Shown: one piece after another, positions 1-64,000 of the stretch
How the letters are laid out: the number at the start of each line of letters is the position of its first letter
How positions within the stretch are numbered: position 1 is the stretch's first letter
NCBI GenBank assembly: GCA_963759245.1
Contig: CAVWYN010000003.1
Coordinates: forward strand, 896,672 to 960,671
Direction of reading: 5' to 3'
From: Vulcanimicrobiota bacterium
GTDB taxonomy: Bacteria > Vulcanimicrobiota > Vulcanimicrobiia > Vulcanimicrobiales > Vulcanimicrobiaceae
Length of the DNA: 64,000 bases
Position numbers and translations under genes: made by a program
The notes under the pieces: model-generated
What the model was told of the DNA's origin: nothing
The model's database searches: none
The model's input: only the letters and a program-made list of their open reading frames with translations

Positions 1-17
1 TTACCCTCATGACGCGA

Positions 18-1535
18 TTAGCGCGCGGTGGATTCATTCGTTAGCTGCGACAGCCGCTTCAGGACGATCGGTGACTTGGGATTCAGCGCGAGCTCGCCTT
101 GGAGAGCCTGCTTTGCTAGGTCGGGCCTGCCGAGGCGCGTCGCAAGGTCCGCGAGCACGAGATGCGGTGACTCGAAGTACAATGCGGGAAACTCGGCATA
201 GGTCAAACGATCGCCGTTATCTGCGATCGCAGACGCACGCTGCAACAGCGTGATTTCCAGACGAGCATTGCCATTTGCACCGGCAATCTCTGCCTGGAGC
301 GTCAATCGCATCGCCTTGACGGTGTCGGCCCACGAGGGAGAATCCGGCGGAGCTGCCGGCATCTCGCCGAGCGACTTTTTTGCCTTAGCCACGTCGCCTA
401 ACTCGGCGAAAGCGACGCCGCGTGTGAACTCAATCGTATCGCTTTGCCCCTTCGTAAAGGGAACCGTCAGCACGTCGCGCCAGTCTTGTTCGGCGAGAAG
501 TTGCCGCGCGAGCAGCACAGGCTCGCCGGCCTGTCTTGCCGCCGCGACCGCCTCCTGAAGTCTTCCGGTTTCCGTCAGCGCGTAGAGCAAAAACTCCACG
601 TTGTGAAAGTGGTAGTAGCGAGCTGCTCCATAGTAACCCGGGTGGCAGCATCGGAAATCGGCGTAGTCCATTTCGACGGATCGCCGAGCGACGTCGAGGG
701 CTTCGTCATACAGCCCGACCTTGAAGAAGATATGGCCGGGCATATGGGTCAAATGCGAGTCTTGGGGCGGCAACGTAAACGAGCCGAGGCGTCTCGCCGC
801 GTCGACTGCGAGCTGCTGCTCGTTCGCCTCGTCCGCGGTGTGGATGAAGAAGTGCAGGAGGCCCGCGTGATTTGGGAATCGCGCCAGCTCGGCTTGGAAG
901 TACGGCAGTAGCTTCGAAACGCTTTGAACGTACGCTATCCGTTGTTTCTGTGACAGGGTGTCCTTGGCGTTTGCGCCGCCCGCGACTGCGACGTACAGTG
1001 CGCTCTCGCCGTACAGCGCCGCGGCGTCCGGATCGCCAGGATACGACGCGTTGACGCGTCGCATCGCGTCGCGATATTTCTTGAGGAGCGCCGCCCTGTC
1101 GGACTTCGGATCTTCGCTGAATCTCAAGGCCGCAGCCTCGATCAACGCCCGTTCCTCGGGCGACGCGTAAGCTTCGAGAGTCTGCGCTTGCCCGATCGCC
1201 TCGGCTGCCTGCTGCTCGCGATCGTCCGTCGAAGCGACGTTCAAGTTGCCGGCGTTCGACAGCGCAATGCCCCAATAGGCCATTGCCAGATGATGGTCCA
1301 GGTCGGCCGCAGTGTAAAATTCGTGTTCGGCAGCCTCAGGATCGTAGGCGTAGTAGTCGAGCAGCCCGCGGTCGAAGGCGGCCTGTGCGTGCGGATCGGA
1401 CGTTGTGACAACGTGATGGAGCGTTACCGGAGCATTCTGATTATCCGGCGACGACGCGGATGCGGCGGCGATACTGAAGACGACGGCTACCAAGAACACG
1501 TTGAGCCTCCGTTCGTTGGAAGTCTCGCACTGCAC
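18..1535 (-). CDS. secreted helical-repeat (TPR-like) protein, function unknown
   Basis: 505-aa ORF with a hydrophobic signal-like N-terminus (LNVFLVAVVFSIAAASA) and Ala/Leu/Tyr-rich helical-repeat composition. No catalytic motif recognised. Confidence 0.5.
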   Translation of the reverse strand: MQCETSNERRLNVFLVAVVFSIAAASASSPDNQNAPVTLHHVVTTSDPHAQAAFDRGLLDYYAYDPEAAEHEFYTAADLDHHLAMAYWGIALSNAGNLNVASTDDREQQAAEAIGQAQTLEAYASPEERALIEAAALRFSEDPKSDRAALLKKYRDAMRRVNASYPGDPDAAALYGESALYVAVAGGANAKDTLSQKQRIAYVQSVSKLLPYFQAELARFPNHAGLLHFFIHTADEANEQQLAVDAARRLGSFTLPPQDSHLTHMPGHIFFKVGLYDEALDVARRSVEMDYADFRCCHPGYYGAARYYHFHNVEFLLYALTETGRLQEAVAAARQAGEPVLLARQLLAEQDWRDVLTVPFTKGQSDTIEFTRGVAFAELGDVAKAKKSLGEMPAAPPDSPSWADTVKAMRLTLQAEIAGANGNARLEITLLQRASAIADNGDRLTYAEFPALYFESPHLVLADLATRLGRPDLAKQALQGELALNPKSPIVLKRLSQLTNESTAR

Positions 1536-1623
1536 GCATCTTAGGCAACCGCGCGCTCAAAGCATGCCAGGGCGCGCGACGGACTTCCAGAACGCTACCG
1601 GCGATGTTTAGGACGCTCTGCGG

Positions 1624-3183
1624 ATGAACGCGACTCCCGTCTTGATCGCCGGGGCGGGGCCGACCGGGCTAGTGCTCGCGCTGAGTCTCGCGCGGCGCGG
1701 CGTTTCGTTTCGGATCATCGACGAAGCCGACGGTCCGGGCGAACACTCGCGCGCCATGGTCGTGCAGGCGCGAACCTTGGAGTTCTACCAACAGTTCGGC
1801 TTTGCCGACGAGGTAATCGCCGAAGGGATCGTCGTGCCCCAGCTGCGCATGCGCGTAACCGATCGCGGCCAGCGCCCGCGCGAGGTTTTCTCACTAACGT
1901 TCCGGGATATCGGGGCCGGCATCAGCCCATACCCGTTCGCGCTGACGTATCCGCAGGACGATCACGAGAAATTCCTGGGAAAGAAGTTGGATGAGCTGGG
2001 CGTCCGTGTGGAGTGGAACACAAGGCTTGCGGCATTGTCGCCCTTCGACTCCGCTCAGGGTGACAATGCCGCTCAGGGTGACAATGCCGCCGTGACCGCG
2101 ACGATCGAGGGGCCGGGCGGCAGCGAGGAGATCGCGGCGCAGTATCTGTGCGGCTGCGACGGCGCGCATTCGGTCGTGCGCACGGCGCTCGGCGTCGGAT
2201 TTGCCGGCACGACGTACGACCAGCACTTCTTCGTGTGCGACGCGAAGATCGCAGGCGACTTCATCACCGACCTCATCTTCACGCTGGGCGAAGATACGTT
2301 GGTGCTGATACTGCCGGTCCGCTCGAGCGGCATGCATCGGCTGATAGGCCTGGTACCGGCGGGCATTTCAAACGGTGAAAGCGTGACGTTCGACGCGATC
2401 CGCGACCGAATCGAACCATTCTTGGGCATCAAGGTCAGCGAGGTCAACTGGTTTGCGACCTACCGCGTCCATCATCGCGTCGCCGAGAAATTCCGCGTCG
2501 GCCCGGTCTTTATTCTGGGCGATGCGGCGCACATTCATAGCCCCGTCGGCGGCCAAGGAATGAACACGGGCATTGGCGATGCGGTGAATTTGGGTTGGAA
2601 GTTAGCCGACGCCATCCGCGGCAGGACGGCGCGGGGCGTCCTCGATTCGTTCGAGGAAGAGCGCATCGGCTTCGCGCGAGCGCTGGTCGAAACGACCGAC
2701 CGCGCGTTCACGGCGATCATCGCACGCGGCGAGAGGGGAGAATTGACGCGTCGGATGATGTTGCCGCTAATCATGCGCTTCGCCACGCGCTTTGCGGCGG
2801 TGCGTCACGCGCTGTTCCGCGTCGTTTCGCAGACGAGAATCCGCTATCCACATTCGAGCTTGAGCGAAGGCAAGGCCGGCGCCGTGCTCGGCGGCGATCG
2901 TCTGCTGTGGGTTGCGAGCCTGCACAACTTCGCTCCGCTGTGTTCGCTGGATTGGCAGTTACACGCGTACGGGCAGGCTGGTACGAACGTCAGCGCGAGC
3001 TGCGCTCGACTTGGCGTTCCGGTTTATTCGTTTCCTTGGAACGAGGATGCGCGGCGCGCCGGCTTCCCGCGCGATGCGATGTACTTGGTCCGGCCGGATG
3101 GCTACGTGGGACTCGCGCTCGAAACCGACGATGCTACGCGGTTCGACGCGTACGCCGGACGAATCGGGCTGCGCGCCGCCTAG
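1624..3183 (+). CDS. FAD-dependent aromatic-ring monooxygenase (PheA/TfdB-like)
   Basis: N-terminal GAGPTGL dinucleotide-binding motif, plus CGCDGAHSVVR and GDAAHIHSPVGGQGMNTGIGDA FAD-site motifs. Carries an in-frame REP-derived insert (2034-2088). Confidence 0.85.
   Translation: MNATPVLIAGAGPTGLVLALSLARRGVSFRIIDEADGPGEHSRAMVVQARTLEFYQQFGFADEVIAEGIVVPQLRMRVTDRGQRPREVFSLTFRDIGAGISPYPFALTYPQDDHEKFLGKKLDELGVRVEWNTRLAALSPFDSAQGDNAAQGDNAAVTATIEGPGGSEEIAAQYLCGCDGAHSVVRTALGVGFAGTTYDQHFFVCDAKIAGDFITDLIFTLGEDTLVLILPVRSSGMHRLIGLVPAGISNGESVTFDAIRDRIEPFLGIKVSEVNWFATYRVHHRVAEKFRVGPVFILGDAAHIHSPVGGQGMNTGIGDAVNLGWKLADAIRGRTARGVLDSFEEERIGFARALVETTDRAFTAIIARGERGELTRRMMLPLIMRFATRFAAVRHALFRVVSQTRIRYPHSSLSEGKAGAVLGGDRLLWVASLHNFAPLCSLDWQLHAYGQAGTNVSASCARLGVPVYSFPWNEDARRAGFPRDAMYLVRPDGYVGLALETDDATRFDAYAGRIGLRAA
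2034..2088 (+). repeat. REP-like hairpin embedded in-frame in a CDS, with 18-bp tandem duplication of its 3' arm
   Basis: cattgtcgccc-TTCGACTCCGCTCA-gggtgacaatg forms an 11-bp stem with one G-U pair. gctcagggtgacaatgcc occurs twice in tandem (2053-2070, 2071-2088). Translates as PFDSAQGDNAAQGDNAA. Confidence 0.8.
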
Positions 3184-3698
3184 CCGGTTTCACGCGAGCG
3201 GCCCAACTCACGTGCGCGTTCGACCATCTCGCGCATGCGCGGATGTTCGCCCGGTATCGTCTTCACCCACGATTCAAAGCGCGGCACGGTCTCGCCCGTT
3301 CGAAACAAGAAGTACCACACGTTCATGTCGCCCATGAACGCGAAGCGCTTCTTGAAATCTTTTGCGAGCACGGCATAGGATTCGAACGATCGCAGGTAGT
3401 TCGCGAATCCGCCGAACTCACGGTCGGTTTCGAGCAACGCTCGGGCGTTATGAATGACGGCGCGAACTTTACGCCGGATCTTGAGGAGACCGGGGGTCGC
3501 GAGAACGCGTTCGACGTCGATATCGTCGTACGCCGCAACTTTGGCCGGATCGAAGTCTTCGAACGCTTTTCGGTAGGCGCCCGAGTGTTCAGCGATCTGG
3601 CTCCATCTGACGCCGGCTTGGAACACTGCCCGCGTCATCACTTCCAAGTAGTCCGCCAACGAGGCGGGCTGGATGACGTCGGGAATCGTGTCGGCCAT
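3180..3698 (-). CDS. DNA-3-methyladenine glycosylase I (Tag)-family protein
   Basis: The core FQAGVRWSQI...FEDFDPAKVAAYDDIDVERVL...IRRKVRAVIHNARALL aligns by eye with E. coli Tag. Start trimmed to M42 (MADTIPD) because the upstream ORF extension is a translated REP copy. Tag zinc-site residues not recognised. Confidence 0.6.
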   Translation of the reverse strand: MADTIPDVIQPASLADYLEVMTRAVFQAGVRWSQIAEHSGAYRKAFEDFDPAKVAAYDDIDVERVLATPGLLKIRRKVRAVIHNARALLETDREFGGFANYLRSFESYAVLAKDFKKRFAFMGDMNVWYFLFRTGETVPRFESWVKTIPGEHPRMREMVERARELGRSRETG

Positions 3699-3717
3699 CG
3701 AGTGTGGCGTATTCCCG

Positions 3718-3748
3718 TGTGGCCCTTCGACTCCGCTGAGGGTGGTAG
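3718..3748 (+). repeat. degenerate REP-like copy
   Basis: ggcccTTCGACTCCGCTGAgggtgg: the loop is conserved but the arms are only weakly complementary. Confidence 0.4.
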
Positions 3749-3892
3749 GGGGAAGGGCGGTGGAGGCAGGGACGGGCAAGGCGGAGGTCGCAGGAAGCGG
3801 CACAAATGCTGCTCTCGTCACGTGGTTGGATTCTCGGAAGTTTCAGTTGCGAAGTCCGCACGGTAGGCAGAGTCTAAGGAGTTTCGGGTTCC

Positions 3893-4201
3893 GTGTACGT
3901 CGATGAAATGCTCAACTGTGTGGACTGTGGACGTCAGTTTGTCTTCAGTTCGGGCGAACAACGCTTTTACGAGCAAAAAGGGTTCCAGAACAAGCCCAAT
4001 CGCTGTCCCGACTGCCGCCAGGCGCGCAAGCAGATGCGTTCCAGCGGCGGCGGCGGCGGCGATCGCACGGGGCGTCCCCGCGAGATGTTTACGGCGACGT
4101 GCAGCCAGTGCGGCGGCGTGGCGGAGGTTCCGTTCAACCCGCGCGGAGATAAACCGGTCTATTGCCGGGATTGCTTCGCGTCGCGCCCGTCGTATCACTG
4201 A
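3893..4201 (+). CDS. zinc-ribbon domain protein (two CxxC-x17-CxxC units)
   Basis: CVDCGRQFVFSSGEQRFYEQKGFQNKPNRCPDC and CSQCGGVAEVPFNPRGDKPVYCRDC, separated by a Gly-rich linker. Alternative start at 3908 (MLNCVDCG). Confidence 0.7.
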   Translation: MYVDEMLNCVDCGRQFVFSSGEQRFYEQKGFQNKPNRCPDCRQARKQMRSSGGGGGDRTGRPREMFTATCSQCGGVAEVPFNPRGDKPVYCRDCFASRPSYH

Positions 4202-5733
4202 CGCCACGCAGCTCTTCACCGCCTAAGCGCTCCTACGACGCAGTCGTCATCGGCGCAGGCCATAACGGCCTGGCGTGCGCTGCGCTATTGGCGCGCGCGG
4301 GGCGTTCGGTCGCGGTCTTCGAGCGATCCGCGCGGATCGGTGGAGCCGCGGTCAGCGAGACCGATATCTGGCCGGGATACACGCTGTCGACGGCGTCGTA
4401 CGTGTGCAGCCTGCTCGACCCGTGGCTGGTCGAGGTGCTCGACCTGCGATCGCACGGCCTGTCGTACTATCGAAAAGATCCCTACGCATTTACGCCGCTC
4501 GAGGACGGGCGGTCGCTGCTCCTGGGAACCGACCGGCAGAGCAACGCGCGCGAGATCGCCGCATTCGACCGCGCTGACGTGGCGGGCTTCGAAGCCTACG
4601 TCGAACGCACGGATCGCCTGGGCAGGGCGCTGTTCGATTCGTTCTCAGACGACGAACCGCGTTTCGATCGCTTCGACGCCGAGACGCAGGGGCTGCTGCG
4701 GGGCTCCGCGGCGGATCTGGTGGAGCGCTTCGTTTCGACCTCCGTACTCCAAGCCGAACTCGTTAACGACGGCTTAATCGGAACGTATCTCGGGCCGCGC
4801 GATGCCGGGACCGGCTACGTTCTCGCGCATCACCTCGCCGGCCGTTTGCTGGGCACGCAAGGCGCGTGGGCGTACGTGCGGGGCGGGATGGGATCGGTTT
4901 CGCGCGCGCTGGCTTCGGCCGCGATTTCATATGGTGCGGAGATTTTTCCGGATGCGGGGGTGACGCGAATCGTTTCCGACGGCGACGCCGCGTGTGGCGT
5001 AGAGGTCGACGATGGCGTGACGAGGGCGAGGGCGGTCGTTTCCAACGCGCATCCGCGGACGACGTTTTTCGAGCTCCTCGATCCTACGATGCTCGACGCC
5101 GACTTCGTTTCGAAGGTTGAGGGTTGGAAGAGCAGCGGCCCGTCGTTGAAGTTGAATTTGGCTCTCGGCGAGCTGCCGAACTTTACGTGCCGCCCCGGCA
5201 GCGACGCGCAGCCGCATCATCGAGCGACGATTCACGTCGCGCCCAGCATCGAGTACTTACAGAAAGCCTACGAGGATGCGCGCGCCGGTGGAGAGAGTGA
5301 CGAGCCGCTGATCGAGTGCTTCCTGCAGACGCCGACCGACCCCGGGCTCGCGCCGCCCGGCAAACACATCCTCTCCGTTTTTGCGCAGTATTTTCCGTAC
5401 GATCGCGCCGGAGGCTGGTCGGGAGCAATGCGCGAGGCCGCGGCCGACAAGATCGTCGCGATCCTGGCGCGACTTGCGCCGAATCTCCCGAACGCGATCG
5501 AGCATCGCCAAGTATTGGCTCCGCCCGATCTCGAGGCGCGCTTCGGTCTGATCGGCGGCCACATCTTTCACGGCGAGCTGCTTCCGGGACAGATTTATGA
5601 GGACCGGTTTGCCGCGCGCACGCCGGTGCGCAATCTGTATCTATGCGGATCGGGCACGCATCCCGGCGGTTGCGTCAGCGGCTTTCCCGGAAAACGCGCC
5701 GCCAACGCCGTTTTGCTTAATTTGGTGCGGTAA
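4162..5733 (+). CDS. phytoene-desaturase-family NAD(P)/FAD-dependent oxidoreductase
   Basis: YDAVVIGAGHNGLACAALLARAGRSVAVFERSARIGGA Rossmann motif and C-terminal NLYLCGSGTHPGGCVSG motif. The TTG start overlaps the upstream gene, so the exact start is uncertain. Confidence 0.8.
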   Translation: MPGLLRVAPVVSLTPRSSSPPKRSYDAVVIGAGHNGLACAALLARAGRSVAVFERSARIGGAAVSETDIWPGYTLSTASYVCSLLDPWLVEVLDLRSHGLSYYRKDPYAFTPLEDGRSLLLGTDRQSNAREIAAFDRADVAGFEAYVERTDRLGRALFDSFSDDEPRFDRFDAETQGLLRGSAADLVERFVSTSVLQAELVNDGLIGTYLGPRDAGTGYVLAHHLAGRLLGTQGAWAYVRGGMGSVSRALASAAISYGAEIFPDAGVTRIVSDGDAACGVEVDDGVTRARAVVSNAHPRTTFFELLDPTMLDADFVSKVEGWKSSGPSLKLNLALGELPNFTCRPGSDAQPHHRATIHVAPSIEYLQKAYEDARAGGESDEPLIECFLQTPTDPGLAPPGKHILSVFAQYFPYDRAGGWSGAMREAAADKIVAILARLAPNLPNAIEHRQVLAPPDLEARFGLIGGHIFHGELLPGQIYEDRFAARTPVRNLYLCGSGTHPGGCVSGFPGKRAANAVLLNLVR

Positions 5734-5745
5734 TACCGCGGCAAC

Positions 5746-6039
5746 GTGCCGTTCATATGCCGCGGTTACACTGATGGGATGCATATCACGTGGAAACCGG
5801 TTCGCGACGGCGGCGATGGAGAGCGCGCCGGCCTGCCTAGCAGCGCGTTCGCTTTTCCGGAGGAGCGGAAAGAGCCGTTGACCGACGCCGCACACGTGCG
5901 CAGTGCGATCGCGCGTTTTGCCGAGGTGCGCGGCGTCAACGATACGGAGCGCGCTCAGGCCTTCGCGAACATCAAAGCGGCCGCCGAGTACTTCGGCATC
6001 GACATGAAGGCTACGACGTGGAACGATCTGGTTGGGTGA
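5746..6039 (+). CDS. small conserved protein (DUF6582-like), function unknown
   Basis: SAFAFPEERKEPLTDAAHVRSAIARFAEVRGV motif recalled from that family. Alternative ATG start at 5779. Confidence 0.45.
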   Translation: MPFICRGYTDGMHITWKPVRDGGDGERAGLPSSAFAFPEERKEPLTDAAHVRSAIARFAEVRGVNDTERAQAFANIKAAAEYFGIDMKATTWNDLVG

Positions 6040-6943
6040 GCTTTAGGACCTCTTCATCGGCGAGCTTTCGGTTTCCGAGGAGAATTAATACGACGGAAGC
6101 GATAACCGCGGCGCCGCCGGCGAGAATCCTCCACGTAACCGGCTCGTGCAAGATGAGCGTCCCCAGGATGACCGCAACGACCGGGTTGACGTAGCCGTAC
6201 GTCGCGACGGTGGCCGTCGGCAGCGTGCGAACGGCGTAAGCGAACGCGCTATAACCCAGCATCGCGCCCGCAGTGATCAGCCAGACCATTCCCCATAGCG
6301 AAGGACCTGAGATCGCGGCGATCTTCAAGTGCGCCGGCTCTCCAGTGACCAGGCCGACGACCAGGCAAAACAGGCCTCCAGCGGTCATCTCTAACGCCGC
6401 GGTCGTCGGTTGATAGTCGTTGCCTCGGGCGTAGACCGATCCGGTCGCCCACGAGATCGACGCAATGAGAATGATACAGGCAAAGAGCACGTCCGAGTGA
6501 CCGGCGCTCTTGCCGACGAGTATCGCGATGCCCGCGGTGCCGAGCACGAGGCCGGCGATTGCCGCGCTGCTAGGCGCAGTTCTCGAGCGCAACGCGTCGA
6601 GAAGCAACATCCAAATCGGAGTGCCTGCGAGCAAGAGGGCAGCGGTTCCCGATTCGACGCGCGTCTCGGCAACGCAGAGCAGCCCGTTTCCGAGCACCAG
6701 GAGAAGCACCGCCACGATCGCGATGCGCACGAGCTCCGCCCGGCTCGGCAGCGCGGGCTTCCCCTTCGTCACGACCCACTGCAGTGCAAACATCAGCGAT
6801 CCCGCGACGAAGTAGCGGACGCCCGTCATGAGATACGGCGGAATGGTCTCGACCGCAACGCGAATGCCGAGATACGTCGATCCCCACACGAAGTAGACGA
6901 CGACGAGCGCGATCCACGGCAGCGCACGATTCCAGCGCGTCAT
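6011..6943 (-). CDS. EamA/DMT-superfamily transporter
   Basis: 310 aa, about 10 hydrophobic helices as two EamA-like halves, with a typical N-terminus (WIALVVVYFVWGSTYLGIR). Confidence 0.85.
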   Translation of the reverse strand: MTRWNRALPWIALVVVYFVWGSTYLGIRVAVETIPPYLMTGVRYFVAGSLMFALQWVVTKGKPALPSRAELVRIAIVAVLLLVLGNGLLCVAETRVESGTAALLLAGTPIWMLLLDALRSRTAPSSAAIAGLVLGTAGIAILVGKSAGHSDVLFACIILIASISWATGSVYARGNDYQPTTAALEMTAGGLFCLVVGLVTGEPAHLKIAAISGPSLWGMVWLITAGAMLGYSAFAYAVRTLPTATVATYGYVNPVVAVILGTLILHEPVTWRILAGGAAVIASVVLILLGNRKLADEEVLKLTQPDRSTS

Positions 6944-6959
6944 TGGCTAGACGACAATG

Positions 6960-6983
6960 AAAAACCGCCGAGAGTTTCGGCGG
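6960..6983 (-). terminator. intrinsic-terminator-like hairpin downstream of the 7008-7190 ORF
   Basis: ccgccga-gagtt-tcggcgg stem-loop followed on the minus strand by TTTTT. It lies only about 20 nt upstream of the eamA start. Confidence 0.5.
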
Positions 6984-7007
6984 CTAAGTTTTTGGCGCTA
7001 ACGCTTG

Positions 7008-7190
7008 TCAGCGATGAAAGATGATGGTGAGGATCGTAGTGATCCACGTAGCGACGATGGTGCCGATCACCCAATTGAACCGCTGGTCGACGCCTTCAAG
7101 CCTACGGTCAATGTTGCCGAGCCGCTCGTTGATCTGATCGAAGGCGCCTTCCAGGTGCGCGATTCGCGGCTCAAGCGGGTGTGTGTGCAT
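7008..7190 (-). CDS. small membrane-anchored protein, function unknown
   Basis: 60-aa ORF with a heptad-like N-terminal half (LEGAFDQINERLGNIDRRLEGVDQRF) and a C-terminal TM helix (VIGTIVATWITTILTIIF), followed by a terminator-like hairpin. Confidence 0.4.
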   Translation of the reverse strand: MHTHPLEPRIAHLEGAFDQINERLGNIDRRLEGVDQRFNWVIGTIVATWITTILTIIFHR

Positions 7191-7317
7191 ACGGCCTCCT
7201 CAGAGAGTCTATCATATAGCCGGTTTCCCCGCTTGCTTCTCGCACGCGACATTGCCCGTTACCCGGGAGGGCGGCGACCGAGTGGGGTGTCGGGACACCA
7301 GGCCCGAATATTTCGGA

Positions 7318-7524
7318 ATGATTCAAGCAATGATCAGATGCCCAAACACCGGCAAAGCGGTTCCAACAGGGATTGTATTCGGGTCTCTCGCGACGTTTGA
7401 CAATACCACGCTGGACAACAATAGCGTCCGTTGCGCGGCATGCGGGCAGCAGCACGTGGTCGATAACTCGACCGTCAAAGTGTTTCCCAGCGAGGCGCCG
7501 GACGGAAATGGAAGCCAAGCCTAG
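7318..7524 (+). CDS. small Cys-pair (zinc-ribbon-like) protein, function unknown
   Basis: ATG at 7318 gives MIQAMIRCPNTGK...VRCAACGQQH, with CPxxG and CxxC pairs. The ORF-track N-terminal extension was discarded. Confidence 0.35.
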   Translation: MIQAMIRCPNTGKAVPTGIVFGSLATFDNTTLDNNSVRCAACGQQHVVDNSTVKVFPSEAPDGNGSQA

Positions 7525-7537
7525 CAGCTAGGCAAGC

Positions 7538-7715
7538 GGTCTCGATCGCGACGCGAATGCCAGATACGTCGATCCCTACACGAGATAGACGACGACGAGC
7601 GCGATCCACGGCAGCGCACGATTCCAGCGCGTCACTGGGTAGACGACAATAAAAACCGCCGAGAGTTTCGGTTGCTAAGTTTTCGGCGCTAACGTTTTGT
7701 CAGCCATGAAAGATG
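7538..7715 (-). pseudogene. degenerate duplicate of the eamA 5' end, its upstream hairpin and the 3' end of the small ORF
   Basis: Hand alignment to 6845-7023 gives about 14 substitutions and 3 single-base indels. The eamA ATG becomes GTG and the frame is broken. Confidence 0.7.
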
Positions 7716-7806
7716 TCACCCTTCGACTCGCTGCGCTCGCTCAGGGCGACACGGGCAGTTCGTCCTTCGACTCCGCTCGCTCACGCTCGCTCCGCTCAGG
7801 ATGACA
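7715..7806 (+). repeat. two-hairpin REP/BIME-like composite
   Basis: gtcaccc-TTCGACTCGCTGCGCTCGCTCA-gggcgac, a spacer, then cgtcc-TTCGACTCCGCTCGCTCACGCTCGCTCCGCTCA-ggatgac. Near-identical architecture at 56883-56968. Confidence 0.8.
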
Positions 7807-7894
7807 CTTGAAGCGCGCGCTCGATTAGATGACATTTGGGTGAAGCAGGCGGTTTCTCAGTAACTTCTACGTCGTTTGGCTGTAGGATTGCACT

Positions 7895-8467
7895 ATGAAT
7901 AAAAGCTTTCTCGCGCTGGCGCTTGCGCTCAGCGTCATTCCAGTTGCGGCACGGGCCGACGACGCCGCGCCGCCCCAACTGACCCCAGCACAGCGGCAGG
8001 CGATGCAGCAGACCTTCGAACGCTTCGCCACACAAGAAAAGCAGCTGCACCAGCAGATGCGGGCGCAGATACTCACGGCCATGACGCCGGTGCAGCGCCG
8101 GGCCGTCGCTGCCACGATCGGCGACCTCGCGATCGAGCCCAATCCGGATCCGGTCGCGGCCGCGAAGCGCCTCGACGCGATTCTCTCGCCGGGCGAGCGG
8201 CAGCGCATCATCGCCGCGCATTCGGCTTTCCAGTCGCAGAGCCGCCAGCTTCACGACCAAATGCGCACCGAGCTGACCAGCGAGATGCCGGCCGACATGC
8301 AGTCGCGCTTCGCGAATCACGAGAAGGACGAGCACGAGATGGCGCCCAGGCAGCTCGACGCCGGGACGCTACTCCTTCGCGTGCTCGTGCCGCGTCCGCA
8401 GATGATGGAGATGGGCGATCACGGGCACTTCATGATGCACATGGAGGGTGCACCGCCGCCGAGGTAA
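7895..8467 (+). CDS. periplasmic LTXXQ-motif (Spy/CpxP/ZraP-like) protein with His/Met-rich tail
   Basis: Signal peptide (ALALSVIPVAARA), repeated LTPAQRQAM / MTPVQRRAV / LSPGERQRI motifs, and C-terminal MMEMGDHGHFMMHMEG. Confidence 0.55.
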   Translation: MNKSFLALALALSVIPVAARADDAAPPQLTPAQRQAMQQTFERFATQEKQLHQQMRAQILTAMTPVQRRAVAATIGDLAIEPNPDPVAAAKRLDAILSPGERQRIIAAHSAFQSQSRQLHDQMRTELTSEMPADMQSRFANHEKDEHEMAPRQLDAGTLLLRVLVPRPQMMEMGDHGHFMMHMEGAPPPR

Positions 8468-8482
8468 GAAACAGCGAGCGGC

Positions 8483-9697
8483 GTGAGGCCAAGTTCATGG
8501 CAGCGCACGCTCTGGCTCATGGTGACGGTGCAGGCGTTGATGTCCTTCGCCTTCTCCGTCTCCGGCCCGTTTCTACCGCTCTTCGTCATTCAGCTCGGCG
8601 TTACGCCGATCGCGAAGGTTTCTTTATGGGCGGGCGTCATCGCGTCGGCGAACTTCTTGTTCGCCGCGATCTTCTCGCCGTTCTGGGGCGGCATCGCCGA
8701 TCGGACCGGGCGCAAGGCGATGGTCCTGCGCTCGTGCCTGGCGATCTCGCTGTTCACCGCGCTGATGGGCCTCGTGCAAAACGTGTGGCAGCTCTTCGCC
8801 GCCCGCGCATGCATGGGGATCTTCAGCGGCTTTTCGGGCGCCGCGATCGCGATGGTCGGGACGCAGGTGCCCGAGGAGAGCCTCGGATTTTCGCTCGGGT
8901 GGATGGCGACCGGTCAGCTGATCGGCGGGTTGTGCGGTCCGCTTCTCGGCGGATTTCTCGCCGACAAGATGCACAACTACCGTCAGATTTTCTTCGTCAC
9001 ATCCGCGTTCACGCTGGCCGCGGCGCTGGTCTGCGCGCTGTTCGTACGCGAACGATTCGCGCGCGCCGATAGGTCCGAAGGTCAGACGTCGTTCCGGCAG
9101 AGTCTGCGCGAAATCGCACGCCACCCGCAGCTCGCGCCGATGTTCGTGGTCGTACTGCTCGCGCAAGTCGTAGCGTTCGGCGTGCAACCTATCGTGCCGC
9201 TCTTCGTGCGGGCGCTGGTGGGCAGCGGACCCTGGCTCGCGACCGCCGCCGGCCTTGCGTTCGCGGTGACGGGGCTCGCCGACCTCATCGCGTCGCCCTT
9301 CTTGGGAAAACGCAGCGATCGAATCGGTTACCGCCGCGTCTTGCTGATATCGCTCGTCGGCGTCGCGTGCTTCACGATTCCGCAAGCCTTTGCGCCCAGC
9401 ATCGCGGCATTCATCGCGCTGCGCTTCGGCGTCGGGCTGTTTCTAGGTGGCGTCCTGCCGACGGCCAACGCGCTCATCGGCCGGCTCTTTCCGCGAGAAC
9501 GACGCGGTCAGGTCTTTGGCATCACTTCGAGCGCCACGTTCTTGGGGATGTTTACCGGGCCGCTGCTCGGCGGAACGATCGCCGCGCGCTTCGGTTTCGA
9601 GGCCGTGTTCTTGACAATCGGCGCGATGGCGCTGGCGAACTTCGCGTGGGTTTGGTTTAGCGTGCGAACCGTTCCGGCAGCCGAACCGATTCGCTAA
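8483..9697 (+). CDS. MFS transporter
   Basis: 404 aa, about 12 TM helices, with MFS motif A GGIADRTGRK between TM2 and TM3. Confidence 0.85.
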   Translation: MRPSSWQRTLWLMVTVQALMSFAFSVSGPFLPLFVIQLGVTPIAKVSLWAGVIASANFLFAAIFSPFWGGIADRTGRKAMVLRSCLAISLFTALMGLVQNVWQLFAARACMGIFSGFSGAAIAMVGTQVPEESLGFSLGWMATGQLIGGLCGPLLGGFLADKMHNYRQIFFVTSAFTLAAALVCALFVRERFARADRSEGQTSFRQSLREIARHPQLAPMFVVVLLAQVVAFGVQPIVPLFVRALVGSGPWLATAAGLAFAVTGLADLIASPFLGKRSDRIGYRRVLLISLVGVACFTIPQAFAPSIAAFIALRFGVGLFLGGVLPTANALIGRLFPRERRGQVFGITSSATFLGMFTGPLLGGTIAARFGFEAVFLTIGAMALANFAWVWFSVRTVPAAEPIR

Positions 9698-10139
9698 ACG
9701 CCTTCACGAGACGTTCGATTCCGGCGCGATCCGCTTCACCGAACCGCGCCAACCGCGGGCTGTCGCAATCGAAGACGCCGGCGAACGCGCCGTCGATGAC
9801 GAGCGGCACGACGATCTCGGAGCGCGAGGCGACGTCGCACGCGATGTGATCGGCGAAGCTGCTGACGTCGTCGACGACGAGCGTCGAGCGCTGCGCGGCC
9901 GCTGCACCGCAGACGCCGCGTCCGGCCGCGATCCGCGTGCACGCGGGGCGTCCGCAGAACGGGCCGAGCGACAGATCGCCGGAGGGTGTCGCGAGGTAGA
10001 AGCCGGCCCAGTTGACGTCGGGCAGCGCGTGATAGACGAAGGCTGCGAAGTTTCCCGCGTTGGCGATGAAGTCGGTCTCTTCGGCGAGCAGCTCGCGAAC
10101 TTGCCGTTCGAGCTGGTCGTAGGATGCCGTCGCATTCAT
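9657..10139 (-). CDS. GAF-domain protein (free methionine-R-sulfoxide reductase-like)
   Basis: 160 aa from MNATASYDQ, with NWAGFYL...GPFCGRPACTRI...GVCG...IACD motifs typical of the YebR/MsrC-type GAF. The start ATG overlaps the upstream stop (ATGA at 10136-10139). The 444-aa ORF-track version was rejected. Confidence 0.7.
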   Translation of the reverse strand: MNATASYDQLERQVRELLAEETDFIANAGNFAAFVYHALPDVNWAGFYLATPSGDLSLGPFCGRPACTRIAAGRGVCGAAAAQRSTLVVDDVSSFADHIACDVASRSEIVVPLVIDGAFAGVFDCDSPRLARFGEADRAGIERLVKAFSESVRLPERFAR

Positions 10140-11155
10140 AGCGGGTACGGGTTCGGGGCGTAGATCGATTTGCGTGAGCCGTCCACAGTGAGCGTAAACC
10201 AGGGATCCGCCGTGCGTTTGCGCAGGAGGTCGAAACGCTCGCCGTCGCGCGCCACGTGCGAGACGCCAACCGTGTAGCGAAGCGGCCGCTCCGGCTCGAG
10301 AAGCGGGGGCGTCGCGGCGCGTACGAGATAGGCGCCGCGTCCGCCCGCGGCGTTGAGCACCGTGGCGGTCCCGTCGGGATCGACGACGACCGAGCTCGCC
10401 TGATCGATGCCCAGCCCGTAGACCACAGAGGCGTTCGGCAGCAGGCGATCGTGGAGAATTCGTGCCAGAAAGACGACCATTCGTCCGAAGCGGTCGCGCA
10501 CGACGAGATGCGTGTCGGTGATCGTGTCGGCCAATACCGGCCACGCGAAGAGTCCCGTCGTAAAACTTATGCGCGCCTCGAGCGGATCGGCGACGGCATC
10601 GCGCGTGTGCGTATCGTGATTCAGACGGTCCGCGGCTACGGAATCGTAGACGACCGCGCCTTGGATCGCCAAGCCGGCGCTGCCGCCGCCCACGACTCCG
10701 CCGCGCGCGTAGACGCGTTTGACTGCCGCGATGAGCGCCGAGCCCTTCCACGCGACGTAATGCGCTTGATCCCCGCCCGCAAAGTAGACGGCGTCGGCGC
10801 GGTCGACGACCGGCGCGACCGAATCTACCTCGGCGCTCGACGCGCAGGGCGGGATCAGGACGGTCTGCACCGACGCGAAGTTCCCATATTCGTAGAACGG
10901 ACGGTCGTAGATGTTTCGATCCGACGCGCGCAATACGACAATATTGCCGCCGCGCGCGTTCGTATTTCCTAACAGCCGCCGATGCAGCCATCGCAACGAC
11001 GAGTTGGGCGCCTCCAACGCGCCCGCGCCGTCCAGCAGCAGGCCCGGGCCGTGCAGCCGCGCCGTTGCAACATACGTTCCGTAGCGCGGAAATACGGTAA
11101 TCGAGCAGTTGGGCGGTGCGATCGATAGCGCGGCGACGAGCGCCGTGGCAAGCAT
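10136..11155 (-). CDS. peptidase S51 / cyanophycinase-like protein
   Basis: AVYFAGGDQ and GGVVGGGSAGLAIQG (nucleophile-elbow GGSAG) motifs. Confidence 0.65.
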   Translation of the reverse strand: MLATALVAALSIAPPNCSITVFPRYGTYVATARLHGPGLLLDGAGALEAPNSSLRWLHRRLLGNTNARGGNIVVLRASDRNIYDRPFYEYGNFASVQTVLIPPCASSAEVDSVAPVVDRADAVYFAGGDQAHYVAWKGSALIAAVKRVYARGGVVGGGSAGLAIQGAVVYDSVAADRLNHDTHTRDAVADPLEARISFTTGLFAWPVLADTITDTHLVVRDRFGRMVVFLARILHDRLLPNASVVYGLGIDQASSVVVDPDGTATVLNAAGGRGAYLVRAATPPLLEPERPLRYTVGVSHVARDGERFDLLRKRTADPWFTLTVDGSRKSIYAPNPYPL

Positions 11156-11158
11156 TGC

Positions 11159-11276
11159 GTCATCCTTCGACTCCGCTCAGGATGACACTGCTCCGCTCGG
11201 GATGACACTGCTTCGCTCGGGACGACACTAGTGGTACAATGGGAATCGGTCATCCTTCGACTCCGCTCAGGATGAC
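11159..11276 (+). repeat. REP-like locus: two hairpins plus a 3x20-bp tandem arm repeat
   Basis: gtcatcc-TTCGACTCCGCTCA-ggatgac at 11159-11186 and 11249-11276. ctccgctcaggatgacactg / ctccgctcgggatgacactg / cttcgctcgggacgacacta lie in tandem at 11171-11230. Confidence 0.85.
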
Positions 11277-11299
11277 AATGAAAAAGGAGGGTTTGCCGA

Positions 11300-12280
11300 A
11301 TGCGCACCCTGACACTGATCCTCGCGGCTTTATTCCTAGTATCGTGCGGAGGAACCGGCGTACCGACGATTCCGCAAAACGCCGTCGGACTCGGCGTGAG
11401 CCACACGATTACGCCGACCATACCGATCGTCGGCGGCTGCCAAATCTTTCCCGCGGATAACTGGTGGAACACCGACATCTCCAACTATCCGTTGGATCCG
11501 CTCTCGGACGCTTACATCAACGCGCTACCTGGAAATCTGCATCCCGACTTCGGCCAGAATCCGGATTATGGGATTCCGTTCAACATCGTTCCGAGCACGC
11601 AGAAAAAGGTGCCGGTCAAGTTCTACTACAAATCGCAGAGCGATCCCGGGCCGTACCCGATTCCGAAGAACGCGCAGATCGAAGGCGGTCGAAAGTCCAC
11701 CGGCGACCGGCACGTCTTAGTGTTGCAGCAGGGAACGTGCAAGCTTTACGAGATGTGGGACGCGCACGAGTACAATCACGGCCAGCGATGGACGGCGGGC
11801 TCGGGCGCGATCTTTCCGCTCAATACGAACAAGCTTCGCCCCGACGGCTGGACCTCAGCCGACGCCGCCGGGCTGCCGATCCTGCCGGCGCTGGTAAAGT
11901 GCGACGAAGTCAAGGCTGGACTCATCGAACACGCGCTGCGCGTGACCTTCAGCGCGACGCAGCGAGGCTACATTCATCCGGCAACGCATTTCGCCAGCAA
12001 CAGCTATAAGAAGACCCTCCCGCCGATGGGGCTGCGCATCCGGATGAAGGCGTCGTACAACATCTCGGGCATCACGGGACAGTCCTACGTCATCGCCGTC
12101 GCGATGAAGAAATACGGCATGTTCGTAGCCGACAACGGCTCGAACTGGTACTTCCAGGGCGAGGGCGGCACGAATTCGTCCTGCTGGAACGACAACGATC
12201 TGGACCAACTCAAAAACGTCCCCAATAGCGCCTTCGAGGTGGTGAAGACCGGAAAGATCCTGCGGAAAGGCGGTCTGTAG
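11300..12280 (+). CDS. lipoprotein of unknown function
   Basis: Lipobox LFLVSCGG, RBS AAGGAGG upstream, normal-complexity 326-aa ORF. No family recognised. Confidence 0.6.
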   Translation: MRTLTLILAALFLVSCGGTGVPTIPQNAVGLGVSHTITPTIPIVGGCQIFPADNWWNTDISNYPLDPLSDAYINALPGNLHPDFGQNPDYGIPFNIVPSTQKKVPVKFYYKSQSDPGPYPIPKNAQIEGGRKSTGDRHVLVLQQGTCKLYEMWDAHEYNHGQRWTAGSGAIFPLNTNKLRPDGWTSADAAGLPILPALVKCDEVKAGLIEHALRVTFSATQRGYIHPATHFASNSYKKTLPPMGLRIRMKASYNISGITGQSYVIAVAMKKYGMFVADNGSNWYFQGEGGTNSSCWNDNDLDQLKNVPNSAFEVVKTGKILRKGGL

Positions 12281-12636
12281 CAGGTACGCCGTAGACGCGG
12301 CAATCGCATGCTTGCCTTGCTTTGTCAAAAAAGTCTGAAGGGCGCGGGCATCGGCTGCCGGAAAACAGCGCTCTCCGAATGAGGCCTCGACGAGAATGCG
12401 CGTCGATTTCTGCGCAGTTGAAATGACGCAAAGATCGCCCGCAAACGCAAATGGAATGCGAAGCGCATCTCGATCGTTGTGACAGAGTTGAAGCTAAATA
12501 GTACGAACGTACTACAAATTAAATGCAATCAAGAAAAGTATTTGGATTAGTCGACATCTTCGAGGGGCACGCGAAAATCGCGCAGAACCGCTGCGATGCT
12601 CCTTGTGTTACTCCGACGCTTGGGGAATCCGGGAGC

Positions 12637-12671
12637 AAGGATCGCCCATCTCGCGGGCGATCCTTCTTTTT
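12637..12671 (+). terminator. strong intrinsic terminator with no annotated gene immediately upstream
   Basis: Perfect 11-bp stem aaggatcgccc / gggcgatcctt, 7-nt loop, then cTTTTTc. It lies 357 nt downstream of the nearest + strand stop codon (12280). Confidence 0.75.
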
Positions 12672-12832
12672 CATGCGCGGTCTCCTAGCCTTCGATTGAT
12701 GACCGAGTAAAGTACTTTAATTAACGTTAAGCTTCAGTAACAGTGCGCCGCCTTTCGTTATCTCGACTACTTGATAACGCATGTGGGCGGAAGGTAATTT
12801 AGACAGATGCATAAGAATCGGAGCAGACGATA

Positions 12833-13159
12833 ATGGAGAAGATCATCGAACCGAGCATGCTGCGCGCCGAATATCCGAGGAGCCGGCACACATCATGGAT
12901 CGCCTTCATCCTCGGAGCTTTGGTATTCATCGCGGTTTTGGCAGCGTGCGTCCAACTGTTCGTGCGGTATCAGTACATGCTCGACAACGGCGTCGTGTAC
13001 CGCATCGACCGAATTACTCACCAGGTATGTCGAGTAGTTCAGGGGGGCGTGAATTGCGCGCCACCATCACGGAGCAGGAGCGTTAGTACGAGCGTCAGCC
13101 CGAGCCTCAGCACGAGCGTGAGCGGAACGGTAGCCCATCCTGCGCGCAAGAAAACCTAA
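12833..13159 (+). CDS. small single-pass membrane protein with Ser-rich tail
   Basis: TM helix WIAFILGALVFIAVLAACV and C-terminal SRSRSVSTSVSPSLSTSVSG low-complexity tail. No family recognised. Confidence 0.4.
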   Translation: MEKIIEPSMLRAEYPRSRHTSWIAFILGALVFIAVLAACVQLFVRYQYMLDNGVVYRIDRITHQVCRVVQGGVNCAPPSRSRSVSTSVSPSLSTSVSGTVAHPARKKT

Positions 13160-13162
13160 CCG

Positions 13163-13993
13163 CTAGATAGGTCGCTCGCCCACGATCGTCGCACGCCGCA
13201 CTCGCCGGTGCTGCGGATAGTAGTCCGCAAGCGCGCAGTGCTGCGTCCAGCGGTTGTCCCAGAACGCGACGTTGCCGGCGCGCCAGCTCCAGCGGACCTG
13301 GAACTCGGGCTGAGCCATGTGCTCGAAGAGAAGACGCAGCAGCACGTCGCTCTCGCGCGGGTTTACGCCTTCGATGTGCGTGGTGAAGTCCGCGTTTACG
13401 AATAGCGCCTTGCGCCCCGTCGCGGGATTCGTTCGCACGACTGGATGCGAGACCGGGGGATGCCGCGCGTATATCTGATCGCGCCGATCTTCGATTCCGA
13501 GAGCGCGGAAGCGGTCGGGCGTGAAGTTCTTCGCAAAAGAGTGAACGGCGCGTAGCCTCGACACGAGGTCCTGAAGCGGCGCCGACAGGCTTTCGTACGC
13601 GAGATACATGTTCGCCCAGAGCGTATCGCCACCGAGCCTTGGGATCTCTTCGGCGTAGAGGACGGCGCCCAGCGGCGGGGTTTCGAGGTAGGTGACGTCG
13701 TTGTGCCAGCGGTCGCTGTTCGCGCGATGGTCCGCGTCGTGCTCGAGGATCATGATCTCGGGTGCTTCGTCGTGTCCAGCGTAGAACGGGTGAAGGTAGA
13801 GCGGTCCGAAACGCGCGGCGAAGTCGCGTTGCTGGATGGGCGTCAAGGTCTGTTCTTCGAAGAAGAGGACGAGATGCTCGCCCAGGGCGTCGCGGATATC
13901 CGCGACGTGCTCGTCGGTTAGCGGCGCGGCGAGATCGAGGCCCTCGACAGTCGCGCCGATCGCGGGTGTGAGCCGCCGGAGTTTAAGAGCCAC
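13163..13993 (-). CDS. TauD/TfdA-family Fe(II)/2-oxoglutarate dioxygenase
   Basis: WHNDVTY (HxD iron ligands), the typical LGATVEGLDL N-terminus and the C-terminal WDNRWTQHCA motif. Confidence 0.85.
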   Translation of the reverse strand: MALKLRRLTPAIGATVEGLDLAAPLTDEHVADIRDALGEHLVLFFEEQTLTPIQQRDFAARFGPLYLHPFYAGHDEAPEIMILEHDADHRANSDRWHNDVTYLETPPLGAVLYAEEIPRLGGDTLWANMYLAYESLSAPLQDLVSRLRAVHSFAKNFTPDRFRALGIEDRRDQIYARHPPVSHPVVRTNPATGRKALFVNADFTTHIEGVNPRESDVLLRLLFEHMAQPEFQVRWSWRAGNVAFWDNRWTQHCALADYYPQHRRVRRATIVGERPI

Positions 13994-14086
13994 TTAAGTC
14001 GCGTTAGCCTGTTCTTAACCGGCCGATAAGTCGAGCGCGGTAACTTAGCACATACGTACTCTTTTCCGGATGAGGAGCATTGATTC

Positions 14087-16882
14087 GTGCGCCCGTTTCT
14101 CGCTGCCTGTGTCCTGTTTTTTGCTTCCGCTGCGATGCCCGCGTTAGCGCAGAGCCCATCAGCGACCACCGCGATGGCGACGACGCTGATCAACGGCCGC
14201 GTGTTAGATCAATCCACCGGCCTCCCGATTGCGGGCGCCTCGGTCGAGACGATCGGAGCGACGAAGGAGTCGGCGGCGACCGATAGCAACGGACGATTCT
14301 CGATTTCGAGCCTGGTGCCGGGGCGGTATCAGCTCCGCGTGGGCCATCACGGCTACCAGACGGCCATCTCCGACAGCGTGCTGGTGACCGTGGCGCAGGG
14401 CGCGGACGTCACGCTCGTGCTCGCGCGGCAAAGCTCGGGTGCGACGGACCTTCGCACGATCGGCCACACCTCCACGCGCGCTTCGCAGGCTCTGCAGCGT
14501 TCCTCGGTCATCTATCAATCGGTGAGCGCGGAGACGATCCAGAACTTGGGATTCTTTCGCACGGGCGACTATCTGCGGACGCTGCCCCAAATCAACATGG
14601 CGGTCGGAACGACCGGCGGCAGCGATACGCCCTCGCCGGGTGACGACCAGTACCTCGACTTTCGCGGCATCGGAAACCTAGAGACGACGACGTTACTCGA
14701 CGGGCATCCGATCGGTGGGGGACTCAATCGAGGCAAGAACTTCGGATACAACTGGGAGTCGTCGCCTACGTTTGCGCTGCGCGACGTCGTCGTGGTCTAC
14801 GGCTCGGGACTCACCGGACTCTCGCCGTACAGCGCGCTGGGCGGGGTGGCCAACATGGTCACGCTCGATCCGACGCCCAGGGCGCAATGGAGCTTCACCC
14901 AGGGCTACGGCACGTTCTCGAAGCTGGCGACGACGATCACGGGAACCGGCATGCTGGGTCAGCACTTCGGCTATGCGGTCGCGTACGGGACGCAAGGCAT
15001 CTACGGGCCCTACCGAAACGACTCGTTCTATCAACCCGGCGCGGCATACGATCAGGCGGCGCCGCGCAACTCCGCCGTGTACGACCTCGCCGTTTATCCG
15101 TACGGGACGGGCGTCGCGAACCGCGGAGCGATGGCGAAGTTTCAGTACGTCTTCGGCGATATGTCAAGGCCGTCGCACCTGACCGCCTCGGCCACCTGGT
15201 CGGACTACTGGGACGACAAGACCGGAAACGGCGACCAGGACTATCTGCCGTACGGCACTGCCCTTGCGTTGGGCAAGGCCCTGTTGGCTAGTTACTCGCC
15301 CGGAAAACCGACGAAGCCGCCGTACTCGGTCAGCAACCTTCCGAACTGCCCGGACGGAAGGTTCCTGGGGTTCAGCGTGAACGGCAACCCCTACGGCTTC
15401 GGTACGAATGGTTTGCCCGACGGCGGCCCGCACTGCGTGACGCCGAATCAGTACGCCAACTTCGCGGGCGGCTGGCAAGGCGCCGGCACGACGTGGCAGG
15501 CGCTACACATGAGCCAGTACGACCTGCGGTTCGATACGCCGACCCCGACCGGGCAGCTCGTGGTCGACGGGTTCACCAACAACTGGTTCCAGCTGTACGA
15601 TCGGACGTTCCAGTTGCCGTTCACTCCCGCGACGGCGCCGGGCGGCGCCGGATACGGTCCGAACCCGTACTTTACGAGTCCCGCCGTAGCGACGACGGGT
15701 CTGAGCGCGACCGACGAGTTCTTCGGGCGCACCAGCGATTTCGGCTTCGGTATTGCGGCCAACAACTACGCGTATAAGGAGCTGACGATCGGCTTGCCCC
15801 CTTCGGACCCGGTCGTCAACGACGCGTACGGCTACATGCAGTACGTGTATCATCCCGAGCAGCGGCCCTATTCAGTGTATTTCAATGCCGCGCAAGTCTA
15901 CGCGTCTACCACGACGACGTGGGCGTTCAACCCGCGTCTCGCGTTCGTCTATAATCTGACGCGCAACGACGTTTTCCGGGTCGCGGCGGGCTCCGCGGAA
16001 ACGCAGCCGTATGCGTCGATGATCTTCACCCCGGCGTCGCTGGTTGCGGTGGGCGCGCTCGCGGGCAACGTCAACTGCTCCGGTCTCACGATCATCGGAT
16101 CCGTCGGGAATCCGACGCTGCTTCCGGAGCGCGCCGACGACGTCGACATCAGCTACGGGCACCGCTTCGGTTTCGACTCGCTCATCCAGGCGGAGGCCTA
16201 CAGCGAGAACGTGAACAGCAAGATCTTCCCCGAGCCGATCAACGTCAATACGCTTCCCGCCGGTTTCATCAACACGATGAAGTACCAAAGCTACGTCAAC
16301 TCGCAGTGCGGCGGTAAGCCAGGCACCGGAGCGCTCGGGGTCAACTCGTATCACAACATCGGGCGTCTTTTGGCGCAGGGCCTCGATATTCAGGGGCGTC
16401 AACGCGTCACCCGCAATTTATTCTTCGACTACGGCTATTCGATCGAGAACGCGGTGCTGAAATCGGCCGACGTTGTGCTGTTGCAGAACAACCCGACGTA
16501 CATCGTCGGCGCGCAGCTGCCCGGCGTCCCGGCGCACAAGTGGCAGGTCTCCGCCGACGTTACGGTCGGCAGGAACGTAGATCTCCGCCTGACTCAGTAT
16601 TACGTCGGAGCGAACAACTCGAAGAACATCGGCGCGTATAACTACGGAGAGCTGAGCGCGAACGTACCCTGGGGATCGGGCAGGTTCAACGTTGCGGTGA
16701 CGAACCTGTGGAACCAGTACGCCCAGTGGAACGGCCTGATCGGCTACGGCCTGCCTCTTGCGATGAACCACTATGCGACGGCGGCGCAGTACGCGCCCTT
16801 CATCGGCGCGGGGGCGACGGAGTCGTATGGCATCCCGCCGCGCCAGATCTACTTCGCGTACACCTTCTTGTTGAGGCAGTGA
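14087..16882 (+). CDS. TonB-dependent-receptor-like outer-membrane protein with N-terminal carboxypeptidase-regulatory-like domain
   Basis: Signal peptide, the INGRVLDQSTGLPIAGASVE...GRYQLRVGHHGYQ beta-sandwich, a plug-like region, then a long Gly/Tyr/Asn-rich beta-barrel-type sequence. The C-terminal residue is not the canonical aromatic. Confidence 0.7.
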   Translation: MRPFLAACVLFFASAAMPALAQSPSATTAMATTLINGRVLDQSTGLPIAGASVETIGATKESAATDSNGRFSISSLVPGRYQLRVGHHGYQTAISDSVLVTVAQGADVTLVLARQSSGATDLRTIGHTSTRASQALQRSSVIYQSVSAETIQNLGFFRTGDYLRTLPQINMAVGTTGGSDTPSPGDDQYLDFRGIGNLETTTLLDGHPIGGGLNRGKNFGYNWESSPTFALRDVVVVYGSGLTGLSPYSALGGVANMVTLDPTPRAQWSFTQGYGTFSKLATTITGTGMLGQHFGYAVAYGTQGIYGPYRNDSFYQPGAAYDQAAPRNSAVYDLAVYPYGTGVANRGAMAKFQYVFGDMSRPSHLTASATWSDYWDDKTGNGDQDYLPYGTALALGKALLASYSPGKPTKPPYSVSNLPNCPDGRFLGFSVNGNPYGFGTNGLPDGGPHCVTPNQYANFAGGWQGAGTTWQALHMSQYDLRFDTPTPTGQLVVDGFTNNWFQLYDRTFQLPFTPATAPGGAGYGPNPYFTSPAVATTGLSATDEFFGRTSDFGFGIAANNYAYKELTIGLPPSDPVVNDAYGYMQYVYHPEQRPYSVYFNAAQVYASTTTTWAFNPRLAFVYNLTRNDVFRVAAGSAETQPYASMIFTPASLVAVGALAGNVNCSGLTIIGSVGNPTLLPERADDVDISYGHRFGFDSLIQAEAYSENVNSKIFPEPINVNTLPAGFINTMKYQSYVNSQCGGKPGTGALGVNSYHNIGRLLAQGLDIQGRQRVTRNLFFDYGYSIENAVLKSADVVLLQNNPTYIVGAQLPGVPAHKWQVSADVTVGRNVDLRLTQYYVGANNSKNIGAYNYGELSANVPWGSGRFNVAVTNLWNQYAQWNGLIGYGLPLAMNHYATAAQYAPFIGAGATESYGIPPRQIYFAYTFLLRQ

Positions 16883-16961
16883 AAATCAAGAGTTATCAAA
16901 TTGGCGTGACGTTGATCTAGAGCAGCCTTTCTGGTAAAGAGAGGCTAAGGAGGTCGACGTC

Positions 16962-17414
16962 ATGATCTCACGGGCAATATTGATACTCCCGCGCCTTTTC
17001 TTGGGAGTCATCTTTTCGGTCGCCGCGTTTCACAAGATTGCCGGCGGAGGATTCCCGAGTCACCTCGCGGCGTTTCTCGACCAGACGTTGCCGAACGCAA
17101 CCGGCGCATATCAAGCGTTTGCGCGAGCAGTCGTCTTGCCGAACGCACCCGTCGTTGCGATTCTCGTGATGATCGGGGAGACGTTCGTGGCAGTCGCGAT
17201 GCTCGTCGGGGGTGCAACGCGCCTTGCCGCGGGCGTTGCGATCTTGCTGCTTTTAAACTATATGTTGGCCAAGGGAATGACTTTTTGGAGCCCAGCGAGC
17301 AACGATGCCGCGGATATCGTCCTGGCGATCCTCGTCGGCGTAGGCGCCGCGGGGCGCGTGTGGGGGCTCGATGCCGTGCTGAAACGGCGCTACCCGCGCG
17401 TACCGCTTTGGTAG
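16962..17414 (+). CDS. DoxX-like membrane protein
   Basis: 4 TM helices, a RLFLGVIF..HKI start and an IGETFVAVAMLVG...LLLNYML pattern. Same architecture as 52031-52564. AAGGAGG RBS. Confidence 0.55.
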   Translation: MISRAILILPRLFLGVIFSVAAFHKIAGGGFPSHLAAFLDQTLPNATGAYQAFARAVVLPNAPVVAILVMIGETFVAVAMLVGGATRLAAGVAILLLLNYMLAKGMTFWSPASNDAADIVLAILVGVGAAGRVWGLDAVLKRRYPRVPLW

Positions 17415-17516
17415 CGAACGCGGCGGCAGTGATTCAGGTGCAAGCACCGTTCGCCGCGCTCGATCTCCAGGACTAAACCGCGGTCGTGCGGAAAGCCGCC
17501 GAACGCAGCGTCGATC

Positions 17517-18455
17517 TTGCGCGAGGAGAGTCCCGTGACTGCATATCCCGGCGGCCGAATCATAGCGACGACCACACTGGCTGCTGCAGTTGCGTTCCTA
17601 TCGGCTTGCGAGAGCGCGACAAATAACAGAACGCTTCCCTCCGGCAATGGCCTTGCGACATCGCCGACGCACGAGCAGAAGTTCTCGTATACGGGCACAC
17701 CGCAGCAGTTCAACGTTCCGCAGAACGTATCGAAGGTTACGGTTGATGCTCTTGGTGCGAGGGGAGCCGGAACCAACGGCGCCGGAGCGCGCGTGCTAGC
17801 AACCATTCCGGTCACTCCGGGAGAGACGTTGGCCGTGTACGTCGGTGGACAGGGTAACGCTGCGAACGGCGGTTACAACGGCGGCGCGAGCGGCGGACCT
17901 TCGGGGCCGGGACAGGGCGGATTCGGCGGGGGAGGCGCGTCCGATATACGCGCGGGCGGCGACAAGCTATCCGATCGCATTCTCGTTGCTGCAGGCGGCG
18001 GCGGCACGGGCGGCACCGGCGCCAGCACGGGCGGCGGCGCGGGTGGAAACGGCGGCGCTCGCTTCGGCGGGAGCGGCCAAGGCGGCGGGGGTTCGACTGG
18101 AGCAGGAGGCGGGGCCGGCGGCGGTACGCAGCACCGCGGCGGCCATGCCGGCGCCGGTGGAAATGCGGGCTACTTTTACGGTTATCCCGGAGTTCGCGGA
18201 TCGCTCGGCAGCGGCGGAAGCGGAGGCGCGGCCGCCGGCTATGGTTCTAGCGCCGGGGGCGGCGGTGGCGGTGGCGGCGGCGGTTACTTTGGCGGCGGCG
18301 GCGGTGGCGGCGGCGGCAGCGACTCGTTCGTTGGCGCGAGCGGAGGCGGTGGTGGCGGCGGCTCATCGTACGTCGAGCCGAGCGCGCTGACGCAACACCA
18401 GTGGCGCGGCTGGAAAGATGCGACGGGCGATGGCGTTATCGTCATCCGCTGGTAA
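17517..18455 (+). CDS. glycine-rich lipoprotein
   Basis: Lipobox FLSAC, a structured N-terminal part (FSYTGTPQQFNVPQNVSKVTVDALGARGAG...ETLAVYVGGQG), then GGxGG-rich repeats up to G9 runs. Start uncertain (TTG 17517 or GTG 17535). Confidence 0.6.
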   Translation: MREESPVTAYPGGRIIATTTLAAAVAFLSACESATNNRTLPSGNGLATSPTHEQKFSYTGTPQQFNVPQNVSKVTVDALGARGAGTNGAGARVLATIPVTPGETLAVYVGGQGNAANGGYNGGASGGPSGPGQGGFGGGGASDIRAGGDKLSDRILVAAGGGGTGGTGASTGGGAGGNGGARFGGSGQGGGGSTGAGGGAGGGTQHRGGHAGAGGNAGYFYGYPGVRGSLGSGGSGGAAAGYGSSAGGGGGGGGGGYFGGGGGGGGGSDSFVGASGGGGGGGSSYVEPSALTQHQWRGWKDATGDGVIVIRW

Positions 18456-18813
18456 AGCTCCGGCCGACTTCGGCGATTACGCGGGCCGTTTTCCAGCGAA
18501 GGTGCAGAGCCTGCTGCGGAAGATGCGAGCTGCGATCAGGAAGGCGGCACCGAACGCGCAGGAGGCGATAAGTTACGGAATCCCGGCGTTCACTTTGAAC
18601 GGCAAGAGGTTCGTGTGGTTCGCGGCGTTCAAATCGCACATCGGCTTTTATCCGGGCGCAGCGGCGCTCGCGGCCTTCAAGAAAGAACTGTCGGGGTATA
18701 AGAGCGCGAAGGGCTCGGTGCAGTTTCCGTTCGACGAGCCGTTGCCGTTGGCGTTGGTCGATCGCATCGTGAAGTTCGCGGCGAGCAAGGTGAAAGCATC
18801 GGCACGAGATTGA
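18418..18813 (+). CDS. DUF1801 (YdhG-like) domain protein
   Basis: LRKMRAAIRKAAPNAQEAISYGIPAFTLNGKRFVWFAAFKSHIGFYP pattern. The start (18418 or 18430) overlaps the upstream gene. Confidence 0.65.
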   Translation: MRRAMALSSSAGKAPADFGDYAGRFPAKVQSLLRKMRAAIRKAAPNAQEAISYGIPAFTLNGKRFVWFAAFKSHIGFYPGAAALAAFKKELSGYKSAKGSVQFPFDEPLPLALVDRIVKFAASKVKASARD

Positions 18814-18897
18814 CGTCGAAGGTCTTGCTCGGCGCCGATCCGACGTCAAACACTGGCGTCTCCCTAACGTTCCCCCGGCGGCAGGCAGCCCAAGAGT

Positions 18898-19947
18898 TTA
18901 TGGGCCGAAAGCTAATGCAGTCGGGTTGCTCACGCCTTGGGAGATCGTGCGTAGCACGTTCTTGTGGCCAGGCGCGTACACCGTCACGCTGCTGGCGTTC
19001 GCGTTTTGGTTTGCCACGTAAAGATTTCCCGAGCCGTCAAAGCTCAGCATACCCGCGTGGTGCACGCCTTGGCGGATCGTCCGCAGTAACGACGTTTTGC
19101 CCGAGGCGTAGACTGTAACCTTACCATACTGGTTTGCAACATAGAGATTGCCGGCGTGATCAAGCGCTAGCGAAAGCGGCACTTTCACATTCTGAGAGAT
19201 CGTCCGCAGCACCGACTTTTTGCCTGGTGCGTAGACCGTTACGTCGGTATTATTGATCCGATTTCCGACATAGAGGTTGCCGGTGCCGTCAAACGCGAGC
19301 GCAAGCGGATCACCTACACCCTGGGAGATTGTCCGCAGTACCGACGTCGTGCCTGAGGCGTAAACCGTTACGTTGTTACCAATGTAGTTTACGACGTAGA
19401 GGTTGCCGGCGCTGTCGAAAGCCAGCCCGGACGGCCCGTCCAGGCCCTCGGAGATGGTGCGCAGCACGTTCTTGCTGCCCGGGGCATAGACCGTTACTCT
19501 GCCACTGCCGTAGTTTTCAACATAGAGATCGCCGGCGCCGTCAAACGCGAGCGCATTCGGTTGGTTCACGCCATTGGAGATCGTTCGGAGTTCGGACTTT
19601 TGGCCCGGAGCGTAAACCGTCACGGTGCTGTTGGCATAATTTGCGACGTAGAGATTGCCCGCGCCGTCAAACGCTAGCGCTTCCGGCCTGCTCAGGCCCT
19701 GGGAGATCGTCCGCAGCAATGACGTTTTGCCCCGGGAGTAGACTGTCACGGTGCTACTGCTGGAGCCGGTGTTTGCGACATACAAATTGACGCGCGCGAA
19801 CGCGGGGAGTGACGCCGAGTTTCGGGCGATGGACTGTGATGGAGCGAGGCTAGTCGGCACCGACGGGGAGAGACTGCTACCGGCGCCGCATGCAACCAAA
19901 AGCCCTGTACTGAGACATGCTCCGACAAAATTGTAGCGGTGTTTCAT
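18898..19947 (-). CDS. NHL-type beta-propeller lipoprotein (seven ~42-aa blades)
   Basis: Lipobox LLVACGAG, then seven tandem units of the form NLYVAN...VTVYAPG.K..LRTIS.G...P..LAFD..G. Confidence 0.75.
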   Translation of the reverse strand: MKHRYNFVGACLSTGLLVACGAGSSLSPSVPTSLAPSQSIARNSASLPAFARVNLYVANTGSSSSTVTVYSRGKTSLLRTISQGLSRPEALAFDGAGNLYVANYANSTVTVYAPGQKSELRTISNGVNQPNALAFDGAGDLYVENYGSGRVTVYAPGSKNVLRTISEGLDGPSGLAFDSAGNLYVVNYIGNNVTVYASGTTSVLRTISQGVGDPLALAFDGTGNLYVGNRINNTDVTVYAPGKKSVLRTISQNVKVPLSLALDHAGNLYVANQYGKVTVYASGKTSLLRTIRQGVHHAGMLSFDGSGNLYVANQNANASSVTVYAPGHKNVLRTISQGVSNPTALAFGP

Positions 19948-20391
19948 GAGCTCGAATCCTACTCTCCGAAGCTCGTCTTACGGCTCCGGGATGGATTATG
20001 CGCCTGCGATACATCTTCCGAAGAGTGGACCGCGCGTCATCGAGGCCTAAGCGAAGATCGCAGGACTGGCGCGGAAGGGACCGGCGCGGCGAGAAGGACA
20101 CAGCGACGAACAAACCATTCGACGCATTCGGGAACCCTCGGTCCCACCATGCGCCCTTTTGCTGCCGTTGTCAAGGCTTGCGAGGTCTTCGTCTCTCTTC
20201 GACGCAAACGCGGCGGCGGTGAAGTGCGGGGCTCTGAGTCGAGCATCGGGGCGCCAATATAATTTTAAACTTCGTAAGCAGGTTTGTCCGCACGACTGCG
20301 AGGGCTGCGCCTGAATATTCAGTAACGGTCGCCTCTAGGGACTACCAGCGCGGCGTGGAACTTTGCTAGCTCTCCGTTAGGAGGTTCCGAT

Positions 20392-20850
20392 ATGTTTCGA
20401 CAGGTCCAGACGCTCGCAGTACTTGCAGGTATTTCGATACTGACTGCATGCGCATCAGGCCAACCTTTTTACCAGGCGGGCTCGGGCGTCGCGCCATCTG
20501 CGCAAAGAGTGAGCTCTCCATCTTCGATAGCGCCCGATAAGGGCTGCGGAGGAGTGCACGGCGTGAAGGTTACGCCATGCCCAATCCGGCTCGGCCGGCA
20601 CACAAAGTCAGGTATCGTCGTGACCGTGAGCGGGCCCAGGGTCGTCAGTTCTGCGCTTGGCACCATCCAGTCGTGCTATAGCGGTTACAATTGCTACAAC
20701 GTAGCGCGGTATGGCAGCGGTCAGACTCAGTGGCTGATTACGTCGGGCAGTTACTGCGGGCGCGCCATCCTGGAGTTTGAGGGGGAAAATGCACGCGGCA
20801 GACACGTGGGATATGCGTTTCTCGAGATTGCCAACAAGTATTGCCCGTAA
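20392..20850 (+). CDS. small Cys-rich lipoprotein, function unknown
   Basis: Lipobox ILTACASG and RBS GGAGG upstream. No family recognised. Confidence 0.5.
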   Translation: MFRQVQTLAVLAGISILTACASGQPFYQAGSGVAPSAQRVSSPSSIAPDKGCGGVHGVKVTPCPIRLGRHTKSGIVVTVSGPRVVSSALGTIQSCYSGYNCYNVARYGSGQTQWLITSGSYCGRAILEFEGENARGRHVGYAFLEIANKYCP

Positions 20851-20889
20851 CGTATTTCCCTTGGACCAAGTGAAAGCGCAGCGGAAGGC

Positions 20890-22221
20890 ATGAATCGCCG
20901 TAGCTTCGTCAACCGCGCGACCGTTGGCCTCGGCGCGGCTGCGCTTGGCGTCGTCGGCTGCGCACGATCCACTTCAACGAACGAATCGACCGAAAGGACG
21001 AGCACTATGACGCAAACACTCGAACCCACCGGCAGCGGCGCGACCGCGATCCGTCCGTTTCCTAAGCTGAACGTTGCGGACTCGGAGCTCGACGATCTCC
21101 GTCGTCGGATCAAGGCGACTCGATGGCCGTCGCGCGAGTTGGTCAAGGACGATTCGCAAGGCGTGCAGCTGGCCACCTCGCAGGCGATCGCGGATTACTG
21201 GGGCAGCGGTTACAATTGGCGAGCGTGCGAGGCAAAGCTGAACGCAATACCCCAGTTCTTGACCGAGATCGATGGGCAGGAGATCCACTTCATTCACGTG
21301 CGCTCAAGAAACGAGAAAGCATTGCCGCTAATCGTGACACATGGATGGCCGGGGTCGATCATCGAGCAGCTCAAGATCATCGAACCGCTGACCGACCCAA
21401 CGGCGCACGGTGCGAGCGCAAGCGACGCCTTCGATCTCGTAATCCCGTCGATGCCGGGACACGGATTTTCGCCGGCACCCACGACATTGGGCTGGGATCC
21501 CGTGCGCATCACAAAGGCATGGATGGTACTGATGAACCGACTTGGCTACGATCGCTTTGTCGCGCAAGGCGGTGATTGGGGAGCAAACGTCACCCAAGAG
21601 TTAGCGTTGCTCGCCCCGACCAAAGTGATGGCCATCCACACGAACATGCCTGGTACGGTCCCTGCGGACATCTTGGCTGCCGCTAAATCGGGCACCAAGT
21701 CGCCGGTGGTCCTCTCAGGCGACGAACTCCATGCCTTCGAGCAGTTGAGCGATTTTTACGCGAAGCATCTCGGTTACTCGGTCGAAATGTCGAACCGCCC
21801 GCAAACGCTCTACGGGCTCAGCGATTCGCCAATTGCGCTCGCGGCCTGGATGCTCGATCACGACAAGGATAGTTACGAGATGATCGCGCCTGCATTTTTT
21901 GGGAATCCCGGTGGCCTCTCGCGTGATGACGTGCTTGACAACGTCACTCTCTACTGGCTAACGAATTCAGGAGTTCCATCGGCCCGTCTCTACTGGGAAG
22001 ATAGACTCGACTTCTTCGACGTCAAGGGTGTTACGATACCGGTGGGCGTGAGCGCGTTCCGGTACGAACTCTACCAGGCACCGCGCAGCTGGTCGGAAAA
22101 AGCCTATCCCAAACTCGTCTACTACAAGAAGCACGACGTAGGCGGCCACTTTGCCGCGTGGGAGCAGCCGCAACTCTTCTGCGAAGACGTTCGCGCTACG
22201 TTCCGTTCGGTAAGGGCCTGA
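20890..22221 (+). CDS. epoxide hydrolase (alpha/beta hydrolase with EHN N-terminal domain), Tat-signal-like leader
   Basis: MNRRSFV...GAAALGVVGCA leader, IRPFPKLNVADSELDDLRRRIKATRWP (EHN domain), HGWPGS oxyanion motif and GGDWGA nucleophile elbow. Confidence 0.85.
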   Translation: MNRRSFVNRATVGLGAAALGVVGCARSTSTNESTERTSTMTQTLEPTGSGATAIRPFPKLNVADSELDDLRRRIKATRWPSRELVKDDSQGVQLATSQAIADYWGSGYNWRACEAKLNAIPQFLTEIDGQEIHFIHVRSRNEKALPLIVTHGWPGSIIEQLKIIEPLTDPTAHGASASDAFDLVIPSMPGHGFSPAPTTLGWDPVRITKAWMVLMNRLGYDRFVAQGGDWGANVTQELALLAPTKVMAIHTNMPGTVPADILAAAKSGTKSPVVLSGDELHAFEQLSDFYAKHLGYSVEMSNRPQTLYGLSDSPIALAAWMLDHDKDSYEMIAPAFFGNPGGLSRDDVLDNVTLYWLTNSGVPSARLYWEDRLDFFDVKGVTIPVGVSAFRYELYQAPRSWSEKAYPKLVYYKKHDVGGHFAAWEQPQLFCEDVRATFRSVRA

Positions 22222-22257
22222 AACGAAACTATTCGCGATCCTTCTGTCTTTGGTAAG

Positions 22258-23205
22258 TTAGGGAATTCTCACGACCAGCTTGCCGCGTGTGTGCTTCGTC
22301 GGATCCACGAGATCCGATAACGCCTCTGGCGCTTCCTGGAACGAATAGGTTTTTCCGATTTCGATCCGCAACTCGCCGGTTGAAGCGAGGCGTGCGAGTT
22401 CGCTGAGGTCACCGGGCTGCGGCCTATTCTGAATGTAATGCACTTGCACGCCGTTTGGGTAGGCGCTCTGCTCCGGCCCGTACAGCGAGGAGACCAGCGT
22501 TCCTCCCTTTTTAAGCGCACTCGCCGTGGCCAGGAGCGCTTCCCCGCTGTCGACGACGTCGGCGATGGCATCGATTCCGTCGGAATAGCGCTCGCGCACT
22601 TGGGTGACGACGTCACCGGCAGTGTAGTCAACGACTTCACCGGCGCCGAGCGAGCGGGCATAATCTGTATCTTCGGGTCGCGCCGTGGCAATGATGTGAG
22701 CGCCGCGCATTTGCCCAAATTGCATAAGGAAGAGTCCGAGACCGCCGGTCGCACCAATGATCAGCAAACGCTGGCCCTCACGCAGGTCGAGCGCTCGAAG
22801 AATCGTCATCGCCGTTAGGCCCGCCTCGGGTATTGCGGCTGCATCAACAAAATCGAGCGCGTCAGGTTTTTTCGCGAGGCCGCTTGCGCGCGCGGAGATG
22901 GCGGCCAATTCGCCAAGCGTTCCGCCAGCGGTGAAAAATCCAAGCACCGCGTCGCCCGGTGCGTATTCCGTCACGCTGCCGCCGACGGTGTCGATCACGC
23001 CGGAGCCATCCATGCCCGGCACGTACGGGGCCTTTATGGGCACGAATTCCTTCACCGCGCCACTAATAAGCTTTACGTCAAAGGGGTTGACCGCGGCGGC
23101 GCGCATGCGCACGAGCACCGAGCCCGCTTCGACCTGCGGCGACTCGATTTCGCCAAAACGAAGCTGCGAAGGCGGGCCGTAGCCATCAGCAATCCACGCT
23201 TTCAT
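22258..23205 (-). CDS. MDR-family NAD(P)H:quinone oxidoreductase
   Basis: Zeta-crystallin-like pattern with GATGGLGLFLMQF cofactor motif. 315 aa. Confidence 0.85.
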   Translation of the reverse strand: MKAWIADGYGPPSQLRFGEIESPQVEAGSVLVRMRAAAVNPFDVKLISGAVKEFVPIKAPYVPGMDGSGVIDTVGGSVTEYAPGDAVLGFFTAGGTLGELAAISARASGLAKKPDALDFVDAAAIPEAGLTAMTILRALDLREGQRLLIIGATGGLGLFLMQFGQMRGAHIIATARPEDTDYARSLGAGEVVDYTAGDVVTQVRERYSDGIDAIADVVDSGEALLATASALKKGGTLVSSLYGPEQSAYPNGVQVHYIQNRPQPGDLSELARLASTGELRIEIGKTYSFQEAPEALSDLVDPTKHTRGKLVVRIP

Positions 23206-23321
23206 ACCGGCGCATGACCGGCCTGGGTCACCCGGGGTTGCGGCGCCGGAGTTAGCTTCGCTCGGCAGCTCCGGGCGATTCTTGACAAGATTGTCCAGAA
23301 TGTGTTATTCTGATTGGCGCA

Positions 23322-23918
23322 ATGCCTCGAACTAAAGAATTCGACCGCGACACGGCGGTGGAGACCGCGATCGCGGTTTTCCGAACCAACGGCTACCAAG
23401 CAACTACCACAGACGATCTGCGTCACGCCATCGGAATCGGTCGTCAGAGCCTCTATGACACCTTCGGTGGGAAAAAGCCCCTGTACGTCGAGGCACTCCG
23501 CTGTTATAACGACCAACGACTGGCGCTCTTCACCCGGCTCATTGCGGATGCGCCGTCGGCGCTCGACGGCATAACGGAAGTTCTGGTCGCGACGGCGCGT
23601 GAAAGCGCCCGCGAACGCTCGCTCCGCTGCCTGGGTGTTGAAGCGGCGTCAACGTTTTCAGGCGACGATGCCGAAGTCGGTGCCGTCGTAAACGCCACGG
23701 CGCGCGCGATGAAGGCGCTGTTCAGAGACGTCGTCGCGCGCGCAAAAGCGGAAGGCGCACTGCGACAATCGCTCGACGTGGACGAGGTCGTACGGCTTGT
23801 GAACTGCGTATTGCTAGGGCTGCGCGTCGCGGCGCGCGGCGGAGCGCCGCCCTCGGAGCTTCGTTCCATCGCCAAGACGCTCGTGAGGGGGCTGTGCACC
23901 GAGGAGACTGTGGCATGA
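23322..23918 (+). CDS. TetR/AcrR-family transcriptional regulator
   Basis: N-terminal HTH (YQATTTDDLRHAIGIGRQSLYDTFGGK). Divergent from the oxidoreductase gene. Confidence 0.85.
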   Translation: MPRTKEFDRDTAVETAIAVFRTNGYQATTTDDLRHAIGIGRQSLYDTFGGKKPLYVEALRCYNDQRLALFTRLIADAPSALDGITEVLVATARESARERSLRCLGVEAASTFSGDDAEVGAVVNATARAMKALFRDVVARAKAEGALRQSLDVDEVVRLVNCVLLGLRVAARGGAPPSELRSIAKTLVRGLCTEETVA

Positions 23919-24673
23919 GCACGACTGTTGCGACTGGCGCGCGCGCCCTAGAGGGCAAGGTCGCGCTCGTCCTAGGTGGTTCGCGGGGCATAGGCGCCGC
24001 AATCGTACGACGACTATCGGCGGAAGGCGCAACCGTAGCCTTCACGTATGCGGCGAGCCGCGAGCCGGCGGAGCTTCTCGCAAAGGAGATCTGTGCCTCG
24101 GGTTTGCGAGCACGCGCGGTTTGGGCGGATAGCTCTGACGCTGACGCGATCGCCGCTGCGGTCGAAAAGGTCGTCGGCGCCAATGGGAAGCTCGACATAT
24201 TGGTGGTTAATGCTGGGATTCTGATCACAGGTGCTATCGACGCCGTTTCGCTCGCAGATTTTGACCGCATGCTAGCGGTTAACGTCCGGGGTGTATTCGT
24301 TGCGGTGCAGGCTGCCGTCTCGTATTTGCCTGCCGGCGGACGCATCGTTACGATCGGGAGCGTCAATGCAGAGCGCGCCGCGTTCCCGGGTGCGAGCGTC
24401 TATTCGATGACCAAGGGCGCGGTCGCGTCGATGGTGCGCGGAATCGCGATCGACCTGGCACCGCGCGGTATCACCGTTGTGAACGTGCAGCCCGGACCGA
24501 CGAAGACCGATATGACGCCCGAAGAGTATATCCCGACCTTGCGAAAGTTAATCCCACTGCAACGGTTGGGCACCCCCGATGAAATCGCGAGCCTGGTTTC
24601 CTATTTGGTAGGACCGGAGTCGAGTTTCATCACCGGCACGAGCTTCACGATAGACGGCGGATATCTGTCATGA
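23915..24673 (+). CDS. SDR-family oxidoreductase
   Basis: GGSRGIGAA cofactor motif, NAG, and YSMTKGA (YxxxK). The start ATG overlaps the tetR stop (ATGA at 23915-23918). Confidence 0.85.
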   Translation: MSTTVATGARALEGKVALVLGGSRGIGAAIVRRLSAEGATVAFTYAASREPAELLAKEICASGLRARAVWADSSDADAIAAAVEKVVGANGKLDILVVNAGILITGAIDAVSLADFDRMLAVNVRGVFVAVQAAVSYLPAGGRIVTIGSVNAERAAFPGASVYSMTKGAVASMVRGIAIDLAPRGITVVNVQPGPTKTDMTPEEYIPTLRKLIPLQRLGTPDEIASLVSYLVGPESSFITGTSFTIDGGYLS

Positions 24674-24695
24674 TTTGGGCCGGAGCAGCGTCGAC

Positions 24696-25664
24696 CTAGC
24701 GGCTGGAAGCGGGGCTAACGACTGCGGAGAACGGATAGAAAACGCCGTTAGTAATCGTCTTCGTCGCCGCTCCGCCCGAGGGGTAGGGATACACTAAGAC
24801 GGCCGAGCCGCTAAAGAACTGATTGGCCGTGACGACGCTCGAGCCCACGATCCCAAACTGACCGACGGGGTCGCCTGCGCCCGTTAAGTGCGTCGTTCCT
24901 TGCAGCGTTGCCTTGCTGCCGGCGAACGTATACTGATAGATTGCCGCGCCGGCAGAATCGCCTAGTGCGACGTACTTCCCGTCCCATTGGATGCCGCCCG
25001 GCCCCGCGATACTCTGGCCCAACAGGATCGGATTGATCTTGCCGCCTCCCTTGCGCAGCTCGCCGAACTCGAAGCCGTCGCCGTAAGAGCCGAAGAGGCC
25101 GTCGACGTAAAGGTTCCCCTTCGGATCGTAGCCGAGGTAATAATAGTAGTAGAAACCGTAACCAACGTACGATTTTGGAAATCCCCTGGCTTTGCGATAG
25201 ATGGCGACGTTACCCGAGCGAGCCGAGTTGTCCGAATAGTTCGCCACCGCGAGATTTCCCGTCGTCGGGTCGATGGCACAGCCGTAAGCCCGATATGACG
25301 GATCGTTCACGGTATGGATCGGCTTCGTGCCGCCGTGTGCGTATTCGTAGATCTTCCCAAACTTGCCATCGGTGATGTAGACGTCGCCGGTCTTGTCGAC
25401 GCACTCGCCGTACGGCGTATAAAAGTTTTGGAGCGTCCCCACCAGCTTGCCCCTCGGATACGAATACACCGTAATCGTGTAGACGTTCGCGACGTAGAGC
25501 AGGTCCTCGCTCTTGGCTTCCGGCAGCATCCAGGATTGCTCCCGGCCGGCGTTTTGCGCGCTCGGCGCATTTTGTTGCACCGGCGGCGTGGTTGACGTTT
25601 GCGGTGCGCCGCACGCGGCGAGCGCCGCGAACGCAACAGAACCGAGCATGGAGTGCCGACGCAT
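24696..25664 (-). CDS. beta-propeller-like lipoprotein, subfamily A
   Basis: Lipobox ALAACG. Colinear with 33897-34889 and 42580-43548 (VYSYPRGK, IYEYAHGGTKPI, QWDGKYVALGD). Confidence 0.65.
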   Translation of the reverse strand: MRRHSMLGSVAFAALAACGAPQTSTTPPVQQNAPSAQNAGREQSWMLPEAKSEDLLYVANVYTITVYSYPRGKLVGTLQNFYTPYGECVDKTGDVYITDGKFGKIYEYAHGGTKPIHTVNDPSYRAYGCAIDPTTGNLAVANYSDNSARSGNVAIYRKARGFPKSYVGYGFYYYYYLGYDPKGNLYVDGLFGSYGDGFEFGELRKGGGKINPILLGQSIAGPGGIQWDGKYVALGDSAGAAIYQYTFAGSKATLQGTTHLTGAGDPVGQFGIVGSSVVTANQFFSGSAVLVYPYPSGGAATKTITNGVFYPFSAVVSPASSR

Positions 25665-25681
25665 GTTCGAAGTCTCCTTGT

Positions 25682-26905
25682 TTAGTAACTGAACTCCTGA
25701 AGCTGGTTGAGATTCGGGTTGTTGAAGTCGTTGACGTATCCCGTCCGATTTGAGGGGTTGACGGCGAGGTGCGGGACAATCACCGTAAACGGACTGATGA
25801 AGTTGAAGCCGTTGATGTACTCGACGAGTTTGCCGCGCTCGTCGTACACGATGACGGTGCTTCCAGTCGGCGAGAAGGTCGAGTTCAACTGTGCCACCAG
25901 AAACAGATGGTGGACCGGGTCGGCCGCTACGGCGGCGCCCTGCGTTAGGGGCCCCTTGCTGTAGAGCACGGGAATCTTCACGGCCTTGCCCTTTCCGGTC
26001 GACAGCTTATAAAACTCGACGTCCGTGTCGCCCGTGGTCGTCGTGCACATCGTATCCGTCGTGGGGTCGATCGCCATGCCGTTGGGGAAACCGAAGCCCA
26101 CGCCATAGAAGCTGCGCAAGTGCTGCCCCGTCGCCGCATCCATCACGTAAAAGGTCGGCGACTCGTGCGGGTTGTACCGGGGCCGGCCGAGATAGGCGAC
26201 TACCGCTTCATTCGTCGTGGCGTCTACCGCTGCATAGTTCGGGAAGCCGTTTTGGAAAAGGAAAGCCCTTGGGAAGTCCAGCCGCTTTCCCCAAGCGTTG
26301 CGAACGGTGTCGTACGTATACAGGCCGATTTGATCGACGCCCCGCTTGTCCGGGTAGCCGGCCATCATCACCTGACTCGACGAGGCCTGATTGTTCGTGA
26401 AGAAGTTCGGGACGATCCCGACCATCCGGCTCGGCTTCGAGCGCCTGGTGATCTTCTCGCCCGTCACGGGGTCGATCAGGTCGAAGTAATCGTTGCGTTC
26501 CAGCTGAGAGTGCTGGATCTCCTGGCGTTCCACGTCGACGATCCCGACGTCGTTCCCGGCGATCGCATCCGCCACGGGCTCCGGGTTGAGGCCATACGTC
26601 TTCTGAACGACTTTGGTGATCTTGCCGGTGGTTTCATCGAACGTTTCGATCGCGTTGATCGTGGTGCTTCCGAGCACAGTTTCCGTGAGCACCCCGTCGT
26701 TTCCATTCTGGTCGATGTCCCAGCCGAAGATTTGGCCCCCGAACTGTGACGTCACGACCGGACCCAGCGCGCCGGCGTTCCGGCGCACGTCTGCCCCTTG
26801 CAGCGCCGGCGCCACCGGCGATTGTGCCGGCAAACCCGAACCGCCACATGCTGAAACTAAAATCGCGAGTGCGCCGGCGTACGCCGGCTGCATGATGTTA
26901 CGCAT
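25682..26905 (-). CDS. lipoprotein of unknown function (beta-rich)
   Basis: Start trimmed to MRNIMQ (ATG 26905) with AAGGAG 8 nt upstream. Lipobox LVSACGGSG. 17 nt upstream of the next lipoprotein gene. Confidence 0.6.
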   Translation of the reverse strand: MRNIMQPAYAGALAILVSACGGSGLPAQSPVAPALQGADVRRNAGALGPVVTSQFGGQIFGWDIDQNGNDGVLTETVLGSTTINAIETFDETTGKITKVVQKTYGLNPEPVADAIAGNDVGIVDVERQEIQHSQLERNDYFDLIDPVTGEKITRRSKPSRMVGIVPNFFTNNQASSSQVMMAGYPDKRGVDQIGLYTYDTVRNAWGKRLDFPRAFLFQNGFPNYAAVDATTNEAVVAYLGRPRYNPHESPTFYVMDAATGQHLRSFYGVGFGFPNGMAIDPTTDTMCTTTTGDTDVEFYKLSTGKGKAVKIPVLYSKGPLTQGAAVAADPVHHLFLVAQLNSTFSPTGSTVIVYDERGKLVEYINGFNFISPFTVIVPHLAVNPSNRTGYVNDFNNPNLNQLQEFSY

Positions 26906-27003
26906 ACGGGAACGCTCCTTAACTTGCGCGTATGCTCGCGGGAAAGTATGAGGAAAGTCTGAAGCCGAGAGTGGCAGAACTGACCAAGTGATGACCGTCC
27001 TTC

Positions 27004-28680
27004 TCACCCTCCGGAAGCGATCGGCGGAGGCACTGCCCGCAAGGCGATCGCAAGTTCGTTCGCGAGCGCTCGGTGGACGCGGCGCCCGGTAACGCGTCCC
27101 GAACAGGCGTAGGCGCGTTGCTTCGACCGCTGATTTCCACACTTAGCGAGGATCGCGACCGCAGCGTCGATGCATTCCTGCGCCGCCGATCGGTTGCCAA
27201 GCCCATCGAGCGCCTCAGCCTGAATCCGCAGCGCATCTCCAGCGATGCGTTGGGGACGCCCGGGTTGCTCGCGTGTTTGGACGAGCCGAGCCAACGTGAG
27301 AGCCGAGTCAAACCGTCGCAACGCCAGATGCGCCTCCGCGGCCGCAATCTCAGTTGCCGCCCTACTCACTCCGCCGACGTCGACGCTGCCCGCAAGCGAG
27401 GTAAGTTCCAGAGCGCCTCCGGCGTTTCCGCAGGCGAGTTCTAGCGCAGCCATGCTGAGACAAGCATAGACCCAGACTTGAGCGCTGCCGATCGCTTTTG
27501 CGGCGTGCATTGCGGAGTTGCCGGCAATGCGCCCCTCCGGCAGATTGCCTGCCATGACGAACGACTCGCACAGATAGCACAAGGCGACGGGAAGCATCCC
27601 GGTGACCTGGGCGTTCGCCATGATGGCGACGGCCTCGCGCAAGTACTCGAGCGACCTTGCCATGCGCCCGTCGACATACCATTGGCTCAAGCCGAGGCTA
27701 ATCAAGAGCTCCCCGGAGAGGTCGGGCGGCTTATGCGCCATGCGATCGAGGATGCGACCCGCCTCGCCCAACCGTTTCAGTGCAGAGTCTGAGTTTTCTT
27801 CAACCGCGAGAGCGAAGGTGGCAGACCGCAAGAACGCCGTCACTGCAATGCGCGACGCCTCGGGTTCGCCGCAAGCACTGATACGCGCAGCGCCGCGCGC
27901 TGCGTGGTCGCAGGCGGAGCGCGTAGCCGTCAGGTCGCCGGCAGCCCACGACTGCATCGCTCGCCCGAGTTCGAGCTCGGTCGAAACGATCAACTCGTCG
28001 TGAGTGTCACCCAGGGATGCGCCGGCGCGGCGCGCCTCCGCGAAGAATTCTCGGCTCTGCGCAGCGTCGCCGCCGTCTGCTGCGAGCTCCACTCCCAGGC
28101 AGCAGGCGCGAACGTAGTCCCGGGCGCTCGTCGTCGCTCGGAGGATCGACTCGAGCAGCAGGAATGCCGCCGGCATATCGCCGACGCGCGTCAGATTGAC
28201 GACGCGATCGAGATCCAACTCAAATGCGGCCGGCACTCTCAGGACCGCTTCGGATGGTCGCGCGAGTTCCGCTCTCACCAAGGCCGCGAGCCGTTCCATT
28301 GCGCGGCGCCGTTCGCGATAGAACTCGCGCAGCGAGATTCCAAGGTCGACGGCAACGGCCGAGTGTTTCTCGCGCCGGACGTCGCAGCGCTCCAGGATGG
28401 AGCGTTGACGCGAGCCATGCAGCGCAGCCGCGGCATCGGTCTCGAGCGACGCAATCGAGGCAAGTACGATCGCCTTGATCCGCAGCGCGATCATTCGGCC
28501 ATCGAGCTCGCCGCCGTCGACTCCCGGGACGCCGGCAAAACATCGCGCGACGAGGTCGTTTTGGCGAAGGCGGCCAGGCAGGTCGAGGTTGCGCAGAAGA
28601 TGGCTCATCGCTAGAGAATCTCTGGACCTGACTCCCCTCGCCGGGGTGCCATCCGGATCGGTCGTAGGCAAGCGAGACAT
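27004..28680 (-). CDS. putative regulator: sigma-70 region-4-like HTH + long helical-repeat (TPR-like) domain (paralog 3)
   Basis: LGISLREFYRERRRAMERLAALV matches the ISRRQFFRERR segment of 45940-47451 and 49329-50843. About 400 aa of Ala/Leu-rich repeats follow. Start could be 28680 or 28608. Confidence 0.5.
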   Translation of the reverse strand: MSRLPTTDPDGTPARGVRSRDSLAMSHLLRNLDLPGRLRQNDLVARCFAGVPGVDGGELDGRMIALRIKAIVLASIASLETDAAAALHGSRQRSILERCDVRREKHSAVAVDLGISLREFYRERRRAMERLAALVRAELARPSEAVLRVPAAFELDLDRVVNLTRVGDMPAAFLLLESILRATTSARDYVRACCLGVELAADGGDAAQSREFFAEARRAGASLGDTHDELIVSTELELGRAMQSWAAGDLTATRSACDHAARGAARISACGEPEASRIAVTAFLRSATFALAVEENSDSALKRLGEAGRILDRMAHKPPDLSGELLISLGLSQWYVDGRMARSLEYLREAVAIMANAQVTGMLPVALCYLCESFVMAGNLPEGRIAGNSAMHAAKAIGSAQVWVYACLSMAALELACGNAGGALELTSLAGSVDVGGVSRAATEIAAAEAHLALRRFDSALTLARLVQTREQPGRPQRIAGDALRIQAEALDGLGNRSAAQECIDAAVAILAKCGNQRSKQRAYACSGRVTGRRVHRALANELAIALRAVPPPIASGG

Positions 28681-28786
28681 CGCGCAGGACCGTTCGCCCC
28701 GAGACCGAGTCACGCATCCAGCGGAAGTGGTGCCTGCCGAGCCGAACCTTACTCTCTTCCCCCAGTACTCTCGGAGGCAGAAAATC

Positions 28787-29335
28787 ATGCTTCGTATCAT
28801 TTTTCTTGGAGTGGTAGCCGTAGTCGTTGCAATCGTCGCGCCAATCAGCGTTCAGGCTCAGCCGGCCGCAACGTCAGACTCGGACTACTTGGCAAAGGTT
28901 ATGACCGCCGCGCCGGCGCCCGTCGTTAAAGGTGCGACGATCGTCCAGATGCAGAAAGACGGCACCATGCGGACCCTTCAGAAAGGCTCGAACGGCTTCA
29001 CCTGCATGGTCGCCGCTGACAATTCCATGTGCTTAGACAACAACGCCATGCAATGGGCGCACGCGTGGATGACGCACGCGACTCCGCCCGATAGCGTCGG
29101 CTTCGTCTATATGTTGTCGGGTGACAACGGCGCAAGCAATACCGATCCGTTCGCGACCGCGCCGGCCGACGGTAACCATTGGGTAAAAACCGGACCCCAC
29201 GTGATGATCGTCGGGCCCTCTGCTAAAACGATGGGCTACCCGATGACCGCCGATGCCGATCCAACGAAGCCGTATGTGATGTGGGCCGGCACGCCATACG
29301 CGCATTTGATGATTCCGGTAGCCTCTCCACCGTAA
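28787..29335 (+). CDS. secreted protein of unknown function
   Basis: ATG 28787 with GGAGG 9 nt upstream and signal peptide MLRIIFLGVVAVVVAIVAPISVQA. The ORF-track 5' extension was rejected. Confidence 0.55.
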   Translation: MLRIIFLGVVAVVVAIVAPISVQAQPAATSDSDYLAKVMTAAPAPVVKGATIVQMQKDGTMRTLQKGSNGFTCMVAADNSMCLDNNAMQWAHAWMTHATPPDSVGFVYMLSGDNGASNTDPFATAPADGNHWVKTGPHVMIVGPSAKTMGYPMTADADPTKPYVMWAGTPYAHLMIPVASPP

Positions 29336-29394
29336 TTCAGCAAAAAGGAGGCCGAGCGCGGTTGCGCTCGACCTCCTTGCTTGATTTAGGATCC

Positions 29395-30450
29395 CTATGG
29401 AACGAGAGTTGGCGTGACGGCCACGCCGTACGGAAACCCAAGCCCGGAGATGCTCTTTTCCGGCGAGCCGCCAATCGGGTAGCGATACTCATTCGAGCCG
29501 TGGATGCCGGGATCGACCGTGTAGAGATTGGCGCCTGACGCCAGGAACGCGAATCCCTCGGGGGTCTGCGACCCAGTGAGCGTGGTGGTCGAAACGGAGC
29601 TTCCGAGAGAGCCTTTTGTGGGCTGGTTGTACGTGAAGATCGTAAAAGCGCTCGCAGAGTTGTCGTAGTCGAGGAGGGCGATCCGATTCGCCTTGTCGAT
29701 TTCGACACCGCCGCCCCACGTGAGGGCGTTGGCGGTCGTGAGTAGTGCGATCTTCTTTGCTTTGCAACCGCCGGTGATTTCGCCCACAACGTCTTTAGCG
29801 CTCGAATTGTTTCCTTCGATGAAGAGATCGCCTGCAGCGTCGAATGCGCCGTATCTCACCTGCGTAAAGTTCGTCGCATCGCTGACCGTCGCGCACGCGG
29901 TCGTCGAGTTCTTTGCATACAACGTGACGCTGCCTGGGCCGCAGGTTGGATAGCTGCACTGATTCGCGACGGCGACGACGCCATGGCGCGAGACGGCAAC
30001 GTCCACCGGGATATAGCCCGGATCGGTGAGCGTCGCCTTCGCCCCCTTCGTGTAAGGTGGCCCGTAGACGGTAACATCCAAGTTGTTGACTTGGACGACG
30101 TATAGGTTCCGCGCGGTATCGGTCGCGAGACCCTGTGGGGCATTCAGCTTGGTTATTTGCCCAACCATCTTGTTCCCGGCACTCTGCAAGTAGATATTGA
30201 CGACGCCTCCATTGAGGTCGGAGACGAAGACGAGCGGCTTAGCCACGGCATCGGGATCCATGAAGCTGGGCGTCGTCACCTCGCGGCCCGGAATGATGGC
30301 CGTGTAGGCGGGACGACCGCTGTTATTGATGCGACTGCTTTGCGCTTGCAGGGGCGGAGATATTTGCGACGAGCCGCTCGAGCAACCGGCTAGCATCGCG
30401 AGTGCGGCGGATGCGCTGAGCGCATAACCGGCCGCGGAATAGATACGCAT
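29395..30450 (-). CDS. beta-propeller-like lipoprotein, subfamily B
   Basis: ATG 30450 with GAGGAG upstream. Lipobox MLAGCSSG. Blade-like repeats (NLYVVQVNNLDVTVYGPPY..., VTLYAKNS..., FTIFTYNQP...). Confidence 0.65.
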   Translation of the reverse strand: MRIYSAAGYALSASAALAMLAGCSSGSSQISPPLQAQSSRINNSGRPAYTAIIPGREVTTPSFMDPDAVAKPLVFVSDLNGGVVNIYLQSAGNKMVGQITKLNAPQGLATDTARNLYVVQVNNLDVTVYGPPYTKGAKATLTDPGYIPVDVAVSRHGVVAVANQCSYPTCGPGSVTLYAKNSTTACATVSDATNFTQVRYGAFDAAGDLFIEGNNSSAKDVVGEITGGCKAKKIALLTTANALTWGGGVEIDKANRIALLDYDNSASAFTIFTYNQPTKGSLGSSVSTTTLTGSQTPEGFAFLASGANLYTVDPGIHGSNEYRYPIGGSPEKSISGLGFPYGVAVTPTLVP

Positions 30451-30630
30451 AGGACGAGTTCTCCTCAAAAAGGGTTGAAAAAACTGCGATGTTCTCGGCA
30501 AAGCAGAGCGTGCGCTTCCTGGGTTGGGGCTCTTGCCACCATTCGATGCCGTCAGCGTGCTGTTATCATTGTCTGCGTTCGGAGAGAAGAAATCCAGGTA
30601 CACCCGTGCAAATATCCGTGCAAATCCATA

Positions 30631-33159
30631 ATGGAAGCTGCAGCTCGACCACACTTCGGGGCACTGCTGAGGCAGTTTCGGCTCGATGCCGGAATGACGC
30701 AGCAAGAGTTAGCTGAGCGGGCGAATCTGAGCGTCGAGGCCATCAGCCTACTGGAGCGCGGCGCCCGGACGCGGCCTCAACGGGAGACGGTGGTCTTACT
30801 GGGACGCGCGCTCGACCTGTCGCCTAAGCGGAAGGCGCTCCTGGTAAACGCCATCGGAATCGCGCACCCATCCCGCCAACGCGCGAACAGTGAGGCATTG
30901 AGTGCATCGCTGCTGCAACTCGTGCGTCCCGACACGATAGCGACCGCGAGGAATAATCTCCCACAGCAATTGACGTCATTCGTGGGGCGGCAGCGCGAGC
31001 TCGGAGAGATCGAAGCGCTCCTTCGCGAGCACCGGCTAGTCACCGTCGTGGGTTCCGGCGGAGTCGGCAAGACACGGGTTGCGGTGCAGCTGGGAAGCAG
31101 CTTGCTCAATGGTTTCCCGGACGGTGTGTGGCTGGCAGACCTTGCGCCACTTGCGGACGCAACGCTAACGGGAAGCGTAGTCTTGACCGCCCTGCAACTT
31201 GCGTCCGGCACTGGATCAGCGTTAGACGTTATCGTCGCGAACCTCAAGGCCCGACGACCGCTGCTGATCCTGAACAACTGCGAGCACGTGATCGTTCAGG
31301 CGCGTGACGTCGCGGCCCGCATCGTCGAGTCGTGCCCATACGTGCGCGTCTTGTCGACCAGCCGGGAAGCGCTGGGGGTCGCCGGCGAGCGCGTCTATCG
31401 CTTGCCGTCGCTTGCGGCTCCCCCCGATTCGCGCGGGAGTGCGCGAGACACTTTGCCGTATGACGCAGTCGAGCTCTTCGTGGATCGCGCGCTTGCGGTT
31501 AACGCCTACTTCGCTTTGAGCGACGACAACGCGCCGGATGTTGCCGAGATATGCCGCCGGCTGGACGGCATCCCGCTCGCAATCGAGCTCGCCGCCGCGC
31601 GCGTGAACGTACTCGCGCCTCGCCAGATCGCTCGGCGCCTCGACCAACGCTTCCATCTTCTCACCGGCGGGGACTCAAGAGCCTTGCCGAGGCACCAGAC
31701 GATGACCGCTCTCATGGACTGGAGCTACGACCTGCTGACGGCGCGCGAACAAAGGTTCTTCGAGTCGCTTTCGATCTTTGCCGGCGGCTGTACGATCGAC
31801 GCTGCGACGACAGCCTGCGCCGCCGAGGGGGAAGGCGAAATCCAAATAGTCGACCTCGTCGCGTCGCTCGCGACGAAGTCGCTGCTGGTAGCCGAGTTAA
31901 CCGGTAACGAGGAGCGCTATCGCCTCTTAGAATCATCGCGGCAATACGCGCGGGAGAAGCTGGCGGCGCGCGGTGAGCTGGACAGCGTCGCGCGGCGCCA
32001 TGCGCTCGTCTACGTAGAGTTAGCCGAGCAGCTCGAACGCGCGTGGGGAACGACGCCCGATCGTGCGTGGCTTCCACAAGCGCAAGTGGAGTTAGAGAAC
32101 TGGCGCGCCGCCTTGGAGTGGGCGCTCGGGAAACGTGGCGACGTCGTCTTGGGGCAACGTCTGGCCGCTGCCCGAACGGTGCGGCGTACCTTCACGCTTG
32201 CCGAGGGACGACGCTGGGTGCGAGCTTCACTTGAATTGGTCGATCGGCTCACGCCGCCAGCTCTGGTGGCGCGGCTCGAACAGGCTGAGGCGGATGCCGC
32301 TGGGGAGCTCGGTGAACACCAGGTTGCATTGGCCGCGGCCGAGCGGGCTCTGGCACGGTATCGCCAGCTGGGTGACATATTGGGCAGCGCTCAGGCGCAA
32401 GACTCGGCAGCGGGCTCGCTCGTGCTTTTGGGGAGACCCGCGGAGGCGGAGCCGATGCTGCGCGAAGCCTTGGAGGCGGCGCGCACCCTGGGCGATCGCC
32501 GGTTAACCGCCAGGGCCTTACAGAAAATCGGTTGGATCGAGTCCGCTGCCGGTGATTTCGCCGGGGCTCGCGTCCACCTTACCAAGGCGCTCGCGATGGC
32601 GCAGGTACTCGGGACCGAGTCTTTCGCCGCGTCCGTAGCCGTAAGTCTTGCAGACAACGAGTTTCGCGCCGGCGACTGTGAAGCGGCGCTGCGACTCACG
32701 GCGGATTTGGTCGCGAACTCCAGCTCGCTGAGCGCGTCGCCAATCATCGCCGTTGCGCTCGTCAACATGGCAGCGTATCTCATCGCGTTAGGTCGATACG
32801 ACGAGGCGCGAGTGAACGCAACCGATGCACTCGAGCGCGCTCGGGCGCTCCGGGTGGTCGTGTTAGTGGATCTGTCGCTACTACATCTTGCCCTGGTAGC
32901 CGTTCTGAAGCCGGACATCGAACGCCGAAGATCGTCGACGAAATACGTGGCAGCGGCTCGGCTATTCGGATTCGTCGACGCTCACCTTGCCACGATGGGA
33001 GGGATCGGCTACTCCGGCTTGCAGCGCGAATACGATCGCGCGCTCGCCGTGCTGCACGACGCGATCGACGCGGGGGATCTCGTGCATCTGATGGCCGCCG
33101 GCGCGATCATGATCGAAGACGAGGCAATCGACCAAGCGCACGCGATCGATCGAATGTGA
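30631..33159 (+). CDS. STAND-class regulator: XRE-type HTH + NB-ARC-like P-loop NTPase + TPR
   Basis: HTH LRQFRLDAGMTQQELAERANLSVEAISLLERG, P-loop VVGSGGVGKTRVA, Walker-B-like LLILNNCEH, then a long TPR-like C-terminus. ATG at 30631. Confidence 0.8.
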   Translation: MEAAARPHFGALLRQFRLDAGMTQQELAERANLSVEAISLLERGARTRPQRETVVLLGRALDLSPKRKALLVNAIGIAHPSRQRANSEALSASLLQLVRPDTIATARNNLPQQLTSFVGRQRELGEIEALLREHRLVTVVGSGGVGKTRVAVQLGSSLLNGFPDGVWLADLAPLADATLTGSVVLTALQLASGTGSALDVIVANLKARRPLLILNNCEHVIVQARDVAARIVESCPYVRVLSTSREALGVAGERVYRLPSLAAPPDSRGSARDTLPYDAVELFVDRALAVNAYFALSDDNAPDVAEICRRLDGIPLAIELAAARVNVLAPRQIARRLDQRFHLLTGGDSRALPRHQTMTALMDWSYDLLTAREQRFFESLSIFAGGCTIDAATTACAAEGEGEIQIVDLVASLATKSLLVAELTGNEERYRLLESSRQYAREKLAARGELDSVARRHALVYVELAEQLERAWGTTPDRAWLPQAQVELENWRAALEWALGKRGDVVLGQRLAAARTVRRTFTLAEGRRWVRASLELVDRLTPPALVARLEQAEADAAGELGEHQVALAAAERALARYRQLGDILGSAQAQDSAAGSLVLLGRPAEAEPMLREALEAARTLGDRRLTARALQKIGWIESAAGDFAGARVHLTKALAMAQVLGTESFAASVAVSLADNEFRAGDCEAALRLTADLVANSSSLSASPIIAVALVNMAAYLIALGRYDEARVNATDALERARALRVVVLVDLSLLHLALVAVLKPDIERRRSSTKYVAAARLFGFVDAHLATMGGIGYSGLQREYDRALAVLHDAIDAGDLVHLMAAGAIMIEDEAIDQAHAIDRM

Positions 33160-33167
33160 GCCGCCTC

Positions 33168-33812
33168 TCATCGATTCCAAAAGAAACTTCCGAGGTTAAA
33201 AAGCACGTGGACGACCACCGCCGGTACTAAACTGCCGCTTCGGGCGCGCAATTCTCCCGCCAGTACTCCCAAACAGAGCGCGGCGATCGCAGTAAACGCC
33301 GCGACCTCGAGATGAACGAGGCCGAAGACTACCGCCGTAGCAAGCGCTGCATGTGAGATGGAAAGGCGACCAAACGGCACACTGCCGCTCCAGTACCGCG
33401 CAACCGCGGTTTGAATGAGTCCTCTGAAGATAATCTCTTCCTGAATCGGAGCGCACAGGCCAAAGAACAGCAGCGCCTTCCAGAATGGGATGACGAGTCC
33501 GCTGAGCGGTCCCGCCGAACCGAAGCGATGATCGAGCCATGTCAAAGCAAGCGCGGCCGGGACGCCAATAATAAACGCCCAAATCACATACCTGCGAGCC
33601 GAGGGCGCAAATCCAAAGCCCGTCCACGTGTATCCAGCCCACTTACGAAGAGAAGCCATCAGTCCAAGCGCAATCAGCGTGCTGATGACGATGATCGCCG
33701 GTACGCTCGTCTCAAGCGATGCGTGCATCGCCCCGACGATGAGAAACGTCGGCACGTAGGTCACGAGAAGCAATCCGAGACAGGCTCCGATTGCGCGCAG
33801 TGAAGCACTCAT
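33168..33812 (-). CDS. CPBP-family intramembrane glutamic endopeptidase
   Basis: APIQEEIIFRG motif 1, FGLVH motif, HVLFN motif, and a multi-TM profile. Confidence 0.8.
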   Translation of the reverse strand: MSASLRAIGACLGLLLVTYVPTFLIVGAMHASLETSVPAIIVISTLIALGLMASLRKWAGYTWTGFGFAPSARRYVIWAFIIGVPAALALTWLDHRFGSAGPLSGLVIPFWKALLFFGLCAPIQEEIIFRGLIQTAVARYWSGSVPFGRLSISHAALATAVVFGLVHLEVAAFTAIAALCLGVLAGELRARSGSLVPAVVVHVLFNLGSFFWNR

Positions 33813-33896
33813 GGCGGTTCTCCTATAGGAGGCATGGAGCGAAACACAGAACGCCTGAAAACCGAAACACAGACTCTCGTTGTGGAGGTGCTGGGC

Positions 33897-34889
33897 GTGA
33901 AGGTTTCTCTCGTTGCATCATTCGCAGTCGTTGTATTGGCCGGATGCGGCAATGGCGTCGCGACGCAATCGCCGAGCGCAGTTACAAATATGAGCGCCCA
34001 CGGGACGCCGTCGCGTTCGTGGATGGACCCAACGGCCAAGGCAGAGAATCTTGTGTATCTCTCCACGTTCCCATTCCAGGGACGCCCCGACATCGAGGTC
34101 TTCTCCTGGGGGAAGCGCGAGTTGGTTGGAACCCTGACGGGGTTCGTCGCCCCGCAATACTTGTGCTCCGACAAAGCGGGAGACGTTTTTATTCCCGACG
34201 GCGGCACGTCGCAGATCTTTGAGTATGCGCACGGCGGCACGAGCCCCATCGCCACCTTACACGACACCGGCCATACGCCGCGCGCATGCTCCGCCGACGG
34301 GGTTACGGGGGACCTTGCCGTCGTCGACTCTGGGTCCGGCACCGGTGATGTCGCGATTTATCGAAATGCCTCGGGCAACCCGACGCGGCACATTAACACT
34401 CACTTCACAACATACGAATTCTGCGGCTACGACGATGCGGGCAACCTGTTTGTCGATGGAACGAACCATTTGGAGCACTTTCTATTCGCCGAAATCCCTA
34501 AAGGCAGCAGGTTCTTGACGGTTATCGACCTGGGTGGACACGTCCTAAAACCCAGCGCGGTCCAGTGGGATGGGAAATATATGGCGGTCGGCGACGAGGT
34601 GGGCAACATGGTGTACGAATTTACAATAGCCGGATCGACCGGCACGCTTCAAGGTAGAACCGATCTCGAACGCGGGGAGGGCCCGATTCGCCAATTCTGG
34701 ATACCGAAGTTCGGGAACGGTAAAGTGAATCCACAAGGTACGCATATCGTTGCGACACAGTACAACTTTTCTCGATTCGACGCCGGCGACTTTGGTTTTT
34801 GGGACTATCCAGCCGGGGGCGGGCCCAGGCATTTGATCGTGGGCCCGGACCACCCAGACGGCGTGACCGTCAGCATAGCCACGAAATAG
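33897..34889 (+). CDS. beta-propeller-like lipoprotein, subfamily A
   Basis: GTG 33897 with GGAGG upstream. Lipobox VLAGCGNG. IFEYAHGGTSPIATL and QWDGKYMAVGD are colinear with the paralogs. Confidence 0.65.
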   Translation: MKVSLVASFAVVVLAGCGNGVATQSPSAVTNMSAHGTPSRSWMDPTAKAENLVYLSTFPFQGRPDIEVFSWGKRELVGTLTGFVAPQYLCSDKAGDVFIPDGGTSQIFEYAHGGTSPIATLHDTGHTPRACSADGVTGDLAVVDSGSGTGDVAIYRNASGNPTRHINTHFTTYEFCGYDDAGNLFVDGTNHLEHFLFAEIPKGSRFLTVIDLGGHVLKPSAVQWDGKYMAVGDEVGNMVYEFTIAGSTGTLQGRTDLERGEGPIRQFWIPKFGNGKVNPQGTHIVATQYNFSRFDAGDFGFWDYPAGGGPRHLIVGPDHPDGVTVSIATK

Positions 34890-34907
34890 AGCCGTGAAGA
34901 CTTCGCC

Positions 34908-36950
34908 ATGAGGCGGGTTGCATGGCGCCCGCTGCTCCTGACGATTTGCGCTCTTGCCGCGCTCGTCCAGGTAGCGGGCGTAGTCGACGCGACCGGAATC
35001 GGCGGCGCTCCACCGTGGCTGGGCTGGTGGGGAGCCAATGCCGGCGGTTCCTCGACCCCTTTTAATCTCGCGATTACTTCGGTCCAACCGGACGGGCCGG
35101 CTGCCTATGCCGGCCTCCGTCGAGGCGACCTCGTGGACGTCCGTGCGAACAGCCTTGCCGAGCGTTACTCCCTTTTCCAAGTGCCGCTCAACGGACGATC
35201 TCTCATCCTTTCAGTGCACAGGGGTTCGCTGCAAGAAAAGCTTACGGTCAGACCGCGAGCGCTAAAACTTACGTGGAGCTTCTGGCTCAACGCGTTTGCG
35301 GCTTTCTGGCTGCTGCTGTTTGCCGCTCTGATTGCGTGGCGCGGCGCCGACATACCCCAGATGCGACTGCTATCGCTGTGGATCGCGGCGTTTGTTCTTA
35401 CCGGCTCCTTACTCGGTTTCGCGGTCCCCTGGGCCTGGCTGGACGTTCTCTTGAATATCTGCGCAAGCGTAACTGCGCCGCTGTCGGTGGCGTTGTTGGC
35501 GGCGTTTGCAAGCGGCTTCGCCCAACCTATCTCGCGGCTTCGTCGTATCGCGCAATGGCTGTGTTACACGTTCCTCGCGATCCTCACCGCGATCTCCTTA
35601 GTTGGGATTGGCGGAGTTGTCACGCTGCGGTTCGATCCGGTTCCTTTCGTTGAAGGGACCGCGGGGCTATTTACGGCTGCGGCCGCGGTCTTCATGGCGG
35701 TGCTCTGCGGCCTCCTGGCAATCGCCGCATCGCGCGGCGTCGAGCGCCAGCGAGCGGTATGGACGCTCGTGCCGCTTGCAGCATTTTTTTGCTTTTTTAT
35801 AGCGCAGGTGATCGCAAGCTCGTCGTCGGCATCCTACGCCGACTCGATCGTCGTTGGTCTTGTCAGTACTCTGGTCTTACTCACCGCGCCGGTTGCGCTG
35901 ACCTACGCGGCGCTGAGCCGCCGGCTGATCGACGTCGGCTTCTTTTTGAACCGCGCCGCCGTCTTCACGATCGTTTCGGCGATTGTGATCGGGGCATTCA
36001 TTCTGGCCGAGTGGGCTGCCAGTGCCTGGCTCGCCAGCACCACCCACACTACCAGCGCAATCGTCGGCATGGTCGTGGCGCTCGGCCTCGGCATATCGCT
36101 GCGATACATCCATCGCTACGTCGAGCGATTCGTCGATCGGGTTTTTTTCCGCAAGCGACACGAGGATGAGGCGGCGTTACGCCGCTTCGCGCACGAGGCG
36201 TCCTATATCTCCGGCCGATCCACGCTGCTCGATAGGGCGGTGGACACGGTCAGGCAGCACACGAGCGCGGACGACGCGGCAATTCTCGTTCGCAACGGCA
36301 CGGCGGCATACGCTTTCGCGGCGAATGGCGAGCGGGCGGAGGTCGGCGAAAACGATCCGGGCATCATCGCGCTGCGCGCGTGGAACAAGCCAATCGACCT
36401 GCACCTGTTTCCTGGTTCGCGGCTGCGCGGCGAGTTCGCGTTCCCCATGACCTCGCGCGGCGACCTTGTCGGCGCGCTCATCTGCGGGCCCAAGCGCGAC
36501 GGCGAGTCCTATGCGCCCGACGAATCCGAGGCCTTGCTGGCTCTCGCACACGGGGTGGGGACTGCGCTAGACACCCTGTCGAGCCAAAGCGATGGCGTCA
36601 TAGAGTCGATACGAGAGACGCAAGGGCTGATGCTGCAAGAGCTTCAGAATCTTCCGCGTGCGATCGTGAACGCGTTGCGCGAGGAGGGCGAATTTGGAAA
36701 AGGGCAGCTAGCCGGCGATAACCTGCGAACGCGAGGCGCCGTGCGTGACTTCGCGGAGCCGCTGCATCGATTTGCTCGGGATCTTGATTCGATCGGCAAG
36801 TCGCAAAAATGCGAGGATCCTAATGTGCCACCACGTCATATCGATCTCAAACCAGCGCAGACCGTGGCGCGCCGAAAACGGAAAGGCGTGATGATTGTTA
36901 TGCCAGCCTTCGCCCCACGATATGAGCGCGACCCACCAGCAGTTAGTTGA
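34908..36950 (+). CDS. membrane sensor-like protein: PDZ-like + polytopic TM + C-terminal GAF-like domain
   Basis: PDZ-like VQPDGPAAYAGLRRGDLV, about 8-10 TM helices, and a GAF-like C-terminus colinear with the 56959-58830 paralog. The last ~75 codons overlap the convergent desaturase and look non-native. Confidence 0.6.
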   Translation: MRRVAWRPLLLTICALAALVQVAGVVDATGIGGAPPWLGWWGANAGGSSTPFNLAITSVQPDGPAAYAGLRRGDLVDVRANSLAERYSLFQVPLNGRSLILSVHRGSLQEKLTVRPRALKLTWSFWLNAFAAFWLLLFAALIAWRGADIPQMRLLSLWIAAFVLTGSLLGFAVPWAWLDVLLNICASVTAPLSVALLAAFASGFAQPISRLRRIAQWLCYTFLAILTAISLVGIGGVVTLRFDPVPFVEGTAGLFTAAAAVFMAVLCGLLAIAASRGVERQRAVWTLVPLAAFFCFFIAQVIASSSSASYADSIVVGLVSTLVLLTAPVALTYAALSRRLIDVGFFLNRAAVFTIVSAIVIGAFILAEWAASAWLASTTHTTSAIVGMVVALGLGISLRYIHRYVERFVDRVFFRKRHEDEAALRRFAHEASYISGRSTLLDRAVDTVRQHTSADDAAILVRNGTAAYAFAANGERAEVGENDPGIIALRAWNKPIDLHLFPGSRLRGEFAFPMTSRGDLVGALICGPKRDGESYAPDESEALLALAHGVGTALDTLSSQSDGVIESIRETQGLMLQELQNLPRAIVNALREEGEFGKGQLAGDNLRTRGAVRDFAEPLHRFARDLDSIGKSQKCEDPNVPPRHIDLKPAQTVARRKRKGVMIVMPAFAPRYERDPPAVS

Positions 36951-37583
36951 TTGGTCGGGAGTTCGGTAGGTGCGATAGCCAAGCATATGCGACGCGCTGT
37001 TGACCAGCCACGTCGAATGATAACTGATCACGAGCCGGACGAAAATACCCCAAACCACCCACGACCATCCGCCGAGCGCAAAGAGTCCCACCCCTAGCGC
37101 GATCTGAAGCGGGATGTTGACGTATTGGAGGACGCGATAGAATGGCTCGTTGTAGAGGTCGGGTGCGAAGTGAAGCATTTCCGCGTCGGAGGGCAGCGCG
37201 ATGTTGTGCCGATAGACCCACTCCACGTGCGCCCACCTGAACCCGCCATGGATGCTATGGGGATCGCCCTCTTGATCGGCATGCGCATGATGCTTGCGGT
37301 GCACCGCCACCCATCGGATCGGATCGCCCTGAAGAGCGAGCGTTCCGAAAATCGCCAGCAGGTATTCGAACGGTTTGAGAAGGCGCAAGCTGCGATGCGT
37401 CAGGGTGCGGTGGAAGCACAGTGAAATGCCCAAAGCTATAGTCGCATACGAAACGACGGCCGCGGCTGCCAGAGCCGGCCACTGAAAGAAGCCCGGCCAG
37501 AACGCCGCAAGCGCCCCGATGTGAATTCCGAGCAGTCCGAACCCTTTAATGGATGCAAAAAACCGATCCATGCGCCTCCCCAT
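36708..37583 (-). CDS. acyl-CoA/acyl-lipid delta-9-type fatty-acid desaturase
   Basis: Three His boxes: HRTLTH, HRKHHAH and HNNHHAF. Membrane-helix pattern. Confidence 0.85.
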   Translation of the reverse strand: MGRRMDRFFASIKGFGLLGIHIGALAAFWPGFFQWPALAAAAVVSYATIALGISLCFHRTLTHRSLRLLKPFEYLLAIFGTLALQGDPIRWVAVHRKHHAHADQEGDPHSIHGGFRWAHVEWVYRHNIALPSDAEMLHFAPDLYNEPFYRVLQYVNIPLQIALGVGLFALGGWSWVVWGIFVRLVISYHSTWLVNSASHMLGYRTYRTPDQSTNCWWVALISWGEGWHNNHHAFPFSARHGLRWFEIDMTWWHIRILAFLRLADRIKIPSKSMQRLREVTHGASRSQVIAG

Positions 37584-38054
37584 TTAAGCTATACAGGCGC
37601 GTTTTCGAGTGGCCGCTCCACCATTCCCACTAAACGCATAGCTAACTTTGGGTGCGAACCGCCGCGGTCCCGTCGCATCATCTAGGCATTCAACGACGCG
37701 AACGACGTCTTCCATCTTTAGCAGATCGAAGAGCTTTCGGACGAGCGGTTGACCGAGGATCACGGTTTCACGGTCGAACCCTTTGTCGAGGCGACGCCCG
37801 TGCATTCTTAACATCTCGGTTATGCACGTAGCGTCTAGGTAGCTTACGTCGCTAAAGTCAATGATGACGTCCGGCTCCCTGCAAAGGCCCTCGAGTTCCG
37901 CAGACCATTGCCGCTTGCACGTTACGTCGTATTCTCCAGAAAAGACCATTAGGGCCGGTCGCGACTTCAAGGGTTCTCCGTTCGGACCTGTGGGAGTGAG
38001 CGTTACCTCGGTCCGGTTTCTCGCAGGTTTAGGCCTCTTTAGTGTAGCGCGCAC
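37584..38054 (-). CDS. STAS-domain protein (anti-sigma-antagonist fold)
   Basis: ALMVFSGEYDVTCKRQWSAELEGL...VIIDFSDVSYLDATCITEMLRM pattern. Its stop directly abuts the desaturase start. True start uncertain. Confidence 0.55.
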   Translation of the reverse strand: MRATLKRPKPARNRTEVTLTPTGPNGEPLKSRPALMVFSGEYDVTCKRQWSAELEGLCREPDVIIDFSDVSYLDATCITEMLRMHGRRLDKGFDRETVILGQPLVRKLFDLLKMEDVVRVVECLDDATGPRRFAPKVSYAFSGNGGAATRKRACIA

Positions 38055-38067
38055 CAGACGGAGGGCG

Positions 38068-39132
38068 CTATCCTGAAAACTGCCCCGTGCCCGCCGCGTT
38101 CTCCCACCCCAGCACGCGAGCGATCAGCTCGGTGCGGTTCCGGGTTTCGGTCTTGTCGACCATGCTCCTAACGTGATGCTGAACGGTCGAAGAGGCGATG
38201 TGCAGCTTTTGGCCGATCGCCTCGAGCCTCTCCCCATCGAGCAGCATCGCCAGCACCTGCAGCTCACGCGGGGAGATATGGAAGCGGGCGGCCGGGCCGC
38301 TCAAAGATTTCGGCGGCTTAAAGCGATCGATACGAACGCCGATGAAGAGTCCCGCCGGGCCCGACATCGGCTGCGTCCGGACGACTAAGAACGGGACGGG
38401 ATGCGCTATGCCCGCCGTTTGCGTGCCGGAGTCACCCTGCCAGTCGGCGATCAGGCCCCGGACGGCTTCTTCGAGCACTCCGGGCAGACGGTCGGCTATC
38501 CTGGTCCGCAGCCCGGTAAGCGCGACGCGGCGTTGCTGTTCGTCCGTCCACGCGAGCACGATCTGAAGGTCGCGGTCCAGCACGTAGAACGATTCGCCCG
38601 AAGCCTCCAACGCTTCGGTATCCCGTGCCGCATCGGCCGGCCGATCGTCGACGTCGGGGCGAGCGTGTCCGGCGCTGGGGGAGTCTAGACGCAGCGCGGA
38701 GAGGCGCTCCGAGGTCCCGTCGAGGGCCAACGCCAGGACGCTGATCTCGCTCGAGGTGAACGGTCCCAGCTCGCTCGTGCGCAGGAGGGTGAGGATCCCG
38801 AAGCTGGCGGTGGAATCGGCGAATAACAGCGTGATTCCGCTTTCGAAATCGCCGAGGGGACCGAGTGTCGCAGCGATGCGAGGGCCCTTCTTGGTTTTCT
38901 CGCGTTGGCGGTCGAACTCGACCTTGAGCCGCGACAGCTCGCCTCCGTTTGCCTGGTGGTCGAGCAAGAGACCGGCTAGTTCCCCGTCGGGCATCAGACG
39001 CGCAAACGACCAAAGCGAGGCTGGCACTACGCGAAGGATCGCGTTGATGATGGGATACGCCGGATCCGACTCCGGCACGACGTCGGCCACGAGTTTCAAT
39101 TCAGGCCGGCCGGCGGTATCGGACTTTTTCAC
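38068..39132 (-). CDS. LuxR-family transcriptional regulator with non-receiver N-terminal sensor region
   Basis: C-terminal HTH ISPRELQVLAMLLDGERLEAIGQKLHIASSTVQHHVRSMVDK. About 280 N-terminal aa with no receiver motifs. GTG start. Confidence 0.8.
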   Translation of the reverse strand: MKKSDTAGRPELKLVADVVPESDPAYPIINAILRVVPASLWSFARLMPDGELAGLLLDHQANGGELSRLKVEFDRQREKTKKGPRIAATLGPLGDFESGITLLFADSTASFGILTLLRTSELGPFTSSEISVLALALDGTSERLSALRLDSPSAGHARPDVDDRPADAARDTEALEASGESFYVLDRDLQIVLAWTDEQQRRVALTGLRTRIADRLPGVLEEAVRGLIADWQGDSGTQTAGIAHPVPFLVVRTQPMSGPAGLFIGVRIDRFKPPKSLSGPAARFHISPRELQVLAMLLDGERLEAIGQKLHIASSTVQHHVRSMVDKTETRNRTELIARVLGWENAAGTGQFSG

Positions 39133-39225
39133 GATGGTCAGTTTCTCGCCACGATGGTAAGCTTAGGGACGCTTCTTCCTCTCCGCGGCGACGCACTGCC
39201 TCGTCCGCCCGAAAGCGTAATAATT

Positions 39226-39615
39226 ATGGCCCGCGTATGCTGCTTGGCCGCAATCGACCCCAAGCATATCCCGTTGTTGGGCGCCGCGCTCATCGGCGCC
39301 GGCGAGCCGGGCCTCACGATCGTCGCCCATCTCGATGTCGCCGCGTTAGGCAGACTCTCGCCGGACGTTCTCATCGCCGATATCGATCGACTAGACGTAG
39401 ACCCGCTCGAAATGTTGCGGCAGCTGCGTTTCGTCTTACCGGAATGCGTCATAGTGGTCTACAGCGGTTCCGTAAAGCGCTCTTGGAGCCGCGCATGTCA
39501 TCTCGCGGGCGCCAGCTGCGTGCTCTCCAAAGAGTCACGTGAGTCACAACTCGTATTCGGCTTGCAACACGCGATGCAGAGCGGCTGCTTTACCGACCCG
39601 CGCTTTGCCGCGTAA
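39226..39615 (+). CDS. stand-alone receiver (REC)-like protein
   Basis: CheY-like pattern: DVLIADID (acceptor Asp), VIVVYSG (Ser/Thr position), CVLSK (Lys). The N-terminal acidic pair is reduced to a single Asp. ATG at 39226. Confidence 0.55.
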   Translation: MARVCCLAAIDPKHIPLLGAALIGAGEPGLTIVAHLDVAALGRLSPDVLIADIDRLDVDPLEMLRQLRFVLPECVIVVYSGSVKRSWSRACHLAGASCVLSKESRESQLVFGLQHAMQSGCFTDPRFAA

Positions 39616-39724
39616 CGAAATATCGCAACTCTACTCGAGCTTTTGGGGTTACAAAGCTCGGAAGGAATATGGAATTTCTGGAAGCGCTGCATACGTTGGC
39701 GTGCGATAGATTTCCACTCGGCTT

Positions 39725-40060
39725 ATGATACAAAGTCCATTGGCGATTGCCACGCTCGCTATTAAAGGGTCCGTCCGAGGGCTGACCTGCCCGGAGCGCT
39801 CCGAACCGGTCTACGGCGGGTATGCGAATGCACGCGGTGAGATCGTATTGTTTACAAAAGACCTCGCCTATCGCGTCAACTTCAAGAATCAGATTTTGAA
39901 GCCGCGGCCGTCGCTAAATGTTGGTGCGCAGGCGCGCTACGATGCGACTGAAGCGGGCGAGGACTTTGCGTACGGCAACCAGACCTTCCGCCGGCTAAGC
40001 TTTCAGCAGATCGCGGACATTTGCGCGGCTCACCATTTTAGGGTCGGCTCGAGATTCTAA
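39725..40060 (+). CDS. hypothetical protein
   Basis: 111-aa ORF with normal amino-acid complexity in a visibly AT-richer stretch. No motif recognised. Confidence 0.35.
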   Translation: MIQSPLAIATLAIKGSVRGLTCPERSEPVYGGYANARGEIVLFTKDLAYRVNFKNQILKPRPSLNVGAQARYDATEAGEDFAYGNQTFRRLSFQQIADICAAHHFRVGSRF

Positions 40061-40084
40061 GCCGTAGAAAGCGGAGCGAAGTCA

Positions 40085-40357
40085 ATGTATTTTAGCGAAC
40101 AGATCGATAAGTCGAACTTCGAGGGCCTGGAGCAGATTTCGGAATCCGATCAATTCGTGATGTATGCCGTGGGCAACCAAACGTATCTGTTGGTGCAACG
40201 GCATCAGGGAACACCGTGGATGACCCTGCGCCTCTCGGGCGACGGGTTGTTCCGAATCTCCGCGCTGCTCAACGACGCGATGCGGCATCTTTATCGAGAC
40301 GTGTCATCGCGTCTTTCTCCGAACCACGTGGCCGAAGAAGGCCAAGGTCGCCAATGA
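40085..40357 (+). CDS. hypothetical protein
   Basis: 90-aa ORF with normal composition. Its stop overlaps the start of the next ORF (ATGA at 40354-40357). Confidence 0.35.
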   Translation: MYFSEQIDKSNFEGLEQISESDQFVMYAVGNQTYLLVQRHQGTPWMTLRLSGDGLFRISALLNDAMRHLYRDVSSRLSPNHVAEEGQGRQ

Positions 40358-40614
40358 ATGCTATGGAGCGCGTCTGGACGCGCATGAAAGTTAGCGCAAA
40401 CAAATCTGCGGACCGCAAGACTCTAATCGGTATGCGAGAATCGCGAAGTGCCGTACTGAAGCTCTGCCGCCAAGAAAAGGCGAACACCCCACCACGAGAT
40501 GCGCTGCAGTACCTAGCCAAAGAGTTGGTGCGCCTCACGCTGGAGGCGCAGTTTCCGGTGGCGTCAACCTCTGTCTTGCCGAACGCAGCGAGCGGCAAGA
40601 GGGGCTTGCATTGA
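40354..40614 (+). CDS. hypothetical protein
   Basis: 86-aa ORF from the ATG at 40354, coupled to the upstream ORF. Basic, helical-looking. Confidence 0.3.
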   Translation: MNAMERVWTRMKVSANKSADRKTLIGMRESRSAVLKLCRQEKANTPPRDALQYLAKELVRLTLEAQFPVASTSVLPNAASGKRGLH

Positions 40615-40641
40615 CAGTTCTCAATATAGTGCTAATATTGA
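40611..40641 (+). promoter_or_regulatory. sigma-70-type promoter with overlapping palindromic operator for the ars operon
   Basis: TTGACA (40611-40616), 16 nt, TAATAT (40633-40638). Inverted repeat tcaatat-N7-atattga (40621-40641). The arsR ATG lies 7 nt after the -10 box, so the mRNA may be leaderless. Confidence 0.6.
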
Positions 40642-40644
40642 AGA

Positions 40645-40980
40645 ATGCCGATACAACGGTGCTGCCCGCCCGCGACCGTCGTGGACGAAGACTTTTCCGA
40701 TGCAGCGCTGCTGCTCAAGGCACTGGCTGACCCACACCGCCTGGCGATCATGGCGACGCTCGCAGCCTCCGAGGACGAGGTTTGCGTCTGCGATTTCACC
40801 GACGGCTTGCCGCTGAATCAGCCGACCGTCTCGCATCATCTTCGCATCTTGCGCGAGGCGGAGCTGGTCACATGCGAGCGCCGCGGGACGTGGGTTTACT
40901 ATCGTCTCGCACGGGGTGCGGCGGGCAGAGCGCGCGATGCCTTGGCCTGCGCATTTCAGCGGCGGAAGGCAGCGGCATGA
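40645..40980 (+). CDS. arsR: ArsR/SmtB-family metalloregulator
   Basis: ALADPHRLAIMATL, CVCDF metalloid-site motif, and the NQPTVSHHLRILREAELV recognition helix. Confidence 0.85.
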   Translation: MPIQRCCPPATVVDEDFSDAALLLKALADPHRLAIMATLAASEDEVCVCDFTDGLPLNQPTVSHHLRILREAELVTCERRGTWVYYRLARGAAGRARDALACAFQRRKAAA

Positions 40981-41414
40981 AGACGCATCTGAGCTTTCCC
41001 ACCACCGACCTTGCCAAAAGCGTGCGGTTCTACGCGACGCTGCTCGATGAAACGCCGGCGAAGCAATTCGATGACTATGCGCTTTTCATTGCCGAACGGC
41101 CCGGTCTCGAACTCGCGCTCGGGGTCGCGCAATTCGTTTCGCCCACACCGGACACTCACTACGGAATCGTGGTTGAGTCGGCTGCGGCGGTGGAGACCGC
41201 CATCGAGCGGTTTGAACGAGCGGGATTGGCGTCGTCGATCGAGCGCGATGAGACCTGCTGCTATGCGAGGCAGACGAAGGTTTGGGCGGTCGATCCCGAC
41301 GGTCGCCAGTGGGAAGTCTATACCGTTCACGAGGATACGGATGAGCGCGGTGTTTCCGACCCAACCTGTTGTGCCGAGGATAGCGGCGCGTGTTGCGCCC
41401 AAGCGCCAACGTGA
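40977..41414 (+). CDS. arsI: ArsI/CadI-family VOC metalloenzyme (C-As lyase-like)
   Basis: TCCYARQTKVWAVDPDGRQWEVYTV with the vicinal Cys pair, DYALFIAERPGLELAL, and a C-terminal PTCC..ACC tail. ATGA overlap with arsR. Confidence 0.7.
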   Translation: MKTHLSFPTTDLAKSVRFYATLLDETPAKQFDDYALFIAERPGLELALGVAQFVSPTPDTHYGIVVESAAAVETAIERFERAGLASSIERDETCCYARQTKVWAVDPDGRQWEVYTVHEDTDERGVSDPTCCAEDSGACCAQAPT

Positions 41415-42085
41415 CGCTTCTCCGGCGGTGCGTCGCGGAAGGGTTGGGCTCGGCATTTTTGTTAGCGGCGGTCGTAGGGTCGGGCATCATGGCGCAGCGC
41501 CTCTCCGGAGGGAACGTTGCCATCGCGCTTCTCGCGAATACGCTCGCAACGGCCGGCGTATTAGTCTGCCTTATCGCGGCCTTAGGTCCGATCTCCGGCG
41601 CGCACTTCAACCCGGCTGTTTCGCTGGCCGACGCCCTCGGCGGCGGTCTGCGGTGGCGCGAGCTGCCGGCTTACGTGGGCTCACAACTCGCCGGTGCGGT
41701 CGTCGGCGTCGCAACCGCAGACTCGATGTTCGGCCTGGCGCCATTCTCGCTCGCTACTCGCGTCAGAAGCGGCCCGGGGCAGTGGCTTGGTGAATTCGTC
41801 GCAGCCTTTGGTCTGATGATCGTGATTTGGGGTTGCGTTCGATTTCGGTCGCGACTCCTTCCGTTTGCCGTTGGAGCCTACATTGGGGCGGCGTATTGGT
41901 TTACTTCCTCTACGTCGTTCGCGAATCCAGCGGTGACGATCGCGCGGTCGTTGTCGGACACATTTACGGGAATCCGCCCCGCCGACGTCGCGCCATTCGT
42001 CGCCGCGCAACTCGCCGGAGCCGTCGGCGCCACGGGATTATTCCTGTGGCTCCTCCCTCACGACGGAGAAACCGGTGCCGCGTAA
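41411..42085 (+). CDS. MIP-family channel (aquaglyceroporin, AqpS-like arsenite channel)
   Basis: Two NPA boxes (HFNPAVSLA and ANPAVTIAR). GTGA overlap with the arsI stop. Alternative GTG start at 41390. Confidence 0.8.
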   Translation: MTLLRRCVAEGLGSAFLLAAVVGSGIMAQRLSGGNVAIALLANTLATAGVLVCLIAALGPISGAHFNPAVSLADALGGGLRWRELPAYVGSQLAGAVVGVATADSMFGLAPFSLATRVRSGPGQWLGEFVAAFGLMIVIWGCVRFRSRLLPFAVGAYIGAAYWFTSSTSFANPAVTIARSLSDTFTGIRPADVAPFVAAQLAGAVGATGLFLWLLPHDGETGAA

Positions 42086-42473
42086 GCCGTTCGTGCTCTT
42101 TGTCTGTCGCCACAATACCGGCCGAAGCCAGATGGCAGAAGCGTATCTCCGCTATTTCGCCGGTGACGCCGTTGACGTAGCGTCGGCGGGCACCGAGCCG
42201 GCCGACGCGCCCGATCCTGGAGTCGTGAGCGCTATGGCCGAAGACGGCATCGATATTTCGACGGCGCGCCCTAAGCTACTGAATCCGGGAATGATCGGCC
42301 GTGCGACCCGCATCATTACGATGGGTTGCGACGTTGATGGTGTTCTACGCGTCGACGAAGATTGGGGATTACCGGATCCGAAGGGACAGCCGCTCGAACG
42401 AGTAGGTTCGATACGCGACCTGATTAAAGCAAAAGCGCTGGCGGTCGCAGCGGACTTAAGAAAAACTTCCTGA
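42075..42473 (+). CDS. arsC: arsenate reductase, LMW-PTPase type
   Basis: VLFVCRHNTGRSQMAEA (CX5R P-loop). 132 aa. Overlaps the channel gene by 11 nt. Confidence 0.85.
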   Translation: MPRKPFVLFVCRHNTGRSQMAEAYLRYFAGDAVDVASAGTEPADAPDPGVVSAMAEDGIDISTARPKLLNPGMIGRATRIITMGCDVDGVLRVDEDWGLPDPKGQPLERVGSIRDLIKAKALAVAADLRKTS

Positions 42474-42579
42474 GCACCAGAAAATCGAAAGCGGGCCAGC
42501 AGTCCGCAGGTGAGTAGGTCGTGCCGGACGCACTCTCGAGAGCACTAGCCTTTTTACGGCTTGTTCGAAGGAGAGCGTT

Positions 42580-43548
42580 ATGAGAGTGATCGTCGCCTTA
42601 ATGCGAAGCACGCTTTGTGCCGTCGCGTGTGTTGCTTTTATGGCCGGTTGCGGCGGATCACGATCTTCGATAGTGCCGCCCGAAACATTTCAGGCCAACG
42701 GGATCGACTCTCGCGCCGGACACGACCAACGTTCGGCGCCCCTGCATGACAACGGGCGCAGTCTTCTTTACGTCGCCGCTGGCTCGGTCGAGGTTTACAC
42801 TTATCCTCGCGGCAAACAGCTCGGTTCGCTCGGATGGGGAGGCTATCTCTGCTCGGACCGGTTCGGGAATATCATCGTCGCTGGGGCCGAAGGCATAAGC
42901 TACGTCTGGGTCTTTCCGCATGGAGGCAGCAACCCAATTGCGACCCTGTACAACCCAGAGAGTCCTGGCGGCTGCTCCGTAGAGCAGAGCAGCGAAAACA
43001 TAGCCGTCGCCAGTGCAGATTCGGGTGCCGTGGTCGTCTTTCCGTATAATCCCAAGCGTGGCTGGAGGCTAGCCCACGACTACCACGATCCGAACATGCG
43101 TGGAGGCCAGTATTGTACCTACGATCCCCTTGGCGACATTTTTGTCGACGGGTATGACACAAGCGCCTCATTCATGCTCGCAGAGTTGCCCAAAGGGAGT
43201 TCGACGTTTACTACGATCACTCTGGATCAGGTCGTACACAGACCCGGTTCCATGCAGTGGTATGGCAAGTATCTAGCGATCGAGGACGCGGGCGAGACGG
43301 GCTCAGTCCCGGCCAAGATTTACCGACTTGCAATAAATGGAAGCTCGGGGCATAGGGTGAGTGTCACAATTCTGAAGGACTCGGTCGCAAATGGCCAATT
43401 TTTGATATACAACCGCACCGTCATTGGTCCGATGAAGTATAATTCCGTATACGGACTTGGCTTCTGGCGCTTTCCGAGCGGCGGCACACCATTCAGGACC
43501 ATTTCCACGTATACAATCCCAGGTGGGGAGGCCCTCAGCCTTAAGTAA
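42580..43548 (+). CDS. beta-propeller-like lipoprotein, subfamily A
   Basis: Lipobox FMAGCGGS. VEVYTYPRGK, VWVFPHGGSNPIATL and QWYGKYLAIED are colinear with the paralogs. Confidence 0.65.
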   Translation: MRVIVALMRSTLCAVACVAFMAGCGGSRSSIVPPETFQANGIDSRAGHDQRSAPLHDNGRSLLYVAAGSVEVYTYPRGKQLGSLGWGGYLCSDRFGNIIVAGAEGISYVWVFPHGGSNPIATLYNPESPGGCSVEQSSENIAVASADSGAVVVFPYNPKRGWRLAHDYHDPNMRGGQYCTYDPLGDIFVDGYDTSASFMLAELPKGSSTFTTITLDQVVHRPGSMQWYGKYLAIEDAGETGSVPAKIYRLAINGSSGHRVSVTILKDSVANGQFLIYNRTVIGPMKYNSVYGLGFWRFPSGGTPFRTISTYTIPGGEALSLK

Positions 43549-43859
43549 GCTCCTCTGTCGCGGACGTTGTAACGCTGTTGGGGTTGACGCGATCGATACC
43601 GGCCGTCCTTGCAGAGCCATGCTGGGCGAGAGGAGCACCTACTACGATGCAAGATCATTTCGTGCGCATCCAGGGATATCCGCGCCGCGTTCGGATCGTG
43701 ACACTATCGTTGACGGCGTTCGTTGCTACCAGCCTTTCTTGGGGTGCCAACAGGATGTTTGATTATAATTGATATTAGAATGATTTGACCGTTACAGTCG
43801 TCTTCAGACTTTTCTCACGGATGAGCCCTAACGTTCGTCGAGCAGATTGGAGTTCTGAA

Positions 43860-44357
43860 ATGACTGTTAACGGTAGTTCCGCCTTCGCGCCGATCGTAGC
43901 GGCGCTTCTTCTCGTTCTCGCCGGATGCAGCTCCGGTACAATGAGCCCCGGCATCCCCGATGCTCAGGTTCACGCCGATGGAAGTGGTACGGGAAATGCA
44001 ACGTGCCAGCCGGACTTCACGTTTGCGCTCAGTCCGTCAAGTGCGACGATCACAAGCGGTCAGAGCGTAAGGGTCAGCGCCGAGATGACTAGCCTTTGCG
44101 GATTGGCCGGGACCATCAATGTGGGCATTCGTAAGATTTCTCCCCAGCCGAGCGGGAGTAATGGGTTTACTATCAAGCAACCGCGTTATGACATTCCGCT
44201 GGATGCAAACGGTACCGCAGTGGCCTACATTACCTTAGGAGCAACTCCGAAGACTTTGAAGACGACATACACGCTTACGGTTCAAGGAGAAGATATCTCG
44301 GGCGGCTGCTGTTACGGGCTAAAGCACTCGGCGACATTTGAACTGACCGTCAAATAG
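43860..44357 (+). CDS. small lipoprotein, function unknown
   Basis: ATG 43860 preceded by GGAG. Lipobox VLAGCSSG. Beta-rich. Confidence 0.5.
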   Translation: MTVNGSSAFAPIVAALLLVLAGCSSGTMSPGIPDAQVHADGSGTGNATCQPDFTFALSPSSATITSGQSVRVSAEMTSLCGLAGTINVGIRKISPQPSGSNGFTIKQPRYDIPLDANGTAVAYITLGATPKTLKTTYTLTVQGEDISGGCCYGLKHSATFELTVK

Positions 44358-44391
44358 CCTCCGCGAAAACGCCCTGCGTCGATCGCGAGAG

Positions 44392-44742
44392 TTAGCAGAG
44401 AGACTCGACGAGCGTGTGGGCCAGGTTGGCATTTCCATACCATCCGACGCTCCACAGGCTGTTGGAGATCGTGGTGATACTTTGCAGTTGGTCGAAGCGC
44501 TTTGAGGGATTGGGGCTGTGCACGACGCTCCAACGCTTGCCATCCCACCGCTCGATGAGCGTTCGATAGATTTCTGCGGATGGAACGATATAGTATCCGA
44601 TCGCCCAAACGTTGCCGCCACCCGCAGCGACATCGAAGAGGTCGTTTCCGCCGGAGCCGACGTTTTGGGTTGTAACGACTCGCCAGCTGGTACCGTCCCA
44701 GTGTTCCGCTAGCGTGTGTAGGGTAGGGGCGCCTCCGATCAA
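44392..44742 (-). pseudogene. 5'-truncated remnant of a WDG-repeat secreted-protein gene
   Basis: Repeated EHWDGTSWRVV / ERWDGKRWSVV units start mid-repeat. An in-frame stop lies 4 codons upstream, with no signal peptide and no continuation in other frames. Confidence 0.5.
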
Positions 44743-44920
44743 AGAATACGGCTACGTTAAAATCGTAAAGAATCGCTGAAGCAAGAACGGTCTTCAGCGC
44801 ATCGGAGCGCACTTTGGCACCAAACGCGACACTAGGTGGTCTTTTTCTCGACGGGAGATACTCCATTGCCCGCGATTCTAAGTCGTCAGAAGGGCATGCC
44901 GCCGCCGCACGGCCAAAACA

Positions 44921-45922
44921 TTGAGTAACGTGATCCGCAGATCGACCTTTTTGTCAGTACTTGAAGGCGGGACCCTCGGCGCGGTTGTGAGCGCCGGCCC
45001 GCGGAGCGCCGGTCTGGGCGCTCTAGTTGAGCGCTCTTTGGCGAATCTACCCAAACCAAACGGCGCGGCAGTCGTTGTGGACAAGAGCGGCAAACGCCAT
45101 ACGTACATTCGAGTCAACTCTGGTGACGTGTTTCTTGCGGGCAGCGCGTTCAAGATTTTCGTTCTTACGGAGTTCCTTCGAACGGTCGAGCGCGGCCGCG
45201 TGTCACTCGGGCAACTATTGTCAATCGACGAATCCGTCCTCGTGCCCGGCTCTCCGGCGCTGTTCCCCGACGGTAAGAATATTACGCTACGCGGTCAAAT
45301 TCCGGCACGGATCGCCGCCCAGCTCATGATTGACTACAGCGACAACACGGCGACGGACATGATGTTGAAGTTAGTTGGCCCGAGCAACGTACGTTCGCTG
45401 ATCCGAGAGGCTGGACTTTCGACGGTCAAAATTCCGGATAGCATAAAACGCTTCTTTGCGTATTCGAGTGGCTATCCGGCCGATTTCGATCCGCCCCTGA
45501 CGCTGTTCACGGAAGGGAAAGAGGTTCCGGGAATCGTCCAGGGTCCGCCTCGTGACACGCTCAACGACGTCGAGACCACGTGCGGATCACTTGACGACTA
45601 TCTAACGTTTTACCGGCAGGCGGACACGGGCTCGTTCTTCCGCGAGTCGACAACGTTAAACCTATGGCGCTCGCTGTCGCTCAGTTCACTCAACGGGCGA
45701 ATCGTACCGCTCGGTTCCGTCGCGTACACGAAGGGCGGCAGCGTCGATGGCAACGGCGCGACGAGCGCCCTGCTCGCCGCGGGCAGGATGTACACTGGTC
45801 CGGAGCACGTTGCTACCTACGCCATCGCGACAAACTGGCGTACGAAGCAACCGGTCAGCGAGATCGAACCGACCTTCGTCAAGGTTTGCGCAGCGATCTT
45901 GAGCGCCGCGTCGTTAACCTAA
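44921..45922 (+). CDS. class-A beta-lactamase-related serine hydrolase
   Basis: SAFK (SxxK), YSDN (SDN) and TKGGS (KTG-like) motifs in the canonical order. Non-ATG start. Confidence 0.65.
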   Translation: MSNVIRRSTFLSVLEGGTLGAVVSAGPRSAGLGALVERSLANLPKPNGAAVVVDKSGKRHTYIRVNSGDVFLAGSAFKIFVLTEFLRTVERGRVSLGQLLSIDESVLVPGSPALFPDGKNITLRGQIPARIAAQLMIDYSDNTATDMMLKLVGPSNVRSLIREAGLSTVKIPDSIKRFFAYSSGYPADFDPPLTLFTEGKEVPGIVQGPPRDTLNDVETTCGSLDDYLTFYRQADTGSFFRESTTLNLWRSLSLSSLNGRIVPLGSVAYTKGGSVDGNGATSALLAAGRMYTGPEHVATYAIATNWRTKQPVSEIEPTFVKVCAAILSAASLT

Positions 45923-45939
45923 CTCACCGCGTCACGGCA

Positions 45940-47451
45940 CTACGACGCCTTCGTTCCTTCCCGGTAGCGGCGGATCTCCCCGGCCGCGCCATGCAAGCGC
46001 AGGAGTTCCTCGGCATTCCTCTTGAGCGTGAGGGCCGCTTTTGAGTCGCCGCTTTTTACCCGAATTTCGGCCATGAGGGCAAGAGCAGATGCGCGCGTCC
46101 GATTGTTGCCAAGCCGGCGCGACAAGCTCTCCACCTCCGCTGCGAGGTCCAACGCATCGGTAAAGCGGCCGAGCCTAAAGCACGCCGCGGATTGTGCGAG
46201 AATCGCGCGTGTCATCGCCTCAGAGCTCGAAGGAACGGAAGCACGCGCCTTAGTTGCGTATTGCATCGCCGACGCGGGTTTCTCATTTGCCGCGCAGAAA
46301 AGTGCTGCTTCGAGGGAGAGATACGGCACTTGCAAGGTTTTTGCAAGCGCGGCGAGTTCGCGAGCAAGTGGCAGACGCTCTACGGGATTCAAAATGGTTT
46401 TCACCCAGGCTCGCTCGATGGCAAACCGCACGACCTGATAGTTGAAGCCAAGCCGTTGCGCGGCGGCGTAGGCTTGCTCGATCAACGCCAGCGCGCTTTC
46501 GAAGCGACCACTGAAGCTTTCCGTTCCGGATTCGATCGAGGCCAGGTCAAACGTCGCTTCGCAAATCGCGTCGTTCGACCCGGCGGCGTATTTGCACGAG
46601 CGCACGTGCTCAAGCGCGCCGGCAACGTCACCGAGGTGGAGCGCTAGCTCGGCCTGGCGTATCGAGAGTGCCCGCAAAAGCTCGGAACGGCGCGCGTCCG
46701 GCGGAGCCTGGAGACGCGAGAGTGCCAGCGTTCCGCGCGCGAGCTCCAGATGCGCTCGCTGGTAGTCCGAAAGCAAAAAATAACATCGACTTCGCGCGAG
46801 GCTCACCCGCGCCGATGCGATCTCGCGATCGTCAACAGTTGGAAGAAGAGCCGCCTCCGCGGATGCTTGGGTGCAACGGTCCGCCGCATCCCCAAATTCG
46901 AGCCTCTGCATCGCACAATCCGCAAACAGCACGAGCGCTTTGGAACGCGTGTCACCCGGCGGAAGCGCCGCGCACAGATCTGCGAGAAGTAGGTCGGCCG
47001 ACTGCAACTTGCCGGCCTCGAACGCGAGATACGCCTCGTTGAGCGCGAGCTGGCCTCGACTGGGTCGCACGATGACGGTGTCCGCCACAGGCGCCGGCCC
47101 ACACTCCAGCGACGCGCAAAGCTCGTCGCAGAGGATTCTTCGTTCGCGAAAGAATTGCCGTCGAGAAATGGAGAGCGCGACAGTCAGCGAAGACCAGTGC
47201 TCCCCGCGAAGAATGTGCCGGTCAAAAATCTCACGGAGTCGAAGTGCGCGCTCGCCTTTCGAAGCAGGCTGCCGGGAGCAAATGACGTCGACCAGGCGGC
47301 TCAGCCGATCGTGCAAAGCGCGCACGAGCAACGGTTGCGGCAGGGCTGCCGCGGCCTCGCCGAGCGCAAGCCATGTTAACGGATGTTTGCGTAGGGATCG
47401 TCCGTCGCGCAGATGGCGAAAAAAGAGTCGAGACGTCGGTTCTCGTTTCAC
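45940..47451 (-). CDS. putative regulator: sigma-70 region-4-like HTH + helical-repeat domain (paralog 1)
   Basis: Full-length colinear with 49329-50843 (MKREPTSRLFFRHLRDG.. vs MKPEPISLRFFRHLREG..; LSISRRQFFRERRILCDEL vs LYISRREFFRIRELLCNEL). The GTG start overlaps the S41 stop (GTGA). Confidence 0.55.
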   Translation of the reverse strand: MKREPTSRLFFRHLRDGRSLRKHPLTWLALGEAAAALPQPLLVRALHDRLSRLVDVICSRQPASKGERALRLREIFDRHILRGEHWSSLTVALSISRRQFFRERRILCDELCASLECGPAPVADTVIVRPSRGQLALNEAYLAFEAGKLQSADLLLADLCAALPPGDTRSKALVLFADCAMQRLEFGDAADRCTQASAEAALLPTVDDREIASARVSLARSRCYFLLSDYQRAHLELARGTLALSRLQAPPDARRSELLRALSIRQAELALHLGDVAGALEHVRSCKYAAGSNDAICEATFDLASIESGTESFSGRFESALALIEQAYAAAQRLGFNYQVVRFAIERAWVKTILNPVERLPLARELAALAKTLQVPYLSLEAALFCAANEKPASAMQYATKARASVPSSSEAMTRAILAQSAACFRLGRFTDALDLAAEVESLSRRLGNNRTRASALALMAEIRVKSGDSKAALTLKRNAEELLRLHGAAGEIRRYREGTKAS

Positions 47452-49121
47452 CGATGAGGAGGACTCTGGCCCGACGCGCCTAGCCGCGTGAGGGCGTCGC
47501 GACTGCTTTGGAGTGCCGGATCGAGCTCAAGCGCACGGCGGTAGCTCTCGATCGCCGCCGTGCGATTGCCAGCGTCCGCGTAGGCCTCGCCGAGACTGTC
47601 GGCTGCGTTTGCCGAACCCTGGTTCGCCTCGGCGTTCACGGTAAACACGGCGATTGCTTCGCTGAGTCGCCGATTTGAGATCAGCGCGTAGCCAAGGTTG
47701 TTCAGTTTGCGTTCCATTTGAGTGAACTGATAGCGGTGTAGTGGATTCGACGCGTAGGCGCGATACGCCGCAAGGCCGCCGGCTGGTCCGCCGGCTGCAA
47801 CTCCCTTGAGCACGGAGTCTCCCAGCGATTCCCCCGGGCGATAGGCCAAGATGACGTCGAGCGCGGGGTCGCGACCGGCGACGTAATCGGCGAATGTCGG
47901 ATCGGCTGCGAGTTCGGGATCCGTCTCGATCCGTTTGTCGCGCGGGTCCATGTCTTGCCACCAGACCGAGGCCATGAAGACGCGCAGATGGCTGTTAGGA
48001 AGCTCGATCGGCGTTGGATCGCCGTAGGAGTTCACGTGCTGGCCCGTCGGCTGACCCACGAAAATCGCATTCGTGTAGTTTTCCAGCCGATTAACGAGGT
48101 TTTGTGCCGCAGAATACGTGTTCCGGCTGGTTAGGACGAAGAGGTGTCCGAGGCGATCGATCGACTGCATTCGAACCAAGCCGACGATTATGGGTGTGAT
48201 TAGATGGTTGTCGCCGCCGTCGTTCGTGCGAATATCCAGAACGAGCTTATCGACCCGCAGTCTCGATGCTTTTTGGAAAGCGTCGCTAAAAAATTGTTCG
48301 ACCGTTTCGTCTTTGGCATCTTCGACTTCATTGAACTGAATGTAGAAGAGGCGCTGCTCGGGCAGATATGTTGACCAAAAGGTGCGGTCGGGATGGGTCA
48401 GCCACAGCGGAGCGGGACCGGCACCGCGCGCGTCGAGCCAACCCGCAATGGGAGCATGGCCGAAGAGCGTTTGCATCGTCACCTGCGGCGTAACGGTGAA
48501 TCGGCGCATTGCAGTGCCTTTTGCGACTGTGAACGTGGCGCTGTCCGACGTCGGCTCGACCCCGAGTCCGTGCAAGACTCGGCCCGACGTCATGAGCAGC
48601 GGGCCAATCACCTCGAGCAATCCTGGATTGCCAGCGTCATGCGGCATCACAGCGAGGAGCTGCGTGTAAATGGCGTTCGCGTCAGTGCTGCCGATGCTGA
48701 CGAGACGGCCGCCCACTGCGTCGGCATACTTGGGCGCGGCACTTTCGACGTAAAGGCCATCGTCGTAATGGCGCAGGCGCAAGGGGAAGTAACTATCTTG
48801 CGGGAGACCGCGCGGACCGGTGTGGCTATCCACCGGCATGGCGGCTATCTCAAAAAGCCGCAGCGCGATCTGATCGTCGTTGAGCGTCGGAATGTCGGCG
48901 TTGAGCTGGTTTACTGCCTGACGGAACGTGTCGGGCGTCATCGTGTGAAAGAGGTCTTTGTGCTTTAGCGGCATCTCGTGCGCAAGAAACTGCAAGTCGG
49001 CTCGCCACTGATCGACCGTAAGCGGGACCGGTGCACGATCGCTCTGGGCGTATGTCGTGGCCGTGCCGAGCCCGAACGCGGCGAGCGCAGATGCGACGGC
49101 CAGAACAACAATCGTTCTCAT
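47448..49121 (-). CDS. peptidase S41-like protein with C-terminal TPR repeats, secreted
   Basis: Signal peptide, LVLDIRTNDGGD and TSRNTYSAAQ motifs in S41 order, and a C-terminal TPR (AIESYRRALELDP). Confidence 0.65.
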   Translation of the reverse strand: MRTIVVLAVASALAAFGLGTATTYAQSDRAPVPLTVDQWRADLQFLAHEMPLKHKDLFHTMTPDTFRQAVNQLNADIPTLNDDQIALRLFEIAAMPVDSHTGPRGLPQDSYFPLRLRHYDDGLYVESAAPKYADAVGGRLVSIGSTDANAIYTQLLAVMPHDAGNPGLLEVIGPLLMTSGRVLHGLGVEPTSDSATFTVAKGTAMRRFTVTPQVTMQTLFGHAPIAGWLDARGAGPAPLWLTHPDRTFWSTYLPEQRLFYIQFNEVEDAKDETVEQFFSDAFQKASRLRVDKLVLDIRTNDGGDNHLITPIIVGLVRMQSIDRLGHLFVLTSRNTYSAAQNLVNRLENYTNAIFVGQPTGQHVNSYGDPTPIELPNSHLRVFMASVWWQDMDPRDKRIETDPELAADPTFADYVAGRDPALDVILAYRPGESLGDSVLKGVAAGGPAGGLAAYRAYASNPLHRYQFTQMERKLNNLGYALISNRRLSEAIAVFTVNAEANQGSANAADSLGEAYADAGNRTAAIESYRRALELDPALQSSRDALTRLGASGQSPPHR

Positions 49122-49211
49122 GCCTTACCCCTGAGGCTTTGGCAGAGAGCCTCACCGGCTCTACGGGCTCGCGACTGCGGTTGTTTCGACGCTCATGGCT
49201 CCGCACCGTAT

Positions 49212-49252
49212 TTGGCACGAATCGAGTCACTGAGTGCCGTGGTTCGTGCCAA
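49212..49252. promoter_or_regulatory. 10-bp perfect inverted repeat in the divergent intergenic region
   Basis: ttggcacgaa (49212-49221) and ttcgtgccaa (49243-49252), separated by 21 nt. Lies between the S41 gene and regulator paralog 2. No T-run follows. Confidence 0.4.
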
Positions 49253-49328
49253 GTCTGGAGCATCCGGGGCACCAGAGCGAGGGCCTTTCGGCCTCCCTGC
49301 GAGTAACTGATTAGTAGGGAACGATACC

Positions 49329-50843
49329 GTGAAACCCGAGCCGATCAGTCTACGCTTCTTCCGCCATCTCCGAGAAGGGCAACTTCTTCGAGAGAATCCT
49401 CTAACGTGGCTTGCGGTCGGCGAGGCTGCCAGAACGTTGCCGCCGCCGCTGCTCGTCCGTGCAGTGCACGATCGCCTCAGCGACCTCGTCGCCCAAATAT
49501 GCACCGCTCCCGCGTACGTTTCGAGACCGGAACGAGCGCGTCGACTTCAAGAGATCTTTCGCAGGAACGTTCTCGGAGGCGAGCACTGGTCGATACTGAG
49601 CGCCGACCTCTATATTTCGCGGCGTGAATTCTTCCGCATACGCGAGCTGCTGTGTAACGAGCTTTGCAAGTTGCTCCAACTCGGGCCGCAATCGCCCGCG
49701 AGCGCCGCTATCATGCAACCAAGTCGCGAACGGCTCGCATACAACGAAGCCTATATGGCGCTTGAGGCGGGTAATATTGAGTCGGCAGAACGGATTCTAG
49801 AGACCCTTTGCGCGGGTAGGCCGTCCGGCGACATGCACTCCGAAGCCTTGCTGCTTGCGGCGGACTGCGCCATGGAGCGCCTCCGCTTCGATGCCGCCGC
49901 GGCCCTGTGTTCGCTCGCATTCGAGGCGGCCCGGATCGTCACAGACTGCGACGACCGCGCGATCGCGTCGGCTCGCGTGAGCGTAGCGAGGAGTCGCTAC
50001 TACATGCTAGTGTCAGACTATCGCCGTGCCGATATGGAGATCGACGCTGCGTTGAGCGGCTTGTCACGCCTGTCATGTGCGCCGGATCCGCGACGTTGCG
50101 AACTCATGAAGGTGATTTTGGCACGGCAGGCCGAGTTAGCGATCCACGTCGGCGACTTTAACCGCGCCCTGGAGCAGGTGCACCGAGCTAAGTACACCAC
50201 CGGTACGAACGACACCGTTTCCGCGGCCTCTTTTGACCTTGCCGTATCCGAGGCCGCCACCGAGACCTTCGCCGGACACTTTCAAAACGCGATGCTGTTG
50301 CTGGAGGAAGCGCTCGCGCGCGCCGAGCGGTTATGCTTCAATCGTCAGATCGCAAGACTCTCAATCGAGCACGCGTGGGTCGAATGCAGTGCTGACAGTC
50401 GTCGTGGGTTGTTGCTAGCCCCAAGAGTCGCCGCCGTCGCAGAGGCCGTGCGTGTGCCGGCGCTGACCCTGGAAGCCTCGCTCTTTTGTGCGGTGAACGA
50501 GCGGCCGAAGGTGGCGATCGCGTACGCATCACGAGCGCGTTATGCCAGCCCTCCGAGTTCCCTATCCGCGGCTCGCGCAACTGCCGCCCTTGCAGTGGCC
50601 TGCTACGAGCTGGGGCGTCTTGCCGACGCGCTCGACCTCGCTCGGGAGGTCGAAAAGTTATCGGAAGCGCTCGACAATAATCGCATACGCGCCTGTTCGC
50701 TGGCACTCATGGCGAGGGTCGAGCTTAAGGCACGCAATCGAAGAAGCGCGAAAGCTCTGAAGGACGACGCGGAAGAGCTCCTACGCCGATACGCTGCCCT
50801 TTCTGAGCGCAACACGTTCGCGCACTGGACACAGTCCTCCTAA
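49329..50843 (+). CDS. putative regulator: sigma-70 region-4-like HTH + helical-repeat domain (paralog 2)
   Basis: See 45940-47451. Followed 93 nt downstream by a propeller lipoprotein gene. Confidence 0.55.
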   Translation: MKPEPISLRFFRHLREGQLLRENPLTWLAVGEAARTLPPPLLVRAVHDRLSDLVAQICTAPAYVSRPERARRLQEIFRRNVLGGEHWSILSADLYISRREFFRIRELLCNELCKLLQLGPQSPASAAIMQPSRERLAYNEAYMALEAGNIESAERILETLCAGRPSGDMHSEALLLAADCAMERLRFDAAAALCSLAFEAARIVTDCDDRAIASARVSVARSRYYMLVSDYRRADMEIDAALSGLSRLSCAPDPRRCELMKVILARQAELAIHVGDFNRALEQVHRAKYTTGTNDTVSAASFDLAVSEAATETFAGHFQNAMLLLEEALARAERLCFNRQIARLSIEHAWVECSADSRRGLLLAPRVAAVAEAVRVPALTLEASLFCAVNERPKVAIAYASRARYASPPSSLSAARATAALAVACYELGRLADALDLAREVEKLSEALDNNRIRACSLALMARVELKARNRRSAKALKDDAEELLRRYAALSERNTFAHWTQSS

Positions 50844-50936
50844 ACCCAAGAGTGCCGAACTTCGTGCCGAGTCCGAAGCGCCTGTACGGCGTATCCGCCC
50901 CTAGCTGATATCGTTATGGCGCTGGAGGATCTGAGG

Positions 50937-51947
50937 ATGCGTTCAAATTTCTTCGTCGCCGCGTTACGCTTGACGCTCGTGAGTTGCGCCCTTGCCGCTT
51001 GCACCTACGCGGGTTCGGGCAGCCCCGTGCCGGCAAACACGCGCCCTCTCACGCAGATCCCCGCCACCTTGCAAGCCTTCGTCGGCTCGGGGCACGGCGT
51101 GGGGCTGAACCTGGTCGATGCGGCAAAGATAAAACCCCAACTCTACGTCAGCCAGTTCGCGACGACGGCAGTGAACGACTACTCCGCTCACAACAGGGGC
51201 GACGCTGCACCATTCTGTCAAATTGTCGGAACGAACTTCGTCAACTCGCTTGGCGTCGACAGCTCAGGCACCGTTTGGATCCCGCAGGGTAACCCGATTA
51301 AAATCACGTCAAACGGAGCGAACTGCGGTCCCGCGGGTACGACCTTATCCGATCCGAACGGCCAGCCGGTCGCCATCGCCTTCGATTCCAAAGGCACACG
51401 CTACGTCGCCGACATCCAAAACAACTCGAGCGGCCCCGGAGACATCTCCGTCTATCCCGCGGGATCCACGTCGCCGACGCGGACGCTCACGGGCAACTAT
51501 GTTTTTGCCGTCTTAGGCGTTGGCGTAGACTCAAAAGATAACGTTTACATGTCGTTCATCGATAGAAAGAACCGCGGCAACGTGATCGAGTTTGCGCACG
51601 GACAGATGCCCGGCAAGAATCTGACCGAAGTCCGGACCGGAACTACTCCGGGAAGTATCACCTTCGACCGTCATGACAACCTGATCATCCAAGATCAGGG
51701 GACTCGCATGACCGAGATCTACGCGCCGCCGTATACCGGTAAACACCGGAAGATCGCCCTGAAAGGCTACACCGTGCAATGCAGCCTCAACAAAAGAGAA
51801 ACCGCTCTGGCGTGCGCCGACTACGAGAATTCGACGGTCGATGTGTTCAGATACCCGTCGGGCAAGTATCTTTACAGCTTCAACAACGGCATCTCTGTCA
51901 GCGGGGAGCTGATTGGTCTTGCCTTCGATCCCGCCGCTCCGAATTGA
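50937..51947 (+). CDS. beta-propeller-like lipoprotein, subfamily B
   Basis: ATG 50937 with GGAGG upstream. Lipobox ALAACT. Blade-like units (GDISVYPAGSTSPTRTL, NVIEFAHGQMPG, TEIYAPPYTG, VDVFRYPSGK). Confidence 0.65.
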   Translation: MRSNFFVAALRLTLVSCALAACTYAGSGSPVPANTRPLTQIPATLQAFVGSGHGVGLNLVDAAKIKPQLYVSQFATTAVNDYSAHNRGDAAPFCQIVGTNFVNSLGVDSSGTVWIPQGNPIKITSNGANCGPAGTTLSDPNGQPVAIAFDSKGTRYVADIQNNSSGPGDISVYPAGSTSPTRTLTGNYVFAVLGVGVDSKDNVYMSFIDRKNRGNVIEFAHGQMPGKNLTEVRTGTTPGSITFDRHDNLIIQDQGTRMTEIYAPPYTGKHRKIALKGYTVQCSLNKRETALACADYENSTVDVFRYPSGKYLYSFNNGISVSGELIGLAFDPAAPN

Positions 51948-52030
51948 GCGATCGGTAATTCTGATGACCTTTTGTTCTCTTGTTAGGTTTTTTTGAGGAC
52001 TTTTTACTCGGCGAGACCTAGGCTTGACGA

Positions 52031-52564
52031 GTGCGAGGTACGTTCGGGACAGCTTTGAAGTCACGCGTTTACGCTATCTGCACGGGGCTGCGCGTCTACG
52101 CCGGCGTGCTTTGGCTGCTCTATGGAACCTCGAAGCTGCCCGACTGGCTCTTCAGCGGCAGCGAACTCGTGAAGACGACGCGGGACATGATCAAAACGAC
52201 TGGGGGGCCTTATCACAATTTCGTCGTGAGCGTGGTGATCCCGCACGGACAAACCTTCGCCGCACTCATCGCAGTGGGCGAGACGCTCTGCGGTATCTCG
52301 CTGCTGCTTGGGCTTTTTGGGAAGCTTGGGGGCATAGGTGGCATGTTCCTGACACTAAACTACTGGATGACGGGAGGGCAATATTCAAGCTACTGGGGTC
52401 TCATCAGTCTTGAGGCGGTCATTTTCGTGCTCAGCCTCTTGACCGTGCTGTTACCTACGGAAGAGTACCTCAGCGTGGATAAAGTACTTGTGCGGCTGCC
52501 GTTTGCCAAACGCATCTATCGCGCTCGAGGACAGGATGGCACCCAGCACCAGCTAAACGGCTAG
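52031..52564 (+). CDS. DoxX-like membrane protein
   Basis: Same helix pattern as 16962-17414 (VGETLCGISLLLG...LTLNYWM). Confidence 0.5.
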   Translation: MRGTFGTALKSRVYAICTGLRVYAGVLWLLYGTSKLPDWLFSGSELVKTTRDMIKTTGGPYHNFVVSVVIPHGQTFAALIAVGETLCGISLLLGLFGKLGGIGGMFLTLNYWMTGGQYSSYWGLISLEAVIFVLSLLTVLLPTEEYLSVDKVLVRLPFAKRIYRARGQDGTQHQLNG

Positions 52565-52857
52565 CCTCTGCGATCTCGTCTGCGCGGCGCAAAGGTGCAA
52601 CTTACGCAGGCGAATCGCTGGCGATTACGCCGCGTTGGAGCCTTTCGTGGATCGTCCTTGAGCGGCTCAGGGAATCCGCTGCTGCCGTCGCAGCCTTCGG
52701 GCAGCTGCCGCGCGACATGCGCGAAGCACTTACCGGAGGGCCGCGCCGGGCACTTCCGGCGGATGGCAACCGGCCGGCAACCGCGGAGCCCCGGCACCAG
52801 AAGGCTCACAGGAGACTAGGCCTCAAGAGTCCTGTAAAATAAAGCAAGGCACCGTGC

Positions 52858-52935
52858 GCGCCCGTAGCTCAAACTGGATAGAGCAGGGGACTCCTAAGCC
52901 CAAGGTTGCCAGTTCGATTCTGGCCGGGCGCACCA
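52858..52935 (+). tRNA. tRNA-Arg (anticodon CCT)
   Basis: Hand-folded cloverleaf: acceptor GCGCCCG/CGGGCGC, D arm GCTC/GAGC, anticodon loop CTCCTAA, T arm GCCAG-TTCGATT-CTGGC, encoded CCA. The anticodon stem has only three central G-C pairs. Confidence 0.8.
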
Positions 52936-53035
52936 TGCTTCGACTCCGCTCAGCATGACAGTGGCAGCTCCGTCCTTCGTCCTGCCTGCGCTCAAGGATG
53001 GCAGGTGTTGCGCGCCTTCGCTAAAGGCGGCTGCT
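52934..53035 (+). repeat. REP-like hairpin cluster abutting tRNA-Arg
   Basis: CATGC-TTCGACTCCGCTCA-GCATG, whose 5' arm begins with the CA of the tRNA CCA end. Followed by related hairpins (ccgtcctt...aaggatgg; gcctt-cgcta-aaggc). Confidence 0.75.
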
Positions 53036-53155
53036 TCCTTATAAAGGGCTTCCTGGCCGAGGCGACCCGGGCAGACGGGTCTACGAGGGACTCCGCTTGC
53101 TTCCTAGGTGGTGGCCGTTGCGGCCCGCCGGGTGGTATGCTAGCATGAACCTTGG

Positions 53156-53179
53156 AACGGACCGGCGGTCCGTTTTATT
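53156..53179 (+). terminator. terminator-like hairpin 20 nt upstream of rpmG
   Basis: aacggacc-ggc-ggtccgtt followed by a T-rich tract (ttttatt). Either the tRNA-Arg unit terminator or an rpmG attenuator. Confidence 0.45.
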
Positions 53180-53199
53180 CATGTTGTGGTAGACTACTG

Positions 53200-53364
53200 A
53201 TGGCAAAGAAAGAGACGCGCGTGGTGGTGGTTCTGGCCTGCACGGTGTGCAAGCGCCGTAACTACAACACGCAGAAGAACAAATCGAAGACGACGGACCG
53301 GCTGGAGCTGAAGAAATACTGCCGCTTCTGCCGCAAGCACAACCCACACCGCGAGACCAGATAG
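53200..53364 (+). CDS. rpmG: 50S ribosomal protein L33
   Basis: [54 protein letters not shown], 54 aa with CxxC...CxxC. Conserved position before tRNA-Trp and secE. Confidence 0.95.
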
Positions 53365-53372
53365 AAGAGCGG

Positions 53373-53448
53373 AGGGCGGTAGCTCAATTGGTAGAGTCCT
53401 GGTCTCCAAAACCAGTTGTTGCAGGTTCGAGTCCTGTCCGCCCTGCCA
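53373..53448 (+). tRNA. tRNA-Trp (anticodon CCA)
   Basis: Hand-folded 76-nt cloverleaf: acceptor AGGGCGG/CCGCCCT, anticodon arm CTGGT-CTCCAAA-ACCAG, T loop TTCGAGT, encoded CCA. Confidence 0.95.
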
Positions 53449-53474
53449 CCCTTCGACTCGGCTCAGGGTGACAA
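53447..53474 (+). repeat. REP-like hairpin abutting tRNA-Trp
   Basis: CACCC-TTCGACTCGGCTCA-GGGTG. The 5' arm begins with the CA of the tRNA CCA end. Confidence 0.8.
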
Positions 53475-53489
53475 TATGGAAGTGAATAT

Positions 53490-53714
53490 TTGGTGAACGA
53501 ACAGCAGAAGAGAACGGCTCAGTCGATGGCGGGCGGCGATTTCGTTCGCGGCGTCATCGCGGAGCTGCGCCGCGTCACGTGGCCGACGCGCGACGAATGG
53601 ATCTCGGCTACGGTGCTGACGATCGCGCTGGTCGTGGGCATCGGACTCTTCACGTTCGTTGTCGACCAGCTTTTCGGCTGGCTCTTCAGTCTGATCCATC
53701 CCGCGACGGGATAA
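53490..53714 (+). CDS. secE: preprotein translocase subunit SecE
   Basis: FVRGVIAELRRVTWPTRDEW followed by a single TM helix. Conserved position before nusG. TTG or GTG start. Confidence 0.85.
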   Translation: MVNEQQKRTAQSMAGGDFVRGVIAELRRVTWPTRDEWISATVLTIALVVGIGLFTFVVDQLFGWLFSLIHPATG

Positions 53715-53724
53715 CCCAATAGTC

Positions 53725-54445
53725 ATGTACGATATCGAGAATCAAGAGCTCGGGACGGCCGAGCCGCCGCACGAAGAAGCGATCATCGACGACACCCAAA
53801 TGGGCGACGTCGCCGGCGCGACCGAAGCGCCGCTCGCCGAGGAGGCGCCTCAATTCAGAGGCCGAGCCCGGCGCTGAGCTGGAGGCCGAGGCCGCTCCGG
53901 CCAAGCCGAAGGACAACCGGAACTGGTTCGTCGTGCACACGTACTCCGGGTACGAAAACAAGGTCAAGGCGAATCTCGAGCGCCGCATCCATTCGATGGG
54001 CATGCAGGACAAGATCTTCCGCGTGCTCGTTCCCATGGAAGACGAAGTCGAGTTCAAGGACGGCAAGCGCAAGATCACGCCCAAGAAAGTCTTCCCGGGC
54101 TACGTGCTCGTCGAGATGATCATGGACGATCAGTCCTGGTACGTCGTGCGCAACACGCAGGGCGTGACGGGATTCGTGGGAAGTCCGGGGCCGGGCGAGA
54201 AACCTGTCCCGCTGCAAGACAAAGAGGTCAAGACGATCCTCAAGCAGATGGGCATCGAGGCGCCGAAGCTCAAGATCGACTTCAAGAAGGGCGACCGCGT
54301 CAAGGTGACGTCGGGACCGTTCTTCGACTTCACCGGCGTCGTCGACGAGATCGCGCCGGAGAAGGAGCGCCTGCGCGCGCTCATCTCGATCTTCGGGCGC
54401 GAGACCCCGGTCGAGTTGGAGTTTTTCCAGGTAGAAAAAGTCTAG
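53725..54445 (+). CDS. nusG: transcription termination/antitermination factor NusG, with an apparent +1 frameshift near 53857
   Basis: NGN ([15 protein letters not shown]) and KOW ([20 protein letters not shown]) motifs. No canonical start (ATG/GTG/TTG) precedes the NGN strand in the main frame. The acidic N-terminal extension starting at ATG 53725 is in the -1 frame and stops at 53875. Confidence 0.8.
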
Positions 54446-54460
54446 TCAACGTAAAACTTC

Positions 54461-54545
54461 GTGTCATCCTTCGACTCCGCTCAGGATGACACACGCGCTT
54501 GTCCTTCGACTGCGGCGCTCCGCGCCTTCGCTCAGGATGACAAGC
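54461..54545 (+). repeat. two-hairpin REP/BIME-like composite between nusG and rplK
   Basis: gtgtcatcc-TTCGACTCCGCTCA-ggatgacac (9-bp stem), then cttgtcc-TTCGACTGCGGCGCTCCGCGCCTTCGCTCA-ggatgacaag. Confidence 0.85.
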
Positions 54546-54599
54546 AGACACTCGAGTGGAGGAGAAGCGACGAAGATCGCTTCGACAAAGGAGACATTC

Positions 54600-55025
54600 G
54601 TGGCCAAAAGAGTTGTAGGCAAGATCGGCCTACAGATTCCGGCAGGCAAGGCAACGCCCGCGCCGCCGATCGGTCCGGCACTCGGACCCTACTCGCTCAA
54701 CATCATGGATTTCTGCAAGCAGTACAACGAGCGTACTGCGTCGCAGGCGGGCATGATCATTCCGGTCGAGATCACGGTTTTCGAAGACCGGACGTTTACG
54801 TTTATCACGAAGACGCCGCCCGCGTCGTTCTTGATCAAGCAGGCGCTGAACCTCGAGTCGGGCAGCAAGGAGCCGAATCGCAATAAGGTCGGCAAACTGA
54901 CGAACAAACAGCTCGAAGAGATCGCCAAGGTCAAGATGCCGGACATCAACGCGAACGACATCGAGGCGGCGAAGAAGATCGTCGCGGGGACGGCGCGCTC
55001 GATGGGAGTCGAGGTGGAGGCGTAA
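54600..55025 (+). CDS. rplK: 50S ribosomal protein L11
   Basis: GTG 54600 with AAGGAG upstream. [39 protein letters not shown]. Confidence 0.95.
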
Positions 55026-55026
55026 G

Positions 55027-55728
55027 ATGCCGCAACATCATGGAAAACGATTCAAAGCGCTGGTCGCCGGCTTCGATTCGAAGCGGCTCTTCTCGACGCC
55101 TGAAGCGATCGCTATCGTGAAGCGCAACGCCAATGCGAAGTTCAACGAGACGGTCGAGGCGCACATTCGGCTCGGCGTCGATCCGAAGAAGAGCGATCAA
55201 AACGTGCGCGGCACGGTGCTCTTGCCGCACGGCACCGGACGCACGGTGCGAGTGATCGCTTTCGCCAAGGGCGATAATGCGAAGGCCGCGCAAGAAGCCG
55301 GCGCCGACATCGTCGGCGATCAGGATCTGATCGACCGCGTCAAGGCAGGGTTCATGGAGTTCGACGTGGCCGTGGCGACGCCGGATATGATGGCGCAGGT
55401 CGGCAAAGAGCTCGGGCGCATCCTCGCGCAGAAGATGCCGAACCCCAAGGCCGGCACGGTCACGCCGAACATCGGCAGCGCGATTCGAGACATCAAGGCC
55501 GGTAAGGTGGAGTTCCGCCCCGACAAGACCGGCATCATTCACACGATCGTCGGCAAGGCCGGCTTCGAAGAGCAGCACCTGCTCGAGAACATCACGACCC
55601 TGCTCGACGCGATCGTTCGCGCGAAGCCCGCGGCCGCGAAAGGCACGTACCTGCACAGCGTGACGCTCGCGAGCACGATGGGGCCGGGCGTTAAAGTCGA
55701 TCCGAATCGGGTGAAGGCGACGGCGTAG
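55027..55728 (+). CDS. rplA: 50S ribosomal protein L1
   Basis: [33 protein letters not shown]... 233 aa, 1 nt after rplK. Confidence 0.95.
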
Positions 55729-55762
55729 TCTGGGTCGCGTCCCGACGATCGAGACCCCGCGG

Positions 55763-56281
55763 TTGAGATTGCGCAACTGGCGGGATGCTGACGTAGAGTC
55801 GTGGGTTGCTATGAACGCCGATCCGCGCGTCACGGAGTTTCTCGGGAGAAGTTATACGCGCGCGCTTTCCGAGTCGCAAGCTTTTGCGATGCGGCGGCAG
55901 TTAGAGCTTCTTGGTTACGGATGGTGGGTCGTTGAAGTCCGCGGCGGAGCGCCGTTCGCCGGAGTCGTCGCCCTGCAAGACGTCCCGTTCGAGGCGCCGT
56001 TCACGCCCGCTCGAGAGGTCGGCTGGCGCTTCGCCTACGACCACTGGGGACACGGATACGCGACGGAAGGAGCGCGCGCTGCGCTTGATTTTGCGTTCGA
56101 ACGGCTGGGATGGCACGAGGTCGTCGCCTTCACCGCAGCGCTGAACCTTCGCTCGCAAAAGGTGATGGAGCGATTGGGGATGACCCACGATCCAAGCGAT
56201 GATTTCGACCATCCGCGAATCCCGGAGGGTGATCCGCTGCGCCGCCACCTGTTATATCGCGCTCGCCCGGTGGGGGTGTGA
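55763..56281 (+). CDS. GNAT-family N-acetyltransferase (RimJ/RimL-like)
   Basis: (IETP)RLRLRNWRDADVESWVAMNADPRVTEFLG N-terminal signature and a WGHGYATEGARAALDFAF acetyl-CoA motif. Similarity seems to extend ~6 codons upstream of the TTG start, with no canonical start there. Confidence 0.7.
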   Translation: MRLRNWRDADVESWVAMNADPRVTEFLGRSYTRALSESQAFAMRRQLELLGYGWWVVEVRGGAPFAGVVALQDVPFEAPFTPAREVGWRFAYDHWGHGYATEGARAALDFAFERLGWHEVVAFTAALNLRSQKVMERLGMTHDPSDDFDHPRIPEGDPLRRHLLYRARPVGV

Positions 56282-56855
56282 GTTGCGCGTCGGGCGCGAT
56301 GACGTGCTTCGGCAGCGGTTGCGGAGTTTCGCTCGTGGGCTCGGCGCAGACGAGTTTTTGAGTGCGATCCGTTGAGGCTTGCAGCACGTCGCCCCTAGCG
56401 ACCACAGCGTCGTGCGCGTGGACGCCGAAGCTCAAGAACCCCGACCGGACACCTCCGACGAACTTCTTTTCGAACGCGACGTAAATCGTGTCGCCGCAAA
56501 AGTTGACGATGTCGTCGAGATAGAAGTCTACCTCTTCCGAAGTTTCATTCTCGAATTGGCGCTTCGTTTGATTGGTCTGCGTGTCGTAGTGCCCTTCGGC
56601 TAGATCCCCGGATTTCGCGATGACGTAGCCGTTGACGATAACGTCTTGGTCGACTGCGAATTTGACCTTGTGCTCTGCCTGCGACGAACCGTACGCTCCG
56701 ACGCGCACTTCCTTCGTGACAAGGATCGGCACGACAACGCCGCGCTCGATCGTGATCGACGCTTCGGTCGCTTGCGGCTGCGGCGACGGCGTCGGGTCGG
56801 AGCCGAGAAGACAAAGCAGACCAGCTACCAAGAGCAGCGTTGAGCGTTTTGTCAT
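56130..56855 (-). CDS. lipoprotein-like secreted protein, function unknown
   Basis: ATG 56855 gives MTKRSTLLLVAGLLCLLGS. The last ~50 codons overlap the convergent GNAT gene and are Pro/Gly/Arg-rich, so the true 3' end is doubtful. Confidence 0.4.
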   Translation of the reverse strand: MTKRSTLLLVAGLLCLLGSDPTPSPQPQATEASITIERGVVVPILVTKEVRVGAYGSSQAEHKVKFAVDQDVIVNGYVIAKSGDLAEGHYDTQTNQTKRQFENETSEEVDFYLDDIVNFCGDTIYVAFEKKFVGGVRSGFLSFGVHAHDAVVARGDVLQASTDRTQKLVCAEPTSETPQPLPKHVIAPDAQLTPPPGERDITGGGAADHPPGFADGRNHRLDRGSSPIAPSPFASEGSALR

Positions 56856-56882
56856 GTAATAATTCTGCGCCGTCCTCACCTG

Positions 56883-56968
56883 GTCACCCTTCGACTCGCT
56901 ACGCTCGCTCAGGGCGACATCGCATGGGTCCTTCGACTCCGGCGCTGCGCGCCTCCGCTCAGGATGAC
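56883..56968 (+). repeat. two-hairpin REP/BIME-like composite overlapping a gene 3' end
   Basis: gtcaccc-TTCGACTCGCTACGCTCGCTCA-gggcgac, then gggtcc-TTCGACTCCGGCGCTGCGCGCCTCCGCTCA-ggatgac. The ggatgac arm encodes the final Ser-Ser-stop of 56959-58830. Confidence 0.85.
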
Positions 56969-58830
56969 ATTAGTTCGTGGATTTGAGCTTCGAGTTGGGT
57001 AATGCGGGCGTGCGCTTTGTCGGCGTCGATGTGGTCGTACGCCGCGCCGGCGTTGCGCGCGATCGCTTCGAGCAGGCTGCGCTCGTCGGCGGTCAGCGGA
57101 ACGCCGCTGCTGCGCGCGCCGTAGAGCACGAAGCCGAAGACGGAACCGCGCATGACCAACGGCACGACGAGCGACGGCGCTTTCGCGCCGCCGGGTAGAA
57201 TCGTTTCGGCGCGCGGGCGGCCGTCGAGGACGACCGGCGACAGCTGCGCGCGCAGCTCCACGATCAGCGGATCTTCCGGGTCGATCGTCTCGGCTTCGCG
57301 ATTGTTCCAGCCGCGAGCGGCGATCCGCTCGAACTCGCCGTTGGGCCCGCGAGCGAGAAACAGAGCGGCCGACGTCAGGCCGAGCACCCGAACGGGTTCC
57401 TCGACGAGAAACTCGATTAGCGTTTTCTCCGACGACGTATTCGCAAGCGCACGCGCTGCGGCGCGGAGCGCCTCTTCGGCTCGGCGCTGGTCACGGAAGA
57501 GGAACGTGTTCAAGAAATCTTCGACGCGTCCGTGGAGCGCGTTGAGGGAGAAGCCGATGAACAAGGCTGCGAAGAGGCTGAGGTAGATCGCTGGTCGCGT
57601 GCTCTCAAAGACTTGTTCGGCCCACCACTCGAGAATGCCGAAGAACAGCAACAGCACGGCCGTGATTGTCCCGTAGACCGCGGCGCGTCCGATGACGAAA
57701 CGAAAGTCGATGACGCGTTCGGAAAGAAATCCGTATACGACGAAGATCGAGCCGACGAGCCCGAACCAGGGGCCGAGTGCGTCGGTCCAATGCTGGACGT
57801 TGAGCAGCGTGACCGAGGTGTTGCCGAACAGGTTGCTGAGCGAGTTGGTGAGGGCCCACGTGAGGTCGAGGATCGGCGCGAGCGCGATGCCGGCGATCAC
57901 CCAGGTGACGCGGGCGCGGTCGATCAGCGTTGCGCCCGAAGCGATGTACGCCAGGCCGCCGAGCACGACGATGAGCAGCAGCGAATCGGTCAGGCTCATG
58001 AAGAGGTAGGCCGGTCCCGGGAAGCCGTAGCGCTGAAAGACCGTCCAGACGATCGGATCGAGCCACACGACGAAGTCGATCAGCGAGAGGAAGATCGCGG
58101 CGCCGAAGAACCACGGCCACGCTCGGCTCGGTCGTCCGTAAAGGCGTTGCGCAAAGATCAAGATCATAAGCTGTGCTAGGGGATAGACGACTTGCATGAA
58201 CAGATCGACGTCGAAGTTGATCGGCCAGGTCGCCAAATCGAGCGCGGTCTTGTTGACCTTGATCAGCATCAGCATCGTGTAGATATAGAATGCCAGCGTG
58301 ATCGGCCGCGGCCGCACCAAGAATAGCGCGCTGGCGAGCGCCAGGGAGAGAAAGAAGGCGAGCGGAACGCCGACGTCGCGCGTGAGCACGGCCCGAGGCG
58401 AGCGATCGATGGCGCCGGCGGTGAGCCGCACCGGGAACGTGCGGTTGTCGCGCGTGACCTGGACGACGAGGTGGGATTCCGATGGTGCGCCGCCGATGAG
58501 CGAGAAACGCTGCGCGGGCGTAAGGATTCCCAGGTTGATCCGGTCGCCCGTTTGCAGGCCGGAGGTCCTCGACGTTCCCGGCTCGACCTGGATGACGTCG
58601 GAGTTGCGTTGGAAGACGAATGCGTAGTAACCGATGTGCGTCGCGTTGTTTTCCACAATGACGAAGACCAGCACCATGAAGACGGTGCCGATCGCCACCA
58701 CGGCCAGCGAGAGGCGCTCGCAGACGAACGAGACGAGGGACTTCACTAGTCCGCTACGAGAACGTGACGAGTCCCGTACGAACGCTGTAGATTCCACCGA
58801 TAACCTGCGCGTCGCCACGAGCGACTGCAT
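56959..58830 (-). CDS. membrane sensor-like protein: PDZ-like + polytopic TM + C-terminal GAF-like domain (paralog of 34908-36950)
   Basis: PDZ-like SGLQTGDRINLG, about 9 TM helices and a GAF-like C-terminus. The start may be the GTG at 58746 rather than 58830, which overlaps the upstream gene by 77 nt. Confidence 0.6.
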   Translation of the reverse strand: MQSLVATRRLSVESTAFVRDSSRSRSGLVKSLVSFVCERLSLAVVAIGTVFMVLVFVIVENNATHIGYYAFVFQRNSDVIQVEPGTSRTSGLQTGDRINLGILTPAQRFSLIGGAPSESHLVVQVTRDNRTFPVRLTAGAIDRSPRAVLTRDVGVPLAFFLSLALASALFLVRPRPITLAFYIYTMLMLIKVNKTALDLATWPINFDVDLFMQVVYPLAQLMILIFAQRLYGRPSRAWPWFFGAAIFLSLIDFVVWLDPIVWTVFQRYGFPGPAYLFMSLTDSLLLIVVLGGLAYIASGATLIDRARVTWVIAGIALAPILDLTWALTNSLSNLFGNTSVTLLNVQHWTDALGPWFGLVGSIFVVYGFLSERVIDFRFVIGRAAVYGTITAVLLLFFGILEWWAEQVFESTRPAIYLSLFAALFIGFSLNALHGRVEDFLNTFLFRDQRRAEEALRAAARALANTSSEKTLIEFLVEEPVRVLGLTSAALFLARGPNGEFERIAARGWNNREAETIDPEDPLIVELRAQLSPVVLDGRPRAETILPGGAKAPSLVVPLVMRGSVFGFVLYGARSSGVPLTADERSLLEAIARNAGAAYDHIDADKAHARITQLEAQIHELMSS

Positions 58831-59344
58831 CGGAGACGATCTGCGACCCGTCGGTCATGGCCTTCACACTGAGTTCGACGTTGCGCGCGATGGCATTTTC
58901 ATGCCAGTCGCCCGCCGCGTCACGCGTGGCCGTGACCGCGGGCGCGATGGCGTTGACGAGCTCTTGGATGTGCCCCGGCTGCGTTTTGCCGTCCTGGACG
59001 TACTTGAGCGCGGCGCCGACGGCCCCGCAGTTCTCGTGACCGAGCACGACCACGAGCCTCGATTTGAGCGCATCGATCGCAAATTCGATCGAGCCGAGTC
59101 CGTCGCGGTTCAAGAAATTTCCGGCGACGCGCACGACGAACAGGCTTCCCGGAGCTTGGTCGAAGACGATCTCGACCGGAACGCGCGAGTCGGAACATCC
59201 GAGCACGACTGCAAACGGGCGTTGGCCGTTAGCCAGCGCGGCCACGCGAGCGCCGAATGGTTCGGAGCGCGGCGTCCCCGCGACGAAGCGAGCGTTGCCG
59301 GCTTGGAGCAACTCGAGCGCGCCGGCCGGCGACAGGTCGGCCAT
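58754..59344 (-). CDS. beta-class carbonic anhydrase
   Basis: CSDSRV and HENCGA zinc-ligand motifs. Start trimmed to MADLSPAG (ATG 59344). Confidence 0.85.
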   Translation of the reverse strand: MADLSPAGALELLQAGNARFVAGTPRSEPFGARVAALANGQRPFAVVLGCSDSRVPVEIVFDQAPGSLFVVRVAGNFLNRDGLGSIEFAIDALKSRLVVVLGHENCGAVGAALKYVQDGKTQPGHIQELVNAIAPAVTATRDAAGDWHENAIARNVELSVKAMTDGSQIVSDAVARGDAQVIGGIYSVRTGLVTFS

Positions 59345-59569
59345 GCGCACGGTTTCTTGGCAAAAGCCTTGCCTTCCCCGCCGGTCCTGTGATAGTCTAA
59401 CCGACGGCTCCAAAGACCGTAGCCGGCCGCAAGGCCTTAATGAATGGCTACCGAGGACGCGCAAACGAGAAGGCCTAGCGGCGCTGCGGCGTTGCAGGCT
59501 TCCCACGAGGCGCCCTCGCGAGGGGCGCTTTTTGAATTCGCACATCGCTTCGGATTGAAAGCAAAACCT
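59345..59569 (+). promoter_or_regulatory. rplJ 5' leader with terminator/attenuator hairpin (L10-leader-like)
   Basis: A 225-nt GC-rich untranslated region ending in the gcgccc-tcgcga-ggggcgc hairpin plus TTTTT (59509-59533), 37 nt before the rplJ ATG. Confidence 0.55.
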
Positions 59570-60101
59570 ATGCCGACCGCTCGAAAAGAAGCCACAGTCG
59601 AAGAGCTCACTAAACGGCTTGCCGCTTCGACAGAATTTGTTCTTTACGGATTACGCGGGCTTGAGCGTGAGCGATATCAGCAAGCTTCGCGGCGAGCTGC
59701 GTAAGGCCGGCGACACCTATGCGGTCGTGAAGAACACGCTTTTCAAGATCGCGGCCGGCGACCTCGCCGCGCAGGTCGAAGAGTTTCTTGCCGGGCCTAC
59801 CGGCATCGTTTTTGCCGGCTCCGATCCGGTCGCGCCGGCGAAGGCGCTCAAGACGTTCAGCGACACGGTCAAGAAAGTTGCGATCAAGGCGGCGTATATC
59901 GACGGAAAAGTCGTGAATGCGGCGCAGGTCGATACGCTTGCGAAGATTCCGCCGAAGCCGCAGTTGATCGCGGCGCTCGTCGGGACGCTTGCCGGTCCGC
60001 TTCGCGGGCTCGTCACCGTGCTCTCAGGAAATCAGCGTGGCCTCGTGCGCGTGCTCGACGGCATTCGCGAACAGAAAGCTAACGCAGCACCTACCGCTTA
60101 A
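59570..60101 (+). CDS. rplJ: 50S ribosomal protein L10, with an apparent +1 frameshift at ~59630
   Basis: ATG 59570 encodes [20 protein letters not shown] (L10 helix 1). The rest ([34 protein letters not shown]) is in the +1 frame. Skipping A59630 joins them into a canonical L10. Confidence 0.85.
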
Positions 60102-60118
60102 AGGAAACGAACAACATC

Positions 60119-60487
60119 ATGGCAGTTGCCGAACTCATCGATCAAATCGACAAACTCACCGTCCTCGAACTCGCCGACCTCGTAAAGCAACTCGAGGAGA
60201 AATATGGCGTCTCCGCGGCTGCGCCGGTCGCGATGATGGCTGCAGTGCCCGGTGCGGCTGCGCCGGAGGCCGAGAAGACCGAATTCGACGTCATCCTCTC
60301 GGAAATAGGTCCGGAGAAGATCAAGGTCATCAAGGCGGTGCGCGAGCTCACGAGCCTCGGCTTGACGGAGGCGAAAGCGTTCGTCGAGAGCGCGCCCAAG
60401 GCGGTCAAGGAAGGCGTCACCAAAGACGAGGCCGAGCAGGTCAAGAAGAAGCTCGAGGACGCCGGCGCGAAGGTCGAGATCAAGTAG
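60119..60487 (+). CDS. rplL: 50S ribosomal protein L7/L12
   Basis: N-terminal dimerisation helix, an Ala/Pro hinge, and C-terminal [24 protein letters not shown]...[12 protein letters not shown]. Confidence 0.95.
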
Positions 60488-60511
60488 CGCTCTCCGCTTT
60501 TTAGATAGTTC

Positions 60512-61012
60512 GTGCAAGCGAACTCCGGCGTGCCTGCGGGATGGCTGCAGCTCTTACCGCTCCTCATCGTCGTAGTCATTCTGGCGATTCGGCTGATTCG
60601 TCCCCAGCGGATCAGCGTGACGCGGATGTGGATCACGCCGATCGTGTTGTGCGTTCTAACGGGCTGGGCGATCTACGGGAATCAGATGCTCAACCCGGCC
60701 CCGCCGCTCGAGATCACGCTGGGCCTGATCGTGGGCGCCCTAGTGGGCACGCCGTTCGGAATTCTGCGCGGGATGCACACCGACGTGCGTCCCACCGACC
60801 GGCGGGGCGTGATGTCCCTCGGCTCATCTTGGATGACGCTCGTGATTTTCGCGGGCGCGTTCGCGTTGCGCTACGGCGTCCGCACGCTGATGCCGCTGCA
60901 CGGAAGCCTCGCCGCCACGATCGGCGATGCGCTGCTCGCCTTCGCGATCGCGTTTCTCGCGGCGAGCTACATCGTTATCTTTAGAAAGTACGAAGAGCTA
61001 GTCAAGGCGTAG
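60512..61012 (+). CDS. membrane protein (DUF1453/CcdC-like, tentative)
   Basis: 4-5 TM helices with a short basic loop pattern. The family call is from memory only. Confidence 0.4.
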   Translation: MQANSGVPAGWLQLLPLLIVVVILAIRLIRPQRISVTRMWITPIVLCVLTGWAIYGNQMLNPAPPLEITLGLIVGALVGTPFGILRGMHTDVRPTDRRGVMSLGSSWMTLVIFAGAFALRYGVRTLMPLHGSLAATIGDALLAFAIAFLAASYIVIFRKYEELVKA

Positions 61013-61907
61013 GCTTACCGTAGAGAAATTCGATCGCAGCCGGAAACCGGGCGCCAAACGCGCCCGGTTCGTGTTTTGCGCACGTCACGACATCTAGGAG
61101 CACCTTCGAACGACCGCGGGAAGCGCTGAGGATGGCTGCTCGCAGCCGCAGGACGTCTTGCAGTTCCTCTCCGGCGGGGTGAGTCAACGTGCAGCTCGCT
61201 GCGCCGTCTTCGTTCGTACCGATGCCGATGGAGATGCGCGGTGGGACGATCGGCATAGATTGGACCACGCGAATGAGGTGATAGTTATCGGGATATACGG
61301 AGGGACTCTCGATGAGGAGCCGCCCGAACCGCCCAGGTTCGCGCGCTGCCGTGTAAATCGCGATCAGGGCGCCGTACGAGGCGCCACCTATTCCCGTATA
61401 CCGAGGAGCGGTTAACGTCCTGAAGTGCGATTGGACGTACGGCATTACCTCATGAACCACGAACGAGGGGTAGTTCTTGCCGTGCGGCTGCGGTAACGCT
61501 GGGCGAAGCGTGGTGTCGGGCCAAGGCAGATATTCATTTGGGCGTTTGCGGTGACCGGCATTGTCGATTCCGACGATGATCATCGGCGCGATCGCGCGGT
61601 CGGCGTAGAGGCGTTCCATCCGGTCAAGCAGCGACCATGAGCCGTTGTGGAAGGTTGACGTTCGTGGATCGAAGAGGTCCTGGCCATCGTTGAGGTAGAG
61701 CACGGGACAACGTCGCAGGCGCTGGTCGGTCGAATCGTAGCCCGGCGGCAGAAGTATGCGAAGTAGGCGGTCGTTATCAAAGATCGTGCTGTGAAAGTAA
61801 ACCAGCTGCAGCGAAGTGGAAGGAGTGGGCTGCGCGGCGAGCAGCGTCATCGTTGCGAATAAACACACTAGCCGTCTTCCTAATCGCTCATTCATTGGGC
61901 GCGGCAT
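61002..61907 (-). CDS. alpha/beta-hydrolase esterase (putative-esterase / siderophore-esterase-like family)
   Basis: Signal peptide, PVLYLNDGQDLF, IVGIDN and IGGASYGA (GxSxG) motifs. Confidence 0.7.
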   Translation of the reverse strand: MPRPMNERLGRRLVCLFATMTLLAAQPTPSTSLQLVYFHSTIFDNDRLLRILLPPGYDSTDQRLRRCPVLYLNDGQDLFDPRTSTFHNGSWSLLDRMERLYADRAIAPMIIVGIDNAGHRKRPNEYLPWPDTTLRPALPQPHGKNYPSFVVHEVMPYVQSHFRTLTAPRYTGIGGASYGALIAIYTAAREPGRFGRLLIESPSVYPDNYHLIRVVQSMPIVPPRISIGIGTNEDGAASCTLTHPAGEELQDVLRLRAAILSASRGRSKVLLDVVTCAKHEPGAFGARFPAAIEFLYGKPTP

Positions 61908-61985
61908 AGCGCGCTTGAATAACGTTTTCCTTCAGCGCGAGCGATGCGGCAGCGCTTGAATTAAGTTGATAATACGGAGTCGTCG

Positions 61986-62456
61986 TTAGGTTTTAGTGCA
62001 GACCGTGTGCGAGCGCGCCGTCTTCCCGGGTCCGGTCGGGCTCGCGAAGTCGAACGTGTATTCCGCGGAGCTAATGACCTTGACGACGGCCTTTCCGTCA
62101 TCGGCGGGGTCGCCGTCGATCCACTGCGAGCCGTTGAAGTCGCGCGACGTGCTGTAGCGTGTGTAGTACGAGCCGTTGGCGGAGACGGAGACGATGCTCC
62201 AGCGCTTCGCAGCGGCGTCGAAGCCGACGAACGTTATGGCGGTTCCGGCAGGCTGGCCGTTTTGTGCCGGGTACGTCGCGTCCAGGCGCAGCCACGAGCC
62301 GTACGGTCTGTTGACGGTGAGTAGCCGCCACGTCTGGCCGCCGCTATCGCGCTGCCGGCACTCGTAGCGTCCCGTTAGGCGATGCATGTCTTGCTGCGGC
62401 GTCGTCGCCGTCAGACTCAGAACAATCGCTACGGCGATGAGACTCGAACGAAGCAC
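61986..62456 (-). CDS. secreted protein of unknown function
   Basis: Signal peptide MLRSSLIAVAIVLSLTA. 156 aa, beta-rich. Confidence 0.45.
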   Translation of the reverse strand: MLRSSLIAVAIVLSLTATTPQQDMHRLTGRYECRQRDSGGQTWRLLTVNRPYGSWLRLDATYPAQNGQPAGTAITFVGFDAAAKRWSIVSVSANGSYYTRYSTSRDFNGSQWIDGDPADDGKAVVKVISSAEYTFDFASPTGPGKTARSHTVCTKT

Positions 62457-62465
62457 GTTTCTCGG

Positions 62466-63332
62466 TCAGCCTCGCAGGGTGGCGGGCGTGACGCCGAGGA
62501 TTCGGCGCATGCAGCGCGCCATGTGGCTTTGGTTGGCGAAGCCGGCCTGCAACGCGACGTCCGCGAGCGGCGGGTCGCCGCACTGCAAGAGCTCGGCGGC
62601 GTATTCAACGCGACGGCGGATCACGTATTGATGCACCGGCATGCCGGCGGCTTGTTTGAAGAGCGTCTTGAAGTGCGACGGGCTGACGCCGGCGATCTTG
62701 GCTAGTTCCAGCAATGAGAGATCGCTTGCGATGTTGCCTTGCACGTAGTCGAAGACGCGCGCGAGGCGGCGGCGCGATAACTTTGCGTCGCCGAGCGGAG
62801 CGCATGCGGGCACGTACGTCTGCACGAGATGCGAGGCGAGCGCGAGGCCGAGACTTTCGCCGTACAGGCGACCCGCCGGGCCAGGGGTTTCGAGCTCGGC
62901 CTTGACAGCCCAACCTATGTGCTCGATGCGGGGATCGCGCACGTGGAGTTGCGGAGCGATCGCGACGCGCTCGGGATCGACGCCCATCGCGTCGGCGGCC
63001 CAAAAAATCAGCGACGGACTCACATACATCGAGAGCTTGACCGTCGCCGATTCGGTCTCCCAAACTCGCGGCATGCCGGGTGGAACGATCTTCACGTCAC
63101 CCGGAGCCTGAAGGCGCCGCAGCGTCTGTCCGTCGCAGCGGCTCGTGACCAGGAGAGGCCGGCCGACTTGCATGCTGACGTTATGGCGCACGAACTGCTG
63201 CTCGGAGAATCCCGCGGACGCCTCATATAGGATGGCCTCGAAGCCGCTCCAATGGCGATCCGTACTGCTCGAGCGGACGCGAAAAACCATCTCGCGGTCC
63301 TCGTGTCTGCTCCAAACACGCTCTTGCCACAT
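62466..63332 (-). CDS. AraC-family transcriptional regulator
   Basis: C-terminal double HTH (LSLLELAKIAGVSPSHFKTLFKQAAGMPVHQYV...ADVALQAGFANQSHMARCMRRILGVTP). Confidence 0.85.
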   Translation of the reverse strand: MWQERVWSRHEDREMVFRVRSSSTDRHWSGFEAILYEASAGFSEQQFVRHNVSMQVGRPLLVTSRCDGQTLRRLQAPGDVKIVPPGMPRVWETESATVKLSMYVSPSLIFWAADAMGVDPERVAIAPQLHVRDPRIEHIGWAVKAELETPGPAGRLYGESLGLALASHLVQTYVPACAPLGDAKLSRRRLARVFDYVQGNIASDLSLLELAKIAGVSPSHFKTLFKQAAGMPVHQYVIRRRVEYAAELLQCGDPPLADVALQAGFANQSHMARCMRRILGVTPATLRG

Positions 63333-63460
63333 CTTGAATTGCGGGTAACGCGCTGCGGAAGGGGATTGTGACTGGCTGATTGTGTTCTGGGCCGCCCGAT
63401 TGTGGGCGACAGCTTGGCCGCCGGCCGCTACGCTTACGCAAAAACGAGCTGGAGGTTCAC

Positions 63461-64000
63461 GTGAGAGACCGATTTATCGCTTCGATTTTTGCCTTCACGC
63501 TTCTGAGCGGATGCGCGTCGGGCAGCACGGGCAGCAGCGGCGTCGTTCCGCTGCGCGGCCTGCACCCGGCGGGCTCGAGCAGCGGATACACGATAACGAC
63601 GCTGCCGTCGCTCGGGGGAACGAACAGCGCCGCGAACTCGATCAACGAGCGTGGCGAGCCGATGGGGACTTCATTCTTATCGGGCAACACGACGATGCAT
63701 GCGGCGCTTTGGCGCGACGGCAACGTCGTCGATCTGAAAACGCTGGGTGGCCCGAACAGCGCGGTCGAATGGCCGGTCGAGAACGATCACGGATACATTT
63801 CGGGCATCTCCGAGACGTCGCATAAGGATCCGCTTGGGGAGAGCGCGAGTTGGAGCTGTCACGCGTTCCTGCCCGATAACGGCAGCTCGGGGGACACGTG
63901 TGTCGCCTTCGTCTGGCATGACGGCAAGATGCACGCGTTGCCCACGCTCGGCGGAAATAACGGATACGGAGCGGGCATGAACGAGGGCGGCGAGATCGCG
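63461..64000 (+). CDS. lipoprotein with HAF-like extracellular repeats (3' partial, runs off the window)
   Basis: GTG 63461 five nt after GGAGG. Lipobox LLSGCASG. Repeated (L)P(S/T)LGG.N..A..(I/M)NE.G units. Open frame to the window end, verified codon by codon. Not in the ORF track because it has no stop. Confidence 0.6.
   Translation, partial: MRDRFIASIFAFTLLSGCASGSTGSSGVVPLRGLHPAGSSSGYTITTLPSLGGTNSAANSINERGEPMGTSFLSGNTTMHAALWRDGNVVDLKTLGGPNSAVEWPVENDHGYISGISETSHKDPLGESASWSCHAFLPDNGSSGDTCVAFVWHDGKMHALPTLGGNNGYGAGMNEGGEIA

Follow-up and report, generated by a model that had tools for sequence, protein, structure and literature searches.

The window, by which we mean the whole 64-kb stretch of DNA analysed here, falls by its NusG relatives within the Eremiobacterota, in a Cybelea/Baltobacteraceae-like group. 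It carries two tRNA genes on either side of rpmG, and each of them runs at its 3′ end into a short hairpin unit of a repeat that has further copies elsewhere in the window. The features on which the following account is based are:

2034–2088, + strand: canonical copy of the repeat with an 11-bp stem and a tandemly duplicated 3′ arm (sequence)
11159–11290, + strand: pair of copies with tandem 3′-arm repeats in between (sequence)
52858–52935, + strand: tRNA-Arg(CCT), with discriminator A52932 and CCA encoded at 52933–52935 (ARAGORN; Rfam tRNA model, 57.5 bits)
52934–52960, + strand: hairpin unit docked on tRNA-Arg (sequence, exact loop match and RNA fold)
52972–53003, + strand: degenerate second copy 3′ of tRNA-Arg, GTCCTTCG...GCTCAAGGATGGCA, read from the sequence and resembling long-form copies
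53153–53177, + strand: terminator-like hairpin plus T-run in the tRNA-Arg/rpmG interval (consensus scan; 11 pairs plus TTTTATTCATG)
53200–53364, + strand: rpmG, ribosomal protein L33 (open reading frame; Pfam Ribosomal_L33 in orthologues)
53373–53448, + strand: tRNA-Trp(CCA), with discriminator G53445 and CCA encoded at 53446–53448 (ARAGORN; Rfam tRNA model, 66.6 bits)
53447–53473, + strand: hairpin unit docked on tRNA-Trp (sequence, loop match, and orthologous copies in the same register in 36 of 65 related species)
53490–53714, + strand: secE (open reading frame; Pfam SecE in orthologues)
54461–54492, + strand: canonical short-form copy, GTGTCATCC-TTCGACTCCGCTCAG-GATGACAC, in the nusG/rplK spacer (loop match, arm reading and RNA fold)
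54500–54542, + strand: long-form copy whose loop contains an inner GGCGC/GCGCC hairpin (sequence; copies in relatives)

The initial annotation had placed the start of the hairpin 5′ arm inside the encoded CCA of both tRNA genes, and ARAGORN, Rfam and the sequence agree on this position. The tRNA-Arg end reads ...GCGCA-CCA-TGC-TTCGACTCCGCTCA-GCA-TGACA and the tRNA-Trp end ...CCCTG-CCA-CCC-TTCGACTCGGCTCA-GGG-TGACA; the two share the layout CCA-xyz-TTCGACTCSGCTCAG-z′y′x′-TGACA, in which the outer stem pairs are contributed by the CA of CCA. The accompanying claim, that this CA supplies the first stem bases at both genes while the remaining arm bases differ (TGC versus CCC), was upheld from the same reading. 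In the tRNA-Arg unit, CATGCT (52934–52939, its CA taken from CCA) is followed by the loop TCGACTCCGCTC (52940–52951), AGCATG (52952–52957) and ACA (52958–52960); in the tRNA-Trp unit, CACCCT (53447–53452) is followed by the loop TCGACTCGGCTC (53453–53464), AGGGTG (53465–53470) and ACA (53471–53473). If the closing T-A pair is counted, each stem measures 6 bp (CAUGCU/AGCAUG and CACCCU/AGGGUG) and the loop has 12 nt, and at tRNA-Trp the discriminator G53445 is able to pair with C53472 past a C·A mismatch. The conserved part of the docked units extends 3′ as TGACA. The repeat unit proper consists of the variable triplet xyz (TGC or CCC), the core TTCGACTCSGCTCAG, the complementary triplet and then TGACA. 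The tRNA-Trp unit lies within the secE 5′ leader, approximately 17 nt before the secE start. An Rfam search at E ≤ 10 around the hairpins returned no family besides the two tRNAs. A resemblance of the core to the 3′ half of a tRNA (TTCGACT as a T-loop, then 5 + 7 nt, A and CA) was also considered, and was dropped because no T-stem is possible and the Rfam tRNA model is blind to the core.

Both hairpins belong to a REP-like DNA repeat of fixed strand orientation and are not tRNA signals. The canonical form of the repeat in the window is GTCA-YCC-loop-GGR-TGACA, which is abundant and present in one orientation, and the hairpins docked on tRNA-Arg and tRNA-Trp are 5′-truncated canonical units in which the initial GT is replaced by tRNA N73-C74. 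The 15-nt loop, allowing 0–1 mismatch, has seven copies on the + strand and none on the − strand of the 64-kb window; those outside the tRNAs (at 2044, 3726, 11166, 11256 and 54470) have GTCAYCC or a longer sequence as 5′ arm. Altogether, the 64 kb hold approximately 10–13 copies of the element. Across 85 loci (the window and 84 relatives), 155 copies run with the operon strand and 5 against it, and the GC skew of the window is positive throughout; the units are thus on the strand that bears leading-strand sequence. TGAC is followed by A in 74 of 77 Eremiobacterota copies, such that the minus strand of the unit begins TGTCAY. We estimate that random intergenic placement would strike two tRNAs at the identical base with a probability of ~10^-6, or ~10^-3 if eligibility is limited to YCA sites. 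Literature searches with the element sequence and with peptides typically translated from it gave nothing relevant.

The register seen at the two tRNAs recurs well beyond the window. Two collection scans were anchored on the tRNA T-loop plus CCA, with tRNA ends confirmed by ARAGORN; in 19 of the 23 tRNA-adjacent matches, 3 nt separate CCA from TTCG, and the four exceptions have gaps of 2, 7, 9, and 9 nt (both 9-nt cases being doubtful members). A tRNA-Asn in locus L126 has the 3-nt gap as well. Over the first 12 nt after CCA, a gap of 3 exceeds any other position by about 20 to 1; the same search patterns return gaps of 0–12 nt away from tRNAs, and hence the 3-nt register is a property of the junction and was not forced by the search pattern. 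Docked tRNAs comprise at least 10 species, namely Trp, Arg-CCT, Ser-CGA/TGA/GGA, Gln-CTG/TTG, Glu-CTC, Asn and Met, in hosts that include Eremiobacterota, CPR (Peribacteria, Falkowbacteria) and a Thermodesulfovibrionales MAG. For tRNA-Arg(CCT), at least three alleles exist, which points to separate events: TGC/GCA in the window, CCC/GGR in L247, L250 and L272, and one with a gap of 2 nt in L276. The discriminator is G in 8 of 11 distinct docked tRNA species, which gives them a GCCA end, one base apart from the canonical GTCA. The 15-nt core is conserved across phyla, including viral contigs with 31–48% GC.

Of the two readings offered in the initial annotation, the first, that the element prefers tRNA 3′ ends as targets, is supported as far as the junction goes by the register, the alleles and the clean insertions described below; no enrichment of tRNA ends over other ...YCA sites emerged. 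A collection scan for CCA-NNN-loop in which tRNAs were disregarded gave at least 120 stretches (hosts among the matches listed: Bacteroidota, Cyanobacteria, Acidobacteriota, Verrucomicrobiota, Planctomycetota, Gammaproteobacteria and others), and none of the 124 CCA-type copies among the matches listed is at a tRNA. Target preference is still the better of the two readings, the other being that the hairpin was recruited as a signal for 3′ processing or termination.

Relatives bear on how the junction came about at tRNA-Trp. We gathered 88 related loci around rpmG-tRNA-Trp-secE-nusG and derived a five-gene tree. The tRNA-Trp unit is present in 36 of the 65 distinct ingroup loci, every filled locus having the CCA+3 register, and is absent from the other 29, sister taxa included; none of the approximately 20 outgroup loci with a readable spacer has it. 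The distribution is patchy: L145 and L175, whose sisters are filled, are empty and retain the ancestral spacer CCA-GTCTTCGGAAGTGAAC, partial deletions of the unit are seen in L151, L162 and L173, and the unit is decaying in others, while L137 has six 3′-arm units in tandem. In L178, L194 and L195, a decayed unit of 24–25 nt is situated between CCA and the intact ancestral spacer GTTTTTGGAAGTGAAC; this insertion lies exactly after CCA, starts with xyz, and ends with TGACA(A), with neither duplication nor deletion. The tRNA-Trp junction has two or three forms with differing right junctions, and recombination between species blurs the number of independent gains. Metagenome contigs over the region have no clean excision joints at the hairpins. 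The arms were also considered as inverted copies of the target, and this was rejected: the empty tRNA-Trp site predicts other arms than those observed.

The clean comparison between empty and filled sites comes from tRNA-Trp alone. At non-tRNA sites, flanks are too diverged to reveal a pre-existing GTCA, because these spacers evolve too fast. At tRNA-Arg, a docked unit is absent from all of the approximately 50 relatives of the nusG-anchored set, and synteny with the nearest relative (L213, 96% identity) ends at ~53107, which leaves no L213 tRNA-Arg to compare.

In phyla other than that of the window, the same core is found beside genes for small nucleases. Of 12 contexts with 90–110-aa single-domain GIY-YIG genes, eight have the core: hairpins directly adjoin the GIY-YIG gene (Pfam PF01541) in L005, L059 (both sides; a Flavobacterium bizetiae gene) and L255, the last with the gene order tRNA-Gln-CCA, unit, nuclease gene, and the core also adjoins the genes of homologues P0011, P0014, P0152, P0186, and P0178 (Bacteroidota, Desulfobulbaceae). 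The core was not found near the GIY-YIG gene in the L016, L089, P0006 and P0088 contexts. The closest solved structures to the flanked nucleases are the UPF0213 proteins 1zg2 and 1ywl (PDB), and no NCBIfam model corresponds to these proteins. The window and ~0.5 Mb of Eremiobacterota loci yielded neither a GIY-YIG gene nor a Y1 transposase gene. GIY-YIG relatives rich in GC, sought in a further protein search, form a very large and highly conserved family, with no Eremiobacterota names among the best 120 relatives listed. Open reading frames between inverted element pairs (L030, L033, L050, L085, and L094) are ordinary genes, with no transposases among them.

We favour a DNA-level docking process, to which we assign a probability of roughly 60%, in which the hairpin-repeat unit is laid down 3′ of (G)YCA, likely by an ssDNA GIY-YIG nuclease acting in trans. 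The unit would be placed directly 3′ of ...(G)YCA, and this tetranucleotide would pair with the unit's own TGAC, completing the stem; the tRNA-Trp comparison and the anatomy of the arms suggest this target rule. Canonical copies follow GTCA, and the tRNA ends GCCA and ACCA would be near-cognate sites where insertion is harmless, such that units would repeatedly land on CCA and persist there. The process may act on single-stranded DNA during replication, as is suggested by the single orientation on the G-rich strand. The agent would be a hairpin-binding ssDNA nuclease of the Ssn kind, with the nuclease nick being repaired by copying another unit. Because the core flanks GIY-YIG genes in other phyla much as NTS/SRM repeats flank ssn genes (Chenal et al., 2025, Nat Commun, PMC11893778), such a nuclease is the most likely agent. 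The mechanism acts at the DNA level and probably involves a nuclease; by this analogy, a GIY-YIG enzyme is the candidate in the genome of the window.

The uniform register could also have arisen by survival, if an abundant repeat fills the intergenic DNA of this lineage without a target (by slippage, template switching or gene conversion) and, next to tRNAs, only copies that spare the tRNA persist; the 2–4-nt overlap with CCA would then be microhomology with the GTCA end of the element, and neither an enzyme nor a target rule would be needed. Slippage is active, as indicated by tandem 3′-arm arrays and by the microhomology deletions in L151 and L162, and in related loci the nusG-rplK spacer often holds copies too, at variable positions. 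The lack of a local enzyme gene and of tRNAs among the unselected CCA-type copies listed would also be expected. We nevertheless consider untargeted spread unlikely: the excess of the 3-nt gap within 12 nt of CCA makes the register far too uniform for it, the identical junction occurs in distant phyla and on so many tRNA species, and the 155:5 orientation together with the conservation of the 15-nt core across phyla points to a specific recognition system.

Elements of the IS200/IS605 group insert 3′ of a short target without duplication, show a strand or replication bias, and have a hairpin end. Insertion after CCA without duplication, the strand and replication bias, and the hairpin end of the present unit all fit these hallmarks, which would make a Y1 HUH transposase (IS200/IS605-type or RAYT) a conceivable driver of docking; the unit would then be a non-autonomous palindrome-associated or REP element inserted 3′ of a tetranucleotide on the lagging-strand template. 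REP families are tied to RAYTs, and for TGTC/CGTC-tagged REPs no dedicated transposase is reported (Di Nocera et al., 2013, BMC Genomics, PMC3733652). In the ~2 Mb of element-bearing loci, no Y1 HUH transposase gene bounded by the hairpin of this repeat was found; the sole Y1_Tnp gene there (L026, RAYT-like) is flanked by a different, GTAG-type REP. The present unit has no GTAG head, and its core flanks GIY-YIG genes, not Y1 genes. Taken together, these findings render a Y1 transposase distinctly unlikely as the driver.

A function in RNA, whether the hairpin sequesters the CA for pre-tRNA 3′ processing, terminates transcription or stabilises the adjacent transcript, is very unlikely, and with it the processing or termination signal of the initial annotation loses its footing. 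Stem triplets do co-vary (TCC/GGA 18, CCC/GGG 11, and TGC/GCA 1), although mismatched CCC/GGA intermediates are tolerated, five times; REPs elsewhere are known to stabilise upstream mRNA (PMC3733652); and a metatranscriptome contig with 1 mismatch over 240 nt covers the hairpin together with tRNA-Trp and secE, consistent with their co-transcription, or with DNA carry-over. However, sister species do without the hairpin, which decays freely. The folds are weak (RNA fold of −8.6 kcal/mol with z −0.4 for the tRNA-Arg hairpin, and −9.4 kcal/mol with z −1.4 for the tRNA-Trp hairpin; the canonical copy, folded over 54458–54492, has −15.5 kcal/mol with z −4.4). There is no T-run after either docked hairpin, a consensus terminator scan calls neither of them, and the metatranscriptome contig reads through the unit at tRNA-Trp. 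The combination that marks an intrinsic terminator or 3′ processing signal, a G+C-rich stem with a U-tract that is conserved with the gene, was found at neither tRNA. The tRNA-Arg transcript likely ends at the separate terminator-like hairpin at 53153–53177, 218 nt past tRNA-Arg. A cut at CCA would part the two strands of the stem, and neither product would retain the hairpin. Finally, the same units also occur within a coding sequence and in antisense to the end of a gene.

Retro-insertion, in which a mature tRNA CCA-OH or a nascent DNA end primes on the minus strand of the unit (CA:TG) and the product tRNA-CCA-xyz-loop-...TGACA recombines into the tRNA gene, can hardly be credited: the product that we predict from sequence equals the observed junction and orientation, and CCA encoding of tRNA-Arg(CCT) varies among relatives (many, including the nearest to the window, are without encoded CCA), but no reverse transcriptase was found nearby, the tRNA-Trp CCA is encoded in all relatives, filled or empty, and canonical copies after GTCA require no tRNA.

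DNA-level docking of the unit 3′ of (G)YCA thus remains our preferred reading. A broader proposal is tentative and, on balance, doubtful: the unit and a ~100-aa GIY-YIG ssDNA nuclease might together constitute an undescribed, pan-bacterial minimal mobile element, in which the TGAC end would serve as a built-in guide to (G)YCA and so allow homing to tRNA CCA, with bare units spreading where the nuclease may have been lost, as in the genome of the window. That mobile DNA favours tRNA 3′ ends is an old observation. If docking proceeds as proposed, the 15-nt core would join this preference to transposase-less REP-like repeats and to hairpin-specific ssDNA nucleases, and it would come with a testable target rule (unit 3′ of GYCA or CCA, with no duplication) and a cheap assay of repeat multiplication. 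Nuclease–hairpin pairs would be candidate programmable ssDNA tools. The junction also misleads gene callers and tRNA finders, through hairpins, spurious ORFs and an “encoded CCA” that is possibly element-derived.

Among known systems, the repeat resembles REP/BIME, REPIN and IS200/IS605 PATE elements in being a small intergenic palindrome with compensated stems, mosaics and tandem partial copies, in a strand bias fitting ssDNA chemistry, and in adjoining a short target without duplication. The mode of insertion found here, cleanly after CCA without duplication (L178, L194 and L195) and with an orientation tied to replication (155:5; GC skew), agrees with that of IS200/IS605 PATEs, which insert 3′ of a fixed tetranucleotide. 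Unlike GTAG-type REPs and REPINs with their RAYT, the repeat has a GTCA/TGTC head, with no GTAG, and flanks no RAYT gene in the element-bearing loci; it does not belong with them.

Palindromes tagged with CGTC or TGTC, including Neisseria dRS3 and Rickettsia RPE, are described from several phyla, without a transposase, by Di Nocera et al. (2013). The present element shares with them the terminal TGTC tag, a stem starting A-T/C, occurrence in several phyla, intragenic copies and the lack of a known dedicated transposase. In those families, however, stems measure 8–9 bp and loops 4–5 nt, the untagged end bears a CCA tail that is unpaired, and copies form head-to-head dimers; the present element has a long, conserved loop, ends on its untagged side in GAC or in the tRNA's own GCC, and occurs as single, one-way copies. 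With the tag present and the stem start in partial agreement (A, then T/C), but with a loop of 12–14 nt and a GAC tail that do not conform, we do not assign the element to this superfamily.

The closest parallel is with Ssn, GIY-YIG nucleases of ~94 aa whose ssDNA substrates are the NTS/SRM hairpins with the head HGTCWY; Ssn binds NTS/SRM as ssDNA, on one strand only, and cuts a few nucleotides upstream (Chenal et al., 2025). Docking on tRNA CCA ends is reported neither in that paper, in which tRNA is not mentioned, nor in Di Nocera et al. (2013). In both systems, short hairpin repeats occur in tens to hundreds of copies of fixed orientation, and the same repeat lies on one or both sides of a ~90–110-aa single-domain GIY-YIG gene (here, in other phyla). 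Both also have a ...GTC-A-Y head by a palindrome: the two docked copies end in TGACA, and the minus strand of the unit, TGTCAY, fits HGTCWY. The systems differ in that SRM loops have 0–5 nt and are non-essential, whereas the loop here has 12–14 nt and is the most conserved part; in that the GTC head is here paired with a GAC tail; and in that the flanked nucleases are UPF0213-like by structure match. The published SRM pattern, HGTCWYN(0-2)YYVSBRHN(0-5)WNVSBRGN(0-2)RNCYNB, has no match in three element sequences (the two docked and one canonical) and one unrelated match in the window, against 0.8 expected from shuffles. Given the failure of this pattern and the UPF0213-like nucleases, we regard the repeat and its associated nucleases as a sister arrangement to Ssn/NTS, as distinct from a proven member of that system or, for the nucleases, of the Ssn clade cd10448.

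The 15-nt core of the hairpin unit, TTCGACTCCGCTCAG, is identical in many bacterial phyla among the matches listed from the collection scan (L001-L120), and is also carried by viral contigs with a GC content of just 31-48% (L279-L290). The three base pairs that flank the core are free to vary, with complementarity kept. REP-type repeats do not usually show a core conserved to this degree. The unit also has a long form, present at window positions 54500-54542 and at many of the related loci L130-L213, which contains a second small palindrome (GGCGC-N3-GCGCC) within the loop, and resembles a hairpin nested in another hairpin.

The 3' flank of tRNA-Arg(CCT) (window 52936-53200, and loci L130-L217) is hypervariable between relatives, and the presence of an encoded CCA in this gene varies even between close species. 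In the nearest relative (L213, 96% identity), synteny with the window is lost at approximately position 53107. Two Acidobacteriaceae loci (L125 and L129) carry tandem duplications of ~100 nt. These are made up of the 3' end of tRNA-Ser, from the T-loop to CCA, followed by a spacer and by a relative of the element that is larger in size. Further along the window, secE is separated from the 170-aa nusG ORF by ~220 nt (53715-53932) that contain a 50-aa ORF in another frame. Because the orthologous gap (~280 nt) has no called gene and almost never a hairpin unit, it may be a leader that has been conserved, or else encode an N-terminal part of NusG that is missing from the annotation.

Contigs of 860 nt from several samples (L299-L304) contain a GIY-YIG nuclease gene and four hairpin units; they are circular permutations of each other (a period of 719 nt plus a k-mer overlap of 141), as would be expected if this cassette exists as a circle or in tandem. 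In one Flavobacteriaceae lineage (L305-L307), the hairpin-flanked GIY-YIG gene is bordered by ssb and recQ, both genes of single-strand DNA metabolism.

One element-bearing locus (L026) encodes a RAYT-like Y1 transposase (positions 500-1170; Pfam Y1_Tnp, E-value 4e-9). The TTCGACTCCGCTCAG unit is also present in this genome; the hairpin that flanks the transposase gene is of the GTAG type, and is different from that unit.
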